Source of the DNA: Candidatus Omnitrophota bacterium
GTDB lineage: Bacteria > Omnitrophota > Gorgyraeia > JABMRN01 > RBG-13-46-9
Direction of reading: 5' to 3'
Assembly (NCBI GenBank): GCA_016782445.1
Contig: JADHYM010000002.1
Coordinates: 583 to 64,582, forward strand
Length of the DNA stretch: 64,000 nt
Both the position numbers and the translations under genes were made by a program. This document shows, one piece after another, positions 1 to 64,000 of the stretch. Below the pieces are notes generated by a model. The model worked only from the letters and a program-made list of their open reading frames with translations, did no database searches and was not told the DNA's origin. Each line of letters starts with the position of its first letter. Within the stretch, counting starts at the first letter, position 1.

Positions 1-11
1 AAGATTATAAA

Positions 12-764
12 ATGTGGCTCAAAAAAACACGCCATAAGGATAATACAGTTAATAATCATCTAAAGACATTCAAGGCAATGTTTAACGTAGCCATTAAATG
101 GGAATATCTTGATAAGAACCCCATTAAAAGCGTAGAGCTGGTTACGGTTGAAGATGAGAAGCCCATTGTTACTTTAAATACGCCTGAAAAGTTTAGTCTC
201 TTTTTTGAACGGTGCAAGAAAATTAAACCGAAATACTACCCCCACTATTACTGCGCTTCCCTACTTGGCTTACGCTTTGGGGAATTGGTAAGCCTTGAAA
301 GGGATGACGTTGATTTTGTTCATAATGTCGTGCGGATAACACGAAAAGAAAACTTTAGCCCTAAAGGTAGGGGGAAGAAGGATAAGAAGCCAAAGGAACG
401 AGTGATTCCGATGCCTGAAAGCGTTGCCAAAATGCTAAAAGAAGTCCTCTCTAAACACACACATAAAAAGGTATTTCTTAAAAAAGGAAGACCCATAGAC
501 CGCAGGGATAAGAGTTTTAGACGTGGAATAATCAGTATTGTAAGAGGCACAGAATTTGAAGGCATGACAAGGTTCCATGAGCTACGCCACACCACAGGCG
601 ATATATTAGGGCTTTCGCACGATATCTACCACATTAAGAACTTTCTCGGGCATTCAGATATACGTACAACAGAGAGGTATGTGAGGGTTGCTGATGAGAG
701 CAAAAAGAAAATGGCAAATACATTAGAGCATTTTAGAAAGACTACACAATTGACTACACAGTAA
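12..764 (+). CDS. Tyrosine recombinase / phage-type integrase, probably 5'-truncated by the window edge
   Basis: C-terminal catalytic region with HELRHT and LGHSDIRTTERYVRV, matching the tyrosine-recombinase R..HxxR..Y pattern. The frame stays open upstream of the first ATG to base 3, so the true start is probably outside the window. Confidence 0.85.
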   Translation: MWLKKTRHKDNTVNNHLKTFKAMFNVAIKWEYLDKNPIKSVELVTVEDEKPIVTLNTPEKFSLFFERCKKIKPKYYPHYYCASLLGLRFGELVSLERDDVDFVHNVVRITRKENFSPKGRGKKDKKPKERVIPMPESVAKMLKEVLSKHTHKKVFLKKGRPIDRRDKSFRRGIISIVRGTEFEGMTRFHELRHTTGDILGLSHDIYHIKNFLGHSDIRTTERYVRVADESKKKMANTLEHFRKTTQLTTQ

Positions 765-825
765 GGTTTATGGTAAACTATAACCGGTTAAAAAGTAAGA
801 ACTTATGCAATTGGGGATGGAATAT

Positions 826-1226
826 CCCGTCGTCCCCGCCATTCTGCTTCGCCGAAATGCTTGCGCTTTCGGCTTCGCAGGAATTGGCAAGTAAACATGT
901 ATATCGTTTATATTCTTCTGAGTTTAAAAGAGCCCAGCAAATATTACATCGGCGTAACACAAGATTTAGAAAAACGTTTCAAAGAACATAATAATGCCAA
1001 AAGTGGATATGCGAATAGGCACATACCTTGGCAGATAGAAACATTTATTACTTTTAAGAATAAGCAATTAGCGCAAAGATTTGAGAAATATTTAAAACAA
1101 GGATCGGGCAATGCTTTTCTTAAAAAGCGGTTAATTTGATAGTTAGGCGAAGCAGAATGGCGGCTTGTCGGTCCTGCGAAGCTGAACGCGAAAGCATTCA
1201 GCGTAGCAGACCCGTCGTCCCCGCCA
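826..1226 (+). mobile_element. Inverted-repeat element carrying a GIY-YIG gene (element body 842-1210), bounded by identical 16-bp direct repeats
   Basis: Direct repeats cccgtcgtccccgcca lie at 826-841 and 1211-1226. The left arm (842-885) reads ttctgcttcgcc-hairpin-ggcttcgcaggaatt. The right arm (1170-1210) reads ggtcctgcgaagc-hairpin-gcgtagcaga. An exact reverse complement of the left terminus (ggcgaagcagaatgg) sits at 1146-1160. The same arms occur without cargo next to tRNAs at 6789, 7023 and 54875. Confidence 0.7.
897..1139 (+). CDS. Small GIY-YIG (URI) domain nuclease family protein
   Basis: Starts MYIVYILLS..KYYIGVTQDLEKRFKEHN, a GIY-YIG type N-terminal motif (YIVY ... YIG). About 80 aa, typical of stand-alone UPF0213/YhbQ-like proteins. 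I prefer the ATG at 897 to the TTG at 861, which lies inside the repeat arm. Confidence 0.8.
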   Translation: MYIVYILLSLKEPSKYYIGVTQDLEKRFKEHNNAKSGYANRHIPWQIETFITFKNKQLAQRFEKYLKQGSGNAFLKKRLI

Positions 1227-1295
1227 ATTTCAATACAGAGCACTCTTTTTTGAAGTGCCCGGAAGATAATAAAAAACTCTAAGGAGGATTAAGCA

Positions 1296-1682
1296 ATGAG
1301 AAAAGTTACCTCTATTTTGTTAATAACTATATTAGTATTTTCGCTGGCTACCATCTCTTATGCTCGCGGTAAAAGTTCGAGCGATATTTTAAAAGAGGGC
1401 CTTTTAGGAGGCGGCGCAGGCGCGATAGGCGGCCTTGCTTCGGGCGCCAAGGGCGGGAACGTCTGGAAGGGCGCTCTTGCCGGAGCCGGTGTTACAATAG
1501 TCGGAGGCGCGCTTCTTGACTCAATGAGCGGGGAAAAGGTTGACTCGGTGGATCGTGTTGAGCAAATGCCCTCCTCGGACGCCTACGGAGCCGGATATAA
1601 AGAAGGATTCAATAATGGCTATAAGCAGGGCTACACGCAAGGGTATAAAGACAGCATAGCCGAAAGCGCGCGGACACGATAA
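1296..1682 (+). CDS. Secreted glycine-rich protein of unknown function
   Basis: Signal-peptide-like N-terminus MRKVTSILLITILVFSLATISYA, then a Gly/Ala-rich zipper-like stretch (GGGAGAIGGLASGAKGG...GALAGAG). AGGAGG lies upstream of the ATG. Confidence 0.6.
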   Translation: MRKVTSILLITILVFSLATISYARGKSSSDILKEGLLGGGAGAIGGLASGAKGGNVWKGALAGAGVTIVGGALLDSMSGEKVDSVDRVEQMPSSDAYGAGYKEGFNNGYKQGYTQGYKDSIAESARTR

Positions 1683-1707
1683 ATAGTTTACTGGGGGGCA
1701 TGAGCTG

Positions 1708-1736
1708 TGGGCTATGGGCTCAAAACCCATAGCCCA
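1708..1736 (+). terminator. Stem-loop downstream of the glycine-rich protein gene
   Basis: tgggctatggg / cccatagccca is a perfect 11-bp stem with a 7-nt loop, followed by aaatttt, which is only a weak U-tract. Confidence 0.5.
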
Positions 1737-1747
1737 AATTTTCTAAT

Positions 1748-2743
1748 ATGATACTACTTATAATCCTAATAATAATCGTTCTCTTATCGTCGGCCGCCTG
1801 CTCAATGACTGAAGCGGCCGTTCTGAGCATTCCATTTATCAGGGTGAGAATTCTTGCGGAGCAGAAGGCCAAAGGCTCAAGAGATCTTCTTTTTATCAAG
1901 GAAAATATACACAGAGCCGTTGCTACGATAGTTATACTCAATAACACCATCAATATCGTGGGCGCGATTTTCGTGGGGCAGATGGTAGCGAACATTTTCG
2001 GCAACCAGTTCCTGGGAATATTTTCCGCAGTGTTGACCTTTGCTATCATCATCCTATCGGAGGCTATCCCGAAAACAATAGGCGAGCATTACAAGGTCCG
2101 GGTTTCGCTCAGGACCGCAAAAAGCTTGCGTGTAACGATGTGGTTTTTAAATCCGTTTATTGCCGTTCTTTCCCGGCTAATGAGGCCCTTTGCGAAGAAA
2201 GGAGCGCGGCCGTGGGTAACCGAGGAAGAAATAAAAATGCTCCTTCGTCTTGCGAGGGTCGCGGGAACCGTCGAGGTCGACGAGGAGACACTGATAAACA
2301 GGGTGTTCAAGCTGAACGACCTTACGGCGCTCCAAATGATGAAACCGATAAAAGGCGTGTACGCTCTTGACGGAAAGAAAAAGCTTATCGAAGAGAAAGA
2401 AAATATAATACAGTCCCCTTACTCAAGAATCGCAATTTTTGAGAAAGATCCCGCGAATATAATCGGCATTGCGCAACAAAGGATACTCTTGAGGGAAATA
2501 GCCAACGACAACGAAAGCGCGTTTATAAAAGATTTTATATCAACTCCGTTGTTTGTGAATGAAGGCGAAAAAGCAGACTCGCTTCTCGACAAATTCCAAT
2601 CTTATCATCAGCACCTTTTCATAGTCCGGGACGCGAAGGGGAAAAACATAGGAATAATAAGCATGGAAGACGTCCTGGAGGAACTTTTCGGTGAAATATA
2701 TGACGAAAAGGACGCCTCGCGTTTAAAACGGAGTTCCGGGTGA
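1748..2743 (+). CDS. CNNM/DUF21 transmembrane domain plus CBS-pair protein (HlyC/CorC-type transporter family)
   Basis: N-terminal multi-TM region with the SEAIPKTIG motif typical of DUF21. This is followed by a CBS-pair-like region and ends with ISMEDVLEELFGEI. Confidence 0.8.
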   Translation: MILLIILIIIVLLSSAACSMTEAAVLSIPFIRVRILAEQKAKGSRDLLFIKENIHRAVATIVILNNTINIVGAIFVGQMVANIFGNQFLGIFSAVLTFAIIILSEAIPKTIGEHYKVRVSLRTAKSLRVTMWFLNPFIAVLSRLMRPFAKKGARPWVTEEEIKMLLRLARVAGTVEVDEETLINRVFKLNDLTALQMMKPIKGVYALDGKKKLIEEKENIIQSPYSRIAIFEKDPANIIGIAQQRILLREIANDNESAFIKDFISTPLFVNEGEKADSLLDKFQSYHQHLFIVRDAKGKNIGIISMEDVLEELFGEIYDEKDASRLKRSSG

Positions 2744-3630
2744 GCGCCCGGGCATTTTGTCCGCTTTGTTCGTACGGGAAGGCAAAATCCGCATTTCCTT
2801 ACGAAACCATCTGGGCTGAAAAAAAATACGCATACAAAAAATGCTCTTCCTGCGGCACGACGTACATATCCCCCCTTCCTTCAGGTGAGGAGCTTGAGAA
2901 AATTTATTCTTTCGAGTCATACCACAACGTTTTCTATCATGAGCCGGCCGCAGAAAAGTACAAAAAATCCGTAAAAACACTTATGCAATATGCCGGAGAA
3001 AGAAAAACGCTTCTTGACTTTGGTTGCGGGGCCGGCTTTTTTTTAGACGAGGCGCAAAAATCCGGTTTTATCTGTTCGGGCACGGAACTTGATCACGAAA
3101 CCCGGGAAAAAGCGCGCGCACTTTGCAAAGCGGATATTTTTTCTTTTGAAGAAATGCAAGGCACCTCCCGGAAATTTGATATTATTCATATGGGAGACGT
3201 CCTCGAGCATCTCGGGGATCCTCATAAAGCCGTAGAAGGGCTTAAGGCGCTTCTTGAGCCCGGAGGTATCTTCTTCTTTGAGGGGCCCCTTCAAAATAAC
3301 CTTAGCGTTGTGTACTATTTTGCGCTGATTTTAAAAAATGTAAAAAGATTTTTTAAAATTGACAAACCCGCAAAAATTCCGCCTACTCACCTTATCCTGA
3401 CAAACAAAAATGCAATGATTGATTTCTTTTCAAAAAGACTCGGCCTTAAAATGAAGTATTTTCGAATTTACGAGACAGGCTGGCCGTATCTTTCTAAAAA
3501 GCCGGAAAAAGCCACCCCGGAGTGGTATCTTAAGGCGGTTGTGGGGTGGGCAGCCATTTTTTTAAGCCTTCTTGAGCCCGGAAATAATAAGAAACTCGGC
3601 AATCGTTTTATGGCAATATGTGCAGAATAG
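2740..3630 (+). CDS. Class I SAM-dependent methyltransferase with N-terminal Cys4 zinc-ribbon-like motif
   Basis: SAM-binding motif LLDFGCGAGFF. N-terminal CPLC...CSSCG. The GTG start overlaps the upstream stop codon. Confidence 0.75.
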   Translation: MSARAFCPLCSYGKAKSAFPYETIWAEKKYAYKKCSSCGTTYISPLPSGEELEKIYSFESYHNVFYHEPAAEKYKKSVKTLMQYAGERKTLLDFGCGAGFFLDEAQKSGFICSGTELDHETREKARALCKADIFSFEEMQGTSRKFDIIHMGDVLEHLGDPHKAVEGLKALLEPGGIFFFEGPLQNNLSVVYYFALILKNVKRFFKIDKPAKIPPTHLILTNKNAMIDFFSKRLGLKMKYFRIYETGWPYLSKKPEKATPEWYLKAVVGWAAIFLSLLEPGNNKKLGNRFMAICAE

Positions 3631-5483
3631 CCGGATTTATCGATTTTGCCTATAATCACGACTACCCAATGAGCGGAACCATTTCCGCGATGAGGGACGT
3701 TTTTGCCTATGCCGGCCCGGACGATTCAGGTGCCTATATCGACGAGAAAAACGGGCTTGCTTTTGGGCACAGAAGGCTTTCCATCATCGACCTTTCGAAG
3801 CTCGCCCACCAACCGATGTCGACGGACAATGGCAGGTTCTGGATAACCTATAACGGGGAAGTATATAACTTCGCGGAAATCAGACAGGAACTTGAGTCCT
3901 CCGGGTATAAATTTAAGTCGAATTCCGACACGGAAGTGGTCATAAAGGCATTTGACAGATGGGGGCACGATGCCGTGGGCAGGTTCCGCGGCATGTTTGC
4001 TTTCGCTATCTGGGACAGAAACACGGAAAAGCTTATTCTTTACAGGGATAGGGCAGGCGTAAAACCGCTTTACTGGTATTATAAAAACAACCTGTTCATG
4101 TTCGCCTCAGAACTCAAGTCCTTTCACAGGCACCCTAAATTCCGCAAGGAACTCGACACGAAAGGCCTTTCCCTTTACCTTAAGCACGGTTATATAACGG
4201 CCCCTTATACTATTTTTAAAGACACCTATAAATTAGAGCCGGGCTATTACCTCGAGATAGGCAAAAACCGCCGTATAAAAAAATATAGGTACTGGGAACT
4301 AAAAACACACTATACGCAAGGCGCGAAAAATAAAAACAAATGGCTTAAAATACCGGAAGATCGTATCGCGGAAGAGCTCGAAGAAATACTTAGCGATAGT
4401 TTTTCTTTAAGAATGGTTGCTGACGTTCCCGTGGGTATGTTTTTAAGCGGAGGGGTTGACTCATCCCTGGTAACTGCCCTTTTGCAGAAAAAAAGCTCAA
4501 AACCACTTAAGACATTTACCATAGGATTTCACGATGAAAGGTATAACGAAGCCGAGTGGGCGAAAAAAGTGGCGCGCCATATACGCACGGACCACACTGA
4601 GCTTTATTGCACGCCTAAAGAAGCCCTTGACGTTATTCCGAGCCTTCCCGATATGTTTGATGAGCCGTTCGGCGATTCCTCGGCTATACCTACGTATCTC
4701 GTGTCGAAACTCGCCAAACGCGATGTAAAGGTGAGCCTATCGGCTGATGGTGGAGATGAGCTTTTCTCGGGCTACGCGCGGTACAGGCTTTTGCCCGCGG
4801 TGCGCAAAGCTACGAAAAATATGCCTCCTCTTGTGCGAAAATGCTTGAGTTTGGCGCTTTCTGCCGTAAGCCCTTCTGCGGCGCGAGCCATTTATGAAAA
4901 AGCCGTAAGGCATATTCCGAAGGAAAAGCGCCTTGCGAATTTCGAGGAAAAATACACTAAGTTTGTAACGATCCTGAAGTCCGATAGTTTATGGCCTGAA
5001 TACGGATCTTGCGAAGGGCTGGAGGCTTCTGCCGGCATGATGCTGGATGATTTCGAAAATTATTTGCCAGGTGATCTATTGACGAAAGTGGACCGCGCCA
5101 CCATGTCGGTCGCGCTTGAAGGCAGGGATCCGTTTCTCGATCAACGGATTACGGAATACGCAGCCGCTCTTCCGATGGCGCTAAAGTATAAAAACGGACA
5201 AAGTAAATATATCTTGAGAAAAATTCTTTATAAATACGTTCCGCGGGAATTAATAGAACGACCTAAGCAGGGGTTTGCCATACCCGTTCACGACTGGTTT
5301 AAGAAAGAGCTAAAAGACCTTTTTTCATTTTACATGGACAACGAAAAGATAAAAAAAGACGGGATTCTGGACGCCCATTATGTCCAAAAACTTCTCGCGC
5401 TTTTTTTGCGGGACAGGCCCGTGAACCGGAATAAACTGTGGTATATTTTTTTATTTCAGATGTGGAAAGAAAAATGGCTGTAA
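3618..5483 (+). CDS. asnB: Asparagine synthase (glutamine-hydrolysing)
   Basis: N-terminal MC(R)IAGF with the nucleophile Cys2. The SGGVDSS PP-loop is present. The 621-aa length is typical of AsnB. Confidence 0.9.
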   Translation: MCRIAGFIDFAYNHDYPMSGTISAMRDVFAYAGPDDSGAYIDEKNGLAFGHRRLSIIDLSKLAHQPMSTDNGRFWITYNGEVYNFAEIRQELESSGYKFKSNSDTEVVIKAFDRWGHDAVGRFRGMFAFAIWDRNTEKLILYRDRAGVKPLYWYYKNNLFMFASELKSFHRHPKFRKELDTKGLSLYLKHGYITAPYTIFKDTYKLEPGYYLEIGKNRRIKKYRYWELKTHYTQGAKNKNKWLKIPEDRIAEELEEILSDSFSLRMVADVPVGMFLSGGVDSSLVTALLQKKSSKPLKTFTIGFHDERYNEAEWAKKVARHIRTDHTELYCTPKEALDVIPSLPDMFDEPFGDSSAIPTYLVSKLAKRDVKVSLSADGGDELFSGYARYRLLPAVRKATKNMPPLVRKCLSLALSAVSPSAARAIYEKAVRHIPKEKRLANFEEKYTKFVTILKSDSLWPEYGSCEGLEASAGMMLDDFENYLPGDLLTKVDRATMSVALEGRDPFLDQRITEYAAALPMALKYKNGQSKYILRKILYKYVPRELIERPKQGFAIPVHDWFKKELKDLFSFYMDNEKIKKDGILDAHYVQKLLALFLRDRPVNRNKLWYIFLFQMWKEKWL

Positions 5484-6670
5484 GCGTTTTATATATATCC
5501 TATGACGGGATAATGGAGCCGATAGGCGCCTCGCAGGTCTGGCAGTATGTGAAAGGACTTGCCGGAGAATACGCGGTTATTCTCCTTACCTATGAAAAGC
5601 CGGAGGATTTGCAGGATAGAAAGCGTTATTCTGCAATGCGGGATGAAGCGAGGGCGCGGAACGTATTGTGGGTTGCGCTTCTTTATCATAAAACGCCGTC
5701 TCTTTTGGCCACTCTTTGCGATATAACAACGGGGATTTTTGTTTCCTTTTATCTTTGCCTTGCCCGCAGGATACAAATCGTGCACGCCAGAAGCTACATT
5801 GCCTCTTCTGTGGCGCTCTGGCTAAAATTAATTTTACGGAAAAAATTTATTTTCGACATGAGAGGATTCTGGGCGGATGAACGCCTTGAGATAGGGCAAT
5901 TCAATATACGCTCGGCCGTTTATCGCATCTTTAAATGGTTCGAGAAAAGGTTTCTTCTGAATGCTGATTGCATCGTATCGCTTACGCTAAGTGGCGCCAA
6001 AGAGATAAAAAAACTTTCCTTCATGAAGGATCAAAATAAACGCCTCGCTGTCATACCGACATGCGTGGACTTGGATTTATTTAAACCGGATTTTTCCGGA
6101 GGCTCCCGCGATAAAAGCGTTTTCACGGTAGCGATAGTGGGAAACATAAAAGGCCTATATCTTTTCGACGAAATGTTGGATTTTTTCAAAATTCTCACCG
6201 AAAAACTACCCTCGGCAAAACTTCTTTTTCTAAACCGCGGAGAACACGCTTTTATAAGGGAAAAACTAAAAACCCACGATATTCCGCTTCAATCTGCTGC
6301 AATAAAAGAGGTAGAGCATAGCCGGGTAGGTAGAGAAATTGTTCACGCGGATGCGGGATTATTTTTTATAAAACCGACATTTTCTAAAACAGCCTCGATG
6401 CCTACGAAATTAGGCGAATTTTTGGCCTGCGGAATACCCTGCGTCACGAATTATGGCATAGGAGATACCGAAAGCATAATCGAAGGCAGCAGGATAGGCG
6501 TTGTATTGAAAGGTTTTGCGAGGCAACAAAAGGAAAACGCGGCAAGGGAGCTTTTTGCGGTAACAGAAGACAAAGAGCTTAAAAACCGCTGCCGCAAAAA
6601 AGCAGAAGAATATTTTTCTCTTAAAAAAGGCGTTTCATCCTATAAAGATATCTACCGACAATTACTTTGA
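5474..6670 (+). CDS. Glycosyltransferase family 4 (GT-B fold)
   Basis: N-terminus VLYISYDGIMEPIGASQV is typical of GT4 enzymes in polysaccharide loci. The C-terminal half contains PTKLGEFLACGIPCV. I prefer the ATG at 5474 (MAVSVLY) to 5438. Confidence 0.75.
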   Translation: MAVSVLYISYDGIMEPIGASQVWQYVKGLAGEYAVILLTYEKPEDLQDRKRYSAMRDEARARNVLWVALLYHKTPSLLATLCDITTGIFVSFYLCLARRIQIVHARSYIASSVALWLKLILRKKFIFDMRGFWADERLEIGQFNIRSAVYRIFKWFEKRFLLNADCIVSLTLSGAKEIKKLSFMKDQNKRLAVIPTCVDLDLFKPDFSGGSRDKSVFTVAIVGNIKGLYLFDEMLDFFKILTEKLPSAKLLFLNRGEHAFIREKLKTHDIPLQSAAIKEVEHSRVGREIVHADAGLFFIKPTFSKTASMPTKLGEFLACGIPCVTNYGIGDTESIIEGSRIGVVLKGFARQQKENAARELFAVTEDKELKNRCRKKAEEYFSLKKGVSSYKDIYRQLL

Positions 6671-6712
6671 CATTAATGCCTATTTGTGTTATTTTTATTT
6701 TACACAAAATCT

Positions 6713-6788
6713 GCCGAGGTAGCTCAGTTAGTAGAGCGCGGGCCTGAAAAGCCCGGCGTCCCCAGTGCAAGTCTGGGCCTCGGCACCA
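6713..6788 (+). tRNA. tRNA-Phe (anticodon GAA) with encoded CCA and atypical positions 18/55
   Basis: Hand-folded cloverleaf: acceptor gccgagg/cctcggc, anticodon loop ctGAAaa, 76 nt including CCA. The D-loop reads agttAgta (A18) and the T-loop reads tGcaagt (G55), instead of the canonical G18 and U55. Confidence 0.85.
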
Positions 6789-6893
6789 TTCTGCTTCGCC
6801 ATGATGCTTTCGCTCATGGCTTCGCAGGAATTCTCGTCAAACAGGATGTTGTTCCTCCGAAGCCGCACGCGAAAGCAATGCGGCGAAGAAGAA
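6789..6893. repeat. Cargo-less inverted-repeat element joined directly to the CCA of tRNA-Phe
   Basis: The left arm ttctgcttcgccATGAtgctttcgcTCATggcttcgcaggaattc and right arm gttcctccgaagccgcacgcgaaagcaatgcggcgaagaagaa are near reverse complements separated by about 17 bp. cca occurs on both flanks. Confidence 0.8.
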
Positions 6894-6903
6894 CCATTTT
6901 TAA

Positions 6904-6935
6904 TTAGCCGGTTAGCCGGTTTGCCGGTTAACCGG
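6904..6935. repeat. Four tandem copies of an 8-bp unit (ttagccgg, ttagccgg, tttgccgg, ttaaccgg)
   Basis: Read directly between the two tRNA genes. Each unit contains the CCGG palindrome. Confidence 0.8.
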
Positions 6936-6946
6936 TCGCTGTTTAC

Positions 6947-7022
6947 GCTGGCGTAGCTCAGTTGGTAGAGCAGCGGTTTCGTAAACCGCAGGTCACTGGT
7001 TCGAATCCAGTCGCCAGCTCCA
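6947..7022 (+). tRNA. tRNA-Thr (anticodon CGU) with encoded CCA
   Basis: Acceptor gctggcg/cgccagc, canonical D-loop agttggta, anticodon loop ttCGTaa, T-arm actgg-ttcgaat-ccagt. Confidence 0.9.
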
Positions 7023-7067
7023 TTCTGCTTCGCCATGATGCTTTCGCTCATGGCTTCGCAGGAATTC
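7023..7067. repeat. Solo left arm of the tRNA-linked element, joined to the CCA of tRNA-Thr
   Basis: 45 bp identical to 6789-6833 (ttctgcttcgccatgatgctttcgctcatggcttcgcaggaattc). I see no right arm downstream. Confidence 0.85.
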
Positions 7068-7071
7068 ATAA

Positions 7072-7106
7072 TAGCTTCGTAGAAAATTTCAATTCCTACG
7101 GAGCTA
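7072..7106 (+). terminator. Stem-loop after the tRNA pair
   Basis: tagcttcgtag / ctacggagcta forms an 11-bp stem with one G-U position and a 13-nt loop. Confidence 0.4.
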
Positions 7107-7132
7107 AATATGTAAATATTTAGCGTAGTAGA

Positions 7133-8374
7133 ATGAAAGAATATAAGAAACTACTCAAGAACAGGGAGTTTGTTCTTTACTCGATAGGCCAGGCTTTTTC
7201 GCAGTTCGGCGACAGGCTTGTTCAGATCGTTCTTATAGGCTACGTGTATAAACGCTGGCCCGGATCGACCTTCCAACTCGCCAAGCTTTTTTCTATCACA
7301 GTGCTGCCATCGTTTATTTTAAGCCCCATAGCCGGAGTCTTCGTGGACCGCTGGGACAGAAAAAAAGTAATGCTAATAAGCGATGTTCTACGCGCCGTGC
7401 TAGTTCTTCTGGTGCCTATTTTTATTCTGAGCACCGAAAGCATTCTCCCTCTTTACGCAGCGCTTTTTTTGATATTTTCCGCTGCCTGTTTCTTTTTGCC
7501 TGCCAAATTCGCGATCATACCCAGGCTTGTGCCGAAAGAGGATATCCTTGTGGCAAACTCCGCCAGCTCCATTGTATGGGTGATTTCCGGCATTGCGGGT
7601 TTTTCTCTCGGTGGAATTCTCGCGGAATGGGCAGGGCTTAAAAATAGTCTCTACGCGAACGCGGCTGTTTACGGCCTTTCCGCGACAAGCTTTCTCATTC
7701 TTTTTCATGCCTCAAAAACAAAAACCTTCGAACCCGGGCCGGTAAAAAAAGAAACTTTTTTGCGGGATTTATCAATTGGATTAAAAACTCTTATTACGGA
7801 TAGAAACGCCAGGCTCGTCGCCGGGCTTTTTTTTACGCTTGCGTCGCTTATAGGGCTTATTTATGTCGTGGGTGTCGTATTCGTTCAGGAAACGCTTAAA
7901 TCAATGACGAAATACGTAGGGCTTTTCGGTATGTTTCTTTTTATTGGTATCCTGGCGGGATCCTACGGTTACGGAAGAGTCGGCCCCAAACTTTCAAAAA
8001 CAAAAACCGTTTCAACATCACTTATCCTAATGGGCATTTCTATTTTGACTTTCTCGCTCGGCCTTGCGTTTACAGGATCGATCCGGCTTGGCGGCGCAGC
8101 GATGTTTTTTCTGGGACTTTTTATAGCGCCCGTTTATATAACTGCGAATACCGTGATCCACGAATCAATCGAACACAAACTCGGCGGCAGGATTTTCAGC
8201 TCCCTTGGCATAGTTATGAACACGGGATTTCTTATTTTCATGCTGGTTTCCTCGCGCCTTGCGGAAAACATGAACAAAATGACCATGCTTCTTTTCTGTG
8301 GATTCTGTTTTATAATCGTGGGAAGCTTGAGTTTTTTGGCAGGCGGACTGAAAAGGACTATTTCTTCTTCTTAG
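7133..8374 (+). CDS. Major facilitator superfamily transporter
   Basis: 413 aa with about 12 hydrophobic segments. A DRWDRKK motif follows TM2, which is the typical MFS loop motif. Confidence 0.8.
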   Translation: MKEYKKLLKNREFVLYSIGQAFSQFGDRLVQIVLIGYVYKRWPGSTFQLAKLFSITVLPSFILSPIAGVFVDRWDRKKVMLISDVLRAVLVLLVPIFILSTESILPLYAALFLIFSAACFFLPAKFAIIPRLVPKEDILVANSASSIVWVISGIAGFSLGGILAEWAGLKNSLYANAAVYGLSATSFLILFHASKTKTFEPGPVKKETFLRDLSIGLKTLITDRNARLVAGLFFTLASLIGLIYVVGVVFVQETLKSMTKYVGLFGMFLFIGILAGSYGYGRVGPKLSKTKTVSTSLILMGISILTFSLGLAFTGSIRLGGAAMFFLGLFIAPVYITANTVIHESIEHKLGGRIFSSLGIVMNTGFLIFMLVSSRLAENMNKMTMLLFCGFCFIIVGSLSFLAGGLKRTISSS

Positions 8375-8534
8375 ATTTTTTAAAGATAAGTGATCCCGCT
8401 TCGTTTATGCACACCTTGTAAAAATTGCAAAGCGGACAGCAAGTATTCTCTTCCCCGCGTTCACCCCTATACCACTTGGTTTCGCAGGTCCAGTAGATCT
8501 GGCATTTTTCGCAACAGCGCAGCCTTTTTCTCAT
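8358..8534 (-). CDS. 58-aa cysteine-rich small protein with a duplicated CC-x2-C-x5-C motif (below the ORF-track cutoff)
   Basis: My own translation is MRKRLRCCEKCQIYWTCETKWYRGERGEENTCCPLCNFYKVCINEAGSLIFKKSKKKK. AAGGA lies 8 nt upstream of the ATG. A sigma70-like promoter lies further upstream on the same strand. Confidence 0.5.
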   Translation of the reverse strand: MRKRLRCCEKCQIYWTCETKWYRGERGEENTCCPLCNFYKVCINEAGSLIFKKSKKKK

Positions 8535-8563
8535 GAATAATTCCTTTTAATTCGTTCGCATTC

Positions 8564-8591
8564 ATTTTACATCAAATTCTTGCGCTGTCAA
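8564..8591 (-). promoter_or_regulatory. Sigma70-like promoter for the Cys-rich small ORF
   Basis: On the minus strand: TTGACA, 16 nt, TAAAAT, about 30 nt upstream of the ATG. Confidence 0.45.
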
Positions 8592-8660
8592 GTTTATTTC
8601 TGTTTACCAGGCTGCAAGCCTACCTACCGGCAGGCAGGCGGGCGTCCTTCCGGCGTCTTG

Positions 8661-8808
8661 CGCGTAAGCTTCCGAGCCGCGCCTACCTCACTGCTCACCC
8701 CATCTATTGTTATAAAGATATCAAAAGGTCGCTGGCGAGGGTGTAAACACAAGTGTATGGCGCAAAAGTTCGCCGCTCGGCAGGCGCGCCTCGGAAGCTT
8801 TATACGCG
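8661..8808. repeat. GC-rich inverted repeat island upstream of rnfC
   Basis: cgcgtaagcttccgagccgcgcc (8661-8683) is nearly the reverse complement of ggcgcgcctcggaagctttatacgcg (8783-8808). The centre contains ggtgtaaacaca, which resembles the core of the GC-rich repeat family at 38855, 54498 and 58105. Confidence 0.55.
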
Positions 8809-8846
8809 GCCAAGACCGCAGCCGAAAGCAATGCAACCAAAACACT

Positions 8847-8874
8847 TTGACTTTAGCATGTATATATGTATAAT
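8847..8874 (+). promoter_or_regulatory. Sigma70-like promoter immediately upstream of rnfC
   Basis: TTGACT, 16 nt, TATAAT. The -10 box ends 10 nt before the preferred rnfC ATG at 8884, which implies a near-leaderless transcript. Confidence 0.4.
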
Positions 8875-8883
8875 TATACTGCT

Positions 8884-10188
8884 ATGTTATCCAATACGTT
8901 TCGTGGTGGAGTTTGTCTTGCCGAGGAAAAAGAACTTACTGTAGGCAAAAAGACAAAAGAGATCCCGGCACCGAAAGAGCTAATCGTGCCCCTCTGCCAA
9001 CATATCGGTTCGCCGAACGAAAGCATTGTAAAAGAAGGTGATGCGGTAAGGGTAGGCCAGGTTCTTGGCGATGCGAAGGCCTTTGTGTCGGCGCCGGTGC
9101 ACTCACCCATTTCAGGTACGGTCAAGTCCGTGCAGAATTTCTTTCACCCTGTCTTCGGAAAATCGCCCGCAGTTTTAATAGAAAACGACGAAAAGCATGA
9201 GCCTCTATCCACCTCTGTAAAGAACGATCCTGCCCGGCTTTCCAAAGAAGAAATTATAACGATAGTAAGAAATGCCGGCATAGTAGGAATGGGCGGCGCG
9301 GCCTTCCCGACACATGTTAAACTTAAAGTTCCGGAGGGAAAAATCATAGATACATTAATCATAAACGGCGCGGAATGTGAACCCTATCTTACCGGTGACC
9401 ACAGGCTCATGATCGAAAAAACAAAAGAAGTCATAGATGGCGTGAATATTGTTTCGCGCGTACTCGGAGCAAAAAAGGTCATTATTGCCGTAGAGTCAAA
9501 TAAGCTTAGCGCTGTTTTCGCAATGAAAAAAGTTATAAAGCCTCCTTTAAAAATAGAGGTGCTTAAAACAAAATATCCGCAAGGCGGGGAAAAACAACTT
9601 ATAAAGGCCATTCTTAAAAAAGAAGTACCCCCGGGAAAGCTTCCTCTTGACGTCGGCGTTTTAGTGCAGAATGTGGGGACCTGCTTCGCAATACAAAATG
9701 CTGTGTGCGATGGAAAGCCTCTTACGGAAAGATGCGTTACCTTTACGGGAAGCTGCCTTAAAGAGCCCGGCAACTATATCGTGAAAGTAGGAACCCGCTT
9801 GAGAGACGTAATTGATTATTGCGGTGGCTTTCTCACGCCACCCGCCAAAATAATATCCGGCGGCCCGATGATGGGGGTTTCGCAGTACACCCTGGATGTC
9901 CCGGTAGTGAAAGGCACCACAGGCGTGCTTTTTCTTTCCGAAAAAGAAGCCGCCATCTGCGAAGAGATGCCGTGCATAAAATGTGCCAAGTGCGTGGACT
10001 CCTGTCCGCTTCGCCTTCTTCCCACCGATATTATGCGCATGGTCAAATATTCAAAGTGGGAATACCTTAAGGAGCTTCACCCTTCCGATTGCGTCGAGTG
10101 CGGGGCCTGCTCTTATGTCTGCCCGAGCAAAATACCGCTTACGCAGTATATAAAACTCGGAAAAATAAAGGAGTTGAATAAAAGATGA
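8884..10188 (+). CDS. rnfC: Rnf electron-transport complex subunit C
   Basis: N-terminus MLSNTFRGGV resembles the RnfC FKGG start. A GMGGAAFPTH nucleotide/FMN-binding motif is present. Two C-terminal 4Fe-4S motifs are present (CIKCAKCVDSCP and CVECGACSYVCP). Confidence 0.92.
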   Translation: MLSNTFRGGVCLAEEKELTVGKKTKEIPAPKELIVPLCQHIGSPNESIVKEGDAVRVGQVLGDAKAFVSAPVHSPISGTVKSVQNFFHPVFGKSPAVLIENDEKHEPLSTSVKNDPARLSKEEIITIVRNAGIVGMGGAAFPTHVKLKVPEGKIIDTLIINGAECEPYLTGDHRLMIEKTKEVIDGVNIVSRVLGAKKVIIAVESNKLSAVFAMKKVIKPPLKIEVLKTKYPQGGEKQLIKAILKKEVPPGKLPLDVGVLVQNVGTCFAIQNAVCDGKPLTERCVTFTGSCLKEPGNYIVKVGTRLRDVIDYCGGFLTPPAKIISGGPMMGVSQYTLDVPVVKGTTGVLFLSEKEAAICEEMPCIKCAKCVDSCPLRLLPTDIMRMVKYSKWEYLKELHPSDCVECGACSYVCPSKIPLTQYIKLGKIKELNKR

Positions 10189-11126
10189 ACGACCCAAAAC
10201 CCTATCTTTCCCCCGGGCCGCATATTTTCGGAAACCAGGAGACGCCCCGGATGGTGAGGGACGTTATTATAGCGCTTATGCCGGCGGTGGCCGTAAGCAT
10301 TTATTTTTTCAGAATACGCGCGTTTCTTTTGATAGTAATATCCATGGCCGCGTGTGTCGGTGCGGAAGCGGCCATACAATTTCTAATGAAAAGAAAAATT
10401 AGGATAACCGACGGAAGCGCGGTAGTTACCGGAATTCTTTTTGCCATGATTATACCGCCGGCGCTTCCTTTGTGGATGGCCGCCCTCGGTTCTTTTGTCG
10501 CCATAGGCATCGCGAAAGAACTTTTCGGAGGCTTGGGCTCAAACATATTCAATCCGGCGCTTTTGGGAAGAGCCTTCCTCATGGCGGCTTTCCCTACTTT
10601 TATGACGGCGTGGAACGCGCCGATTACACTGGACGCTGTTACCGGCGCTACGCCGCTGGGGCTTGTAAAGTTCAGCCATAATCTCGATATAAGCTACCTT
10701 AATTTATTTCTCGGAAACGTATCGGGTTGCATAGGAGAGACCTCGGCTGCGGCGCTTCTCTTGGGAGCGGGATACCTTTTTTTAAGAAAAACCATCGACT
10801 GGAGGATACCGCTTAGCTATCTCGGAACCGTGGCCATTATAAGTTTCATAACAGAAAAAGCCTCTCCCGGCACGTATGCGGGGCCCGCGTTTCATCTTCT
10901 GGCGGGCGGGGTAATAATAGGCGCCTTTTTCATGGCGACGGATCCCGTAACGAGCCCCGTGACAAAAGCCGGACGCTGGATTTTCGGCATAGGCTGCGGT
11001 TTGATTACCATGGTCATAAGGCTCTGGGGAGGCTTGCCGGAAGGTGTCATGTATTCGATACTGCTCATGAACGGGCTTACGCCGATACTTAACCGGATCA
11101 CAAGGCCTAAGAGATACGGAACATAG
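10185..11126 (+). CDS. rnfD: Rnf complex subunit D
   Basis: Polytopic membrane protein with the FFMATDPVTSP motif (FMN attachment region of RnfD/NqrB). ATGA overlap with the rnfC stop. Confidence 0.92.
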   Translation: MNDPKPYLSPGPHIFGNQETPRMVRDVIIALMPAVAVSIYFFRIRAFLLIVISMAACVGAEAAIQFLMKRKIRITDGSAVVTGILFAMIIPPALPLWMAALGSFVAIGIAKELFGGLGSNIFNPALLGRAFLMAAFPTFMTAWNAPITLDAVTGATPLGLVKFSHNLDISYLNLFLGNVSGCIGETSAAALLLGAGYLFLRKTIDWRIPLSYLGTVAIISFITEKASPGTYAGPAFHLLAGGVIIGAFFMATDPVTSPVTKAGRWIFGIGCGLITMVIRLWGGLPEGVMYSILLMNGLTPILNRITRPKRYGT

Positions 11127-11189
11127 AAGCGCAAAACGAAAAGCGCAAAACGAAAAACCAAAACTCAAAACTTAAAACAAGAAATAAAT

Positions 11190-11744
11190 ATGAAAAATAC
11201 AATTAAAATGATAATAGTGCTTACGGTGCTCGGGCTTCTATCGGGAGCCGCACTCGTTTTTATTTACAGATACGCTTCCCCGCTTATCGCGCAAAATCAA
11301 AAAGACGAGACTGAAAAAGCCATTTATAAAATATTTCCCGAAGGAAAAAATTATGACACGCGGATAATCGGCGAGGACAGCGTTTACAAGGTTAAGGATA
11401 AAAATGGTAAATTACTCGGCTATGCATTTCCGGCCTCCGGAAACGGCTATCAGGGCCAGATAGATATGCTGGTAGGTATCCAGCCGGATCTCGCAACGCT
11501 TGCTGGCATAGAGGTTCTGGATTCCCAGGAAACGCCTGGCCTCGGACAGGAGATAACTACGGAAAAATTTGAAAATCAATTTAAGGGGCTTAAAGTCTCG
11601 CCCTCGATCAGCTACGTGAAAAATCAAAAACCCCAGAACCCGAATGAAATCGAAGCGATAACCGGAGCCACGGTCTCATCAAAGGCGGTTGTCACGATAT
11701 TGAACGAAAGAATAGCGAAAATAAAAAAAGATCTAAACAAATGA
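11190..11744 (+). CDS. rnfG: Rnf complex subunit G
   Basis: Single N-terminal TM segment. FMN-binding domain ending in ITGATVSSKAV. Confidence 0.9.
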   Translation: MKNTIKMIIVLTVLGLLSGAALVFIYRYASPLIAQNQKDETEKAIYKIFPEGKNYDTRIIGEDSVYKVKDKNGKLLGYAFPASGNGYQGQIDMLVGIQPDLATLAGIEVLDSQETPGLGQEITTEKFENQFKGLKVSPSISYVKNQKPQNPNEIEAITGATVSSKAVVTILNERIAKIKKDLNK

Positions 11745-12331
11745 TCAAAGATTTTATAAAAGGGCTGTGGCGCGAGAATCCTATTCTTGTGCAGGTACTC
11801 GGCATGTGTCCGACGCTTGCGGTCTCCACTAAGGCGGTTTTCGGGTTTTCGATGGGGCTTGCAACCACTTTCGTTCTTATTTCCTCAAGTGTTACGGTAG
11901 CGCTCATAAAAAAACTTGTTCCTCATGAGGTAAGAATCGCGACCTTCACAGTGATTATCGCGACTTTCGTGACATGCGCGGATTATTTTCTTAAGGCTAA
12001 TTTTTACTCGATAAGCAAGGCCCTCGGGCCCTACGTGCCGCTTATCGTCGTAAATTGTATTATTCTGGGACGGGCGGAAGTTTTCGCCTCAAAGCAGAAT
12101 GTAGCAAGAAGTTTCCTTGACGCGCTCGGCATGGGGTGCGGCTTTACACTTGTTCTCATTGTTCTTGGCTCGATACGCGAGCTCCTCGGATCCGGCACGA
12201 TTTTTAATTACGCCATATTAGGAAAAGGGTTCGAGCACTGGGTTGTCATGGCGCTTCCGGCAGGGGCCTTTATAACACTCGGATTTTTAGTCGGATTATT
12301 TAACTGGATCAATCAAAAATGGCAACGTTAA
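11741..12331 (+). CDS. rnfE: Rnf complex subunit E
   Basis: NPILVQVLGMCPTLAV and IVVNCIILGRAE motifs typical of RnfE/NqrD. Overlaps the rnfG stop. Confidence 0.9.
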   Translation: MIKDFIKGLWRENPILVQVLGMCPTLAVSTKAVFGFSMGLATTFVLISSSVTVALIKKLVPHEVRIATFTVIIATFVTCADYFLKANFYSISKALGPYVPLIVVNCIILGRAEVFASKQNVARSFLDALGMGCGFTLVLIVLGSIRELLGSGTIFNYAILGKGFEHWVVMALPAGAFITLGFLVGLFNWINQKWQR

Positions 12332-12900
12332 TAATAATATTTATTTCTGCGGCTATTACGCACAACTTCGTCCTGACCTATTTTTTGGGAATATGCCCCT
12401 TTATAGGTGTTTCGAAACGCCTCGAGCAGGCTCTCGGTATGGGCCTGGCTACAACGTTTGTCATGACGCTCGCCGCCTGCACAACGTGGGTCGTCTATCA
12501 TTTCGTGCTGCTTAAATTCGGGCTTCCCTTTCTCCAGTACGTGGCGTTTATTCTTATAATCGCGAGCCTCGTTCAGATCGTGGAGATGTTTATAAGAAAA
12601 ACTTCGCCTGTTTTATACAGGGCGCTTGGAATATACCTTCCGCTCATTACCACTAACTGCGCTATCCTCGGTCTCGCGCTTTTCATGGTTATGAGGGAAT
12701 ATACTTTTTTAGAAGCTTTTATTTTCGGACTCGGGGCCGGATGCGGTTTTACGCTGGCGCTTCTCATAATGGCCGGGATACGGGAACAGCTTGAATACTC
12801 GAATATACCAAAGGCGCTTCAGGGCGCCGGGATGACGCTTATCATTGCCGGACTTCTTGCGCTCGCTTTCATGGGTTTCGGCGGGATAGTCAGTGATTAA
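12319..12900 (+). CDS. rnfA: Rnf complex subunit A
   Basis: NFVLTYFLGICPF and LITTNCAILG motifs typical of RnfA/NqrE. Confidence 0.9.
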   Translation: MATLIIIFISAAITHNFVLTYFLGICPFIGVSKRLEQALGMGLATTFVMTLAACTTWVVYHFVLLKFGLPFLQYVAFILIIASLVQIVEMFIRKTSPVLYRALGIYLPLITTNCAILGLALFMVMREYTFLEAFIFGLGAGCGFTLALLIMAGIREQLEYSNIPKALQGAGMTLIIAGLLALAFMGFGGIVSD

Positions 12901-12901
12901 A

Positions 12902-13705
12902 ATGGACAATACGATAGTTATATCCACATTAAGCATGGCGGGTTTGGGGCTTTTCTTTGCGACTCTCCTTGCTTTTGCAAACCAGAAACTTAAAGTCGAA
13001 GAAGATCCGTTTATAGAAAAAATACTTCATGAGCTGCCAGGAATAAACTGCGGGGCCTGCGGGTTTACGAGCTGCCGGCAGTACGCCGAGGCGCTTGCGA
13101 AAAAAGAGGCAGCATCGGACAAGTGCAAAGCAAGCCAAGAAGAGCAAAGGGCAGATCTTGCCCGGCTTCTCGGCGTGAGTCTGAAAACAAAAGTTAAAGA
13201 AGCGGCAGTGGTGCATTGCGGGGCTGATAATTCAATAAGAAAAACAAAGGCTTTGTATACCGGGGTAGAGACGTGCCTGGCGGCGCATAACACGTTTGGC
13301 GGAGAGCTCTTGTGTGACTACGGGTGTTTGGGGTACGGTGATTGCGTACAAGCGTGTCCGTTCGGCGGGATTACGATTGTTAAGGGCCTGCCAAAAATAG
13401 ACAGGGATAAATGCACTGCCTGTGCGAAATGCGTAGTGGCTTGTCCGCGGAAAATAATTTCTATCATGAAAGTAGAAGACACGCAGGTTCTCTACGTTGC
13501 CTGTAGCTCGCAAGACAAAGGCGCCCTTACGAGAAAAACGTGCTCCGTAGGCTGCATTGCCTGCGGCATATGCGAGAAACTAACAGGCAGCGCTTTTTCC
13601 GTTAAAAACAACCTATCAAGCGTGAACGAGGAAAGAATGAGCGGGATAAAAAACAAAGAAGAAGTGTTGAAAAAGTGTCCGACAAAGTGTATTCTAAAAA
13701 TCTAA
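12902..13705 (+). CDS. rnfB: Rnf complex subunit B (ferredoxin-like)
   Basis: N-terminal TM segment, a 4Fe-4S motif LPGINCGACGFTSC, and several CxxCxxCxxxCP ferredoxin motifs. I prefer the ATG at 12902 to the GTG at 12893. Confidence 0.9.
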   Translation: MDNTIVISTLSMAGLGLFFATLLAFANQKLKVEEDPFIEKILHELPGINCGACGFTSCRQYAEALAKKEAASDKCKASQEEQRADLARLLGVSLKTKVKEAAVVHCGADNSIRKTKALYTGVETCLAAHNTFGGELLCDYGCLGYGDCVQACPFGGITIVKGLPKIDRDKCTACAKCVVACPRKIISIMKVEDTQVLYVACSSQDKGALTRKTCSVGCIACGICEKLTGSAFSVKNNLSSVNEERMSGIKNKEEVLKKCPTKCILKI

Positions 13706-13718
13706 AGGAGGTATTAAA

Positions 13719-14048
13719 GTGACAGGAGCCCTTAAGGAGATTAATTCCGATGTTTTCGAGAAAGAGGTTTTAACCTCGGACGTTCCGGTTGTCGTTGATT
13801 TTTGGGCCGAATGGTGCATGCCGTGCAAACTACTTACGCCCGTAGTTGACGAGCTTGCGAGAGGATACGAAGGAAAAGTGAAATTTGCAAAGGTAAACGT
13901 CGATAACAATACCGAGCTTGCGACAAATCTCCAGATATTGAGCATACCCGTTCTTATAGTATTTAATAAAGGGAAAGAAGTAACGCGAATCACAGGCGTA
14001 AACCCTAAGCAGGAAATAGAAAGAGAAATAAACGAGGCCCTTAAATAG
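13719..14048 (+). CDS. trxA: Thioredoxin with CMPC active-site variant
   Basis: VVVDFWAEWCMPCK ... SIPVLIVF is the thioredoxin fold signature. GTG start with AGGAGG upstream. Confidence 0.88.
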   Translation: MTGALKEINSDVFEKEVLTSDVPVVVDFWAEWCMPCKLLTPVVDELARGYEGKVKFAKVNVDNNTELATNLQILSIPVLIVFNKGKEVTRITGVNPKQEIEREINEALK

Positions 14049-15862
14049 TGTACGTACTCGGCATATCCGCATATTACCATGACTCGGCAGCCGCGCTTAT
14101 AAAAGACGGTGAAATAATCGCGGCTGCGCAGGAAGAGCGTTTTACGAGGAAAAAGCACGATTATCGTTTTCCGAAAAACGCGATAAACTACTGCTTTAAA
14201 GAAGCGGGAATATGCGTTAAGGACCTTGAATACGTAGCGTTTTACGATAAGCCTTTCATAAAATTCGAGCGCATACTCGAGACGTATATGGCTCATGCCC
14301 CTTCCGGTTACAGGTCCTTTATAAAGGCCGTTCCCATGTGGATAAAGAAAAAACTATGGATGAAAGACATTATCCAGAAAGAACTTGGCTTTCACGGGAA
14401 AATGATTTTCCCGGAGCACCACGAGTCGCACGCCGCGAGCGCATTTTTCCCCTCGCCTTACAGCGAAGCCGCGATTATCACGGTTGACGGAGTGGGAGAA
14501 TGGGCCACGTCGAGCTTTGGCGCGGGTAAGGACAACCGAATAAGTCTCAACGCGGAAATACGTTTTCCCCATTCTTTAGGGCTTCTTTATTCGGCGTTTA
14601 CCTATTATACGGGCTTCAGGGTAAATTCGGGCGAGTATAAACTCATGGGCCTGGCGCCTTACGGAAAGCCGATTTACAAGGACCTGATACTGAAAGAGCT
14701 CATCAACCTCAAGGAAGACGGGTCCTTTAAGCTCAACATGAAATATTTCAATTATTGCGCCGGGCTTACCATGACGAACAGACGATTTCACGACCTTTTC
14801 GGAATGCCGCCCAGAAAGCCGGAGACCAAGCTGACCCAGAAGTATATGGATATTGCGCGTTCTATCCAGGCGGTCACTGAGGAGGCCATACTTAAAATGG
14901 CGCGCCATGTATATAAGGTTACCGGCAAAGAAAGCCTTGTCCTGGCCGGGGGTGTCGCGCTGAACTGCGTTGCAAACGGAAGAGTATTAAGGGAAACACC
15001 ATTTAAGAACGTCTGGATACAGCCTGCTGCCGGGGATGCCGGAGGAGCGTTGGGTGCTGCGCTTTTTACGTGGTACCAGTATTTGGGCAAAACGCGCTGC
15101 GTTGACAATGTACGGGACCTGCAAAAGGCCACGTATCTCGGGCCATCTTTTACAAGCGAGGAAATAAAGAAGTTTCTTGATGATAAAAAAGTACTTTACG
15201 AGTTTCTTAAAGACAGAGATATAGCGGAAAGAATCGCGGACCTGATCGCTGCGGAAAAAGTCATAGGATGGTTCCAGGGAAGAATGGAGTTTGGCCCGCG
15301 CGCACTCGGCGCAAGAAGTATAATAGGCGACGCCAGATCTGCGAAGATGCAGGAAGTGATGAACCTTAAAATAAAGTTCCGTGAATCCTTCAGACCGTTC
15401 GCGCCTTCTGTTTTGCGGGAAAAGGTGTTTGATTATTTCGGCATGAAAGAAGAAAGCCCGTACATGCTTTTGGTTGCGCCGGTAAAAAAAGAAAAATGCA
15501 AAAGAGTAGAAAATGAAGAAAATCTTTTTGGCCTCACGAAACTTTCAGCTATCCGCTCCGAAGTGCCTGCCGTAACGCACGTGGATTATTCCGCGAGGGT
15601 CCAGACCGTAAAAAGAGAGGACAATCCTGTATTTTACGATATGATGAAAAAATTCGACGAAAAATACAAATGCCCCGTTATTATAAATACTTCGTTTAAC
15701 GTGCGCGGCGAGCCGATCGTCGCGACGCCGGAACACGCGTATCTCTGTTTCATGCGGACAAACATGGATTATCTTATTATAGGTAATTATTTGCTGGAAA
15801 AATCCTCCCAAAAGCCGCTCGATAAGGATATCGACTGGCTCCGGGAGTATGAACTGGATTAA
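14048..15862 (+). CDS. Carbamoyltransferase (NodU/CmcH family)
   Basis: N-terminus YVLGISAYYHDSAAALIKDGEIIAAAQEERFTRKKHD plus the C-terminal carbamoyltransferase region (NTSFNVRGEPIV). 604 aa. Confidence 0.88.
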   Translation: MYVLGISAYYHDSAAALIKDGEIIAAAQEERFTRKKHDYRFPKNAINYCFKEAGICVKDLEYVAFYDKPFIKFERILETYMAHAPSGYRSFIKAVPMWIKKKLWMKDIIQKELGFHGKMIFPEHHESHAASAFFPSPYSEAAIITVDGVGEWATSSFGAGKDNRISLNAEIRFPHSLGLLYSAFTYYTGFRVNSGEYKLMGLAPYGKPIYKDLILKELINLKEDGSFKLNMKYFNYCAGLTMTNRRFHDLFGMPPRKPETKLTQKYMDIARSIQAVTEEAILKMARHVYKVTGKESLVLAGGVALNCVANGRVLRETPFKNVWIQPAAGDAGGALGAALFTWYQYLGKTRCVDNVRDLQKATYLGPSFTSEEIKKFLDDKKVLYEFLKDRDIAERIADLIAAEKVIGWFQGRMEFGPRALGARSIIGDARSAKMQEVMNLKIKFRESFRPFAPSVLREKVFDYFGMKEESPYMLLVAPVKKEKCKRVENEENLFGLTKLSAIRSEVPAVTHVDYSARVQTVKREDNPVFYDMMKKFDEKYKCPVIINTSFNVRGEPIVATPEHAYLCFMRTNMDYLIIGNYLLEKSSQKPLDKDIDWLREYELD

Positions 15863-15865
15863 ATA

Positions 15866-16279
15866 ATGTTAGACGAAATATTAACGATAAAAAGCGAAAA
15901 AAAACATCTCCGGGAATTCGGATTAACAATAGGAATAATCCTGTGCTTTTTGGGCGGAATCGGATTATGGCGCGGTAAAGAAATATACCCGTATTTTTTT
16001 ACGGTGGGCGGAATATTTATCGTGACCGGAGTCTTTATCCCGTTTATTTTAAAACCGCTTCAGAAGGCATGGATGGGATTTTCAATCATTCTGGGATTTT
16101 TTGTAAGCCGCATCATAATGACGATACTTTTTTATTTTGTTCTTACGCCTATCGGTATTATAATGAGGCTCCTGGGAAAGGATCTTTTGGATCAGAAAAT
16201 AGACAAAAATAAAGTATCTTACTGGCATCAGCGCGATGCTAAACAAAAGGACGCGAAAAGTTACGAAAACCAGTACTAA
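15866..16279 (+). CDS. SxtJ-like small membrane protein
   Basis: 137 aa with three or four hydrophobic segments, directly after the carbamoyltransferase. As far as I recall, this is the usual position of SxtJ-family genes. Confidence 0.55.
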   Translation: MLDEILTIKSEKKHLREFGLTIGIILCFLGGIGLWRGKEIYPYFFTVGGIFIVTGVFIPFILKPLQKAWMGFSIILGFFVSRIIMTILFYFVLTPIGIIMRLLGKDLLDQKIDKNKVSYWHQRDAKQKDAKSYENQY

Positions 16280-16285
16280 TAATAC

Positions 16286-16376
16286 GATTACACAGATTTC
16301 TTGCTTCTAAAAAGACGCAACCGTGATTACATAGATAATATTTAATCTGTGTAATCTTTTCCCAATCTGCGTAATC
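16286..16376. repeat. Nested inverted repeats of a 12-bp word between the SxtJ-like and DUF5989-like genes
   Basis: gattacacagat (16286) and gattacatagat (16325) are followed by their complements atctgtgtaatc (16345) and atctgcgtaatc (16365). Confidence 0.8.
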
Positions 16377-16397
16377 AATTTAAAAGAAGGAGAAAAA

Positions 16398-16556
16398 ATG
16401 CCGGGAATATCAATTTTAAAGGAACTCTGGGGCTTTCTGATGGAGAGAAAGAAATGGTGGCTTTTTCCGATCATCATCATACTGCTACTTCTGGGCCTTT
16501 TAATAATCTTCACTGAGTCTTCGGCCGTCGCTCCTTTTATTTATACGCTATTCTAA
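16398..16556 (+). CDS. DUF5989 (SxtK-like) small membrane protein, 52 aa (below the ORF-track cutoff)
   Basis: My own translation is MPGISILKELWGFLMERKKWWLFPIIIILLLLGLLIIFTESSAVAPFIYTLF. The KKWWL..P...LLLLG..I......APFIYTLF pattern matches my recollection of the family. AAGGAG lies upstream. Confidence 0.65.
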   Translation: MPGISILKELWGFLMERKKWWLFPIIIILLLLGLLIIFTESSAVAPFIYTLF

Positions 16557-16589
16557 TTAGTGAATAGTCGTTAGTGAATAGTATTTAGT

Positions 16590-16946
16590 ATGAAGATACG
16601 AAGTTTTAAAGATCTTAATATCTGGAAAAGAAGTATCGAGTTAGTAGAGAATCTATATAAGGAAACTAAATTTTTTCCAAAAAAAGAAATTTACGGGTTG
16701 ACCAGTCAAATAAGACGTTCATCCGTATCTATACCTTCCAATATAGCGGAAGGTTTTGCAAGATATCACAATAAAGAATATAAGCAATTTTTATACATAG
16801 CGCTTGGAAGCTGCGCTGAACTTACAACACAAATTATCATCGCAGTAAAATTGGACTATTTACATGAAAATAAAGCTGACAATTTATTAAATGAAGTTGA
16901 AGAAATAAGCAAAATGACAATGGGTCTAATTAAAAAACTAAACTAA
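16590..16946 (+). CDS. Four-helix-bundle protein (23S rRNA intervening-sequence protein family)
   Basis: FKDLNIWKRSIELV..IY..T..FPKKE.YGLTSQIRRSSVSIPSNIAEGF.R is the characteristic family signature. Flanked by mutually complementary word repeats (ttagtgaatagtcgttagtgaatagt and actatcgactaatgactagcgactaa). Confidence 0.88.
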   Translation: MKIRSFKDLNIWKRSIELVENLYKETKFFPKKEIYGLTSQIRRSSVSIPSNIAEGFARYHNKEYKQFLYIALGSCAELTTQIIIAVKLDYLHENKADNLLNEVEEISKMTMGLIKKLN

Positions 16947-16976
16947 ATACTATCGACTAATGACTAGCGACTAATT

Positions 16977-17552
16977 ATGAATATCGCGGTATTTGTTTCA
17001 GGAAACGGGACGAACCTTCAGGCCATAATTAACGCAGTAAAAAAAGGCGTTATAAAGGCGAAAATCGCGCTTGTTGTGAGCAACAAAAAAGATGCATATG
17101 CTCTCACGCGCGCGAAAAACGAATGTATAGAAACGTTTGTCCTGGATCATAAAAAATTTTCTTCCCGCGAGAAATACGATAAGGAAATAATAAAGGAGCT
17201 TGAAAAACGCAATATTAATCTGATAACGCTTGCCGGATTCATGAGACTTTTAAGCCCTTATTTTATAAAAAAGTATCAAGGAAAAATTATGAACATACAT
17301 CCCTCGCTTCTCCCTGTCTTTAAAGGCACCCACGGAATAAGGGATGCTTTCGAAGCGGGCGTTAAAAAAACAGGCGTTACAGTGCATTTTGTCGATGAAG
17401 AGCTTGACCACGGGCCTATAATTATGCAGAAAGAAGTAAGCGTAGAAAAAACAGATACCCTGGAAACGCTCGAAGAAAAGATTCATAAAGTAGAACACGA
17501 GTTATATCCTCAAGCAATCAAATCGGTCGTAAACGGGAAAACGAAATTTTAG
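16977..17552 (+). CDS. purN: Phosphoribosylglycinamide formyltransferase
   Basis: NIAVFVSGNGTNLQAII, LAGFMRLLS, NIHPSLLP and TGVTVHFVDEELDHGPII motifs. Confidence 0.93.
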   Translation: MNIAVFVSGNGTNLQAIINAVKKGVIKAKIALVVSNKKDAYALTRAKNECIETFVLDHKKFSSREKYDKEIIKELEKRNINLITLAGFMRLLSPYFIKKYQGKIMNIHPSLLPVFKGTHGIRDAFEAGVKKTGVTVHFVDEELDHGPIIMQKEVSVEKTDTLETLEEKIHKVEHELYPQAIKSVVNGKTKF

Positions 17553-17565
17553 CCACGAGATTTAG

Positions 17566-19158
<1,593 letters not shown>

Positions 19159-19245
19159 GGCAAGATGACTGTAGCGTAGCCTTTCAGACGAATTTTATGG
19201 CTCACGGCAGTTGATGTCGAACAATCTTGAAAGGTTTTTCAGCAA

Positions 19246-19275
19246 AAAGGAATGCTTCATAGATCGCATTCCTTT
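19246..19275. terminator. Bidirectional stem-loop between ftsB (+) and tRNA-Met (-)
   Basis: aaaggaatgc / gcattccttt is a perfect 10-bp stem. T-rich sequence follows it on both strands. Confidence 0.6.
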
Positions 19276-19308
19276 CTTTGCTTCAGAATCAAATTTTCTT
19301 CGAAAATT

Positions 19309-19385
<77 letters not shown>

Positions 19386-19636
19386 ATAATCAAATAGCGT
19401 GATTGGTATTATATCAAACCCACCGGCAATGTCAAATCATTTTTAAATAAACTTACGTTAACCACCCCAGTCCCTGGGACTACGATGGCCGAAACGTTAA
19501 ATATGAAAAAGGCAGATATTTATTACATACCTGTTACACATAATATGGGAAATTATGCTATATTTGTGCCAAGTCCGTTAACCGTATAACAAGCTTACTA
19601 TATGACCCTATTATATTATAAGAATATTGATAAAAT

Positions 19637-22600
19637 ATGAATATGATTACCAGGCAATATAAGTCTTATTTTCCCGCTTGGATGCGTATAATAGCGAGTA
19701 TTCTCGTTATTACATTCTTATGGCAGGATGTAATATGGGCATACCCTGATATAAATAATTCACGCCGCACATCACAAAAAGACACACTTCAAGTAGAAAC
19801 CATTCTGTCTAACCCGAAAAACTTTCATATCGCTACGCCGAGCCTTATTCAACAGGCTATTGAAAATTCTGTAGCTTCTCGAAATGAATTAACGCTAGAT
19901 GACATAAAAGAAACTTTAAAAAACTGCGACAAATGGAAATCCGAACAATTCAGAAATTACGACTGGCAAGTTTATAAAAGCGAACAGAATGCTAATGATA
20001 CAGAAATTATCATTACTTTCAAGGATTACAATAACAATCCCTATAGTTGGCTGAGATATCACCACTGGTCGCCTGATCCAACACAGCAGCAGACTATTGA
20101 AGAACAGCATCTTTCGCAGCCATTATGGAAAGGCGATAACGTAAAAACCGACACAGTAAACCGTTATCTTCGCAGACAGATCAAGGTTTGGGCGCAACAA
20201 AATCCCGATACCGGTCAATCCCAACCGGCCCCACACGGAAACGCCATTGATCCACGCAAGTTAGAACAGGCTTCGATGGTAGGGGCCGGAACTGCGCTAA
20301 TTCTTGCGTTGGCTTCTTTTAGCACCCAAAAAACACTTTTTTCTGTTGGAGTAAGCTTGCTTTTTTTGGCTACGGTGCTCATACTTCCAATGCTGACGTC
20401 GCTTTTTATAAAAAAGGCTCTTTTGTTTAAAGGAAAAAAATATCCTATTATACGCGGCTTGCAAGGCGCCGAAGATATAGCATTTGTAATCCCTCAAGAC
20501 TCAAGCGCGCAAGGTAAGCTCTCTTATTATTCATATGACGTAGAAGAAAAACTCAAAAGTAAAAAAGAAGATATCCCGCAAATAAAGAGCGCATTATTCA
20601 TAGATGAAACTGCCATGAAACATCTGCATCCATTTTTCCAGAGGATTGTATTTATTCACGAGGTACTCATTCATAAGATATTAAGGATTGATTTGGAGCC
20701 CGTAGCAGTGGTGTTTACTTTTTGCCTGCCGGCTCTGGCAGTATTAGATATTCTGCTTTTTGGTTTCGGGTGGTTTCTTACAAGGCCCGATCGTATCTTT
20801 TTAGCGGGATTAATTGTATATAACTTGCTCGTTATTATCCTTTCCTGGGTTGTTGCCATGAGTGTAGGCACAACAAAAACAAAAGCAGGCCATAGGCGTA
20901 TAGATACAGAAAGGCACAGACATCTGAACAATACAGAAGTAGATAGAATTATATCTCATTATGCGCACAAAAAAACACTTACGGAAGAAGAGCGGATGAC
21001 ATATTGGCGCGACTGGCTGGAAGGCGGAGAAGCCCAAGAAAAAATAGAACTTATACCCGTAAAAGACAGGCCAGATGATATTATTGTTGTTAAAGCTTCT
21101 TGCGCGTCAAGCGTTACAGAAGAGGAATTTGTAAGAATATTAGAGAAATCCGAAAAGCGTTCATTTGTGCTTATAATATCCGACAATGGATTAATAGAAG
21201 GTTCCCCGGGCGAACTTAATATTAATAAGCGAAAAAAGAGGATAGATAAAATAGCTAAAACCGCTGAAAACGCTCTTGATGCGATCAATCGAAGCCAGCC
21301 ATTTCTTATTAGCCCCATGCGCAGATTTATAAGAAAGGATATGCGCTCAACAATCTATAATATAGGACGCCTGAGAGACCTTACCAGGCTTTTTAGAAAA
21401 AGGCTCGATGATATTAAAGAAGGAAGCGTTGAACCGGAGGCTGTAGCGTGTGAGGTTCATGGCGAGGTGGAAAAACTGAAAGTGCTTCTCGCATGGCTTA
21501 AGAAAAAGAGATATAGAAAACTCATTTTTATGGGGGATTACATTGGAAAAGAAAAAAATGGCCTTGAGGCAATAGATATTTTAATGGAACACGTAACCCA
21601 AAAAGAAACACCGCATCTTACTCTTCTAATGGGCGCATCTGAGCATCTTTTCCTGCGAGCCATGTTTGGTGACCAGAGCGCGTGCTACGGCGGGCCGTTT
21701 ACAAAAACGTGGTCAATCAAATCTCAGGAAGGCAAGGCCGTGATGGAGTCGCTTAAGGAAGTTGGCAAAAAAGCGATGCTCATGTCGTATACCTCTCCGC
21801 AAATGACAGATCAGATAAGGCGCATAAAGGAATTCGAAGAGGCCCTGTTCCATATAGCAAAACGAGAACGCCGAAACATAGATAGCATAAGGGCGGAATG
21901 GTACAGATTTCATCCCAGACTACTGGACATAGCGCAATTTATGGTAGATAACATGTATTTTGTTTTTCACGAGGACACGCATCACAACATTTATCTTTCA
22001 GGAGGAATACCCGCAGACTTTGAGCAGCGTGGTTTACGGGGCATAGCAGCGCTTATATCCATGGAAGAAGAGTTTAGAGAAAATGCAAAAAAATCAATTC
22101 ATATCTCAAAACTTATGAGTAAAGTATGGAGGGTAACACATGAGAGAGAATCGGCTTATGAAAGAACAAGCCAGGAAAGGGTCGAAGACGTAATAAAGGT
22201 TTTATCAAAACAAAAAGGCCTAAACGCGCTTTTTGACAGAGAATTCATAGATAATAATACGCTTGACCAAATGAGGGCTTCGATAGACGAAAATACATCC
22301 GGTAAAGAGTTGGATGTAATTTTTAGAAATCTTTCCAAGATCCTTACCGAAACGAGAGAATCCATACCCGAAGAATTTAAGGAAATATTTGAAAGCTTTC
22401 TCCGGACAACATATGTCGCCCGGGGACTTAATATCTCTGATGTAGCCAAGCGCCAGAGAAGAGAACTGAACCTGGGCGTGAATACCATATTTAGCCTGTC
22501 AGATTTTACACGGGGCATACAAAAACTTGGGCAGGTCAGGCTGCTTGATAAAAACGGGAATCTTCTTTGCGTATCAGTTGATGCATTGCTGCGCGGAGAG

Positions 22601-23833
22601 TTTGAAGCGGATACAGTATTGACCGGTAAGACAAAAGATGAGATAACGCCCGGGCGTTCGCTGGAAAGTATAACAAAAAGGAAGCTGTGGGGGCTTAGAA
22701 TAGAGAATGTTGAAAGGGTGCCGGGCGTAGAGGAAGTGGTTTCAAAATGCAACTATCTTGCCAGCGGTTTGCGCGATAAATGGAACAAGAGGCTTCTGGC
22801 AAATATCAAGTTTGTGCTTACTATGCCTCTGGTGAGGAGGTCTTTACTGACTGTCATTCTGCTTATTCTTGACGCGTCATGGATTTACTTTAGACTCAAT
22901 TCTCCGGAAGCGTTTGGCATTTCGGATTTATTATACTTAGGAATGCGTGTATCCATGGTAAAAAGTGCTGATGAAAGACGCCCTTTAGATGAAGAAGAAC
23001 AGTTAGGCGCTCTTGTAAGAAGATACCCGGAAGAAGCTATTCATGGCGTTTGCGAACAAGAATACCATGATCCGGCTGCTTCGGCACTGAATGATGGAAA
23101 ATCCGCAAGTTTGACTACTTCAGAAGCGATAAAAGAAAATGCGAAAGAAATTATGCCGCTTTTAGTGCGATACCTTATGAAATGGGCAAAGAACGTTTAT
23201 AAAGAAGAAGGCTCTAAAACCCAAGAAAAAGACAGCGTTGTGATGCTCCTTGATGTGCCGCCTGAATACTTTGTCAGAATAAAACAGTTAATAAAAGAGT
23301 CTGTTATTGATCCGCTAAGAAGGATTAGCGGAAATAACGACGACATAAAACGGATTCTCGTAAATCTGGAATTTGCAGATAGCCAAAAAATCGAAGTTAT
23401 AAAAGAAAGAATCAGAAATAACACTTTAAGGTCACGCAACGTGATTGTTGTAACAAATGAGTTGAATCAAGACAAATTTAAAGAATTTATAAGTTCTTTT
23501 ATAACAGTATTAGACTCCTCAGATCTTGTAAGGATGGATGGGCCTAACCAGGAAACGTATTACCCGTATTTCGAAGCCACATTTTTCGCGCTTGTAAGGG
23601 CCTTAGACGACATCGTGGGCGAAAACATAAAGCATGACACATTAGCATGGTATAAAAAAATACCGAACGCAGAAATTCTTACCGAAGCAGAAATCATGGA
23701 CCGTTGTTTTGAGAAAAATGGTATGGCTAAAAGACAGGTTATTATAAAACTTGTCCCCCAGGCAAAACCGTTTAACCCGGAGGAACTCAGAGAAATTTAC
23801 AGGGCGATTGAGGAATTGATTCGCAAGGCATAG
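19637..23833 (+). CDS. Giant membrane protein 1 (1398 aa), function unknown; paralogous at both termini to the next gene
   Basis: Uninterrupted 4.2-kb ORF. N-terminal anchor with the FLWQDVIWAYP motif. Hydrophobic clusters at roughly aa 214-257, 355-410 and 1057-1085. Degenerate metallophosphatase-like motifs at aa 605-670. The C-terminal ~237 aa align with the C-terminus of ORF 23843-32359. Confidence 0.8.
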   Translation: MNMITRQYKSYFPAWMRIIASILVITFLWQDVIWAYPDINNSRRTSQKDTLQVETILSNPKNFHIATPSLIQQAIENSVASRNELTLDDIKETLKNCDKWKSEQFRNYDWQVYKSEQNANDTEIIITFKDYNNNPYSWLRYHHWSPDPTQQQTIEEQHLSQPLWKGDNVKTDTVNRYLRRQIKVWAQQNPDTGQSQPAPHGNAIDPRKLEQASMVGAGTALILALASFSTQKTLFSVGVSLLFLATVLILPMLTSLFIKKALLFKGKKYPIIRGLQGAEDIAFVIPQDSSAQGKLSYYSYDVEEKLKSKKEDIPQIKSALFIDETAMKHLHPFFQRIVFIHEVLIHKILRIDLEPVAVVFTFCLPALAVLDILLFGFGWFLTRPDRIFLAGLIVYNLLVIILSWVVAMSVGTTKTKAGHRRIDTERHRHLNNTEVDRIISHYAHKKTLTEEERMTYWRDWLEGGEAQEKIELIPVKDRPDDIIVVKASCASSVTEEEFVRILEKSEKRSFVLIISDNGLIEGSPGELNINKRKKRIDKIAKTAENALDAINRSQPFLISPMRRFIRKDMRSTIYNIGRLRDLTRLFRKRLDDIKEGSVEPEAVACEVHGEVEKLKVLLAWLKKKRYRKLIFMGDYIGKEKNGLEAIDILMEHVTQKETPHLTLLMGASEHLFLRAMFGDQSACYGGPFTKTWSIKSQEGKAVMESLKEVGKKAMLMSYTSPQMTDQIRRIKEFEEALFHIAKRERRNIDSIRAEWYRFHPRLLDIAQFMVDNMYFVFHEDTHHNIYLSGGIPADFEQRGLRGIAALISMEEEFRENAKKSIHISKLMSKVWRVTHERESAYERTSQERVEDVIKVLSKQKGLNALFDREFIDNNTLDQMRASIDENTSGKELDVIFRNLSKILTETRESIPEEFKEIFESFLRTTYVARGLNISDVAKRQRRELNLGVNTIFSLSDFTRGIQKLGQVRLLDKNGNLLCVSVDALLRGEFEADTVLTGKTKDEITPGRSLESITKRKLWGLRIENVERVPGVEEVVSKCNYLASGLRDKWNKRLLANIKFVLTMPLVRRSLLTVILLILDASWIYFRLNSPEAFGISDLLYLGMRVSMVKSADERRPLDEEEQLGALVRRYPEEAIHGVCEQEYHDPAASALNDGKSASLTTSEAIKENAKEIMPLLVRYLMKWAKNVYKEEGSKTQEKDSVVMLLDVPPEYFVRIKQLIKESVIDPLRRISGNNDDIKRILVNLEFADSQKIEVIKERIRNNTLRSRNVIVVTNELNQDKFKEFISSFITVLDSSDLVRMDGPNQETYYPYFEATFFALVRALDDIVGENIKHDTLAWYKKIPNAEILTEAEIMDRCFEKNGMAKRQVIIKLVPQAKPFNPEELREIYRAIEELIRKA

Positions 23834-23842
23834 CAGGAATAT

Positions 23843-26800
23843 ATGGATATGAGTAAAGAGATATATAAAAGCAATTTTCGCATGTGGATACGCGTCATAA
23901 GCTGCGTGTTGATCACTGCATTCTTATGGCAGGATGTTCTATGGGCAAATCCCGAAGCGTTCCAGCCTAAAACACACACACTTGCCCAACCAACACTTGC
24001 CACAGATGCGAACAAAGTTGAATCCTTCAAAAGATGGACCGCCTTTACCATGGAAAAAGAGATCCGCAAGACACTTCTGCGAGGACAAAAACCAACCCTT
24101 TCCACGATAGAAGGCCTTTTGCCAAACATAGAAACCGCAGCCAGAAATTTTGGAGTATCTGAACCGACAATCAAGGGCCACCACTTAGACGGCGCTATAA
24201 AGATTGAGTTTGAAGACGGCGATGGGCTTCTTTACTATGATCCGAACATTAGCCCGGGTCATGCAGAAAGCAATGCCTGGGACCATCAGCGCACACCCGG
24301 CAAACGAATAGCCGAAGATAAGCGCGTTATAGATTACGACTCTGAAGACAAGGACTATCTCCGCGCGCAGGTAATAAAAAACACAAACCCCGCCTCACCA
24401 ATCAATATTCTTCTTATTCAGCCTGTAATACCGGGATCTGCCCATAAAGACAATATATTAAGGCAACAACTCGGCCTTCTTTCCATAGCCAGTTTTTTAA
24501 GATCAAAAGGGCACAGTGTTACAATACTTAATCTGGATTTTAAAAATGAAAAAACCCGATATAAAGCGTATCTGGATAAAATAAAGCCGGATCTAGTCGG
24601 GATAACGGCCATAACACGCCTCTATCAAAACGCTTGTGAAATAGCCTCATCTACTAAAGAGCTGATTCCGGAAGCAAAGCTTGTCCTCGGAGGCGTACAC
24701 GCATCGGTTTTTCACGGTGAAATACTTAAAGAGTCAAGCTTTGATGCTGTAATTCCGTACGAAGGGGAAGAAGCATTTTACGATTTAGCAGAAGAAATTT
24801 CCAGAAACCCGCATGACCTATCCTCGGTGCGGGGGATTTACTGGCGAAATGCCAAGGGATTAATAATCGAAAATGCGCCTAGAGAACATTACATAGATCT
24901 TGATGAGCTTCCATTTGCTTCGGACGCCTTGGATCTTGTAACCGGAGCAAATTTTTTAAAAAACAACAATACCTTGCCCATAATGCCTGTCGTGACCGCA
25001 CGAGGATGCCCATATAACTGCGCTTATTGTTCGGGAAGTCAAACCGTTACAAAGATACGGCTGCGCAGCGCAAAAAATGTTGTCGATGAACTGGAAAAAT
25101 TGTACAAAACAAGGAAAACGCGGGCCTTTTTCTTTTGGGACAATACCTTTACGCTGAATCGTAAAAGAGCTATTGAAATAGCCGATCTTATAATTGAAAG
25201 GGGCCTGGGTATAAATTTCTATATACAGACAAGAGCGGACCGCCTGGATGAGGAGCTGGTTAGAAAATTAAAGAAGGCGGGGTTAAGACGAATATCGATA
25301 GGCGTTGAAAGCGCGGATCCGGCTGTTTTACGGGAAATTAACAAGGAACTCGATTTGGAAAAAGTAAAAGAAGCTACCGAAACGGCAAAACGGCACGGCG
25401 TAGCGATAAAACACTTTTACATGGTAGGAGTACCGGGGCAGGATTGGCAAAGCGTGCTTAAAACCGCGCAATTTATCGTAGAGACAAAACCGGATCAGAT
25501 AGAAGTGAGCTTTTTGTTGCCTTTTCCCGGCACGAAATATTTTAATGACCCGCGGATAAAGTTTTCAGGCATAAAAAAACACGACTTTGCTTCATATGTT
25601 GATATTGTGCTCAAGTCCGAATCTGAAATAGAAAATACAAAAGCCGTAATAGATACCGACACAATGACACACGATGAGATAAAAAGGGCGCGAAAACTAA
25701 TTATAGCGGCACACGCCAATTTAAATAATCCTACGGAATTATCGGCAATACTCCGGGAGATAGAAACTGAAGCAGCTTCTAAAACCGATGGCGCAAATAA
25801 GCTACTGTGGGGCGTTCGATGTAATAAATTAAAGGCGAGAATAGTCACGCTTGCCATCGCGTTTTTGGCCGGCAACGCTTTCGCGATAGTAAAGCGCGAA
25901 ATGCTCGAGGACCTCGGAGCGAGCCCGGATTTTATAGAAGCAGCAATGCCTGTCATAGGGGTCATATCCCTGGCGCTTGGCATATCGCTTACGCTCTTTC
26001 TTGTCTGGAGAATAATAATAGGCTTCACAGTTATATTGAAAAAATCCGATATACCCGGGCTTATCCATAAAAATGACAGAAAGCAGGATGCAAAAGAAAG
26101 CCGTTATTCCCTCTACGAGTACATATCGCTTTGCAGGGAAAACAAAGACAATGTTATGTCCATTAAAATGCCGCCGACTTTGCTGAAACAAGTAAAAGAC
26201 TTTCTGCTCGAGGAAGAAGCAGAATACCCAGTTTACCTTCTCTATCACGCCGATGAGAGCGGCAATATTGCCTGCGGAACCGTAACACTGCGCACTGATG
26301 ACGGAATAACGGAAGTGATAGTGGAAAAGGAAAAAGGGACGCGCCTGAGGCAGCTGCCCGAGGAATTTATAACAGACGAAATTCTCACAAGAAGCCCGAA
26401 AAACATAATCTTTCAAAAAAGGCTTGTTAATGCAAAAAGACTGGCGCATCTTCTTCCGGATCACGTGAACGCCCTGCAAACCCCGCGCGGAAAAAGCCTC
26501 ACCGACAAAGTAGCGGCAAGGTTAAAAATCAACCCCGGTATGTTTTACAAAACAAAACCTGATTATATTCATTACGTGGAAAATGAGCTTAAATTTAAAG
26601 AAAGGGAAATGCTTTATTTCAAAGCTCTCCTTTCGGACCGGTTTTTTAGGATAGGCGACATATGCTGGTGGTTCCAGCACTATCTTACGAATTTAATAGC
26701 GGGCCTGGTGTACGCTTCAATATTGACCTATGCAGCCGACCTTAAAGTGCTGAGCACTTTTAATTTTGTAACATATCTCATGACCCTTACCGTTATCCCG

Positions 26801-29800
26801 ATTTTTGTAAGTCCGAAAGCCGCGAAGCTTGTGGCAAAACTTGTACGTTCAAGGCGCGATATAAGAAGCTCGGAAAAAGGGCACATCTGGCACCGAAAAG
26901 TGCAAAACCAGAGGGCGATCGATAAGTTGAGAAAATTTTTCCTGAAGATAGCTTTTGTGCGAATACTATTCAGGAGCTCATTTTTTATTCTTATACCAAA
27001 GACTGTTTTTGGCGGAATGTGCGGCGCGGCGCTTCTTTTTAATTTCACGCCGCTTACCTATCTTTGCCTTATGTTCCTGTGGTGGCTTATAAGCGTCATA
27101 AGTAACCAGTTTGTTATGCGTAACTGGACAGAGGTCGTAAGGGGAGCCATACAGACAAGCCATGAGGCCATAGAGGCGGGCTATTCGCGCCAGTTCGATG
27201 TAATAGTTAATTTTGGGACAGTTTTCGGGCAAATGTTGAACGCCGCCGGCATAATGCTTGGCATAGGTATTTTTACCATGGGCTGGCTGAACCCTATAAT
27301 ACCTATCATAATCGGCGCTTCAATTATTTCTATTACAGCCGGTTTTATTATCCCGGTTTTCGGGAAAAATTTTGATTTATTCTTGGAAATAAATAAATCT
27401 GATTTTATAAAAATGAAAGATGGGAGCTTCAGAATAAGCGATAACATATTGCTCAGGATTGAGCCTCCGGACAATGGCTTTAACAGAAAAGAAAAAAGAG
27501 CGGTAAAGCCCATTAAGCTGCGTCCGGGGAGAACATGGCTGCCATGGCTTGAAAAAATGCAAACAGAGCTTATTTACAGGGTTGAGCCAATGATAGAACA
27601 AAAAACAACCCATATTGTCATTAAAGGCGCGCCTCAAGACCCGGTAATACGCCTGCGAAAGGCGATAGGGCGGAGCAGTACCGCCAGAGATCTGGCTATA
27701 ACACCGCTGGGCGAAGATGGCGAAACTCAAAATTTGTGGTCAATAAAACTAAGTCCGCGAACAGAAACAAGTCGGCCAAAAGGTGCGTATGCCGGCGCGC
27801 TAAAAGGCCGGGTTTTACCGAATCTTAAAAAGTTGGATTTTGAAGAAGTCATAACCCTTCCCTGCGACAAAGTAAAACACCTTTTCTGGCTTTCAGAGGT
27901 TATGAACGAGGTTATACAAAAACAAGGACGCGCTTTGTGGTTCGAAGAAATCAAAAAAGACATACAGTATATTTTTGATAAGCATGAATCAAAGCGCCCG
28001 GAAGATATAAAGCGCTTGAAGGACACGTTTATTTACATGTTCGGGCTAGCTGCCAAAAGTCCACGGTTCCGCGCGCTATTTAAAAAAGCGTTAAGGAGCC
28101 CGCCACTTATAAAAAACAAAAAAGGCGAAGAAAAATCCTCAAACCTCGGCATAGACGGCATTACGTTTGCCGTATCCTCAAAACTTCCCATAAATTCCGC
28201 GCGTTATTTCCACAAAAAAACAAATAAAGCGATAATAGTATTCAACGAACAGTTTTTCGACATAGATAAGCTAATCGGCAACGACCCCATATCTATATAC
28301 ACCGGGCTCGAACGCGCCTCTTTACATGTGCGCGCCGAACGCCTGATGCATGAGTTAAGGCACGACAATATTATAGCCGGCAAGCGTGAGGAGGCTGAAG
28401 AGGAAGCGAGGATTTTAAATGAGCAGGATATTCCTTTTTCGGAAATTACAAAGGATATAGGCATGCAGTCGCAAATAGACAGATTACGCGCCCTGCCGGG
28501 CGTTAAGAAGGCCATGCAGCATTCGGGAGATGTTTTTCGGTCGATGCAGGAATGGCTTGAGTTTGAAGGAAAATCAAGAATTAGCGTTATCAGAAAATGG
28601 ATAAGCGGAAACATGCCGCAGATCCTGAGGGCAAAAGCTTTTCCGAACAACGAAAACGACATAAAGGGCCAAATTAAATTTCCCAGAAGCTATAGGATAA
28701 ATACAAAGATGATTTTTTATTACGCTCTCATATCAGTAGTTATTATACTCTGGGCAGCTATTTTAGTGCCCAATGGTGGAGTGAAATCATGGCATGCAAT
28801 CGGCCCCGCGCTTTATACGGTGTTTTTCGTGGCAATGCGCGCGATTCAGGAAAAGAGAATAAACAAGTACCTTCTGCCTGAAAGTGAAATCAAGGCCGAA
28901 GAAAAAAGCAAAAAAGACGAAAAACAGGAAGCCGACGAATACTTCAACGAAATACTGCGAATGTACGGGATGCAATTTTCCCGCGACCTTATACCAAAAA
29001 GAAAAAAACTAGTCGAACGCATTTTGACAGACATACTTTGGGAAAAGGAAAAAATAGGACAGTCAAGGGTAAGAAGCAATAAGGCAAAATACGTAATGGT
29101 CAATTGTATATTATCAAGCCCTGACCCTACAATTTTCCAGCCTGCTCTTGAAGCGATAATCGAGGTGTATATGCGTTACGGGTGGAGATTTTTCCGTCGG
29201 TTCTATCCGCTTCTGGAGGAATCCAAAAAATTACCTCATTTTGCGGAAGCCCTGACAGATCTTTTGATTAAGTCCGAATACGAAAAAATCGAACTCCTCT
29301 CGGACAGCGCCAGAGGAAAAAGCATACCGAACTTTTTCGACGCGGCATACGAACTTTTGTTTATAGGGGATAGCAGGCAGATAAAAAAATTCATGAAAAC
29401 AAGTTGTCGGAGGCTCGCAGAAATACTTAAAATCATGCGCGGAGCGCCACTGAAAGAAAAGCTGCAGACTATAAAAGATATTTTCAAGAATATATTTGAT
29501 AAACGGCGCATCGTAGACATGGAAAAGCATGAATTTCATCAATCCATAGAAGCCGTAATAAACAGGCTTGTGTCACAAACAAAAGATGATACATTTGGAG
29601 TCAAAATTCTTACGGAAGAATCCGCCGCGCTCAAAAAAGAAATAATAAGATATATCCTGAAAAGGGCGCGCCGACGCAAAGACGTGGCATTTTTAGCGGA
29701 CAGGCTGAGGGATGTCATGGGCTTTCATGTCGTGCCTGAGAACGAATTTGAATTATTCGCCGCGGAAGAAGTCGCGTGCGAAATTATCAGGTTGCAGCAT

Positions 29801-32359
29801 GAAAGGTCGGGCGAGCCCGATAAGAAAAAACAAGCAGTTAATATTGCCTTTACGGCCGGAGGAACAATGACCGGATTTATGAAAAGGCTGGCCGAGATCA
29901 AAGGCATTGACTGGAGCAGGGTTCACATATTTCAACTTGCCGAATACAAAGGCCTTACGCCGCTTGACGAAGATTCAATTACGCGGTTTTTACATGAAAA
30001 TCTCGCTTTGAAAGCACGGATCCCACTTTTAAATCTGCACTACCTAAGCGGCCAAGCGCCTGACCCATGGTACATGCAGGGGCTTATGATGCGGGGCGGG
30101 CCGGATATAACAATTCTGGGCGTAGGCGTTAACGGCCGCATAGGATTGAACGAACCGGGAACAGAAGGCACCCGTACTAGAGGCGGATTGATGGAAGTAA
30201 ACTTTAAGCAGGGCACGTTTTTTGTCCATGACAGGGGCATACACGGCGCATACACTATGAGCCTTAGAGAAATAATGAGGTCAAAGAAAATCTTCTTATT
30301 GGCAAGAGGCAGCCAAAAAGCCAAAGCGATCAAAAGAGCGCTTCTCGGAGAAAAAGACGTAAACAAAATTCCTGCCACCGTACTTCAGGAGCACCCCAAC
30401 TTGACGGTGGTGCTTGACGCAAAGGCCGGGTCCGGTTTCAGTGTCAGGCGCGCCATGCAAATAAAAGCAAAAATATCAGGGAAAAAATACGGAATTTTAC
30501 CACATAGATCCCCTTGCCACATCATAGATTCTTCCGGTAGGATCGTTGGAATCAGCGGGCCCGAGGCGCGCATGTTCGGCTATTCTCCGCGCGAAATGCT
30601 CGGCAGGCATATATGGGATTTTGTACCCGCGCGGGAAAAGACAAGGGTCCGTGAGGCGATCGGCGAAAAATTTAAAGAAAAAACAGAAAACTTACAGGGT
30701 TTTGAAAGAACATATATGACAAAGGAAGGAAGGGAAGTAACCGTTTACATAACAGATGAACAACATATTGACAGGGCGGGAAGGGTGGCCCAGATCTTTT
30801 CAAGGCTTAAAAAAATAAGCGAGGTAAAAATCCTTGAAGGGAAAATAAAAAATCTAACTCCGAGCAGCCCGGAAGCAGTGGAAGAGATAAGAAAATTCCT
30901 GATAGAACGCCGACCGGCAATAAAGGACTCTATCAAGCACTACAAAAGCACGTTTTCTTTAATAGCAGTAAGCGCCGGGGATGCGGAAGATGATGTCTAT
31001 AGCTTGTTGCAGAAAGCCCTTAAGCGTGCGGATGACATTGTCATAAAACTCGGGAACAATCAATTTTTAATCGCACTTCCGAAAATCTCCGCAAGCACGG
31101 TTAAAACCGTGATAGCAAGAAGGCTACTGAAATCCAAGCCGGAATTGCTTCTGGGCATAGCAAATCTTGCTAAAGGAGAAAATTTTTCTTCTTTGATAAA
31201 GAGAGCGCTTGACGATCTTGCTAAAAATAAGGGCCGTTCCGGTTTCTTTTTTGCGGGAGGCGTTATCGAGGTTATGCGCGCGGCGGCAAAAACCATAGTC
31301 AAAACGATAAAAAAAACATCAAAAAACACACAAAAACTTGTTCATGCCTATACGGTAGTATCAATACCCGACGAACTGCACCTTTCTATTACTGCCAATG
31401 ATAAAGGGTGGTTTTTACGCGGAAGCTACGAGTGGAAAAAATTTCTAAAAAGGAATCGACTCAGAAAAAGGCTATCTAATAATGAAGTCTTTGTCAGCGA
31501 AGTCCGCCTGGCAAGAAAAGATACAAGGTTGATCAAGGCCCTAAGGCCCATGCCTCCCAAAGAAGCAAAAAAGGAGCTTGCCAGCGACTATAATGAAGCG
31601 CGCATCAATATCCCTGAAAATGCCTACCCCTTATGGCGCACGGCTGAGGACATAGAAGAAAACGCCGAAGACGTGGTCAATCTTTTTGTGAACGCGCTTA
31701 TAAAGTGGACAAGCGGGAAAAAAGATGAAAAAGAAGAGCTCGCGCTTATACTCGACGCCCCGCCGGCCGAACGCGAAGAGCTCGAAGAGTTCGTGGAGGC
31801 ATTTAAGAATCATATTATAGATCCGCTTACCCGCGTAACAGACAACAATAGGGCAATTCATGCAATTCTTGAGAATCTTTCCATATACGGCATTGATGAT
31901 ACGGATAAGATAAAAGCGCGCATACGAGATGGCAGGCTCAATCCCGAACGCGTCGCTATCGTTACGAGCTTAGATAATCTGGCAAAGGTAAAAAACATAC
32001 CGGAATTCAAGGAATCTTTTATAACAGCGCTTGCGAAAAATAAAAATTTTGACTGGCAAACAAATTATTATCCCTACGTGGAAACGGCTTTTTTCGCCAT
32101 ATTAAGGGCGATATCGGTTCAGTATTCAGGCGATAAAAAAAGCTTTCAGGAATACAAAAAAATTCTCTGGAGGTGGTATAGGCACATACCAAATGTCAAG
32201 GCGCTTACGGAAGAGGAATTTATGCACTACTTTTTTGACAAACACGGTAACGTAAAAAAATCCGTAACCCTAATTATGCTTCCGAAAATGAAACGACTCG
32301 ACCCGGAGCGACTAAAAAAAATATACAAGAGGATAGAGGGTTTCATACGGAGCGCGTAA
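23843..32359 (+). CDS. Giant mosaic membrane protein 2 (2838 aa): B12-binding radical-SAM module, multi-pass TM blocks, NagB-like, PAS and degenerate GGDEF-like modules, and a shared C-terminal domain
   Basis: Uninterrupted 8.5-kb ORF starting 9 nt after the previous stop. B12-binding-like region ILLIQPV...GLLSIASFLRSKGHSVTILNLD...VLGGVHAS. Radical-SAM cluster motif C389-x3-C393-x2-C396 (ARGCPYNCAYCSG). Hydrophobic blocks at roughly aa 664-735, 940-1175 and 1623-1668. The NagB-like, PAS and GGDEF-like stretches are detailed in the findings. Confidence 0.85.
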   Translation: MDMSKEIYKSNFRMWIRVISCVLITAFLWQDVLWANPEAFQPKTHTLAQPTLATDANKVESFKRWTAFTMEKEIRKTLLRGQKPTLSTIEGLLPNIETAARNFGVSEPTIKGHHLDGAIKIEFEDGDGLLYYDPNISPGHAESNAWDHQRTPGKRIAEDKRVIDYDSEDKDYLRAQVIKNTNPASPINILLIQPVIPGSAHKDNILRQQLGLLSIASFLRSKGHSVTILNLDFKNEKTRYKAYLDKIKPDLVGITAITRLYQNACEIASSTKELIPEAKLVLGGVHASVFHGEILKESSFDAVIPYEGEEAFYDLAEEISRNPHDLSSVRGIYWRNAKGLIIENAPREHYIDLDELPFASDALDLVTGANFLKNNNTLPIMPVVTARGCPYNCAYCSGSQTVTKIRLRSAKNVVDELEKLYKTRKTRAFFFWDNTFTLNRKRAIEIADLIIERGLGINFYIQTRADRLDEELVRKLKKAGLRRISIGVESADPAVLREINKELDLEKVKEATETAKRHGVAIKHFYMVGVPGQDWQSVLKTAQFIVETKPDQIEVSFLLPFPGTKYFNDPRIKFSGIKKHDFASYVDIVLKSESEIENTKAVIDTDTMTHDEIKRARKLIIAAHANLNNPTELSAILREIETEAASKTDGANKLLWGVRCNKLKARIVTLAIAFLAGNAFAIVKREMLEDLGASPDFIEAAMPVIGVISLALGISLTLFLVWRIIIGFTVILKKSDIPGLIHKNDRKQDAKESRYSLYEYISLCRENKDNVMSIKMPPTLLKQVKDFLLEEEAEYPVYLLYHADESGNIACGTVTLRTDDGITEVIVEKEKGTRLRQLPEEFITDEILTRSPKNIIFQKRLVNAKRLAHLLPDHVNALQTPRGKSLTDKVAARLKINPGMFYKTKPDYIHYVENELKFKEREMLYFKALLSDRFFRIGDICWWFQHYLTNLIAGLVYASILTYAADLKVLSTFNFVTYLMTLTVIPIFVSPKAAKLVAKLVRSRRDIRSSEKGHIWHRKVQNQRAIDKLRKFFLKIAFVRILFRSSFFILIPKTVFGGMCGAALLFNFTPLTYLCLMFLWWLISVISNQFVMRNWTEVVRGAIQTSHEAIEAGYSRQFDVIVNFGTVFGQMLNAAGIMLGIGIFTMGWLNPIIPIIIGASIISITAGFIIPVFGKNFDLFLEINKSDFIKMKDGSFRISDNILLRIEPPDNGFNRKEKRAVKPIKLRPGRTWLPWLEKMQTELIYRVEPMIEQKTTHIVIKGAPQDPVIRLRKAIGRSSTARDLAITPLGEDGETQNLWSIKLSPRTETSRPKGAYAGALKGRVLPNLKKLDFEEVITLPCDKVKHLFWLSEVMNEVIQKQGRALWFEEIKKDIQYIFDKHESKRPEDIKRLKDTFIYMFGLAAKSPRFRALFKKALRSPPLIKNKKGEEKSSNLGIDGITFAVSSKLPINSARYFHKKTNKAIIVFNEQFFDIDKLIGNDPISIYTGLERASLHVRAERLMHELRHDNIIAGKREEAEEEARILNEQDIPFSEITKDIGMQSQIDRLRALPGVKKAMQHSGDVFRSMQEWLEFEGKSRISVIRKWISGNMPQILRAKAFPNNENDIKGQIKFPRSYRINTKMIFYYALISVVIILWAAILVPNGGVKSWHAIGPALYTVFFVAMRAIQEKRINKYLLPESEIKAEEKSKKDEKQEADEYFNEILRMYGMQFSRDLIPKRKKLVERILTDILWEKEKIGQSRVRSNKAKYVMVNCILSSPDPTIFQPALEAIIEVYMRYGWRFFRRFYPLLEESKKLPHFAEALTDLLIKSEYEKIELLSDSARGKSIPNFFDAAYELLFIGDSRQIKKFMKTSCRRLAEILKIMRGAPLKEKLQTIKDIFKNIFDKRRIVDMEKHEFHQSIEAVINRLVSQTKDDTFGVKILTEESAALKKEIIRYILKRARRRKDVAFLADRLRDVMGFHVVPENEFELFAAEEVACEIIRLQHERSGEPDKKKQAVNIAFTAGGTMTGFMKRLAEIKGIDWSRVHIFQLAEYKGLTPLDEDSITRFLHENLALKARIPLLNLHYLSGQAPDPWYMQGLMMRGGPDITILGVGVNGRIGLNEPGTEGTRTRGGLMEVNFKQGTFFVHDRGIHGAYTMSLREIMRSKKIFLLARGSQKAKAIKRALLGEKDVNKIPATVLQEHPNLTVVLDAKAGSGFSVRRAMQIKAKISGKKYGILPHRSPCHIIDSSGRIVGISGPEARMFGYSPREMLGRHIWDFVPAREKTRVREAIGEKFKEKTENLQGFERTYMTKEGREVTVYITDEQHIDRAGRVAQIFSRLKKISEVKILEGKIKNLTPSSPEAVEEIRKFLIERRPAIKDSIKHYKSTFSLIAVSAGDAEDDVYSLLQKALKRADDIVIKLGNNQFLIALPKISASTVKTVIARRLLKSKPELLLGIANLAKGENFSSLIKRALDDLAKNKGRSGFFFAGGVIEVMRAAAKTIVKTIKKTSKNTQKLVHAYTVVSIPDELHLSITANDKGWFLRGSYEWKKFLKRNRLRKRLSNNEVFVSEVRLARKDTRLIKALRPMPPKEAKKELASDYNEARINIPENAYPLWRTAEDIEENAEDVVNLFVNALIKWTSGKKDEKEELALILDAPPAEREELEEFVEAFKNHIIDPLTRVTDNNRAIHAILENLSIYGIDDTDKIKARIRDGRLNPERVAIVTSLDNLAKVKNIPEFKESFITALAKNKNFDWQTNYYPYVETAFFAILRAISVQYSGDKKSFQEYKKILWRWYRHIPNVKALTEEEFMHYFFDKHGNVKKSVTLIMLPKMKRLDPERLKKIYKRIEGFIRSA

Positions 32360-32370
32360 ATGAGCGCATA

Positions 32371-32400
32371 AGTTATGAAAACCAGATGGTTTTCATAACT
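32371..32400 (+). terminator. Perfect 13-bp stem-loop after the giant gene pair
   Basis: agttatgaaaacc-agat-ggttttcataact starts 12 nt after the stop codon. No U-tract follows. Confidence 0.5.
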
Positions 32401-32429
32401 ACGGACCTCATTGAAAGGAGGTGAAAGTA

Positions 32430-32603
32430 ATGGACAGAATAAGCAAGTTAAAGATGAAAGGCCTGGAGAGCGAGGATATATTCTCTATATACACCGAGTA
32501 TATCCGGCACTCCATAGTGGACGATCTTAAAAAGATCTACGGGGAGGAAACCGAGCTTATGGAAAGCACGGCACCCTGGGTTTACAGAGTCAGGAAGGGT
32601 TGA
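32430..32603 (+). CDS. Small acidic hypothetical protein (57 aa)
   Basis: AAGGAGG lies 8 nt upstream of the ATG at 32430. The product MDRISKLKMKGLESEDIFSIYTEYIRHSIVDDLKKIYGEETEL... has no family that I recognise. Confidence 0.45.
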   Translation: MDRISKLKMKGLESEDIFSIYTEYIRHSIVDDLKKIYGEETELMESTAPWVYRVRKG

Positions 32604-32628
32604 CAATATATACCATATATGGTATAAA
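32600..32628 (+). promoter_or_regulatory. Sigma70-like promoter of purB with an embedded 18-bp perfect palindrome
   Basis: TTGACA, 17 nt, TATAAA. The spacer and -10 region contain tataccatatatggtata (32609-32626), a perfect palindrome. Confidence 0.45.
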
Positions 32629-32656
32629 ATTATCTTCTAAAAGGTAGAAGTAGAAG

Positions 32657-33949
32657 ATGATACAGAGATATACTCTCCCTGAAATAGCCCGCGTGTGGTC
32701 CGAAGAGAATAAATTTGCCAAAATGCTCCGGATCGAGATATTGGCATGCGAGGCTCTCTCCAAGCTGAAAATTGTTCCCAAAGACGCCCTTTTTCAAATC
32801 AAGAAAAAGGCCCGTTTTGACATAGAGCGTATCAAGAAAATCGAGGAAAAGACAAATCACGATCTTATAAGCTTTGTAATGAACGTATCCGAATACGTAG
32901 GCGACGCGGCAAAATACATTCATTTCGGGCTTACATCAAGCGATGTTGTGGATACTGCTTTTTCCTGTCTCATGCAGGAGGCAGGAGGAATCCTCATAAA
33001 AAATGCTGAAAACCTGCTTAAAGCATTCCGTTTAAAAGCCAGAAAATATAAAAATACCATAATGATAGGCCGTTCGCACGGCATCCATGCCGAGCCGATA
33101 ACCTTTGGCCTGAAGATGGCTCTTTTTTATGAAGAAACCAAACGAGCGGTTGAACGCCTTAAAAGGGCGCGCGATGTAATTTCATACGGCAAGATTTCCG
33201 GATCCGTCGGCACCTACGCGAATATTGACCCTTCTGTAGAAGAATATGTTTGCGGAAAACTGGGCCTTAAACCCGCCAGAATATCATCCCAGATCCTGCA
33301 GCGGGACAGGCACGCCGAATTTATGACTCAAGTAGCGCTTGTCGGAACTTCCCTCGAAAAGTTCGCCACTGAATTTCGCGCCCTTCAGAGGACAGAGATA
33401 GGAGAAGCTGAAGAGTACTTTGCCCCTACGCAAAAAGGATCATCCAGCATGCCGCATAAAAAGAATCCGATCATGTTTGAGCGCATATGCGGGCTTACGA
33501 GAATATTGAGGGGAAATGCCGTTTCCGCCATGGAAAACGTGCCTCTTTGGCACGAGCGCGACATATCGCACTCTTCGGTTGAGCGAGTCATAGTGCCGGA
33601 TTCGACTATACTTTTGAATTATATGCTTGTTAAGATGGAGGGGCTTGTTAACAGGCTCGTAGTGAATGAAAAACGGATGAGCGAAAACATAGAAAAAACA
33701 AAAGGAATAGTATTTTCACAACATGTGCTGCTTGAACTTGTAAAAAAAGGACTCACGAGAATAACAGCTTACGATATAGTGCAGGAGGCCTCTTTGAACA
33801 TGCAGAAAGAAGACATACATTTTAAGGACGCCCTTAAGAAAAATAAAAAGATACGTGACGTGATGAATACGCGTGAAATCGAAGAGTGTTTTGATATCGG
33901 CTATCACACGAAGAATACCGACAGAATATTTAAGAAAGTGGGGATCTAA
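32657..33949 (+). CDS. purB: Adenylosuccinate lyase
   Basis: RYTLPEI..VWSEENKF start, GLTSSDVVDTA, and the fumarate-lyase signature GSSSMPHKKNP. Confidence 0.95.
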   Translation: MIQRYTLPEIARVWSEENKFAKMLRIEILACEALSKLKIVPKDALFQIKKKARFDIERIKKIEEKTNHDLISFVMNVSEYVGDAAKYIHFGLTSSDVVDTAFSCLMQEAGGILIKNAENLLKAFRLKARKYKNTIMIGRSHGIHAEPITFGLKMALFYEETKRAVERLKRARDVISYGKISGSVGTYANIDPSVEEYVCGKLGLKPARISSQILQRDRHAEFMTQVALVGTSLEKFATEFRALQRTEIGEAEEYFAPTQKGSSSMPHKKNPIMFERICGLTRILRGNAVSAMENVPLWHERDISHSSVERVIVPDSTILLNYMLVKMEGLVNRLVVNEKRMSENIEKTKGIVFSQHVLLELVKKGLTRITAYDIVQEASLNMQKEDIHFKDALKKNKKIRDVMNTREIEECFDIGYHTKNTDRIFKKVGI

Positions 33950-33995
33950 TAGTCGTTAGTCGATAGACGATAGAAAGGAATAAGGAAAGAAGATT

Positions 33996-34700
33996 ATGGA
34001 AAAAAGAAAACAAATATACGAAGGAAAAGCGAAAAAAGTTTACGAGACCGATGACCCGGATCTTTTTATCCAGGAATTTAAGGACGACGCGACAGCGTTT
34101 GACGCCAAAAAACGCGGCACCATACAGCAAAAAGGCGTCGTGAATAACAAGATATCAAACATACTTTTTAACATGCTCGAGTCAAAAGGTATTAAAACGC
34201 ATTTTGTCAAGCAGCTGGATGAGCGCAACATGCTCATAAAAAAAGTTGAGATTGTCCCGCTAGAAGTGACAATAAGGAATATAGTGGCCGGAGGCATGGC
34301 CAAGCTTCTCGCACTTGAGGAGGGGATAACGCTCGGGGAGCCTGTATTCGAGTATCATTACAAAAAAGATTCGCTCCACGACCCTTTGATTAACGATTAC
34401 CACGCGCGTGCCCTTAAGCTTGCCAACCAGGAAGAGCTTGAATTCATAGAAAAAACCTCTTTCATTATAAACGATCTTCTTAAGAGCTTTTTTGATAAAA
34501 AAGGCCTCATTCTCGTGGATTTTAAACTGGAATTCGGACGATATAAAGGCAAGATCCTTTTAGCGGATGAGATCTCTCCGGATACTTGCAGATTGTGGGA
34601 CAAAGAAACCCGCAAAAAGCTCGACAAGGACCGCTTCAGACGCGATTTGGGCGGCATTGAAGATGCCTACCAGGAAGTGCTACGAAGAGTAACAGGGTAG
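33996..34700 (+). CDS. purC: Phosphoribosylaminoimidazole-succinocarboxamide synthase
   Basis: YEGKAKKVYETDDP..., LEVTIRNIVAGG and LADEISPDTCRLWD motifs. Confidence 0.95.
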   Translation: MEKRKQIYEGKAKKVYETDDPDLFIQEFKDDATAFDAKKRGTIQQKGVVNNKISNILFNMLESKGIKTHFVKQLDERNMLIKKVEIVPLEVTIRNIVAGGMAKLLALEEGITLGEPVFEYHYKKDSLHDPLINDYHARALKLANQEELEFIEKTSFIINDLLKSFFDKKGLILVDFKLEFGRYKGKILLADEISPDTCRLWDKETRKKLDKDRFRRDLGGIEDAYQEVLRRVTG

Positions 34701-34796
34701 AAATTCACAGTTTTCAGTCTTCAGTTATCAGTTTTTAGAGTTTGAGAACTGAACGCCGATAACTGAAAACTGAATACTAATAACTGAAAACTAAAA
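34701..34796. repeat. Word-stutter inverted repeat (cagtt/aactg words) between purC and purM
   Basis: cacagttttcagtcttcagttatcagttttt is followed by gaactgaacgccgataactgaaaactgaatactaataactgaaaac. The same vocabulary recurs at 35799-35866. Confidence 0.75.
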
Positions 34797-35798
34797 ATGA
34801 AGCTCTCCTACAAGAAAGCCGGAGTAGACATAGACAAGGCGAATCTTTTTATCAAGAAGATAAAGCCGCTCATAATGTCCACAAAAAGACCCGGGTGGAT
34901 GAGTAATGTCGGGGCTTTTGCTGGATTTTTCAGGCCCAACCTCTCCGGGTGCAAAGATCCACTCATTGTTTCTTCGACAGATGGCGTCGGAACAAAGCTT
35001 TTAATAGCCAATTGGGCCGGCATACATGATACGGTCGGGGTCGACCTTGTTGCCATGAACGTAAACGATTGCGTGGCATGCGGGGCAGAGCCGCTTTTTT
35101 TTCTGGATTATTTTGCAACCGGCAAAATTTCTCTTAAAACCTCCTATGACGTGCTTAAAGGAGTTGCAACAGGTTGTAGGCGCGCCGGCTGCGCGCTGAT
35201 AGGCGGTGAAACCGCGGAATTACCGGGTATGTACAAACCCGGAGAATATGACCTGGCGGGCTTTTGCGTAGGAATAGTGGACAAAAAAAACGTGATAGAC
35301 GGATCGAAAATAAAAAAAGGCGATTTAATCCTGGGCCTTGCCTCCACCGGAATTCACTCAAACGGATACTCGCTGGTCAGAAAAGTCTTTTCAAAAAGAG
35401 AGCTAAAAACAAAATTAGCGAAAACAATATTAAAGCCGACCGCAATATACGTAAAACCCGCGCTTGATATTATAAAAAGGTTTAAGGTGAGCGGAATAGC
35501 GCATATTACAGGGGGAGGCTTTTACGACAATATAGAACGGCTTCTTCCCAAAGGGGCCAAAGCCGCAATATACAAAGGGACATGGCCTGTCTTGCCGATA
35601 TTTAAACTAATTCAATCCCGCGGCAAAATAGAGAACAGAGAAATGTTCAGGACCTTCAACATGGGTATAGGAATGGCTATTGTAATGCCAAGGAAAGAAA
35701 TTTTCGAAACGCAAAAATATCTCTGTAAAAAGCACAAGCTTAAAAGCTGGGTGATCGGGGAGATCGTTAAAGGAGCGCGCGGGGTGGAGATAATATAA
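34797..35798 (+). CDS. purM: Phosphoribosylformylglycinamidine cyclo-ligase (AIR synthetase)
   Basis: SYKKAGVDIDKAN, STDGVGTKL, DLVAMNVNDC and GGETAELPGMY motifs. Confidence 0.95.
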   Translation: MKLSYKKAGVDIDKANLFIKKIKPLIMSTKRPGWMSNVGAFAGFFRPNLSGCKDPLIVSSTDGVGTKLLIANWAGIHDTVGVDLVAMNVNDCVACGAEPLFFLDYFATGKISLKTSYDVLKGVATGCRRAGCALIGGETAELPGMYKPGEYDLAGFCVGIVDKKNVIDGSKIKKGDLILGLASTGIHSNGYSLVRKVFSKRELKTKLAKTILKPTAIYVKPALDIIKRFKVSGIAHITGGGFYDNIERLLPKGAKAAIYKGTWPVLPIFKLIQSRGKIENREMFRTFNMGIGMAIVMPRKEIFETQKYLCKKHKLKSWVIGEIVKGARGVEII

Positions 35799-35807
35799 CA
35801 GTTTTCA

Positions 35808-35847
35808 GTTGTCAGTATTCAGTTATCAGCGACTGAATGCTGACAAC
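35808..35847. repeat. 15-bp-stem hairpin of cagtt-type words between purM and purD
   Basis: gttgtcagtattcag (35808-35822) pairs with ctgaatgctgacaac (35833-35847), with one wobble position. Confidence 0.75.
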
Positions 35848-35866
35848 CAATAACTGATAACTAAAT

Positions 35867-37219
35867 ATGAAAATACTAGTAATCGGCTCCGGCGGGAGAG
35901 AGCACGCGCTTCTCTGGAAAATAAAGCAGTCAAAAAGGGTAAAAAAACTTTTTGCCGCACCGGGTAACGGCGGAACCGTTGGGATCGCGGAAAATGTTCC
36001 GATAAAAGCGAACGATATAAAAGGCCTGCTCGAGTTTTCTTTAAAGGAAAAAATAGATTTAACTCTGGTAGGGCCGGAAGTGCCTCTTACTATGGGCATT
36101 GTGGATGCTTTTGAAGAGAAGGGGCTGCGGGCTTTTGGGCCTTCAGGAAAAGCTGCCCGGCTTGAGGCAAGCAAAATTTTCACAAAAGAACTTTGCCGGT
36201 CCGAAAACATACCAACAGCTGATTTTAAGATCTTTGACAATGCCGAAAAGGCCAAGGAATATATTGCAAAGAAAGGCGCGCCGCTGGTTATAAAAGCAGA
36301 CGGCCTTGCGGCCGGAAAAGGAGTTATCGTCGCAAAAACTGAAAAAGAAGCAGTTAAAGCGGTAGACTCGATAATGGTCGCGAAGGAATTCGGTTCTTCA
36401 GGCGACAGGATAATCATCGAAGAATGCCTTGAAGGGGAAGAGGCCTCCATCATAGTCGTATCAGACGGAGAAAGTATTGTTTCCCTTGCCTCAAGCCAGG
36501 ACCACAAAAGAATATTTGACAATGATCTGGGGCCGAATACAGGCGGCATGGGCGCTTATTCCCCCGCACCCGTAGTGACGGATGAAATTTTCGATTATAC
36601 CGTATCGAATATGATCAAACCCGCCATAAAAGGGATGAAAAAACAGGGAATTCTTTTTAAAGGCGTTCTTTATGCCGGGATCATGATTACAAAAGAAGGG
36701 CCGAAGCTTCTTGAGTTTAACGCGAGATTCGGGGACCCGGAAACACAGGCTATTCTGCCCAGGCTTTCTTCTGATCTTGTGGGGCTCCTGGAAGGCTCTA
36801 TAGACGGCACGCTTAAAGATTATAGCCTGGATTGGGACGAGAGAAGTTCGGTTTGTGTTGTCGTAACCTCCGGCGGATACCCCGGTAAATACGAAAAAGG
36901 AAAAGAAATACGCGGCATTAATGAGGCTGCTTCGCTTAAAGATACATTTATATTTCATGCAGGAACCCATACGAGCGGGGACAGGTCTCATCCAGACACT
37001 ATACCTGATAATAGAGACCTGTCCCCGTCTAAAGTTTTTACAAATGGCGGACGCGTTTTAAACGTTGTCGCGTTGGGCGATAACATAAAAGAAGCGATCG
37101 AGAAAGCATACACCGCTTGCGAGCGCATAAAGTTCGACCGGATGCATTATCGGAGGGATATAGGGCACAGAGCGTTAAAAGGGTCACAGGCCGCAGGCCG
37201 CAGGCCGCAGGCTTCTTAA
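35867..37219 (+). CDS. purD: Phosphoribosylamine-glycine ligase, with an in-frame palindromic insertion and a repeat-derived C-terminal tail
   Basis: MKILVIGSGGREHAL start, ATP-grasp core, and FHAGT...TNGGRVLNV near the C-terminus. About 15 extra residues lie between FHAGT and TNGGRVL compared with what I recall for E. coli PurD. Confidence 0.93.
   Translation: MKILVIGSGGREHALLWKIKQSKRVKKLFAAPGNGGTVGIAENVPIKANDIKGLLEFSLKEKIDLTLVGPEVPLTMGIVDAFEEKGLRAFGPSGKAARLEASKIFTKELCRSENIPTADFKIFDNAEKAKEYIAKKGAPLVIKADGLAAGKGVIVAKTEKEAVKAVDSIMVAKEFGSSGDRIIIEECLEGEEASIIVVSDGESIVSLASSQDHKRIFDNDLGPNTGGMGAYSPAPVVTDEIFDYTVSNMIKPAIKGMKKQGILFKGVLYAGIMITKEGPKLLEFNARFGDPETQAILPRLSSDLVGLLEGSIDGTLKDYSLDWDERSSVCVVVTSGGYPGKYEKGKEIRGINEAASLKDTFIFHAGTHTSGDRSHPDTIPDNRDLSPSKVFTNGGRVLNVVALGDNIKEAIEKAYTACERIKFDRMHYRRDIGHRALKGSQAAGRRPQAS
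36977..37026. repeat. 50-bp palindromic element inside the purD coding sequence
   Basis: ggggacaggtctc (36977-36989) and gagacctgtcccc (37014-37026) are perfect 13-bp inverted repeats around a 24-nt centre. The element is read in frame, with the insertion as a whole reading HTSGDRSHPDTIPDNRDLSPSK. A related copy lies at 46055-46105. Confidence 0.8.
37187..37212. repeat. Tandem heptamer caggccg (about 3.7 copies) forming the last codons of purD
   Basis: caggccg caggccg caggccg caggc, read directly. It is followed by aacctgtaac words that complement the vocabulary at 41183-41258. Confidence 0.85.
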
Positions 37220-37258
37220 ACCTGTAACTTGAAACCTGTAACTAATTGAGGTGTAAGA

Positions 37259-37774
37259 ATGCGCAAGAAACCAATAGTATCAATAATAATGGGAAGCGAT
37301 TCGGATCTGGAAGTAATGAAGGAATCGAGCTTGGTTCTGGAAGGATTCGGCATAGCGCATGAGGTGAAGATACTCTCTGCGCACCGCTCGCCTAAACTCA
37401 CCAGCGCCTTTGCTGAAAAAGCCGCGGGAAAAGGCATAAAAGTAATTATAGCCGGTGCCGGTGGGGCAGCCCATCTTGCCGGTGTGGTGGCGAGCCACAC
37501 AACTATTCCCGTCATAGGCGTTCCCATGGATACGAAGGCGCTGAAGGGGATTGATTCGCTTCTTTCCACCGTGCAGATGCCGAGCGGCATACCGGTTGCT
37601 ACCGTGGCCATCGGGAAAACCGGCGCGAAAAACGCCGCGATCCTTGCTGCGGAAATCCTGTCTCTTGGGGACCAGGCACTAAAGAAAAAGCTTATCGCTC
37701 ACAAAAAAAGTCTTGTAAAAATCGTAAAGGAAAAAAATAAATTACTATGCCAAAAGCCAAGGTGCTTAAAGTAG
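37259..37774 (+). CDS. purE: N5-carboxyaminoimidazole ribonucleotide mutase
   Basis: VSIIMGSDSDLEVM..., SAHRSP and AGGAAHLAGVVASHTTIPVIGVP motifs. Confidence 0.94.
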   Translation: MRKKPIVSIIMGSDSDLEVMKESSLVLEGFGIAHEVKILSAHRSPKLTSAFAEKAAGKGIKVIIAGAGGAAHLAGVVASHTTIPVIGVPMDTKALKGIDSLLSTVQMPSGIPVATVAIGKTGAKNAAILAAEILSLGDQALKKKLIAHKKSLVKIVKEKNKLLCQKPRCLK

Positions 37775-38364
37775 ACCCGGGCGCGCCGGATAAAAACGCG
37801 GTACTTTTTGCCGCAGAGCTCCTGAAAAATGGGGGCCTTGTGGCGTTCCCGACCGAGACCGTGTACGGGATAGGCGCGAATCTCTCAAATAAAAAGTCCA
37901 TAGAGCGGCTTTACAGGATAAAAAAAAGGCCGAAAAGTAAGCCCTTTACTATTCATATAGCAAGCACCCGAACCATAAAAAAAACAGGTGCGCGCCTATC
38001 GCCTTTCGCGAAAGCGCTTATAAAAAAATTCTGGCCCGGGCCGCTAACCATAATCCTTCCCGCTAAAAAAGGAAAACTCGCGTTCAGGATGCCGAGAAAC
38101 GAAGTGGCGAAAATGCTTATAGCCCAAAGCCGCGTACCGGTCGCAGCGCCGAGCGCCAATATTTCCGGGAAATCCCCGGCCAGGACCGCCGGGGAGATTT
38201 TAAAAAGCCTTGGCAATCACGTAGACCTTATTATTGACGGCGGAAGGGCCGAGATCGGGGAAGAGTCCACAATCGTTGACACTACGGGTTCTTCCTATAA
38301 AATAGTAAGAAAAGGCGCTATCCCCGCTGAAGAGATAGAAAGAATCTGGGAGGAAGCGATCTGA
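37747..38364 (+). CDS. tsaC: L-threonylcarbamoyladenylate synthase (Sua5/YrdC/YwlC family, single domain)
   Basis: GGLVAFPTETVYGIGAN, KKRP..KPF, WPGPLT and APSAN.SG motifs. Confidence 0.9.
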   Translation: MPKAKVLKVDPGAPDKNAVLFAAELLKNGGLVAFPTETVYGIGANLSNKKSIERLYRIKKRPKSKPFTIHIASTRTIKKTGARLSPFAKALIKKFWPGPLTIILPAKKGKLAFRMPRNEVAKMLIAQSRVPVAAPSANISGKSPARTAGEILKSLGNHVDLIIDGGRAEIGEESTIVDTTGSSYKIVRKGAIPAEEIERIWEEAI

Positions 38365-38369
38365 AGCCC

Positions 38370-38837
38370 ATAAAAAAGATCCTGATAGTTTGCACCGGAA
38401 ACAGCTGCCGAAGCGTAATGGCCGAGGGTTATCTCGTCCGGAGACTTAAAGAGGCAGGAATAAAGGATGTGATCGTAGCCTCAGAGGGCACAAGCGCCAC
38501 GGAAGGTTTTCATCCGACACAAGAAACCGTCGATGTCATGAAAGAAGAGGCAATCGACGTCTCGGGATACGTTTCGTCATGCCTGGACCGGGGCCGGATC
38601 GATAACGCCGACATCATTCTCGTAATGGAACCTTATCATAAGGAAAAAATAGAGAGCTTCTCGCCCGGGTCCGGGAAAAAAGTGTTTTTCCTGCGGGAAT
38701 TTTCTTCGGAAAAAAAGAAGGAAAATATTTTCATAGAAGATCCGATAGGGAAAAGCGTTGATTTTTACAGGAAGGTCTTTGCTTTAATAAAAGATTCAAT
38801 AGAGGGATTTTTGATTTGGTTAAGGGAGAAGAAATAA
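38370..38837 (+). CDS. Low-molecular-weight protein tyrosine/arginine phosphatase (YwlE-like); start codon uncertain
   Basis: The catalytic P-loop KILIVCTGNSCRS (C-x5-R-S) is encoded at 38376-38414, upstream of the first ATG (38418). No ATG, GTG or TTG exists in frame between the upstream stop (38328) and the P-loop. Candidate starts are ATA 38370, CTG 38361 and CTG 38346. Confidence 0.75.
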   Translation: MKKILIVCTGNSCRSVMAEGYLVRRLKEAGIKDVIVASEGTSATEGFHPTQETVDVMKEEAIDVSGYVSSCLDRGRIDNADIILVMEPYHKEKIESFSPGSGKKVFFLREFSSEKKKENIFIEDPIGKSVDFYRKVFALIKDSIEGFLIWLREKK

Positions 38838-38854
38838 GATGTTAACCCGGTTTT

Positions 38855-38975
38855 CGTCGTTCGGTCGCGGTGGCGTCGCGGGAATCGGTTGCGTTAATCG
38901 GCTGCGTACGATATTCACGCAACCGTCCAACGACCAACGTTTCGCGCGACACAACCGACCGACGCAACCGCAGCC
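38855..38975 (+). repeat. GC-rich palindromic intergenic element, copy A
   Basis: gtcgcgggaatcggttgcgttaatcggctgcgt...acgcaaccgtccaacgaccaacgtttcgcgcgac...caaccgaccgacgcaaccgcagcc. It aligns with copies at 54498-54610 (same orientation) and 58105-58230 (inverted). Confidence 0.85.
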
Positions 38976-39014
38976 AGGTTTAAAATGTAGCGTTGTCAAT
39001 AGAGGTATATATTC

Positions 39015-39458
39015 ATGAATAAAATAGCTATAGGTTGTGATCACGGAGGATTCGGTCTAAAGGAATTTCTTAAAAATTATCTGACGGAAAAAGGGTATAA
39101 AGTAGAGGATTTTGGCACGTATTCGGCAGTGTCCTGCGATTATCCTTTAATAGGGCATTCACTTGCCAGGGCGGTTTCCCGGGGCAAATTCAGAAAAGGC
39201 ATACTTATATGCAAAACCGGTATTGGCATGGCTATTATCGCCAATAAACTTAAAGGCGTGCGGTCAGGGGTTTGCAACAATCTGAAACAGGCAAGCTCGT
39301 CAAGGCTGCATAACGATACGAATGTATTGAGCCTGGCGGCAAAATACGTGACACAAAATAACGCGAAAAAAATAGTCAGCGTCTGGCTTAAAACCAGGGC
39401 CTTAAAGGGGCGTCACGGAAAGCGCGTGGGGCAGATAAAAAAATTGGAGCTAAGGTAA
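39015..39458 (+). CDS. rpiB: Ribose-5-phosphate isomerase B
   Basis: MNKIAIGCDHGGFGLKEFLKNYL start and GILICKTGIGMAIIANK motif. Confidence 0.92.
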   Translation: MNKIAIGCDHGGFGLKEFLKNYLTEKGYKVEDFGTYSAVSCDYPLIGHSLARAVSRGKFRKGILICKTGIGMAIIANKLKGVRSGVCNNLKQASSSRLHNDTNVLSLAAKYVTQNNAKKIVSVWLKTRALKGRHGKRVGQIKKLELR

Positions 39459-39461
39459 AAA

Positions 39462-40724
39462 ATGAAGTACCTAAAAAAAACCGACCCTCAAATTTATAAA
39501 GCTATCCTGAACGAAACCAAGCGCCAGAACGATAAGCTCGAGCTTATAGCTAGCGAGAACTTCACTAGCCGTGAAATACTCGAGGCCATATCAAGCGTCA
39601 TGACCAATAAATACGCCGAAGGATATCCCGGCAAACGCTGGTACGGTGGCTGTGAATTCGTAGATGAGGCGGAGCGCTTATGTATTGAACGCGCCAAAAA
39701 ACTTTTCAGGGCCGAACACGCTAATGTCCAGCCCCACTCCGGCTCGCAGGCCAACATGGCCGTATTTTTTGCTGCGCTGAATATCGGGGATACGGTTCTG
39801 GCGATGGACCTGCGCTCGGGAGGGCACCTTAGCCATGGATACAGGTTGAATTTCTCGGGAAAATATTTTCACGTGGTCCCATACGGACTTTCAAGAAAAA
39901 CAGAAATGTTGGATTACGACGAAATACTTGCCCTGGCAAAAGAATACAAGCCGAAAATGATCCTTGCCGGCGGGAGCGCTTACCCAAGGACGATCGATTT
40001 TAAAAAGTTCAGGAGAATATGTGACGAGGTAGGCGCGTATCTTCTGGTCGACATGGCTCACATAGCCGGGCTTGTCGCAACGGGCCTTCATCCAAGCCCG
40101 GTGCCACTGGCGGAATTTGTAACTACCACCACTCATAAAACGCTCCGGGGGCCACGTTCGGGCGTAATTTTATGCAAGCGGAAATTCGCGAAACGAATTG
40201 ATACGGCGGTTTTTCCCGGGATACAGGGCGGCCCATTTATGCACACGATAGCGGCAAAAGCAGTATGTTTTAAAATGGCGCTTGAGGCTTCTTTTAAGAG
40301 ATACCAGAAGCAGGTTCTCGTAAATGCAAAAGAGCTCGCAATCGCGCTCTCGGAAAAAGGTTACCGGATAGTTTCGCAGGGCACGGACACACATCTTTTA
40401 CTGGTGGACCTTACCGGAAAAAATCTTACGGGAAAAGACGCGGCCTCTGTCCTGGACAGGGCCAACATAACGGTAAATAAAAATCTTATCCCGTTCGACA
40501 AAAAAAGCGCTTTTCTTACAAGCGGGTTAAGGCTCGGAACCCCTGCCCTTACAACGCGTGGCATGAAAGAAACCGAGATGCGGAAAATAGCCACCCTGAT
40601 AGACGATATACTAAAAAAACCGAGGGACCAAAAAACGCTGGCGTCGGTCAAGGAATCGGTAAAGCGCCTTGCGGGTAAATTTCCATTATACAAAGACATA
40701 TTAAAGGAACTAAAACGCGTATGA
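39462..40724 (+). CDS. glyA: Serine hydroxymethyltransferase
   Basis: [26 protein letters not shown] and [14 protein letters not shown] (PLP lysine region) motifs. Confidence 0.96.
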
Positions 40725-41182
40725 AGAAAAGAAAAATAAAACGCCCGGACTGGGATGAGTATTTTTTGTCTATAGCGCACCTTGTAAGCAAGCGCTCGAC
40801 GTGCCTGAGAAGGCGCGTAGGCGCGCTTTTTGTAAAGGACAAGCGTATTCTTTTCACGGGCTATAACGGAGCCCCAACAAATATCGAACACTGCGAAAAA
40901 ACAGGATGTCTAAGGGATAAGTTAAGGATCCCGTCCGGGGAGCGGCACGAATTATGCCGCGGCTTACACGCCGAACAAAACGCCATTCTCCAGGCCGCAC
41001 TTCACGGCGTGAGTGTCCGGGGCGCGAAAATGTACGCTACGACCCAGCCGTGCATAATCTGCGCGAAAATGCTTATAAACGCCGGAATTAGAGAGATTGT
41101 TATTGAAGGCCGCTATCCGGATAAGCTCGCCAGGGACTTTTTTAAGAAAGCAGGCGTAAAAGTTAGAATATTTCGTAAGTAA
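40721..41182 (+). CDS. Deoxycytidylate (dCMP) deaminase / ComEB family
   Basis: [18 protein letters not shown], zinc ligands HAEQNAI and [14 protein letters not shown]. Confidence 0.88.
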
Positions 41183-41234
41183 TTGTTTCAGGTTGTAGGT
41201 CACAGGTTACAGGCTTTAAGTTACAGGTTCTAGC

Positions 41235-41264
41235 TTGCAACCTGCAGCCTGCAGCCTGTATAAT
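41235..41264 (+). promoter_or_regulatory. Sigma70-like promoter of nrdR, partly built from word repeats
   Basis: TTGCAA, 18 nt, TATAAT. The -10 box ends 11 nt before the nrdR ATG. Confidence 0.35.
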
Positions 41265-41274
41265 AAACTAAACC

Positions 41275-41724
41275 ATGAAATGCCCCTACTGCAATTCGAA
41301 ACGCGACAGAGTAATCGATTCTCGCTCCATAAGAAGCGCCCAGGCCGTGAGGCGCCGCCGTGAATGCTTAAGGTGCCACAAGCGCTATACGACCTACGAA
41401 TACGTAGAGGAAATTCCTCTTATGGTCATAAAATCAGACGGCCGGAGGGAGCCGTTTGACAGGCAGAAGATATTGAACGGCCTTATCAAGGCGTGCGAGA
41501 AGCGCCCTATAAGCCTTGACAAGCTCGAGGGCATTGTTTCCAAGATCGAATCGCAGCTTCAGAATAAATTCGTAAAGGAAGTAAACTCAAAAATAGTGGG
41601 CGAGATTGTAATGAAATCTCTTCATTCACTGGACGAGGTTGCTTACGTGAGATTTGCTTCTGTCTACCGCCAATTCCGCGACGTTTCGCAGTTCACCAAG
41701 GAACTGAAAAAGTTTCTAAAGTAA
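41275..41724 (+). CDS. nrdR: Transcriptional repressor NrdR
   Basis: MKCPYCNSKRDRVIDSR zinc ribbon followed by an ATP-cone domain. Confidence 0.94.
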   Translation: MKCPYCNSKRDRVIDSRSIRSAQAVRRRRECLRCHKRYTTYEYVEEIPLMVIKSDGRREPFDRQKILNGLIKACEKRPISLDKLEGIVSKIESQLQNKFVKEVNSKIVGEIVMKSLHSLDEVAYVRFASVYRQFRDVSQFTKELKKFLK

Positions 41725-41770
41725 ACATACCTCAACGAGTAATTTGTAATCATCGCAATTTCACGGATAA

Positions 41771-41802
41771 TTTGTAATTTGTGAAATCTTACAAATTACA
41801 AA
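41771..41802. terminator. Bidirectional hairpin of taatttgtaa words between convergent nrdR and the PpiD-like gene
   Basis: tttgtaatttgt-gaaatctt-acaaattacaaa is a perfect 12-bp AT-rich stem, embedded in a larger word array (41735-41830). Confidence 0.55.
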
Positions 41803-41835
41803 CAACAAATTACCAATTACCCGTTATTTTTGCGG

Positions 41836-43308
41836 TTAAAGCTGATCCAGGTTTACTTCTAGAGAAGTATCCTGCTGAGCGTTTTTAGTCCACTCCTCGA
41901 CGGCTTTCACCTGTTTTATGGTAAGAATCTTTTTTCGGTAAGCTTCCTTTTCCGATTCAAATTTCTCTTTTTCTATAAATATTAACTCAACAGGCTGCAC
42001 AAAAGCATAGCCCTTACGCACCTTGATCGGCCCGGAAATTTCCCCGACCCGAAGCTTGAAGGCCGCTTCCACCGCAACATAAGACTCTCCGACGCCTGTT
42101 ATATAATCAAAGCGTCCTACGGGGTCAGTTTCCCCGAGAGGGAGATTGTATTTTTCAGCAATGGTTTTTAAAGAAAGACGCTTTGTTTTTATGGCATCGT
42201 CGTAAATTTTTTGGGCTTCCTGATAAGCCAGGACATACATTTCGTATTCCTTTATCGCATTTACTATATAATCCTTTGCCTCTTCTTTTCTCTGTATACG
42301 GGAGGGGATCCTTTCTTTTACCCTTACGATGTAGGACATTCCGGATTCATCCTCATCTACTATGGGGACTATGTCTATTCCAGGCCTCAGGGTAAAAGCA
42401 GTTATTCCGATTTCGCTTATATTGCCTATTCCGGGCACAAGCTCATTCCTCGCAAAAGGCGGGGTTTCATTTACCTTGAGATTTAACTGCTCCGATATGG
42501 GCCCCATTTTGCGGGGGTTGCTTTTTAAAAGCTCATAGGCTCTTCTTATGGAACTAAGCGCTTCTTTTTTTTCTTCGTCGTTAGAATGGGGAAATTTTAT
42601 ATATTCGAGGACTATTCTTTCGGGCGCCCTTAAATTATTTTTTTGCTTTTGGTAATATTCCTCTATTTGTCCGGGAGAAACCGATACGTCATCGTAAAAA
42701 ATATCTTTATCAAGAACCGCATAATTCATGCTTGCCTTTTCAAAGTCAGCTTTATAAAAATCCATAAGCTCTTTATCGGTTACAGTTATGTCTTTTACAA
42801 TGTTCTGCTTATACTGTGATATTATGAGGCAGCTCCTTACGTACTCTTCGAATGTTCGCGGGGTCATATCCATGCCGAAGGCGTTGCGCAGAAAATACTC
42901 GTAAACCCTTTTATCGAACTTTCCCCCGCGTGTAAAAAGCGGAAAATTAGTTATATAATTTATTAATTCCTCGTTGGATACGCTGAAACCGTCATTTTTC
43001 GCCTTGTATTTTATTATAAGGTTGTTCCAGGCGAGCCGGTTTAAAAGGGGACGATTTTTCTGTAATTCTTTAAGCGTTTCCGGCCGGTTGAAGTAGCTTA
43101 AAAAAAGCTCAACCCTGGCCTCTGTAAATGACCGCGTGAATTCCTTAAAAGGTATCTTTTTTTCGCCTATCGTACCTATATATTTAGGGGAAGAATTGCC
43201 TTCCCTCAGGCTGCCGGCTCCCCACAGGACGAAAGCCGGAATTATGATAATCGCCAACCCCCACAGGATTAGCTTCATTGTCTTTTTCTTGCGCAGTATG
43301 CTTAGCAT
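41836..43308 (-). CDS. PpiD/SurA-like periplasmic chaperone (peptidyl-prolyl isomerase family)
   Basis: N-terminal membrane anchor KLILWGLAIIIIPAFVLWG, a SurA-N-like helical region, and a parvulin-like segment. 490 aa. Confidence 0.7.
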   Translation of the reverse strand: MLSILRKKKTMKLILWGLAIIIIPAFVLWGAGSLREGNSSPKYIGTIGEKKIPFKEFTRSFTEARVELFLSYFNRPETLKELQKNRPLLNRLAWNNLIIKYKAKNDGFSVSNEELINYITNFPLFTRGGKFDKRVYEYFLRNAFGMDMTPRTFEEYVRSCLIISQYKQNIVKDITVTDKELMDFYKADFEKASMNYAVLDKDIFYDDVSVSPGQIEEYYQKQKNNLRAPERIVLEYIKFPHSNDEEKKEALSSIRRAYELLKSNPRKMGPISEQLNLKVNETPPFARNELVPGIGNISEIGITAFTLRPGIDIVPIVDEDESGMSYIVRVKERIPSRIQRKEEAKDYIVNAIKEYEMYVLAYQEAQKIYDDAIKTKRLSLKTIAEKYNLPLGETDPVGRFDYITGVGESYVAVEAAFKLRVGEISGPIKVRKGYAFVQPVELIFIEKEKFESEKEAYRKKILTIKQVKAVEEWTKNAQQDTSLEVNLDQL

Positions 43309-43380
43309 TTTGTGCTCCTTATAGGTTAGCTATTATAGTTATTCTGGCGGCATAAGGCAAGTATTTTAAGAGCGTTATAT

Positions 43381-43476
43381 GGTGAACGGTGTCGTAGCTC
43401 GAAACGTCATACATTGTACGTCGAACGTTCGTTGAACGGTAACCGTTCAACGATTCGAGTTACGATACCGGTCACC
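43381..43476. repeat. Nested palindromic element in the divergent intergenic region
   Basis: The outer arms ggtgaacggtgtcgtagctcgaa (43381-43403) and ttcgagttacgataccggtcacc (43454-43476) are near-complementary. The inner palindrome is gttgaacggt-a-accgttcaac (43431-43451). Confidence 0.8.
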
Positions 43477-43522
43477 GTATGACGATAAACGGGTTAATTA
43501 GAGTATTAACAAAACAAACAAG

Positions 43523-43552
43523 TTGAACCAAAGGCGCTAAGTGGTATATAAT
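43523..43552 (+). promoter_or_regulatory. Sigma70-like promoter of the CYTH gene
   Basis: TTGAAC, 18 nt, TATAAT. The -10 box ends 13 nt before the ATG. Confidence 0.35.
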
Positions 43553-43564
43553 TAAAGAGTTATT

Positions 43565-44128
43565 ATGTTGGAGATAGAAGCAAAATTCAAGATTACTGAC
43601 GAAAAGGCGATCCTTCGCGCGCTAAAGCGAATCGGTGCGCGGTTTAAGGGTAGAGTCGAAGAGAAAGATATCTATTACAAGGCTCCTACCTGCTGTAAAA
43701 AAGCGAGCGCTGTGAGGCTTCGCTCTGCGGGCAAAAGAAACATCTTTACGGTAAAAAGAATTCCGAAAAAAACCTTCTCGCGAAATTTCAAAATAAGAGA
43801 CGAGTTTGAAACCGATATAGAAAACAAAAAAGCATTTCAGGAGATTCTGAAAATACTCAAATTTAACCCGGCGTTCCGCAAGGAGAAACGCAGGCTTCTT
43901 TACGAATGGAGGAGGCTTAAGATTTCCGTCGACAAACTGCCGTTTATAGGGGTTTATCTCGAGATAGAAGGGGACAGAAAGCGCATCAGAAAAGCCGCGA
44001 AAGCGCTGGGCCTAGACAAAAAGAACGCGATTACCTCTACTTATATGGAACTTTTTGACAGGTATAAAAAACTTAATAAAAAACCCGGCCTGGAACTTGT
44101 ATTCAGACGGAAGAAATCAAGGGGATAA
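43565..44128 (+). CDS. CYTH domain protein (class IV adenylate cyclase / triphosphatase family)
   Basis: N-terminal MLEIEAKFKI (ExExK signature). Later strands with alternating charged residues (VRLRS, FTVK) and LEIEGD near the C-terminus. Confidence 0.75.
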   Translation: MLEIEAKFKITDEKAILRALKRIGARFKGRVEEKDIYYKAPTCCKKASAVRLRSAGKRNIFTVKRIPKKTFSRNFKIRDEFETDIENKKAFQEILKILKFNPAFRKEKRRLLYEWRRLKISVDKLPFIGVYLEIEGDRKRIRKAAKALGLDKKNAITSTYMELFDRYKKLNKKPGLELVFRRKKSRG

Positions 44129-44131
44129 GCC

Positions 44132-45157
44132 ATGCGTGTCGCGATGTACTATAGCAATAAAAAAGTGCGTACCGAAAAGATGCCCGTCCCGAAGATAAAA
44201 CGAGGCGAGATCCTCATGGAGGTAAAAGCAAGCGGTATCTGCGGTTCGGACGTCATGGAGTGGTACAGGGCCCACAAGGTTCCCCTTGTGCTCGGACATG
44301 AAGTCGCGGGACGAATAGCTAGCGTGGCAAAAGGCGTAAGAAAATACAAAGTAGGAGAAAGAATTATTGCGGCCCACCACGTCCCGTGCATGAGGTGCCA
44401 TTATTGCAGGGCGGGACACCATACCGTATGTGATACATTAAGGAGCACTAATTTTTATCCCGGAGGTTTTTCTGAATTTATACGCCTACCGGCCATAAAC
44501 GTTAAATACGGGGTTTTTCGAATACCGAAAAATGTTTCTTATGAAGAAGCGACGTTCGCGGAGCCGGCAGGGTGCGTTCTCAGGGGCCAGCGCCTGGCGG
44601 GAACACAAAAGGGAATAGTTTTTATCGTCGGAGCCGGCGTCTCCGGGATGCTGCATCTTGAGGTTGCGCGGCTCCACAAAGCAAAATGTATCGTGGTAGC
44701 TGATGTCGTGGAGAAAAAACTGAAAATGGCAAAACGCTTTGGCGCAGATGGCGTAATAAATGCGGCAAAAACGAAAAATATACCCGAACGGCTGAAAAAA
44801 ATAACGGGCGGGCGCCTGGCAAACGTGGTTATACTTTGCGCGAGCGCAAAACCTGCACTTCGGGCCGCCTTAGGTTCGGTTGATCGCGGGGGCACAGTGC
44901 TTATTTTTTCAGCGGCAGAAAAAAATGCCGCTATGCCGCTTTCCGTGAATGATATTTTTTGGCGCACCGAGGTAAAGATATTATCTTCGTACGCTGCCGG
45001 ACCTCGCGAACACATCCAGGCTCTCCGCCTCTTAAGCGAGAAAAAAATAAACGTTTCCGGAATGATAACGCATAGATTGCCCTTGACGGAAGCCGAAAAG
45101 GGATTTAAACTTGTTGCCGATGGGCGAAATTCGCTAAAAGTAATTATCGAACCATAA
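44132..45157 (+). CDS. Zinc-dependent medium-chain alcohol/polyol dehydrogenase
   Basis: GICGSDVMEW...PLVLGHEVAG catalytic zinc motif. CMRCHYCRAGHHTVC structural zinc loop. GAGVSG Rossmann motif. Confidence 0.85.
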   Translation: MRVAMYYSNKKVRTEKMPVPKIKRGEILMEVKASGICGSDVMEWYRAHKVPLVLGHEVAGRIASVAKGVRKYKVGERIIAAHHVPCMRCHYCRAGHHTVCDTLRSTNFYPGGFSEFIRLPAINVKYGVFRIPKNVSYEEATFAEPAGCVLRGQRLAGTQKGIVFIVGAGVSGMLHLEVARLHKAKCIVVADVVEKKLKMAKRFGADGVINAAKTKNIPERLKKITGGRLANVVILCASAKPALRAALGSVDRGGTVLIFSAAEKNAAMPLSVNDIFWRTEVKILSSYAAGPREHIQALRLLSEKKINVSGMITHRLPLTEAEKGFKLVADGRNSLKVIIEP

Positions 45158-45209
45158 GTTAAATTCGAAATCCAAAGCACGATATTCGAATTTGATAAAG
45201 GAGGACAAA

Positions 45210-45998
45210 ATGGATTGGGGATTAAAAAACCGCTTGTCAAAGATCATTCAACCAAAGACCGGAAAAACCGTGATGCTCGCGGTGGACCACGGTTATTTTT
45301 TAGGGCCGACCAAGGGCCTAGAAGACGCGCAAAAAACCATAAAACCGCTTTTACCGTACGCGGATTCTCTTATGCTTACGCGCGGGATCTTGCGAAATTG
45401 CGTTGATGCCGCATCGCGCGTGCCGGTTGTTTTGCGGGTATCGGGCGGCAACAGTGTTCTTGACGAGGATCTTTCAAACGAAGCCCTGACAGTATCTATC
45501 GAGGACGCAATGCGCCTCAACGCAGCTGCGGTTACCATGTCGATTTATGTAGGATCCCCTCACGAGCACCAGACGCTTGCCAACCTTGGTCGCCTTGTGG
45601 ACGAGGCCCAGCGTTATGGGATGCCTGTATTAGCAGTTACAGCCGTAGGTAAAAATATGGCCCGCGATTCAAGATACCTGAGTTTGTGCTGCCGCATAGC
45701 CGCGGAACTCGGGGCGCATTTCGTAAAGACGTACTTTTGCGAAAATTTCAGGGCCCTGGTCAAAAGCACACCCATACCTGTTGTTGTGGCGGGCGGTAAG
45801 AAAACCTCTGAAAAAGAAGCTCTTACACTTGCCTATAATTCAATAAAAGAAGGCGCCGTAGGGGTGGATATGGGCAGGAACATATTTCAGTCGGATTCGC
45901 CCGTAGGCATGATAAAGGCAGTGAGGGCAATCGTGCATGATGGCACGCAGCTCGAGAAAGCGTTTTCGATATACGAGAAGGAGAAGAAGGCGAGATAA
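45210..45998 (+). CDS. Class I aldolase of the DhnA/FbaB/LsrF/AroA' family
   Basis: GKTVMLAVDHGYFLGP, the Schiff-base lysine region AHFVKTYF, and VVVAGG. I chose the ATG at 45210, which has AAGGAGG upstream. Confidence 0.75.
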   Translation: MDWGLKNRLSKIIQPKTGKTVMLAVDHGYFLGPTKGLEDAQKTIKPLLPYADSLMLTRGILRNCVDAASRVPVVLRVSGGNSVLDEDLSNEALTVSIEDAMRLNAAAVTMSIYVGSPHEHQTLANLGRLVDEAQRYGMPVLAVTAVGKNMARDSRYLSLCCRIAAELGAHFVKTYFCENFRALVKSTPIPVVVAGGKKTSEKEALTLAYNSIKEGAVGVDMGRNIFQSDSPVGMIKAVRAIVHDGTQLEKAFSIYEKEKKAR

Positions 45999-46002
45999 AA
46001 TC

Positions 46003-46031
46003 TTGACACTAGCTTTTAATAACAATATAAT
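46003..46031 (+). promoter_or_regulatory. Sigma70-like promoter upstream of hisG with a roughly 85-nt leader
   Basis: TTGACA, 17 nt, TATAAT, a consensus-quality promoter. Confidence 0.5.
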
Positions 46032-46054
46032 AGCATTAATAAGTAACCACGCGC

Positions 46055-46105
46055 AGGGACAGGTCTTTAAATATGTCGCATAGTGTCAGGAAGAGGCCCA
46101 TCCCC
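46055..46105. repeat. Second copy of the purD-type palindromic element, in the hisG leader
   Basis: agggacaggtct...catagtgtc...gaggcccatcccc compares with ggggacaggtctc...gacactata...gagacctgtcccc at 36977-37026. The termini are shared. The central part appears inverted. Confidence 0.55.
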
Positions 46106-46120
46106 GCCTAGGAGTTTAAA

Positions 46121-46990
46121 ATGAAATTAAAACTCGGAATACCCAAAGGAAGCTTGCAAGATATAACGGTAAAGCTTTTCAAAAAGGCCGGATTTAACAT
46201 AACCATTCCGTCGCGCAGCTATTTTCCGTCCATAGATGATGATGAAATAGAGGCCATTCTTTTCAGGGCCCAGGAGATGTCGCGCTATGTAGAAAACGGA
46301 ACTATCGACTGCGGGATAACCGGATACGATTGGATCCTTGAAAACAACTCGAAGGTCGTAAGGGTATCAGAATTGATATATGCCAAACAAAGCATGAAGC
46401 CCGTGAGATGGGTACTGGCCGTGCCGGAGGGGTCTTCAGTGAGGAAGGTATCTTGCCTTAAAGGAAAAAAAATAGCGACAGAACTGGTAGGCGTTACCAA
46501 GGCCTACCTTAAAAAGAAAAAAGTTAAGGCGGAAGTAGAATTCAGCTGGGGCGCCACGGAGATAAAAACCAAAATGGGTGCCGATGCGATAGTAGAAGTT
46601 ACTGAAACAGGCGCATCTTTGAGGGCGAACGGTTTAAAGATTATCGATACAGTTTGTGAATCTACTACCAGGGTTATTGCGAACAGAAGCGCCTGGCAAA
46701 ATAGCTGGAAGAGAAAGAAAATCGAAAAAATCGTGCTTCTTTTAAAAGGCGCAATACTCGCCGAACAAAAAGTAGGTCTCAAGATGAACATACAAAAGAA
46801 GAATCTGGAAAAGGTAATCAGCATACTTCCCGCTATGAAAAGGCCCACAATTTCCATGCTTTCGGAAAAAGGCTGGTTTGATGTCGACACGATCATAGAC
46901 GAGGAGGTCGTTAAGGAAATCATCCCGCGCCTTAAAAAAGCCGGCGCAAGCGGAATTATCGAATACCCGCTAAACAAAGTGATATACTGA
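46121..46990 (+). CDS. hisG: ATP phosphoribosyltransferase (long form)
   Basis: [14 protein letters not shown] start and [12 protein letters not shown] motif. The 289-aa length includes the C-terminal regulatory domain. Confidence 0.9.
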
Positions 46991-47105
46991 GGGCGAAAAA
47001 CTTAAAGCGAAAAGTGTAAAGCTAAGGCGTCCTTCGGACCTTGAATGAAAGTTTTTAGCTTTAAGTTTTAGTTTTGCGCTTTGCGCTTTGAATTTTTAGT
47101 TAACG
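46991..47105. repeat. Word-stutter hairpin (aaagcg/cgcttt words) after hisG
   Basis: cgaaaaacttaaagcgaaaagtgtaaagctaagg, then cgtccttcggacc, then ...agctttaagttttagttttgcgctttgcgctttg. A one-armed relative lies at 11127-11189. Confidence 0.7.
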
Positions 47106-47125
47106 TTTAAGAAGGAGGTACCCCG

Positions 47126-47221
47126 ATGCCTTGCGGAAGAAAAAGAAAAAGACACAAGATCAAGACGCATAAAAGAAAAAAAAGACTTAGAAAAAATAGG
47201 CACAAGAAGAGACAGCGATAA
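47126..47221 (+). CDS. 31-aa extremely basic peptide, possibly a bS22/AURKAIP1-like small ribosomal protein (below the ORF-track cutoff)
   Basis: My own translation is MPCGRKRKRHKIKTHKRKKRLRKNRHKKRQR. GAAGGAGG lies 6 nt upstream. The composition and length resemble the tiny basic ribosome-associated proteins I recall from other phyla. Confidence 0.45.
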   Translation: MPCGRKRKRHKIKTHKRKKRLRKNRHKKRQR

Positions 47222-47239
47222 GGGAAAAGAGCAGTTTAC

Positions 47240-48529
47240 GTGTTTTTCCGGCGCTTGTGCTTACTACTTGTCGTAACGTATCTCGGTTTCAATGCCTTTG
47301 GCTTAAGGGCGGCAGAAGCTTCGCCGCCCGAAACCAAGGCGCTTGCCCATTACACAATGGGCATTATTTATGATTATAAAGGCCGTAACGACCTTGCTTT
47401 GAGAGAATACAGGGAGAGCCTTAAATATAATCCGCGCGGGACGCTCGCCCGCGTCAGGCTGGGAATAGATTACCTTATTTTAGGAAAAGAGAAAAAGGCC
47501 TTGCAGGAACTCGAGAAGGCCAAAAAGCTCGATCCCGGGAACGTCGAGGCGCGGTTTTTGCTGGGAATCGTGTATACTTCGAAAAAGGATTTTGTGCGCG
47601 CGCAGGAAGAATACGAATCTGTTATCGAGCATGATCCGGAAAACCTGAAGGCCCTCTCACTTTTGGCCGACATATTTGTCATACAGGAAAAAACAAAAGA
47701 AGCCACTCGTATCTACGAAAGGCTGACAGAGAAGAAGGACAAAAATCCTGTTCTTCATTTCAACCTGGGTGTTTTATATTCTAAGCTTGGAAAAAACAAA
47801 GAAGCCGCCGACCAGTTCCGGAAAGCGATAGAGATAGAGCCCGAATATTTCGAAGCCTATCTCGGGCTCGGTTATATATGCGAAGCGGAAGGAGCGCTCA
47901 CCGCCGCGATAGAAAGCTATAGAAAAGCGCTCAAGGTGGATCCTTTAAGCGCCGGTGTCTATCTTCACCTGGCGGACATTTACTCGAAAGAAGGCGACGA
48001 AGAAGAGGCAATAAAGAATTATAGGATCGCTCTCAGTCTCAACCCGAACGAAGTCGAATCTTATTGCGCCTTAAGCTACCTTTATATTAAGAACGAGCGT
48101 TTCAAAGAGGCTTCGAAGGTGCTCGAAGCGGCACTCGCGAAAGACCTTAAGGACGGGCGTATTTTTTTCTGTCTCGGAGCGCTCTACGAGCATAAAAACG
48201 AAAAAAAGAAAGCGGCCGAGAATTTCCGTACGGCGATTAGATTGGATCCAAAGCTTTCTTCCGCGTACAATTATCTCGGATACATGTACGTCGAGGAAGG
48301 CATAAAGCTTGACGAAGCGATTTTTCTTATAAAAAAGGCCGTAGAGCTTGATCCGCAAAACGGGGCGTATTTAGATTCGCTCGGATGGGCGTATTACAAA
48401 AAAGAAATGTACGAAGAAGCCTTGAGAGAGCTTGAAAAGGCAGCCTCTCTTATGCGGGACGACCCGGAAATAGAAAGACATCTTGAGAAAGTACGCGAAA
48501 AGATTAAAAATACAGAAGGAGAAAGATGA
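47240..48529 (+). CDS. Secreted tetratricopeptide-repeat protein
   Basis: Signal-like N-terminus followed by about ten TPR units (repeated A..Y..AL..DP.. pattern). GTG start. The stop overlaps the next gene (ATGA). Confidence 0.8.
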   Translation: MFFRRLCLLLVVTYLGFNAFGLRAAEASPPETKALAHYTMGIIYDYKGRNDLALREYRESLKYNPRGTLARVRLGIDYLILGKEKKALQELEKAKKLDPGNVEARFLLGIVYTSKKDFVRAQEEYESVIEHDPENLKALSLLADIFVIQEKTKEATRIYERLTEKKDKNPVLHFNLGVLYSKLGKNKEAADQFRKAIEIEPEYFEAYLGLGYICEAEGALTAAIESYRKALKVDPLSAGVYLHLADIYSKEGDEEEAIKNYRIALSLNPNEVESYCALSYLYIKNERFKEASKVLEAALAKDLKDGRIFFCLGALYEHKNEKKKAAENFRTAIRLDPKLSSAYNYLGYMYVEEGIKLDEAIFLIKKAVELDPQNGAYLDSLGWAYYKKEMYEEALRELEKAASLMRDDPEIERHLEKVREKIKNTEGER

Positions 48530-49359
48530 AGCAACCCGATATAAAGGCGCTTAAGAAAAAAGCCGTGCAGCTTAGAAAAGATATTCTCACGATGCTCGAA
48601 AACGCCGGCTCTGGCCATACCGGCGGGAGCCTGTCGCTCGTTGAAATTCTTACGGCATTATATTATTACAAAGTGAAACACAATCCGCGCGACCCGGAAT
48701 GGAAAGAGCGTGACAAGGTTATTCTGTCAAAGGGGCACGGTTGCCCGGCCCTTTACGCTGTTTTGGCGGATTCGGGGTATTTCCCTCATGAAGAGCTCGC
48801 GAGCCTGCGAAAACTGGGTTCGAGGCTGCAGGGACATCCACAGCGGGGCCTTCCGGGCGTAGAGGTATCAAGCGGTTCGCTGGGCCAGGGGCTTTCGATC
48901 GCGAATGGCATCGCGTTTGCGAACAGAATGGATAAGATAAAATCAAAGATCTATTGCATTCTCGGAGACGGGGAAACAAACGAGGGTCAGGTCTGGGAAG
49001 CCGCCATGACAGCGGCGCATTATAAGCTTAATGCGGTTTGCGCGATAGTTGACTATAATAAAATGCAGATAGACGGTTTTTGCTGTGATGTTAAAAACAT
49101 GGAACCGTTTTCCGAGAAGTGGCGCTCTTTCGGATGGCACACAAAAGAAGTAGACGGCCACGATATAAAGGCCCTTATAGAGGCGCTGGATGAAGCCGAG
49201 AAAGTAAAAGGCAAACCGCAGGCTATAGTGGCTCATACGGTAAAGGGGAAAGGAATTTCTTTTATAGAAAACCAGGTTAAATGGCACGGCATTGCTCCGA
49301 AAAAAGAGGAACTTGAAAAAGCGCTTTTGGAACTTGACGAAACGCTAAAAAAAATCTAA
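48526..49359 (+). CDS. Transketolase, N-terminal (TPP-binding) subunit
   Basis: SGHTGGSLS, LSKGHGCPALYA and GDGETNEGQVWEA motifs. The 277-aa length is typical of split transketolases. Confidence 0.92.
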   Translation: MKQPDIKALKKKAVQLRKDILTMLENAGSGHTGGSLSLVEILTALYYYKVKHNPRDPEWKERDKVILSKGHGCPALYAVLADSGYFPHEELASLRKLGSRLQGHPQRGLPGVEVSSGSLGQGLSIANGIAFANRMDKIKSKIYCILGDGETNEGQVWEAAMTAAHYKLNAVCAIVDYNKMQIDGFCCDVKNMEPFSEKWRSFGWHTKEVDGHDIKALIEALDEAEKVKGKPQAIVAHTVKGKGISFIENQVKWHGIAPKKEELEKALLELDETLKKI

Positions 49360-49372
49360 AGGGGTGGCATAA

Positions 49373-50995
49373 ATGTTTAATAAACGTCTCATAATGCATT
49401 TTCGCACGTACAAAATGTATATTGTAATCGGTGGCATCATACTTCTTCTTCTAGTTCTCTCCGTCATAGGCTTGCGGAGCCTGGAGTCTTTTTACAGGAA
49501 GATGACGCTTGCCACTATGCCGGTCCAGTTTTTAATGGCCGGCATACATGCGGCGATATTTGTATTCATGTATCTCGTGTTTTTAAGAGGCGGTTTTGCA
49601 AAGCTTGATAAAGCGCCCATAAAAGGAAAAGACGTTGACGTAAGATGGAAAGACGTAATAGGCATGGAAGCCGCAAAGCAGGAAGCATGGGAGGTCGTCC
49701 AACTTATACGGGATCGCGCGAAACTCCAAAAAATAGGCGGCAAGGTCATAAAAGGGCTTCTCATGATAGGCCCTCCGGGCTGCGGGAAAACATACCTGGC
49801 AAAGGCAATAGCTACGGAAGCGAGGCTTCCCTTTATTTCAATGTCAGGTAGCGAATTTGTGGAAATATTTGTAGGAGTAGGCGCATCGAGGGTGCGCAAG
49901 CTTTTCAGTAAAGCGCGGAACCTGGCTTTTGGTTATGGAGGGTGCATACTATTCCTCGATGAAATAGACGCGATAGGCCGTTCCAGGAGTTTCAGCCATC
50001 TTGGAGGCCAGGAAACCAATACTACGCAGAACCAGCTTCTTGCTGAACTCGACGGGCTTAAAGGCAAAGAAGAGAATGTGATCGTAATTGCGGCAACAAA
50101 TGCCCCGGAAGAATCTATTGACCCGGCATTAAAGCGTCCTGGCAGGTTTGACAGGATGATTTATATTACGCGGCCCAATCTCGAGGACAGAGAGAAGATA
50201 TTTGAGTATTACCTGTCAAAAATAAAAGTGAAAAAAAATATTGATATAGGGCGTTTAGCAAGAAGAGCTGTTTACAAAACGCCGGCTGACATCGCGAACC
50301 TTGTAAAAGAATCCGCTCTTATTGCTACAAGAAGAAAAAAAGATGAAATTGACTGGGATTCCATAAGCGAGGCTTTTGAGCGGGTTGAGCTTGGCATCAA
50401 ACACCCGCTTACCATGACCTCGGGCGAAAAAGAAATGACAGCTTACCACGAATCAGGGCACCTTATGGTCACGTATCTTTTGCATCCCACTGACGACGTC
50501 TTTAAGGCCTCGATTATACCGCGCAAAGGGACATTAGGCGCGGTTTACCATTCTCCCACTGAGGAGCTTCATACAAAATCAAAAGACAGCATGATGGCCG
50601 ATATTAAAACAAGCCTGGGAGGGTACGTTGCCGAGAAGATAAAGATAGGCGTAACCTCGAGCGGCGTGGCCGGCGATTTCAGGCAAGCCATGAGGACTGC
50701 CCATGGCATGGTATGGATGCTGGGGATGGGTGATTCGGGCCTTATAGGCGATTTTACCGCTGTGCCTAACGATCAATTATCAGATGAAATAAAAAAACAG
50801 CTCAACGACGATACCAACAAGATATTCGCGAAGTGCGTTAAAGAAGTGGATGAGCTCTTAGCTAAGGAACGGACAATACTCGACAGGTTTGCCAAAGAGC
50901 TCCTTGAAAAGGAAGAGCTCGAATACGACGAAATAGAAGCCATATTTAAGGAGTATGGGAAGAAGCCCGTAAAAAAAGAGTGGACAGCGAAGTAA
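49373..50995 (+). CDS. FtsH-family AAA+ zinc metalloprotease with a minimal extracytoplasmic loop
   Basis: Walker A GPPGCGKT, Walker [10 protein letters not shown], second region of homology [21 protein letters not shown], and zinc motif HESGH. The two N-terminal TM segments are separated by only about 20 residues. Confidence 0.85.
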
Positions 50996-51981
50996 AAAGG
51001 AACATCACTATAATTTTAAGCGCGGCGCTTGTAATTATTACCGCGGCGTGCGGCAATATAACGTATCCTAAAGAGAAGCTGAACGAAAGCATTAAAAGCC
51101 TGTGCAAAGACGAATACAACATCAATGTAGAGGTAAGCTCTATCGGGAAAACCATCGGCATTTATCTTCCGATACCCGTCCTTTTCGACGCCACGCTCAA
51201 CATGACCGAGGAGGCCCAGGAAAAGATACAGAACGTTCTTTTTAGTTGCCGGCGCGTGGCTTTATCGACGGATGCCGACCATGAATTTTATTGTATCATA
51301 GCCCAGGACGTGCGTTTTCCCGAGGTTCAGCTTATCATAATTAAGTACTTAGACGACGTTAAACGGGCGTCCCTCGGTGATATCTCTCGGGGGGAATATT
51401 TCAAACGTACGATAATAGACATGAACACCAACCCGCAGGCCCAAAAAGAACAGGCCATAAAAGATGTGTTTAAAAAAATAGAAGTAGAAGACGGATGGCA
51501 GGAAAAGGTGCTCGATGATTTTTTCCGCAGCCCCCCGGCTACGCTGGAAGACATAGGTTACTGGCAGGGTAAATTCTATCTTAAGGACATAACCCTCGAA
51601 GAGTTCATGGCCCAGCAGATGGCCCGGCGCATAAAGCTAAGGTTTCGTGAAGAAGAGAGCTTAAGAAAGTACGTTATAAAAAGCATGAAGGCCGGATTTG
51701 AAAGGCAGGAAGAACTTATCTTTTTCAACATAGGAATGAAGATCGAAAACTTTCTTTTTACTCTCGATACGCTTGAAAGAAAGTCCATGGAACAAGAAAT
51801 TTTCAAAACTACCTTTGAAGAAATAGCGAATACGGTTTACGCCTATAAATACGAGGATTTTGATTTTGCGAGAATTGCAGAGGAAAATTTTAAGACCGAA
51901 CTTATTGTCTCGAAAGAGGACATATACCTTTTTAAAAGAAAAAAACTGGCTATCGGCGGTGTTTTAGGGGCGATAAACTGA
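50980..51981 (+). CDS. Hypothetical lipoprotein
   Basis: N-terminus ...IILSAALVIITAACGN has a lipobox-like TAAC. The rest has no recognisable family. The GTG start overlaps the ftsH-like gene end. Confidence 0.5.
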   Translation: MDSEVKRNITIILSAALVIITAACGNITYPKEKLNESIKSLCKDEYNINVEVSSIGKTIGIYLPIPVLFDATLNMTEEAQEKIQNVLFSCRRVALSTDADHEFYCIIAQDVRFPEVQLIIIKYLDDVKRASLGDISRGEYFKRTIIDMNTNPQAQKEQAIKDVFKKIEVEDGWQEKVLDDFFRSPPATLEDIGYWQGKFYLKDITLEEFMAQQMARRIKLRFREEESLRKYVIKSMKAGFERQEELIFFNIGMKIENFLFTLDTLERKSMEQEIFKTTFEEIANTVYAYKYEDFDFARIAEENFKTELIVSKEDIYLFKRKKLAIGGVLGAIN

Positions 51982-52023
51982 GCTGTAAGCTTTAAGCTAT
52001 AAGCTGTAAGACAGAAGGGAAAT

Positions 52024-52974
52024 ATGGAAGAATTAAAACATAAACCGACCCGCGACGGAGCGGGTGAGGCAATGCTTGAACTGGGAAAAAGAAATAAAAA
52101 CGTGGTTGTCTTGTCCGCGGACCTTACGGATTCCACGAGGGCGGGCTGGTTTAAAAAAGAATTTCCGGATCGCTTTATAGGTTTTGGCGTTGCCGAGCAA
52201 GATATGCTTGGAGCCGCGGCAGGGCTTGCGCTTTGCGGTAAGATTCCTTTTGCCTGCACGTTCGGCGTGTTCGCCTCGGGCCGTGCGTGGGACCAGGTAA
52301 GGGTTTCAGTTGCTTACATGAACCTTAACGTGAAGATCATAGGCACGCATGGCGGAATCACAGTGGGGGAAGACGGGGCAACGCACCAGGCGCTCGATGA
52401 GATCGCGCTTATGAGAATATTGCCCAACATGACGGTAATAGTTCCGTCAGACGCCAACGAGGCCTATAAAGCAACGATGCAATCCGCAGATATAGACGGG
52501 CCCGTATATATAAGGCTGGGAAGGAACCCTGCCCCGATACTTACGAAAAAAGAAGAACCTTTTAAAATAGGAAAAGGCGTTCTCTATTCCGAAGGCAGCG
52601 ATATATCGATAATAACGTGCGGGCACTCACTCTATGAGGCCAAAAAAGCCCGGGAAGAGCTTTTAAAAGAAGGCATAAAAGCAAGGATCATAAATTTACA
52701 TACTCCGAAACCCCTCGATAAAGAAATAATACTTAAGGCTGCTCAGGAAACAGGGGCCTTTGTTACCGTCGAAGAACACACCGTTCATGGCGGCATGGGC
52801 TCAGCTATCGCCGAACTTACGACAGGCGAATGTCCCGTTCCCATTAAGATGGTGGGAATACGCGATACGTTCGGGGAGAGCGGGGAACCTCTCGAGCTTC
52901 TCAAGTATTTTAACCTGGCGACGGAAGACGTCGTTAAGGCAGCGCACGAGGCCCTACAACTAAAGAAGAAATAG
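52024..52974 (+). CDS. Transketolase, C-terminal (pyrimidine-binding) subunit
   Basis: TRDGAGEAMLELG, FIGFGVAEQDMLG and THGGITVGEDGATHQALDEIALMR motifs. Confidence 0.92.
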   Translation: MEELKHKPTRDGAGEAMLELGKRNKNVVVLSADLTDSTRAGWFKKEFPDRFIGFGVAEQDMLGAAAGLALCGKIPFACTFGVFASGRAWDQVRVSVAYMNLNVKIIGTHGGITVGEDGATHQALDEIALMRILPNMTVIVPSDANEAYKATMQSADIDGPVYIRLGRNPAPILTKKEEPFKIGKGVLYSEGSDISIITCGHSLYEAKKAREELLKEGIKARIINLHTPKPLDKEIILKAAQETGAFVTVEEHTVHGGMGSAIAELTTGECPVPIKMVGIRDTFGESGEPLELLKYFNLATEDVVKAAHEALQLKKK

Positions 52975-52985
52975 CCGATATCACG

Positions 52986-53040
52986 CGTAATTTGTAATTT
53001 GTTGTTTGTAATTTGTATATTTTTACAAATTACCAATTAT
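52986..53040. repeat. Second locus of the taatttgtaa/ttacaaatta word hairpin
   Basis: cgcgtaatttgtaatttgttgtttgtaatttgtatatttttacaaattaccaattat shares both end words (cg.gtaatttgtaat and caaattaccaatta) with 41735-41830. Confidence 0.75.
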
Positions 53041-53054
53041 AAATTACTCGAGCA

Positions 53055-53969
53055 ATGCATGATTTAACTATGATATTACTGGCTCCCGCAAAGGTAAATT
53101 TGCACCTTAGAGTTATCAAGAGAAGGCCTGATGGCTACCACGACATCGAGACGCTGTTTGAAAAAATAGCGCTTTTCGACAAAATAACCCTCCGGCCCTC
53201 AAAAAAAATAAAAATACGTTCTAAAAACCACAATATCCCTACCGGCAAAAACAGTCTTCTTTACAGGGCAGCCGTTGCTTTTAAGGAGAGATTCAATGTC
53301 TCAAAAGGCGTGGAAGTACGCCTCGAAAAACGCATTCCCGTAGCCGCAGGTTTCGGCGGCGGCTCTTCCGACGCGGCCAGCCTTTTAAAAGGCTTAGCAA
53401 TGATGTGGCTTGGAAAGTTCAATATGGAAGATCTTATGAAAATTGCCGGGAAACTCGGAGCTGACATACCGTTTTTCTTAAGCGACTCTTCTTTTGCCTA
53501 CGCCCGCGGCATAGGCGATAAAATTAAGCCGCTTTCTTTACGGAATAAATTCTGGCACCTTATAGTTTGTCCGCCAAAAAAGCTTCTATCCGGCGACGTC
53601 TATTCAAGCTACGACCGAAAGCGTTCTTACTTGACAAAGCGGCCGCGTCTTATTAGAATACTATCCCCCGCCCCTGACGGGTCGGGCAGGCCCGCTGCCA
53701 AAAGGGCGCTCGGATATGATATTATGGAAAGTCTTCTTTTTAATGATCTTGAACGGGCAGTTATCAAAATATCTCCTCTCGTAGGAAAGCTTAAAGAATT
53801 TATCAAGGGCTTGAACCTGCCGCATACGCTGGTTTCGGGAAGCGGCCCTGGTATTTTTAGTTTGTTCAAGGAAAGGAAGGAGGCTCTGATTGCGAGAGAT
53901 GCGCTGGTCAAAGGGCTCCCTTTTGTGAGAAAAAAGGGCTGGCAGATCTTTGTTGTATCGACTGTATGA
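53055..53969 (+). CDS. ispE: 4-diphosphocytidyl-2-C-methyl-D-erythritol kinase
   Basis: APAKVNLHLRVIKRRPDGYHDIETLF, the GHMP motif IPVAAGFGGGSSDAAS, and SGSGPGIFSLF. Confidence 0.9.
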   Translation: MHDLTMILLAPAKVNLHLRVIKRRPDGYHDIETLFEKIALFDKITLRPSKKIKIRSKNHNIPTGKNSLLYRAAVAFKERFNVSKGVEVRLEKRIPVAAGFGGGSSDAASLLKGLAMMWLGKFNMEDLMKIAGKLGADIPFFLSDSSFAYARGIGDKIKPLSLRNKFWHLIVCPPKKLLSGDVYSSYDRKRSYLTKRPRLIRILSPAPDGSGRPAAKRALGYDIMESLLFNDLERAVIKISPLVGKLKEFIKGLNLPHTLVSGSGPGIFSLFKERKEALIARDALVKGLPFVRKKGWQIFVVSTV

Positions 53970-53982
53970 AGGAGGAAGCAAG

Positions 53983-54489
53983 ATGGAAATCACTGATGTA
54001 AAGGTTGTGCTGAAGGAAGGTGTTGATAAAAAACTTAAGGCTTACGCTACGATCACACTCGACAACTGTTTTGTCGTGAGAAACGTAAAGATCATACAGG
54101 GCACAAAAGGCCTTTTTGTAGCCATGCCTTCCAGGAAATTGAGAGAAGCATGCCCTAAATGTAATCACAAAAATCCCATGCGAAGCAGGCACTGCAATCA
54201 GTGCGGATCGGCCATGCCGCCTCCGAGACAGGAGCCGCAGGTCCAGGACAAGGTGCGGCAGTCGGAACACAGGGATATCGCCCATCCCATAACCCTGGAA
54301 TGCAGAACGTATATCCAGAAAAAGGTTTTGGAAGCCTATGAAAAAGAAGAAAAATCAGGCCCTCGGCCCCTGGCAAAACAGGATGTTCCGGCCGAGAAAA
54401 AGCCTTTGTCTCCAGCACCTCCTGTGTCCCCTACGCCTCCCGTTGACAAAGCAAGGAAGATCGAGGAAGAGGGGGATATACGGCTGTAA
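53983..54489 (+). CDS. spoVG: SpoVG-family protein with an inserted zinc ribbon and a Pro-rich C-terminal extension
   Basis: MEITDVKVVL...KAYATITLDNCFVVRNVKIIQGTKGLFVAMPSRK ... RDIAHPIT matches SpoVG. CPKC-x11-CNQC is inserted where SpoVG normally has a short loop. The ATG at 53983 has GAAGGAGG upstream. Confidence 0.85.
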   Translation: MEITDVKVVLKEGVDKKLKAYATITLDNCFVVRNVKIIQGTKGLFVAMPSRKLREACPKCNHKNPMRSRHCNQCGSAMPPPRQEPQVQDKVRQSEHRDIAHPITLECRTYIQKKVLEAYEKEEKSGPRPLAKQDVPAEKKPLSPAPPVSPTPPVDKARKIEEEGDIRL

Positions 54490-54497
54490 AATAATTA

Positions 54498-54610
54498 CGT
54501 CGGCCGGGCGCGTCGCGGGAATCGGTTGCGCCGATGGGTTGCGTGGTGTAAATACACGCAATCGAACGACGACTGACGTTTCGCGCGACGCAACCGCAAC
54601 CGACAGACGA
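54498..54610 (+). repeat. GC-rich palindromic intergenic element, copy B, ending 5 nt before tRNA-Gln
   Basis: gcgtcgcgggaatcggttgcgccgatgggttgcgtggtgtaaatacacgcaatcgaacgacgactgacgtttcgcgcgacgcaaccgcaaccgac aligns with copies A and C. Confidence 0.85.
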
Positions 54611-54615
54611 TTCGG

Positions 54616-54689
54616 TGCCCGGTAGTGTAACGGTAGCACACGAGCTTTTGGAGCTCGGCGTCTAGGTTCGAATCCTAGCTGGGCAACCA
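54616..54689 (+). tRNA. tRNA-Gln (anticodon UUG) with encoded CCA
   Basis: Acceptor tgcccgg/ctgggca (U1:A72, as in E. coli tRNA-Gln), anticodon loop ttTTGga, T-arm ctagg-ttcgaat-cctag. Confidence 0.88.
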
Positions 54690-54855
54690 AATAATGAAGC
54701 ATTTCCAAAAGAAATGATTCATTATTTGCTACAGGCTTGTGATTCGAAGCGAGCGAGCGCCGACCCATAGGGAGGAAGAGGCCGTAAGTCCGAAAGGACC
54801 GGCCGACAGCGAGTGAGGGGAGCCTACGCAGGCGAGCTCTGCGAGCCGTAGTAGG

Positions 54856-54874
54856 CGAATCCTAGCTGGGCAAC
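54856..54874 (+). repeat. Duplicated 3' end of tRNA-Gln (19 bp identical to 54669-54687)
   Basis: cgaatcctagctgggcaac occurs twice, separated by 168 bp of GC-rich, hairpin-rich sequence. Confidence 0.85.
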
Positions 54875-54989
54875 TTCTGCTTCGCCATGATGCTTTCGCT
54901 CATGGCTTCGCAGGAATTCTCATTTTAGTTACATGAAGCAGAAGTTGTTCCTTCGAAGCCAAAGGCGAAAGTACTTTGGCGAAGAAGAA
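54875..54989. repeat. Cargo-less tRNA-linked inverted-repeat element joined to the duplicated tRNA-Gln 3' end
   Basis: The left arm is identical to 6789-6833. The right arm is gttccttcgaagccAAAGgcgaaagtaCTTTggcgaagaagaa. It is flanked by caac on both sides, and cca follows the right-hand copy. Confidence 0.8.
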
Positions 54990-55012
54990 CAACCATAGAG
55001 GTTTAGGAAATT

Positions 55013-56260
55013 ATGAAAAACGTAGCAGCAATAATACTGGCAGCCGGACTTGGGACAAGAATGAAGTCCTCTATCCCGAAGGTCCTGCACAAGGTTCACT
55101 CAAGGCCGATGCTTGAGCTGGTTCTAAATGCGCTTCGGAAAGCCGGAATAAAGAATAAGCTTCTTGTAATAAGCCCGGAAACACGGTCCGTGAAAAAGGC
55201 ATTCCCGTATTTAAAAGTCGCCTTACAGCCAAGGCCGCTTGGAAGCGGAGATGCCTTGCGGCATACAAAGAAATATTTTTCCCGGTTTAAAGGGGATATT
55301 ATAGTTATATGCGGCGATACGCCTCTTATAAACGCGGAGCGAATAAAATCCCTTCTGGCTAAACACAGAAAATCGCGTTCCTCTTGTACGATTTTAACCG
55401 TGGACACGGATGATCCATCCGGGTACGGGAGAATAATCAAGGATGATTCCGGAGAGGTTTTAAAAATCGTTGAAGAAAAAGATTTGCCGGATTATGAAAG
55501 AAATATAAAAGAAATTAACGTAGGGCTCTATTGCTTTAACAAAAAAGACCTGTTCGAACATCTTAAGAAAATAAAAATAAATCCAAAAAAGAAAGAATAC
55601 TACCTGACGGACATAGTAGAGCTTTTAAAAGCTTCAAAGAAAAAGGTTTCTTCGGTTTTAAGCGATAACTCAGACGAAGCCCTGGGGATAAATTCTAAAA
55701 ACGATCTTGCAAAAGCCAATGATATTATGCGAAAAAAAACAATCTCGAAATTCATGGAGCAGGGCGTTATTGTAACCGACCCGGATTCAACCTTTATAGA
55801 TACCTCGGCTAAAATAGGAAAAGATACGGTTATTCACCGGAATACCATTATTGAAAGCGGAGTTTCTATAGGCTCTTTTTGCGAAATAGGCCCGTTTGCC
55901 AGGATAAGGCCCGGAACCAGGATAGACGATAACGCCGAAATAGGTAATTTTGTAGAACTCGTAAGAACAAAAATTGGGCGCGGGACCAAGGCAAAACACA
56001 TGTCTTATCTCGGAGATGCACATATAGGTAAAGGCGTAAACGTAGGCGCCGGAACAATAACGGCAAATTTTGACGGAAAAAATAAAAATAAAACAGTTAT
56101 AGGCGATAGGGCCTTTATAGGCGTCGGGGCTATTCTCATAGCGCCTGTTAGAATAGGCAAGGGCGCAACAGTCGGAGCCGGAAGCGTGGTGACCAGAAAT
56201 AAACATGTGCCTGCCGGCAAAACCGTGGTAGGGGTACCGGCTCGGTTACTAAAAAAATGA
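55013..56260 (+). CDS. glmU: Bifunctional UDP-N-acetylglucosamine pyrophosphorylase / glucosamine-1-phosphate acetyltransferase
   Basis: AAIILAAGLGTRMKSSIPKVLHKV N-terminal motif and C-terminal left-handed beta-helix hexapeptide repeats. Confidence 0.9.
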   Translation: MKNVAAIILAAGLGTRMKSSIPKVLHKVHSRPMLELVLNALRKAGIKNKLLVISPETRSVKKAFPYLKVALQPRPLGSGDALRHTKKYFSRFKGDIIVICGDTPLINAERIKSLLAKHRKSRSSCTILTVDTDDPSGYGRIIKDDSGEVLKIVEEKDLPDYERNIKEINVGLYCFNKKDLFEHLKKIKINPKKKEYYLTDIVELLKASKKKVSSVLSDNSDEALGINSKNDLAKANDIMRKKTISKFMEQGVIVTDPDSTFIDTSAKIGKDTVIHRNTIIESGVSIGSFCEIGPFARIRPGTRIDDNAEIGNFVELVRTKIGRGTKAKHMSYLGDAHIGKGVNVGAGTITANFDGKNKNKTVIGDRAFIGVGAILIAPVRIGKGATVGAGSVVTRNKHVPAGKTVVGVPARLLKK

Positions 56261-56261
56261 G

Positions 56262-56365
56262 TAATAACGATACGAAGGACGAAAGGACGAAAGGACGATT
56301 GGAAACGAATCGTCTATCGTCCCAGTGAGCGAAGCGAACGGTCGTTCGTTCGTCCATCGGAACTA
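56262..56365. repeat. Word-stutter element (ggacgaaa tandem units plus complementary cgttcgtcc words) between glmU and prs
   Basis: acgaaggacgaaaggacgaaaggacgattggaaacgaatcgtc...gcgaacggtcgttcgttcgtcc, including the hairpin gacgatt-ggaaacg-aatcgtc. Confidence 0.7.
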
Positions 56366-56379
56366 AGGAGGAGTTAATC

Positions 56380-57321
56380 ATGCGGGACAAACTAGCGGTA
56401 TTCGGTGGAAATGCAAATACAGAACTTCTTGGCGAGATATGCAAGCTCTTGAGGCTTAAAAAAGGCGATGCCGACATAATGCGTTTTACCGACGGAGAAG
56501 TGCAGCTAAAGATAAACGAAAATGTCCGCGGCCACGACGTCTTCGTAGTGCAGTCGACATGCTTTCCCGCGAACGATAATTTAATGGAGCTTTTAATACT
56601 TATAGATGCTTTAAAAAGGGCTTCCGCCGACAGGATAACGGCGGTGCTGCCGTATTTCGGTTATGCCAGGCAGGACCGCAAGGATCAGCCCAGGGTTCCC
56701 ATAACGGCCAAGCTAATAGCGAACCTTATAGCCCGCGCCGGGGCCAACAGGGTCCTTACGGTAGATCTTCACGCCGGGCAGATACAGGGATTTTTCGACA
56801 TACCCCTGGATCATTTGTTCGCGGTCAATATCTTCGTGGATTATTTCATCGCGAAGAAAATGGAAGATCTTGTCATTGTTTCTCCGGACGTGGGTGGAAT
56901 AAAAATGGCGAGGGCTTACGCGAAACGCTTTAAGGCGGGCCTCGCGATTGTAGACAAAAGAAGAATAAACGATAAAAAAGCAGAAGTAATGAACATCCTG
57001 GGCGAAGTAGAAGGAAAGAACGTAGTTCTCGTGGATGACATTGCGGCAACGGCCGGGAGCCTGGTAGAGGCGGCCCAGGCGCTTAAGAATAACGGCGCGC
57101 GCGACATATACGCATGCGTTACGCACCCGGTTCTTTGCGGGCCGGCAATAGAGAGGATAGAGAAGTCCGTCATAAAAGAGATGGTAGTGTCAAATACGAT
57201 TCCCGTTGAGGGGCATAAAAAAATAGACAAAATAAAAATTTTAAGCATTGCCCCTCTTCTGGCAAACGCGATAAAGCGGATCAACGGCGAAGAATCCATA
57301 AGTATTCTTTTTGACGAGTAG
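56380..57321 (+). CDS. prs: Ribose-phosphate pyrophosphokinase
   Basis: FTDGEVQLKINENVRGHDVFVVQS, YFGYARQDRK and VLVDDIAATAGS motifs. Confidence 0.95.
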   Translation: MRDKLAVFGGNANTELLGEICKLLRLKKGDADIMRFTDGEVQLKINENVRGHDVFVVQSTCFPANDNLMELLILIDALKRASADRITAVLPYFGYARQDRKDQPRVPITAKLIANLIARAGANRVLTVDLHAGQIQGFFDIPLDHLFAVNIFVDYFIAKKMEDLVIVSPDVGGIKMARAYAKRFKAGLAIVDKRRINDKKAEVMNILGEVEGKNVVLVDDIAATAGSLVEAAQALKNNGARDIYACVTHPVLCGPAIERIEKSVIKEMVVSNTIPVEGHKKIDKIKILSIAPLLANAIKRINGEESISILFDE

Positions 57322-57357
57322 AGAGAGAAAAGAAAAGATAGAAGGAAAGGTAGAATA

Positions 57358-58104
57358 ATGGAGAAAATGAAGTTAGGCGCCGAGCTGCGCGAGGAAAAAG
57401 GCAAATCGAAAGTAAAACATTTAAGAAAAACGGAACTTATTCCCGGCGTCCTTTATAAGGGCGGCAAGGAAGCGGTGAGTATAAAAATGAAAAAGAGGGG
57501 CCTCTACGATGCGCTGCATACCGCGGCCGGCGAAAACGTGCTCATATCCCTTATGATAGAGGGGAAGGGGGACAAGAAAGGCAAGAGGGACCACACCTGC
57601 ATAATAAAGGAGATCCAGCGTGATCCCTTGAAGGATGACATAATCCACGTAGATCTCAACGAGATTTCCCTGACCGATAAGCTTAAGGTCAAGGTTCCCG
57701 TGGTGTCGCACGGAGAGGCTGAGGGCACAGTAAAAGAGGGAGGCGTGCTGGATCACGTTATGTGGGAGGTTGAGGTCGAGTGTTTGCCGGCGGATATTCC
57801 GGAAAAAATCGAAGTAGAAGTTAGCCCCATGAAAATAGGCGACACTGTATATGTAAAGGACCTGCAGGTTCCACCGGCTGTAAAAATATTGAATGACCCG
57901 GAACTTACGGTGTTCAGCGTCACGCCGCCGGCAAAAGACGAAGAGCCCGCAGCTGAAGAGCTTCCCGAAGGTGCCGAGGAACCAGAGCTCATAGAAAAGG
58001 GCAAGAAGGAAGAAGAGGCGGTTGAAGGAGAGGGAAAAGAGGCGAAACCGAAGGCTAAAGAAGAGAAACCGAAGGAAGAGAAGAAAAAGGAAGAGAAGAA
58101 GTGA
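57358..58104 (+). CDS. rplY: Ribosomal protein bL25 (Ctc form) with a long Lys/Glu-rich tail
   Basis: LRKTELIPGVLYKGG, DPLKDDIIHVDL and both beta-barrel domains. The last ~60 residues are low-complexity E/K/P. Confidence 0.88.
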   Translation: MEKMKLGAELREEKGKSKVKHLRKTELIPGVLYKGGKEAVSIKMKKRGLYDALHTAAGENVLISLMIEGKGDKKGKRDHTCIIKEIQRDPLKDDIIHVDLNEISLTDKLKVKVPVVSHGEAEGTVKEGGVLDHVMWEVEVECLPADIPEKIEVEVSPMKIGDTVYVKDLQVPPAVKILNDPELTVFSVTPPAKDEEPAAEELPEGAEEPELIEKGKKEEEAVEGEGKEAKPKAKEEKPKEEKKKEEKK

Positions 58105-58230
58105 TTGCGGTTGCGTGGATCGGTCGAGGTTGCGTCTGGCGAAACGTCGGTCGTTGGACGGTTGGGGGTTTACACACGCAACCGATATACGCAGCCGATT
58201 CTCGCGACACAACCGCAGCCAACCGACGCA
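58105..58230 (-). repeat. GC-rich palindromic intergenic element, copy C (inverted orientation)
   Basis: The reverse complement reads gtcgcgagaatcggctgcgtatatcggttgcgtgtgtaaacccccaaccgtccaacgaccgacgtttcgccagacgcaac. This aligns with copies A and B. Confidence 0.85.
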
Positions 58231-58240
58231 AACGGATTAT

Positions 58241-58807
58241 ATGAAAATATTAGTCGGCCTTGGTAATCCCGGCCTTCGCTATAAAAACACGCGCCACAAC
58301 GCAGGCTTTATCGTATTAAGCGAAATAGCAAAAGAATACAGGGTAAGAATCGCGAAAAAATCGTATAAAGGCAAACTAGGCGTTGGGAACGCAGGCTCCG
58401 AGAAAACGATTTTTTTCATGCCTTATATATTTATGAACCGCTCCGGAGAGGCTGTGCTGGAGCTTTTAAAGGCGGAACGCGCGTCTCTAAAAGATCTTTT
58501 GGTAATATATGATGACATCGACCTTGACCTGGGCCTCATACGCCTCCGGGAAAAAGGCTCATCTGCGGGCCACAAGGGCCTTCAGTCAATAATCGAAGCC
58601 TTAGGGACAAGTGATTTTCCGCGGCTTCGGGTCGGAATATGTAGCGGAAAGAAGCCGTACGACGTAATTGATTTTGTCTTGAAACCCTTCAACGCGAAAG
58701 AAAAAAAGAGCTTGAAACGGGTGATAGAGGAGGCGAAAGAATGCGTGGCCGTATACCTAAAAGAAGGCGCGCTGAAGGCCATGAGCGCATTTAATAAGAG
58801 AACTTGA
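58241..58807 (+). CDS. pth: Peptidyl-tRNA hydrolase
   Basis: MKILVGLGNPGLRYKNTRHNAGF start. The longer track ORF (from 58022) runs through the rplY tail and the GC-rich repeat, and I rejected it. Confidence 0.93.
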   Translation: MKILVGLGNPGLRYKNTRHNAGFIVLSEIAKEYRVRIAKKSYKGKLGVGNAGSEKTIFFMPYIFMNRSGEAVLELLKAERASLKDLLVIYDDIDLDLGLIRLREKGSSAGHKGLQSIIEALGTSDFPRLRVGICSGKKPYDVIDFVLKPFNAKEKKSLKRVIEEAKECVAVYLKEGALKAMSAFNKRT

Positions 58808-58856
58808 TTTTACGATATTATTATGATATTATGCTAAAAATTAATGGGAGAAAGGC

Positions 58857-59141
58857 ATGAACATGAAAGAATATGAAGTCCTCTTTATCGTGGATTCCGA
58901 CAAAGAGGAACAGGAAAAGAATGCCATAAGCGCCATACATGCAATGATCGAGAAAGAAAATGGCCGCGTTATAAAAGAGGAAAGCTGGGGAAAAAAAACT
59001 CTCGTCTATCCTATTAGAAAAAGAAAAGATGGCGCTTACTATAAAATAAACTTTTCACTGGATCCCGCGAAACTGGACACCTTAAATAAATCCTACAAGC
59101 TGAACCAGGATATATTGAGAGTGATGATCGTTAAGAAATGA
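58857..59141 (+). CDS. rpsF: Ribosomal protein bS6
   Basis: YEVLFIV...WGKKTLVYPIRKRKDGAYY pattern. Lies in the conserved rpsF-ssb-rpsR-rplI order. Confidence 0.92.
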   Translation: MNMKEYEVLFIVDSDKEEQEKNAISAIHAMIEKENGRVIKEESWGKKTLVYPIRKRKDGAYYKINFSLDPAKLDTLNKSYKLNQDILRVMIVKK

Positions 59142-59150
59142 GGTGCGCGT

Positions 59151-59609
59151 ATGGCCGCTAGTTTAAACAAAGTGCTACTCATGGGAAACCTGACGAGGGA
59201 CCCGGAGCTGAGGTATATCCCGAGCGGAACGGCCGTGGCAAGTTTTGATCTGGCTGTAAATAGGGTTTACTCGAGCCAGTCGGGGGAGAAAAAGAAAGAA
59301 GTTTCCTACATACGCATAGTGACATGGGGCCGGCGCGCCGAGGTATGCGGTGAATACCTGGCAAAAGGAAGCCCGGTATTTGTTGAAGGCAGGCTTCGCT
59401 CGCGGTCATGGGAAGCCCAGGACGGCCAGAAGCGAAGCACTATAGAGGTTATAGCTAATAACGTTCAGTTCCTGCGTTCCAGTACTCAGGCTAAAAAGAC
59501 AGAAGTCCCGGCTTCTGCTAAAGAGGTGCCCGCGGAAGAAATGGAATCAATTGACTTAAACAGCCAGGCGAAGCCTGGTAGAGAGTCGGAAGGAGAAATT
59601 CCTTTTTAG
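59151..59609 (+). CDS. ssb: Single-stranded DNA-binding protein
   Basis: LNKVLLMGNLTRDPELRYIPSGTAVASFDLAVNR is the start of the OB fold. Acidic C-terminal tip ending in IPF. Confidence 0.93.
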   Translation: MAASLNKVLLMGNLTRDPELRYIPSGTAVASFDLAVNRVYSSQSGEKKKEVSYIRIVTWGRRAEVCGEYLAKGSPVFVEGRLRSRSWEAQDGQKRSTIEVIANNVQFLRSSTQAKKTEVPASAKEVPAEEMESIDLNSQAKPGRESEGEIPF

Positions 59610-59621
59610 AAAGGTTGACTT

Positions 59622-59900
59622 ATGAGAATTATGAAGAGAGGTAAAGACGCTAAAAAAAAGTTCAAGAAAAAAACCCCGAGATTTCTTTTTAAAAAGAAGA
59701 AATGCAGATTTTGCGGCGACAAGGCCCTCGAGATAAGCTATCTCAATCATTTGTTTCTACGGAAATTTACCACCGAGCGCGGAAAGATAGTGCCGTCAAG
59801 GGTTTCCGGAAACTGCGCGAAGCACCAGCGAAGGATGGCAAAAGAAATAAAAAGGGCCCGTCAGATGGCGCTCATACCCTACGTGTACGTGGGGACATAA
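59622..59900 (+). CDS. rpsR: Ribosomal protein bS18
   Basis: CRFCGD...I.Y.N...LRKF.TERGKI.P.R.SG.CAKHQR motif. Confidence 0.93.
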   Translation: MRIMKRGKDAKKKFKKKTPRFLFKKKKCRFCGDKALEISYLNHLFLRKFTTERGKIVPSRVSGNCAKHQRRMAKEIKRARQMALIPYVYVGT

Positions 59901-59901
59901 T

Positions 59902-60345
59902 ATGGAAGTCATACTTTTAACGGATCACGCCTCTTTGGGGAAATCCGGGGATACTGTACGGGTTAAAGACGGCTATGCGCACAATTTTCTTATACCGCGA
60001 AGGCTAGCTATTCCGGTTACCGAAGGCGCGCAAAAAACCGTAGAAGCCAGGAAACGCAAAGAAATCAAAAAACGCCAGAATGAAAAAAAAGCCTTCGAAG
60101 ATACTGCCGCGAAGATAAAAGGCCTCTCGCTCACACTTCCGGTGGAATCAGGTGTTGAGGACATCCTTTTTGGCTCAGTGACGAGCGAGATGGTGGCGAA
60201 TGCTTTAAGGCAGGAAAAAATTACCGTGGATAAAAGGACGATCGAGATAGAGGAGCCGATAAAAAAACTGGGAATATATAATATAGATATCAAGCTCCAT
60301 CCGGAAGTAAAAGTGAAGTTGAAAGTCTGGGTTGTTAAGAAGTAA
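59902..60345 (+). CDS. rplI: Ribosomal protein bL9
   Basis: MEVILLTDHASLGKSGDTVRVKDGYAHNFLIPRRLA start. Confidence 0.93.
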   Translation: MEVILLTDHASLGKSGDTVRVKDGYAHNFLIPRRLAIPVTEGAQKTVEARKRKEIKKRQNEKKAFEDTAAKIKGLSLTLPVESGVEDILFGSVTSEMVANALRQEKITVDKRTIEIEEPIKKLGIYNIDIKLHPEVKVKLKVWVVKK

Positions 60346-60348
60346 ATA

Positions 60349-61698
60349 ATGCCATCAACAAACCAGCTCGTAGAAAAAGTCCCTCCGCAAAATAACGAAG
60401 CTGAGGTAGCGGTCCTTGGCTCCATGCTTCTTGAACGGGACGCCATCGCCAAGGCCATAGAGCTTGTCGAAGGGCAGGCCTTTTACAAGGATGCCCACAG
60501 GAAAATATTTCTTACCGTAATAAACCTCTACGACAAAAATAAAGCTGTAGACATAGTAACCCTTACCGAAGAGCTTAAGAAAGAAGGAATTCTCGAAGAT
60601 GTGGGCGGTTCTTCCTACATAACCTCTCTTGCCTCTAGCCTCCCAACCTCGGCCAATATTGAGCACTACGCGAAGATCGTACGCGAGAAATTTATTCTCA
60701 GGAAACTGATACAGACTGCCACGAAGATCGTGACGGACAGCTTTGAATCCACCCAGGGTGTTGACATGCTTCTCGACAAAGCAGAGAGGATGATTTTCGA
60801 CATAACGGCACACAAGGTCGAGTCCAGGTTTTTCAGCATAAAGGACGTCATAAAGTCAAGCATAGAGACGATCGACAACCTGTATCAGCGGAAAGAGAAT
60901 ATAACGGGCGTCGCGACCGGCTTCCACGATTTTGATGTGCTGACGGCAGGGCTGCAGAAATCCGATTTTATTATAATGGCGGGCCGGCCGTCAATGGGAA
61001 AAAGCGCTCTTGTAAGCTGCATAACCGAGCACGTCGGCATTATAGAGAAAACGCCGCTCGCGTTTTTCAGTCTTGAAATGTCGAAGGAGCAGCTTGTCCA
61101 GAGGATGCTCTGCTCGCACGCGCGGGTTGATTCGCACAAGGTGCGTACGGGCTTTTTATCGCAGTCCGACTGGCCGAGGCTCGTCAATGCCGCCGGAAAG
61201 CTTTCAGATTCTCCTATATACATCGACGACACCCCATCAATTTCCGTACTTGAATTAAGAGCTAAGGCCCGGCGGTTAAAATCGCAATTCGACATAGGCC
61301 TTATCGTGCTCGACTACCTTCAGCTCATGCAGGGGCCGTCGGGCGTAGAAAACAGGCAGCAGGAAATATCAGAGATTTCGCGCGCGCTTAAGGCGCTCGC
61401 CAGAGAGCTTAGCGTTCCTATAATAGCGGTGAGCCAGCTTTCCCGCGCGGTGGAGCAAAGGGCGGATCACAGGCCCCTTCTTTCGGACTTGAGGGAATCC
61501 GGCGCCATAGAACAGGACGCGGACCTCGTCGTGTTACTCTTGAGAGAGGAATACTATAACCCTACCGAGGAGAACAAAGGTATAACAGATGTCATAATAG
61601 CTAAACAGCGTAACGGCCCGGTAGGGACCTTGAAGCTTGCGTTCCTCAACGAATACACGCGCTTTGAAAATCTGGCGAAAACAGAAGAGGAATTTTAA
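60349..61698 (+). CDS. dnaB: Replicative DNA helicase
   Basis: PPQNNEAEVAVLGSML start, Walker A GRPSMGKSAL, and SQLSRAVEQR and IIAKQRNGPVG motifs. Confidence 0.95.
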   Translation: MPSTNQLVEKVPPQNNEAEVAVLGSMLLERDAIAKAIELVEGQAFYKDAHRKIFLTVINLYDKNKAVDIVTLTEELKKEGILEDVGGSSYITSLASSLPTSANIEHYAKIVREKFILRKLIQTATKIVTDSFESTQGVDMLLDKAERMIFDITAHKVESRFFSIKDVIKSSIETIDNLYQRKENITGVATGFHDFDVLTAGLQKSDFIIMAGRPSMGKSALVSCITEHVGIIEKTPLAFFSLEMSKEQLVQRMLCSHARVDSHKVRTGFLSQSDWPRLVNAAGKLSDSPIYIDDTPSISVLELRAKARRLKSQFDIGLIVLDYLQLMQGPSGVENRQQEISEISRALKALARELSVPIIAVSQLSRAVEQRADHRPLLSDLRESGAIEQDADLVVLLLREEYYNPTEENKGITDVIIAKQRNGPVGTLKLAFLNEYTRFENLAKTEEEF

Positions 61699-61699
61699 G

Positions 61700-64000
61700 A
61701 TGCCGGAATTAAAAAAGAAAGCAATTTTTGTTTTTTGCTTTTTTTTTGTAACGATTCTTCTTGCCTGCCTTCCGGAAGCTCATAGCCAGGCAGAGAAAAC
61801 GGGGAAAGTCTCTGATGTACGCGTGAGGGGCAATAGCTCGATAAGCTCATCAACCATACTCTCCAAGATCAGAACCCAGCCAGGTGAAGTATATTCCCAG
61901 GAAGTCGCCAACGACGATATTAAGCGTCTCTATGCGCTCGGCTATTTTACCGACGTCGTAATCGACATACAAGATTCTCCTGAAGGCGTTATTGTTACCA
62001 TAATTGTGGAGGAAAAACCGCTTGTCACGAGCATCGTTTTTGAAGGCAACAGGGAGCTTAAAGAGAACCGCCTTAAAAAGACGATGCAGACAAAAGTTGG
62101 CGACATGCTTAATTACTCGACGCTTGCCGAAGACGTAGCGAGCCTCAAGTCGCTTTACGAAAAAAACGGTTTCACAGATACCGCCATAACGTATACCATC
62201 GAGAAGGAGCCCGAGCATAACCAGGCTGTTGTGCACATAAAGGTCAAGGAATCCCAGCGTATGAGAATAAAGAAGGTGATTATAGAGGGCAACAAGTCCG
62301 TCAAGCAAAAGGAAATACGCGACGTCATGAAGACCCGGACCGCATGGTTTTTCAACAGGGGATATTTCGACGAGCTTATGTTCCAGGACGACCTCGCCAG
62401 GATCAAGGCGATTTATCAAGACAAGGGCTTTCTAGACGTCAAGATCGAGCCCGGCTTCGAGCACGACGAGACGCAGAGCTTTATTTTTATAACGCTCAAA
62501 ATAAACGAGGGCAGGCAGTACCACATAGAAAATATAAAATTCGATGGAAACCTTATTTTTCCCGAAGAAGACATACGTAAAAAGCTTACGATAAAAACGG
62601 GCGAGCCGTTCAGCTTTACACAACTAAGGGAGTCCATGGAGAGCATACGAAGCCTTTATTACCAGTCGGGGTACATGAATGCCGACGTTATAGTTGACAG
62701 AATGATTGACCCCCAGACGAGCAACCTCAATATACTTTTTACCATAAACGCCAAAAACATCGTAACTATAGGCAAAATAGACATCAAAGGCAATACGAAG
62801 ACAAAGGATATCATAATACGCCGGGAATTGAGAGCCTTTCCTGGCGAGCCGTTTGACGGCGAGAGCTTAAGACGCAGTAAGGAGCGTCTTTATAATCTGG
62901 GATTTTTTGAGGATATCTATTTTGAAACAAAACCCACCGCAGACCCCAACATTGACGACCTAGAGATAATCGTTAAAGAAACAAAGACAGGCGAGTTCTC
63001 CTTCGGCGGTGGCTATAGCTCAATTGACCAGTTTATAGGATTTTGCCAGGTCACACAGAAAAATTTTGACCTCTTGAATTTTCCCTACTTCACCGGGGAT
63101 GGGCAGCATCTGGCTTTGAGAGCCGAGCTTGGCATGACAAAGAACAATTTTGATATTAGCTGGACAGAGCCCTGGATACTGGATTATCCGCTTTCTTTTG
63201 GATTCGACGGCTACTATAAGACACAGTACAGAGAAACACATGTGGGCTTTGGCTATGAAGAACAGCGCCTGGGCGGAGATGTGCGTTTCGGCAAGGAATT
63301 TCTGGAATACGCCCAGGCGAACCTCATGTACCGCGCGGAAAGGATAAAAATAAGCGACGTTCCCGAAGAGGCCTCGCAGGATTTCAAAGATGAGGAGGGT
63401 ACGAACTGGATAAGCAGCCTTATTTTGGGGCTCCGGTATGACAGGAGAGACAATATTTACAGCCCGACAAAAGGGTTTATCGTGGGAACGTCCATTGAGA
63501 ACACGGGCGGTTTTCTCTTTGGAGACAAGAACTTTTATAAAGGATACTTCTACGCGAACTGGTATTTTAGCATAATCAAGAAGGTCGTTCTCGAAGTGAA
63601 AGGAAACGCAGGCCTAGCTAATGCTTACGGGAAAACGAAAAAAGTTCCGATATACGAACGTTTTTACGCTGGCGGCGCGAACACGATACGCGGCTATCGC
63701 GAAAGAAAAGTGGGCCCGAGGGATCCCCTCTCAAACGACCCGATAGGCGGCGAATCGATGATGCTCGGCACTGCCGAGGTCACGTTCCCTGTGTATGAAA
63801 AGCTTATAAAAGGAGCTATCTTTTTTGATACGGGTAACGTCTGGGAAGAGTTCGGGCAGTTCTTCAAAGGAGGGTTTAAATCCGGCGCGGGGCTGGGTGT
63901 CAGGGTAAAAACGCCCATAGGCCCTTTAAAGCTTGACTGGGGTTATCCTCTCGCAGACAATCAAGACGATAAAAAGGAAGGACAGTTTTATTTTTCAGTT
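61700..64000 (+). CDS. bamA: Outer-membrane protein assembly factor BamA, 3'-truncated by the window edge
   Basis: Not in the ORF track because no stop is reached. My translation from the ATG at 61700 gives a signal peptide and repeated POTRA units (V..V.V.GN..I....I......G..Y). The beta-barrel region contains ERFYAGGANTIRGY and GAGLGVRVKTPIGPLKLDWGYPL. The frame is open for 767 codons to base 64000. Confidence 0.9.
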   Translation, partial: MPELKKKAIFVFCFFFVTILLACLPEAHSQAEKTGKVSDVRVRGNSSISSSTILSKIRTQPGEVYSQEVANDDIKRLYALGYFTDVVIDIQDSPEGVIVTIIVEEKPLVTSIVFEGNRELKENRLKKTMQTKVGDMLNYSTLAEDVASLKSLYEKNGFTDTAITYTIEKEPEHNQAVVHIKVKESQRMRIKKVIIEGNKSVKQKEIRDVMKTRTAWFFNRGYFDELMFQDDLARIKAIYQDKGFLDVKIEPGFEHDETQSFIFITLKINEGRQYHIENIKFDGNLIFPEEDIRKKLTIKTGEPFSFTQLRESMESIRSLYYQSGYMNADVIVDRMIDPQTSNLNILFTINAKNIVTIGKIDIKGNTKTKDIIIRRELRAFPGEPFDGESLRRSKERLYNLGFFEDIYFETKPTADPNIDDLEIIVKETKTGEFSFGGGYSSIDQFIGFCQVTQKNFDLLNFPYFTGDGQHLALRAELGMTKNNFDISWTEPWILDYPLSFGFDGYYKTQYRETHVGFGYEEQRLGGDVRFGKEFLEYAQANLMYRAERIKISDVPEEASQDFKDEEGTNWISSLILGLRYDRRDNIYSPTKGFIVGTSIENTGGFLFGDKNFYKGYFYANWYFSIIKKVVLEVKGNAGLANAYGKTKKVPIYERFYAGGANTIRGYRERKVGPRDPLSNDPIGGESMMLGTAEVTFPVYEKLIKGAIFFDTGNVWEEFGQFFKGGFKSGAGLGVRVKTPIGPLKLDWGYPLADNQDDKKEGQFYFSV

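Follow-up and report, generated by a model that had tools for sequence, protein, structure and literature searches.

The region separating tRNA-Gln from glmU in Candidatus Omnitrophota bacterium (assembly GCA_016782445.1, contig JADHYM010000002.1) is best explained by two non-autonomous mobile elements, each targeting tRNA 3′ ends, that inserted one after the other, a reading to which we assign a probability of about 0.55. The region lies in the 64-kb stretch of DNA analyzed here, termed the window, with spoVG and glmU as its neighbors and all of its parts on the + strand. From 5′ to 3′, it comprises an intact tRNA-Gln(UUG) gene with an encoded CCA (54616–54689; ARAGORN; Rfam RF00005, 61.9 bits), a leader starting directly 3′ of the CCA (54690–54737), a structured core (54738–54856), a tail that repeats the tRNA-Gln 3′ end from C56/G57 to C74 (54856–54874), a 115-bp inverted-repeat (IR) element made of two hairpins (54875–54989), the rest of the original tRNA end, caacca, with a native 17-nt spacer (54990–55012), and glmU, recognized by its GlmU Pfam domains, with its ATG at 55013. 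The core is defined by a family-model match, covariation in 17 sequences and per-sequence folds, the IR element by its inverted arms, fold and family matches, and the spacer by the short tRNA-to-glmU gaps of relatives.

The tRNA-Gln–glmU locus and its empty site

The tail was delimited by an exact 19-nt repeat, CGAATCCTAGCTGGGCAAC, already pointed out in a preliminary description of this DNA, which occurs inside the tRNA gene (54669–54687, T-loop C56 to C74) and again at 54856–54874. By our own estimate, only ~1e-6 exact 19-mer pairs are expected by chance within 700 nt. The 168 nt between the two copies (54688–54855) are non-coding, and a 190-nt stretch of the insert folds at −73.3 kcal/mol (z = −4.6), bearing out the GC-rich stems described there. 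The insert opens with a hairpin (54688–54705 paired with 54711–54728) whose 18-nt arms are 94% complementary and most of which belongs to the leader. The preliminary description called it terminator-like; the hairpin stands, but it is not an intrinsic terminator, because its stem is AT-rich and gctacagg follows in place of a T-run. A consensus terminator scan of the + strand likewise left it unreported. Two further ENA assemblies contain the full 1.5-kb region with 100% identity, and a third match, a Logan contig, covers it only from 54892 onward, a point in the rightward portion of the IR element. Since the arrangement is the same in three independent assemblies, it is no assembly artifact.

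Deleting the IR element together with one caac restores ...ctgggcaacca followed by 17 nt and the glmU ATG, exactly as had been proposed. Elsewhere, tRNA-Gln lies directly 5′ of glmU in 32 Omnitrophota loci, mostly without this core, and the gap is often only 6–45 nt (L014, L015, L016, L018, L021, L027, L036). These short gaps fit the reconstructed site and thus represent the empty site, the pre-insertion state; because just 6–45 nt are found there, the leader is not native flank. Besides the window, one of the 32 loci (L062) carries the core at the orthologous position, while L033 and L056 have the same layout at the same site with no match to the core model, forming a second core family. Peptide coding, raised by a short ORF kept between L033 and L056, was rejected: the ORF overlaps a hairpin with a compensatory A-U to G-C change, which is read as structure. 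In L026, L035, L039, L042 and L080, the large gap is filled by a gene that, by eye from its translation, is clpX-like, and an autonomous element as the cause of these gaps was rejected in favor of this ordinary gene.

A 4-nt duplication brackets the IR element: caac stands at 54871–54874 and again at 54990–54993, then ca. Because this duplication falls inside the distal tRNA-end copy, the IR element came second. The history in which one tRNA 3′ end received two insertions in turn, first put forward from this locus by itself, is supported by this position, by the empty sites and by the occurrence of both pieces at tRNA 3′ ends elsewhere.

A covarying core with locally matched tails

The segment 54738–54874 was scored against R1, a covariance model of 14 further cores that leaves the window sequence out. 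It matches over the full model length (1–118 of 118) at 69.3 bits and E = 1e-17, the only match in the 64-kb window; L099 and L105, also held out, score as well. With a complete match at this level, the segment is no decayed island and no decayed tRNA. Judged from its sequence, it is an entire copy of a discrete ~120-nt family, present in many Omnitrophota metagenome contigs, and not a deletion remnant. Decay of a tandemly duplicated tRNA-Gln, or coincidence, would account for the 3′ 19 nt being identical to the tRNA, but is extremely improbable. The 166 nt 5′ of the repeat have no above-chance likeness to the 5′ two-thirds of the tRNA (the best local score was reached by 126 of 500 shuffles), and the same module stands behind unrelated tRNAs; on the shuffle test, the family model and these copies, the decayed duplicate was rejected.

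The core fold reads as a three-way junction, and all four family helices are present in the window core. P0 pairs GATTCG (54741–54746) with CGAATC, the first 6 nt of the tail. P1 (54749–54758 with 54809–54818) occurs here in a tandem G·A version of 10 pairs, 5 standard and 4 G·A; P2 is an extended hairpin (54780–54804); and P3 (54822–54856) is a hairpin with the shape common to the family, namely stem, 3×3 loop, stem and triloop. A purine-rich conserved junction occupies 54759–54779, and the family-wide invariant junction, GCGCYGAC..AUAGG.AGGAAAAG / CGACAGC, is retained in the window. P0 to P3 covary across 17 sequences, with 82.7% of cells paired versus 20–37% when partners are slid and with double changes at 16 pairs; the observed values were reached by 0 of 500 shuffles. 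The structure tested was hand-defined and replaced that of RNAalifold, which from the raw MAFFT alignment returned P0, P2 and nothing more than a questionable GCYG:YGGY helix, pseudoknotted with P1 if real. The tandem G·A positions become C-G in other copies, and such swaps are consistent with a fold of the tRNA-sense strand only. ARAGORN detected neither a tmRNA nor a second tRNA at the locus. When the window region and six other loci were scanned with Rfam, by gathering threshold and by E-value, only the tRNA itself passed, the next-best scores being those of microRNA models far under threshold. The earlier idea of a small structured RNA whose 3′ end resembles that of a tRNA holds in part: the fold covaries and the tail is literally a tRNA end, but nothing folds like a tRNA.

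Strong covariation and a conserved purine-rich junction could equally mark an RNA useful to its host, which counts against our preferred explanation. The RNA would be co-transcribed with the tRNA, freed by tRNA-processing enzymes and kept for usefulness rather than mobility, its single-stranded 3′ tail mimicking a tRNA end, for instance to lure away nucleases, toxins or mobile elements directed at tRNA ends, or to regulate tRNA maturation. Near tRNAs, the core always lies directly downstream on the same strand, with its four covarying helices, its invariant junction and a tail equal to the tRNA across species with differing acceptor stems. Such a host role is nonetheless distinctly unlikely, given the patchy distribution at the orthologous tRNA-Gln/glmU site (L062, plus the second family in L033 and L056), copies away from tRNAs (L095, L105), tandem arrays that combine unlike core types (L101, L111) and mixing among plainly selfish elements (L096). 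In L062, L098 and the window, the IR element does follow the tail instead of the genuine tRNA, as a decoy would achieve, but three cases are too few for a preference.

A single metagenome scan for the core returned 19 loci. Thirteen of 17 distinct copies lie 17–53 nt behind a tRNA and terminate in 18–30 nt duplicated from the 3′ end of this tRNA, beginning with T-loop position 57. The tRNAs concerned are Gln, Arg-ACG, Ser-UGA, Thr-CGU, Val-CAC and one unidentified 3′ end (L099). The leader varies in sequence as well as in length (17–53 nt); that of the window measures 51 nt from CCA to GATTCG, or 53 nt when measuring begins where the 18-nt match stops. The elements are joined precisely on one side and variably on the other, with duplications of 18, 20, 20, 20, 20, 21, 21, 24, 25, 27 and 30 nt. 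The window tail, starting at T-loop 56/57, is 19 nt at present and was 21 nt before the IR insertion, when it continued ...CA (now 54994–54995) into the native spacer.

Gln and Arg loci resemble one another in leader (CAGTAAAGYG..TAGG) and core type but differ in their tails. Because these near-alike leaders and cores behind different tRNAs each bear the local tail, the tail is evidently acquired from the target and not carried. L099 has A57 in both tRNA and tail; in L033, of the second core family, the copied end takes in two non-CCA flank bases, which argues against mature tRNA RNA as the source. The inverted pair of the core is only 6–7 nt (GGATTCG/CGAATCC), one half of it target-derived (L099). 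With a complete family member, a target-derived tail and no integrase nearby, the suggestion that this was the remnant of an integrative element carrying its own tRNA 3′ half loses its footing. Four copies have tails unmatched to a nearby tRNA (L095, L105/L110, L101b, L096), an observation that runs against the preferred explanation. Tandem arrays in the order element, tail, element, tail, with different core types (L101, L111), indicate that the tail itself is re-used as a target. The neighboring leaders in the L101 array are identical at 25 of 27 positions, closer than the cores; this is not predicted by simple cut-and-duplicate and counts against the preferred explanation.

A miniature integrative element, cis-mobilizable or integron-cassette-like, would arrange the same pieces differently: tail, leader and core would be excised as a small circle and re-integrated by a tyrosine recombinase acting in trans with its crossover in the T-loop, the folded core would be a single-strand recombination site like attC or the folded CTX-phage attP, and the proximal tRNA end would be element-borne and the distal one native. 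Integrase att sites in tRNA genes classically begin in the T-loop, or in the anticodon loop, and run to the 3′ end. A duplication beginning in the T-loop, here at C56/G57, is also a classical tyrosine-integrase signature, and weighs against our explanation. As in tyrosine-integrase islands and their cis-mobilizable derivatives, the tRNA stays whole and elements accrete in tandem at one tRNA, the arrays resembling cassette arrays. Identity blocks vary in length with occasional mismatches (L104, L010), as expected if one copy is carried, and in L056 the CCA is present in the distal copy and absent from the proximal one. Further points in favor of such an element are a tyrosine integrase that adjoins a tRNA-Asp 3′ fragment (window 12–841), a junction of right end, 16-nt tail and left end of a GIY-YIG unit in L004 and L005, which suits a circle or a tandem, and the P0 helix GGATTCG/CGAATCC, which mimics the T-arm duplex. 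We nevertheless hold it unlikely. Conservative recombination would leave the old tRNA end on the new tRNA, whereas the observed tails are local and perfect and the tRNAs intact; it leaves unexplained why similar elements occur at many tRNA species, each with its local tail. The core types recur at Gln, Arg, Ser, Thr and Val genes instead of tying a lineage to one tRNA species. The insert here is ~170 bp, has a conserved covarying fold and contains neither an integrase nor an island remnant, and no homolog of the window integrase was found at this locus or at the other loci examined. A double-stranded circle of ~185 bp would, moreover, be very small for such recombination.

The IR element and its GIY-YIG relatives

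The IR element belongs to a second family, related to that of the core. Its 42-nt arms are 79% complementary and it folds at −54.6 kcal/mol (z = −6.95). The termini here, TTCTGCTTCGCC and GGCGAAGAAGAA, correspond to the family termini TTCTGCTTCGCC and GGCGAAGMAGAA, each placed, as in the family, in a hairpin with a GAA/GAA internal loop. An internal GAAGCAGAAGTTG (54935–54947) is an inverted copy of the flank plus the left terminus. The left arm is 100% identical to 6789–6835 and 7023–7067, both on the + strand. The former belongs to a sister copy (6789–6893) directly 3′ of the CCA of tRNA-Phe (6713–6788) and followed by cca, and the latter is a left-arm-only copy directly 3′ of the CCA of tRNA-Thr (6947–7022). 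Recent movement inside this genome is seen for the IR element only, the core having a single copy in the window.

Family members also lie behind tRNAs in L006, L010, L013, L062, L096 and L098. Insertion is right after the CCA at seven of eight IR sites, including those at Phe, Thr, Asp and Tyr and in L062 and L096. In the present case, it is 2 nt earlier, after ...GCAAC inside the tail CCA, and the internal inverted copy GTTG matches this flank. Inverted ends and 3–4-nt duplications (cca, caac) recall a DDE-type miniature element (MITE); the longer IR relatives have a GIY-YIG nuclease in place of a DDE transposase. One such relative occupies 826–1226 of the window (+ strand). It runs from a 16-nt tRNA-Asp 3′ end (826–841) through the left terminus and hairpin (842–884), an 80-aa GIY-YIG ORF (897–1139; Pfam GIY-YIG, 9.5e-14), an inverted copy of the terminus and tRNA end that matches 6 nt of the flank (ggcgaagcagaa plus tggcgg, 1146–1163) and a right hairpin (1174–1209) to a second 16-nt tRNA-Asp end (1211–1226). 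The same layout is repeated behind an intact tRNA-Asp in L010–L012, and GIY-YIG genes lie inside or beside IR-type elements in the window, L006, L010 and L013. In L096, an IR left hairpin is followed by a truncated GIY-YIG, and a degenerate GIY-YIG element there has a core-type end, ...GGATGACC joined to GAATCC and a tail.

A possible insertion mechanism and its parallels

Under the preferred reading of two successive insertions, the first event would have brought a ~167-bp element, consisting of the 48-nt leader and a ~119-nt core, into the tRNA-Gln region. Its 3′ end would have been joined precisely at T-loop 56/57 and its 5′ end at the CCA end of the gene, leaving the last ~20 bp of tRNA-Gln twice: a proximal copy that keeps the tRNA whole and a distal copy, the tail, that keeps the native glmU junction. 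The 115-bp IR element, from a GIY-YIG-associated family, would then have entered the CCA of the distal copy with a 4-bp duplication. The tail would be a target-site duplication, not cargo. A fixed break in the T-loop may be read via the GGATTCGAA of the element, complementary to the near-universal TTCGAATCC, and a second, loose break would fall near the gene end, from CCA−2 to CCA+10. From the T-loop break, the element would be copied in by target-primed copying of an RNA or DNA template. The enzyme would act in trans, and for nicking the best candidate is the small GIY-YIG nuclease encoded by the longer relatives. Two further observations count against this explanation. No enzyme linked directly to core elements was found, with no transposase, reverse transcriptase or integrase beside core copies on contigs of mostly 1–10 kb; and duplications of 18–30 bp are unusual for DNA transposases.

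A more elaborate reading, possible though doubtful, makes the core the RNA or folded single-strand DNA part of a new nucleic-acid-guided insertion system: GGAUUCGAA would pair with the near-universal T-loop of tRNA genes, the 80-aa GIY-YIG protein would nick, the broken T-loop would prime copying, and the tRNA end would be regenerated at each insertion. On the same doubtful footing, arrays would grow much like integron or CRISPR arrays. In a variant, the processed RNA with its tRNA-end tail may be a decoy shielding the real tRNA genes against these elements.

Parallels can be drawn with several known systems, each of them partial. One is with Penelope-like elements, retroelements that use a GIY-YIG nuclease for target-primed insertion, and with SINE-like, non-autonomous partners. 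This parallel extends to one precise and one imprecise junction, a variable target duplication (18–30 bp here), tandem arrangements, a structured non-coding partner and a GIY-YIG nuclease in autonomous relatives; here, however, the host is bacterial and no reverse transcriptase was found. IS200/IS605 elements and their miniature derivatives (PATEs) share hairpin ends instead of simple inverted repeats, insertion beside a short fixed motif (CCA for the IR elements) and internal segments complementary to the flank (TGGCGG/CCGCCA, GTTG/CAAC). IS200/IS605 elements make no duplications, unlike those seen here, and neither a Y1 transposase nor TnpB was found among the few neighboring ORFs examined. 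The core, with a ~120-nt scaffold followed by a ~20-nt variable 3′ segment, also recalls the layout of TnpB omega RNA, scaffold then 3′ guide. Its variable segment, however, duplicates upstream sequence, and the locus has neither an adjacent nuclease ORF, as expected for TnpB or IscB, nor an Rfam match.

Integron cassettes and CRISPR or casposon Cas1-type integration are similar in their arrays, where a fresh target copy ends each unit, and attC sites likewise conserve structure instead of sequence. Cas1-type staggered integration can produce 14–35-bp duplications, and casposons target tRNA 3′ ends. In the present family, the duplication is variable at one end and the inserted unit is non-coding, and neither an integron integrase nor Cas1 was found among the few neighboring ORFs or short contigs examined. 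Finally, SegB of phages T4 and T6 is a free-standing GIY-YIG homing endonuclease in tRNA gene clusters (PMC13096335). Like SegB and the small UPF0213/COG2827 GIY-YIG proteins (PDB 1zg2), the protein described here is encoded by a small gene beside tRNA genes, and selfish spread into cognate sites is the behavior expected of it. It differs in being predicted as no more than an 80-aa catalytic domain lacking a DNA-binding domain, and in lying between hairpin ends, with non-coding derivatives and duplicated tRNA ends.

Two insert motifs gave 0 matches in scans of a viral collection, BLAST and nhmmer searches of the insert against the first loci yielded no additional copies, and literature searches turned up no description of the core or IR elements; both families are apparently undescribed. 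tRNA genes are classic landing pads for mobile DNA, known to be used by kilobase-sized, integrase-bearing islands, by casposons and by CRISPR-associated transposons. The users here are elements of 100–400 bp. A three-way-junction fold combined with a tail taken from whichever tRNA is at hand points to a T-loop-reading targeting or copying mechanism as yet undescribed. Their tRNA-end copies can mislead predictors of att sites and genomic islands. Small stand-alone GIY-YIG proteins are very common and unexplained; if the proposed history is true, they would gain a role, a compact site-specific insertion module, possibly directed by base pairing, would be at hand, and part of the odd intergenic structure in the genomes of an uncultivated phylum would be explained.

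Nested insertions behind tRNA-Gln

In this uncultivated Omnitrophota (Omnitrophica) bacterium, the tRNA-Gln(UUG) gene (54616-54689) is embedded in the gene order ispE - spoVG - tRNA-Gln - glmU - prs - L25 - pth, and its 3′ end is present twice. As the preliminary description held, the 19 nucleotides (nts) that precede the final CA (54669-54687) have an exact second copy at 54856-54874, and the 168 nts separating the two copies contain a hairpin, which is AT-rich and 18 bp long (54688-54728), together with GC-rich stems. The folding energy of this stretch is -73.3 kcal/mol (z=-4.6), a stability far above that of shuffles. Adjoining the distal copy is an inverted-repeat (IR) element of two hairpins (54875-54989; fold z=-6.95) with caac on both sides, whose excision indeed gives back ...ctgggcaacca, followed by 17 nts and the glmU start codon. 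The 1.5-kb region recurs without change in two other ENA assemblies, and a short Logan contig matches it exactly from 54892 on.

The earlier proposal of two successive insertions into one tRNA 3′ end stands, and their order can be read from the intact proximal CCA and the caac...caacca arrangement. In the first event, a core element, composed of a leader and a structured core ending in a tail (the distal copy of the tRNA end), would have inserted and duplicated G57-A76. In the second, the IR element would have entered the distal copy two bases short of its end, duplicating caac. The reverse order, with the IR element first, fails on the same two features.

Comparison with orthologous loci, as the preliminary description had proposed, uncovered both short-gap empty sites and three genomes with a like layout. 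tRNA-Gln lies directly 5′ of glmU in 32 Omnitrophota genomes, and in many of them the gap is just 6-45 nts (6 in locus L015, 9 in L018 and L021, 18 in L027, and 21 in L016). These short gaps agree with the reconstructed tRNA-CCA + 17 nt + ATG, and 54690-54993 is therefore entirely inserted DNA. In L033, L056 and L062, tRNA-Gln is followed by ~140-160 nts and then by an exact 18-20-nt copy of its own 3′ end, which begins in the T-loop at the same tRNA-Gln site as in the window. The acceptor stems of the three are unlike that of the window; every tail still equals its own tRNA.

A third repeat family of ~115 nts, GC-rich with internal hairpins (...gtcgcgggaatcggttgcg...cgtttcgcgcgacgcaacc...), has one copy directly 5′ of tRNA-Gln (54497-54612) and the others in two more intergenic regions (38862-38975 and 58100-58225, - strand); the spoVG-glmU spacer therefore consists of repeats nearly throughout. 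The SpoVG homolog (53950-54489) bears a zinc-ribbon-like insertion at residues ~68-90 and a proline-rich tail, and is annotated in other assemblies as 168 aa with a later start.

A core family with a conserved fold

The 168-bp piece has no match in Rfam, a check that had been suggested earlier, and comparison of the insert with the tRNA rejected a decayed tRNA copy as its identity. A motif common to the window and L062, used as a query, retrieved 19 metagenome loci. Their variable leader (17-53 nts) begins at the CCA of the tRNA or just past it; the core (~95-130 nts) reads GGATTCGAAGC - P1 - GCGCYGAC.RAATAGG.ARGAAAAG - P2 hairpin - CGACAGC - P1' - P3 hairpin; and the end is (C/G)GAATCC plus 12-24 nts identical to the tRNA upstream. 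The host tRNAs are Gln, Arg(ACG), Ser(UGA), Thr(CGU), Val(CAC), and one unidentified tRNA 3′ end (L099). R1, a covariance model built on 14 cores with the window excluded, matches a single stretch of the 64 kb, 54738-54874 (69.3 bits, E=1e-17); two held-out core members likewise score.

The hand-defined structure, tested on 17 distinct core sequences, comprises P0 (GGAUUC/GAAUCC; 54741-54746 with 54856-54861), P1 (10 pairs; 54749-54758 with 54809-54818), P2 (4 pairs; 54780-54804), and P3 (outer and inner stems; 54822-54856). Pairing occurs in 82.7% of cells versus 20-37% with slid 3′ partners, 16 of the 29 pairs undergo both-sided changes (54 cells), and none of 500 shuffles matched the observed pairing or covariation. 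The latter is seen in P1 (GCUCGC/GCGAGC, GCCCGC/GCGGGC, GCUUGC/GCAAGC, CCAAAUUGC/GCAAUUUGG) and in P2 (GGCC/GGCC, GGGC/GCCC, GGAC/GUCC, GCGC/GCGC, GGUUU/AAACC), while every P3, despite differing sequences, retains a stem / 3x3 loop / stem / triloop shape. At two P1 and two P3 positions, most copies have tandem G.A, which C-G replaces in others. Since tandem G.A is stable on the tRNA-sense strand only, it is this strand that folds, as RNA or single-stranded DNA. Covariation also fits a host-useful RNA mimicking a tRNA end; such a function is improbable and at odds with how patchily the family is distributed, with its orphan copies and with its arrays.

The tail of these elements comes from the DNA of the target tRNA gene, on the basis of three observations. 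Leaders are alike at different tRNAs (CAGTAAAGTGTGCTAGG behind tRNA-Gln in L101, CAGTAAAGCGCATAGG behind tRNA-Arg in L097); different tRNA species also host both core variants. In each case the tRNA in front is intact and the tail is the local one. In L099, position 57 is A in tRNA and tail alike; the element therefore contributes only the GGATTCG half of P0, and the GAATCC half stems from the target. The L033 duplication takes in two non-CCA flank bases, so the source is the gene, not mature tRNA. At its 5′ edge the duplication keeps strictly to position 56/57, and at its 3′ edge it ends anywhere from CCA-2 to CCA+10 (lengths 18-30 nts). L101 and L111 harbor element-tail-element-tail tandem arrays. 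The exceptions are four copies whose tails are unlike any nearby tRNA (L095, L105/L110, L101b, L096).

A second structured insert of ~150 nts at the tRNA-Gln/glmU site (L033, 2296-2473; L056, 2262-2428) is unrelated in sequence to the core (GAGAACC.AAAGG, hairpin, UAUGGGGAGCG, GCGACAGGUU) and has no match to R1; it shares the 18-20-nt tRNA-end duplication, and in L056 the CCA is on the distal copy only. In L026, positions 1188-1270 after tRNA-Gln hold a short GGATTCGAAGGGAGCGCCCCGCCGAAGGAAAAGCGCC...GGCGC...GGGGCGG, like the 5′ half of the core; this stretch lacks a tail and an R1 match, and may be a degenerate or distant relative.

Inverted-repeat and GIY-YIG relatives

The left arm of the IR element at tRNA-Gln is 100% identical to 6789-6835, immediately past the tRNA-Phe CCA, where the full element (6789-6893) is followed by cca, and to a left-arm-only copy immediately past the CCA of tRNA-Thr (7023-7067). 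The T-loop of tRNA-Phe (6713-6788) is unusual (cccag tgcaagt ctggg, not the TTCGAAT type), and the IR element sits after its CCA; a canonical T-loop is therefore dispensable for the IR family. A longer relative, the GIY-YIG element (826-1226), has the same terminus, an 80-aa GIY-YIG ORF (Pfam 9.5e-14; nearest solved relative UPF0213 BH0048) and a right hairpin, and is flanked by two copies of the 16-nt tRNA-Asp 3′ end. Homologous GIY-YIG genes (64-74% identity) accompany elements of this kind in other Omnitrophota: inside or next to them behind tRNA-Asp and tRNA-Tyr, and next to one at the start of contig L013.

Both IR and GIY-YIG elements hold an internal inverted copy of flank and left terminus, which tracks the flank: TGGCGG for CCGCCA, TGGCG for CGCCA, and GTTG for CAAC, the unusual flank at the tRNA-Gln tail. 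Their hairpins and core P3 have a common stem / GAA-GAA loop / stem design, and a degenerate GIY-YIG element in L096 terminates in a core-type ...GGATGACC followed by GAATCC and tail. On these grounds, core, IR and GIY-YIG elements appear to form one loose super-family of tRNA-3′-end users.

Directly ahead of the GIY-YIG element, 12-841 spans the last 250 aa of a tyrosine integrase, whose ORF continues past the window start, then a T-arm-like hairpin and the 16-nt tRNA-Asp 3′ end without the remainder of the tRNA. An island located upstream of the window probably has its right att site here. The 385-bp GIY-YIG unit (16-nt tRNA-Asp end + element) is single in the window, forms two tandem units at the L004 contig start (1-790), and at that of L005 (1-60) shows a right end / 16 nt / left end junction. 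This junction must be present in reads, which implies genuine tandem copies or a circular form. In L096 (6538-8170), tRNA-Ser(CGA) precedes a dense array: an IR-type element, a tRNA-end fragment, a core element with tail, and ~850 nts with an ORF, then a T-arm-like hairpin with CCA, an IR left hairpin, a truncated GIY-YIG gene, a GAATCC tail, and another IR element. The tails fit another Ser-like acceptor end, not that of the adjacent tRNA. In L011 (282-1265), the space separating tRNA-Val from tRNA-Asp holds a free-standing LAGLIDADG homing-endonuclease ORF next to IR and GIY-YIG elements, one more selfish gene within a tRNA cluster of these bacteria.

Mechanism and precedent

Core elements are site-specific for tRNA 3′ ends, with one precise and one loose junction and a folded sense strand, and related elements are associated with a minimal GIY-YIG nuclease. 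A nick in the T-loop, recognized by complementarity of the element's GGATTCGAA to TTCGAATCC, would prime copying of the element, with a further break close to the gene end. A trans-acting tyrosine recombinase using a folded att-like site could account for the T-loop start of the duplication, for occasional mismatches, and for the circle/tandem junction in L004 and L005; it is nevertheless unlikely, as it leaves the change of tail between tRNA species unexplained and no integrase lies near the core copies in the loci examined.

Neither the literature searched nor Rfam describes these tRNA-end elements, the closest precedent being the GIY-YIG homing endonuclease SegB of the phage T4/T6 tRNA cluster (PMC13096335). 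The present elements are best placed in a known kind, miniature mobile elements that insert site-specifically at tRNA genes, and a new mechanism is a real possibility.
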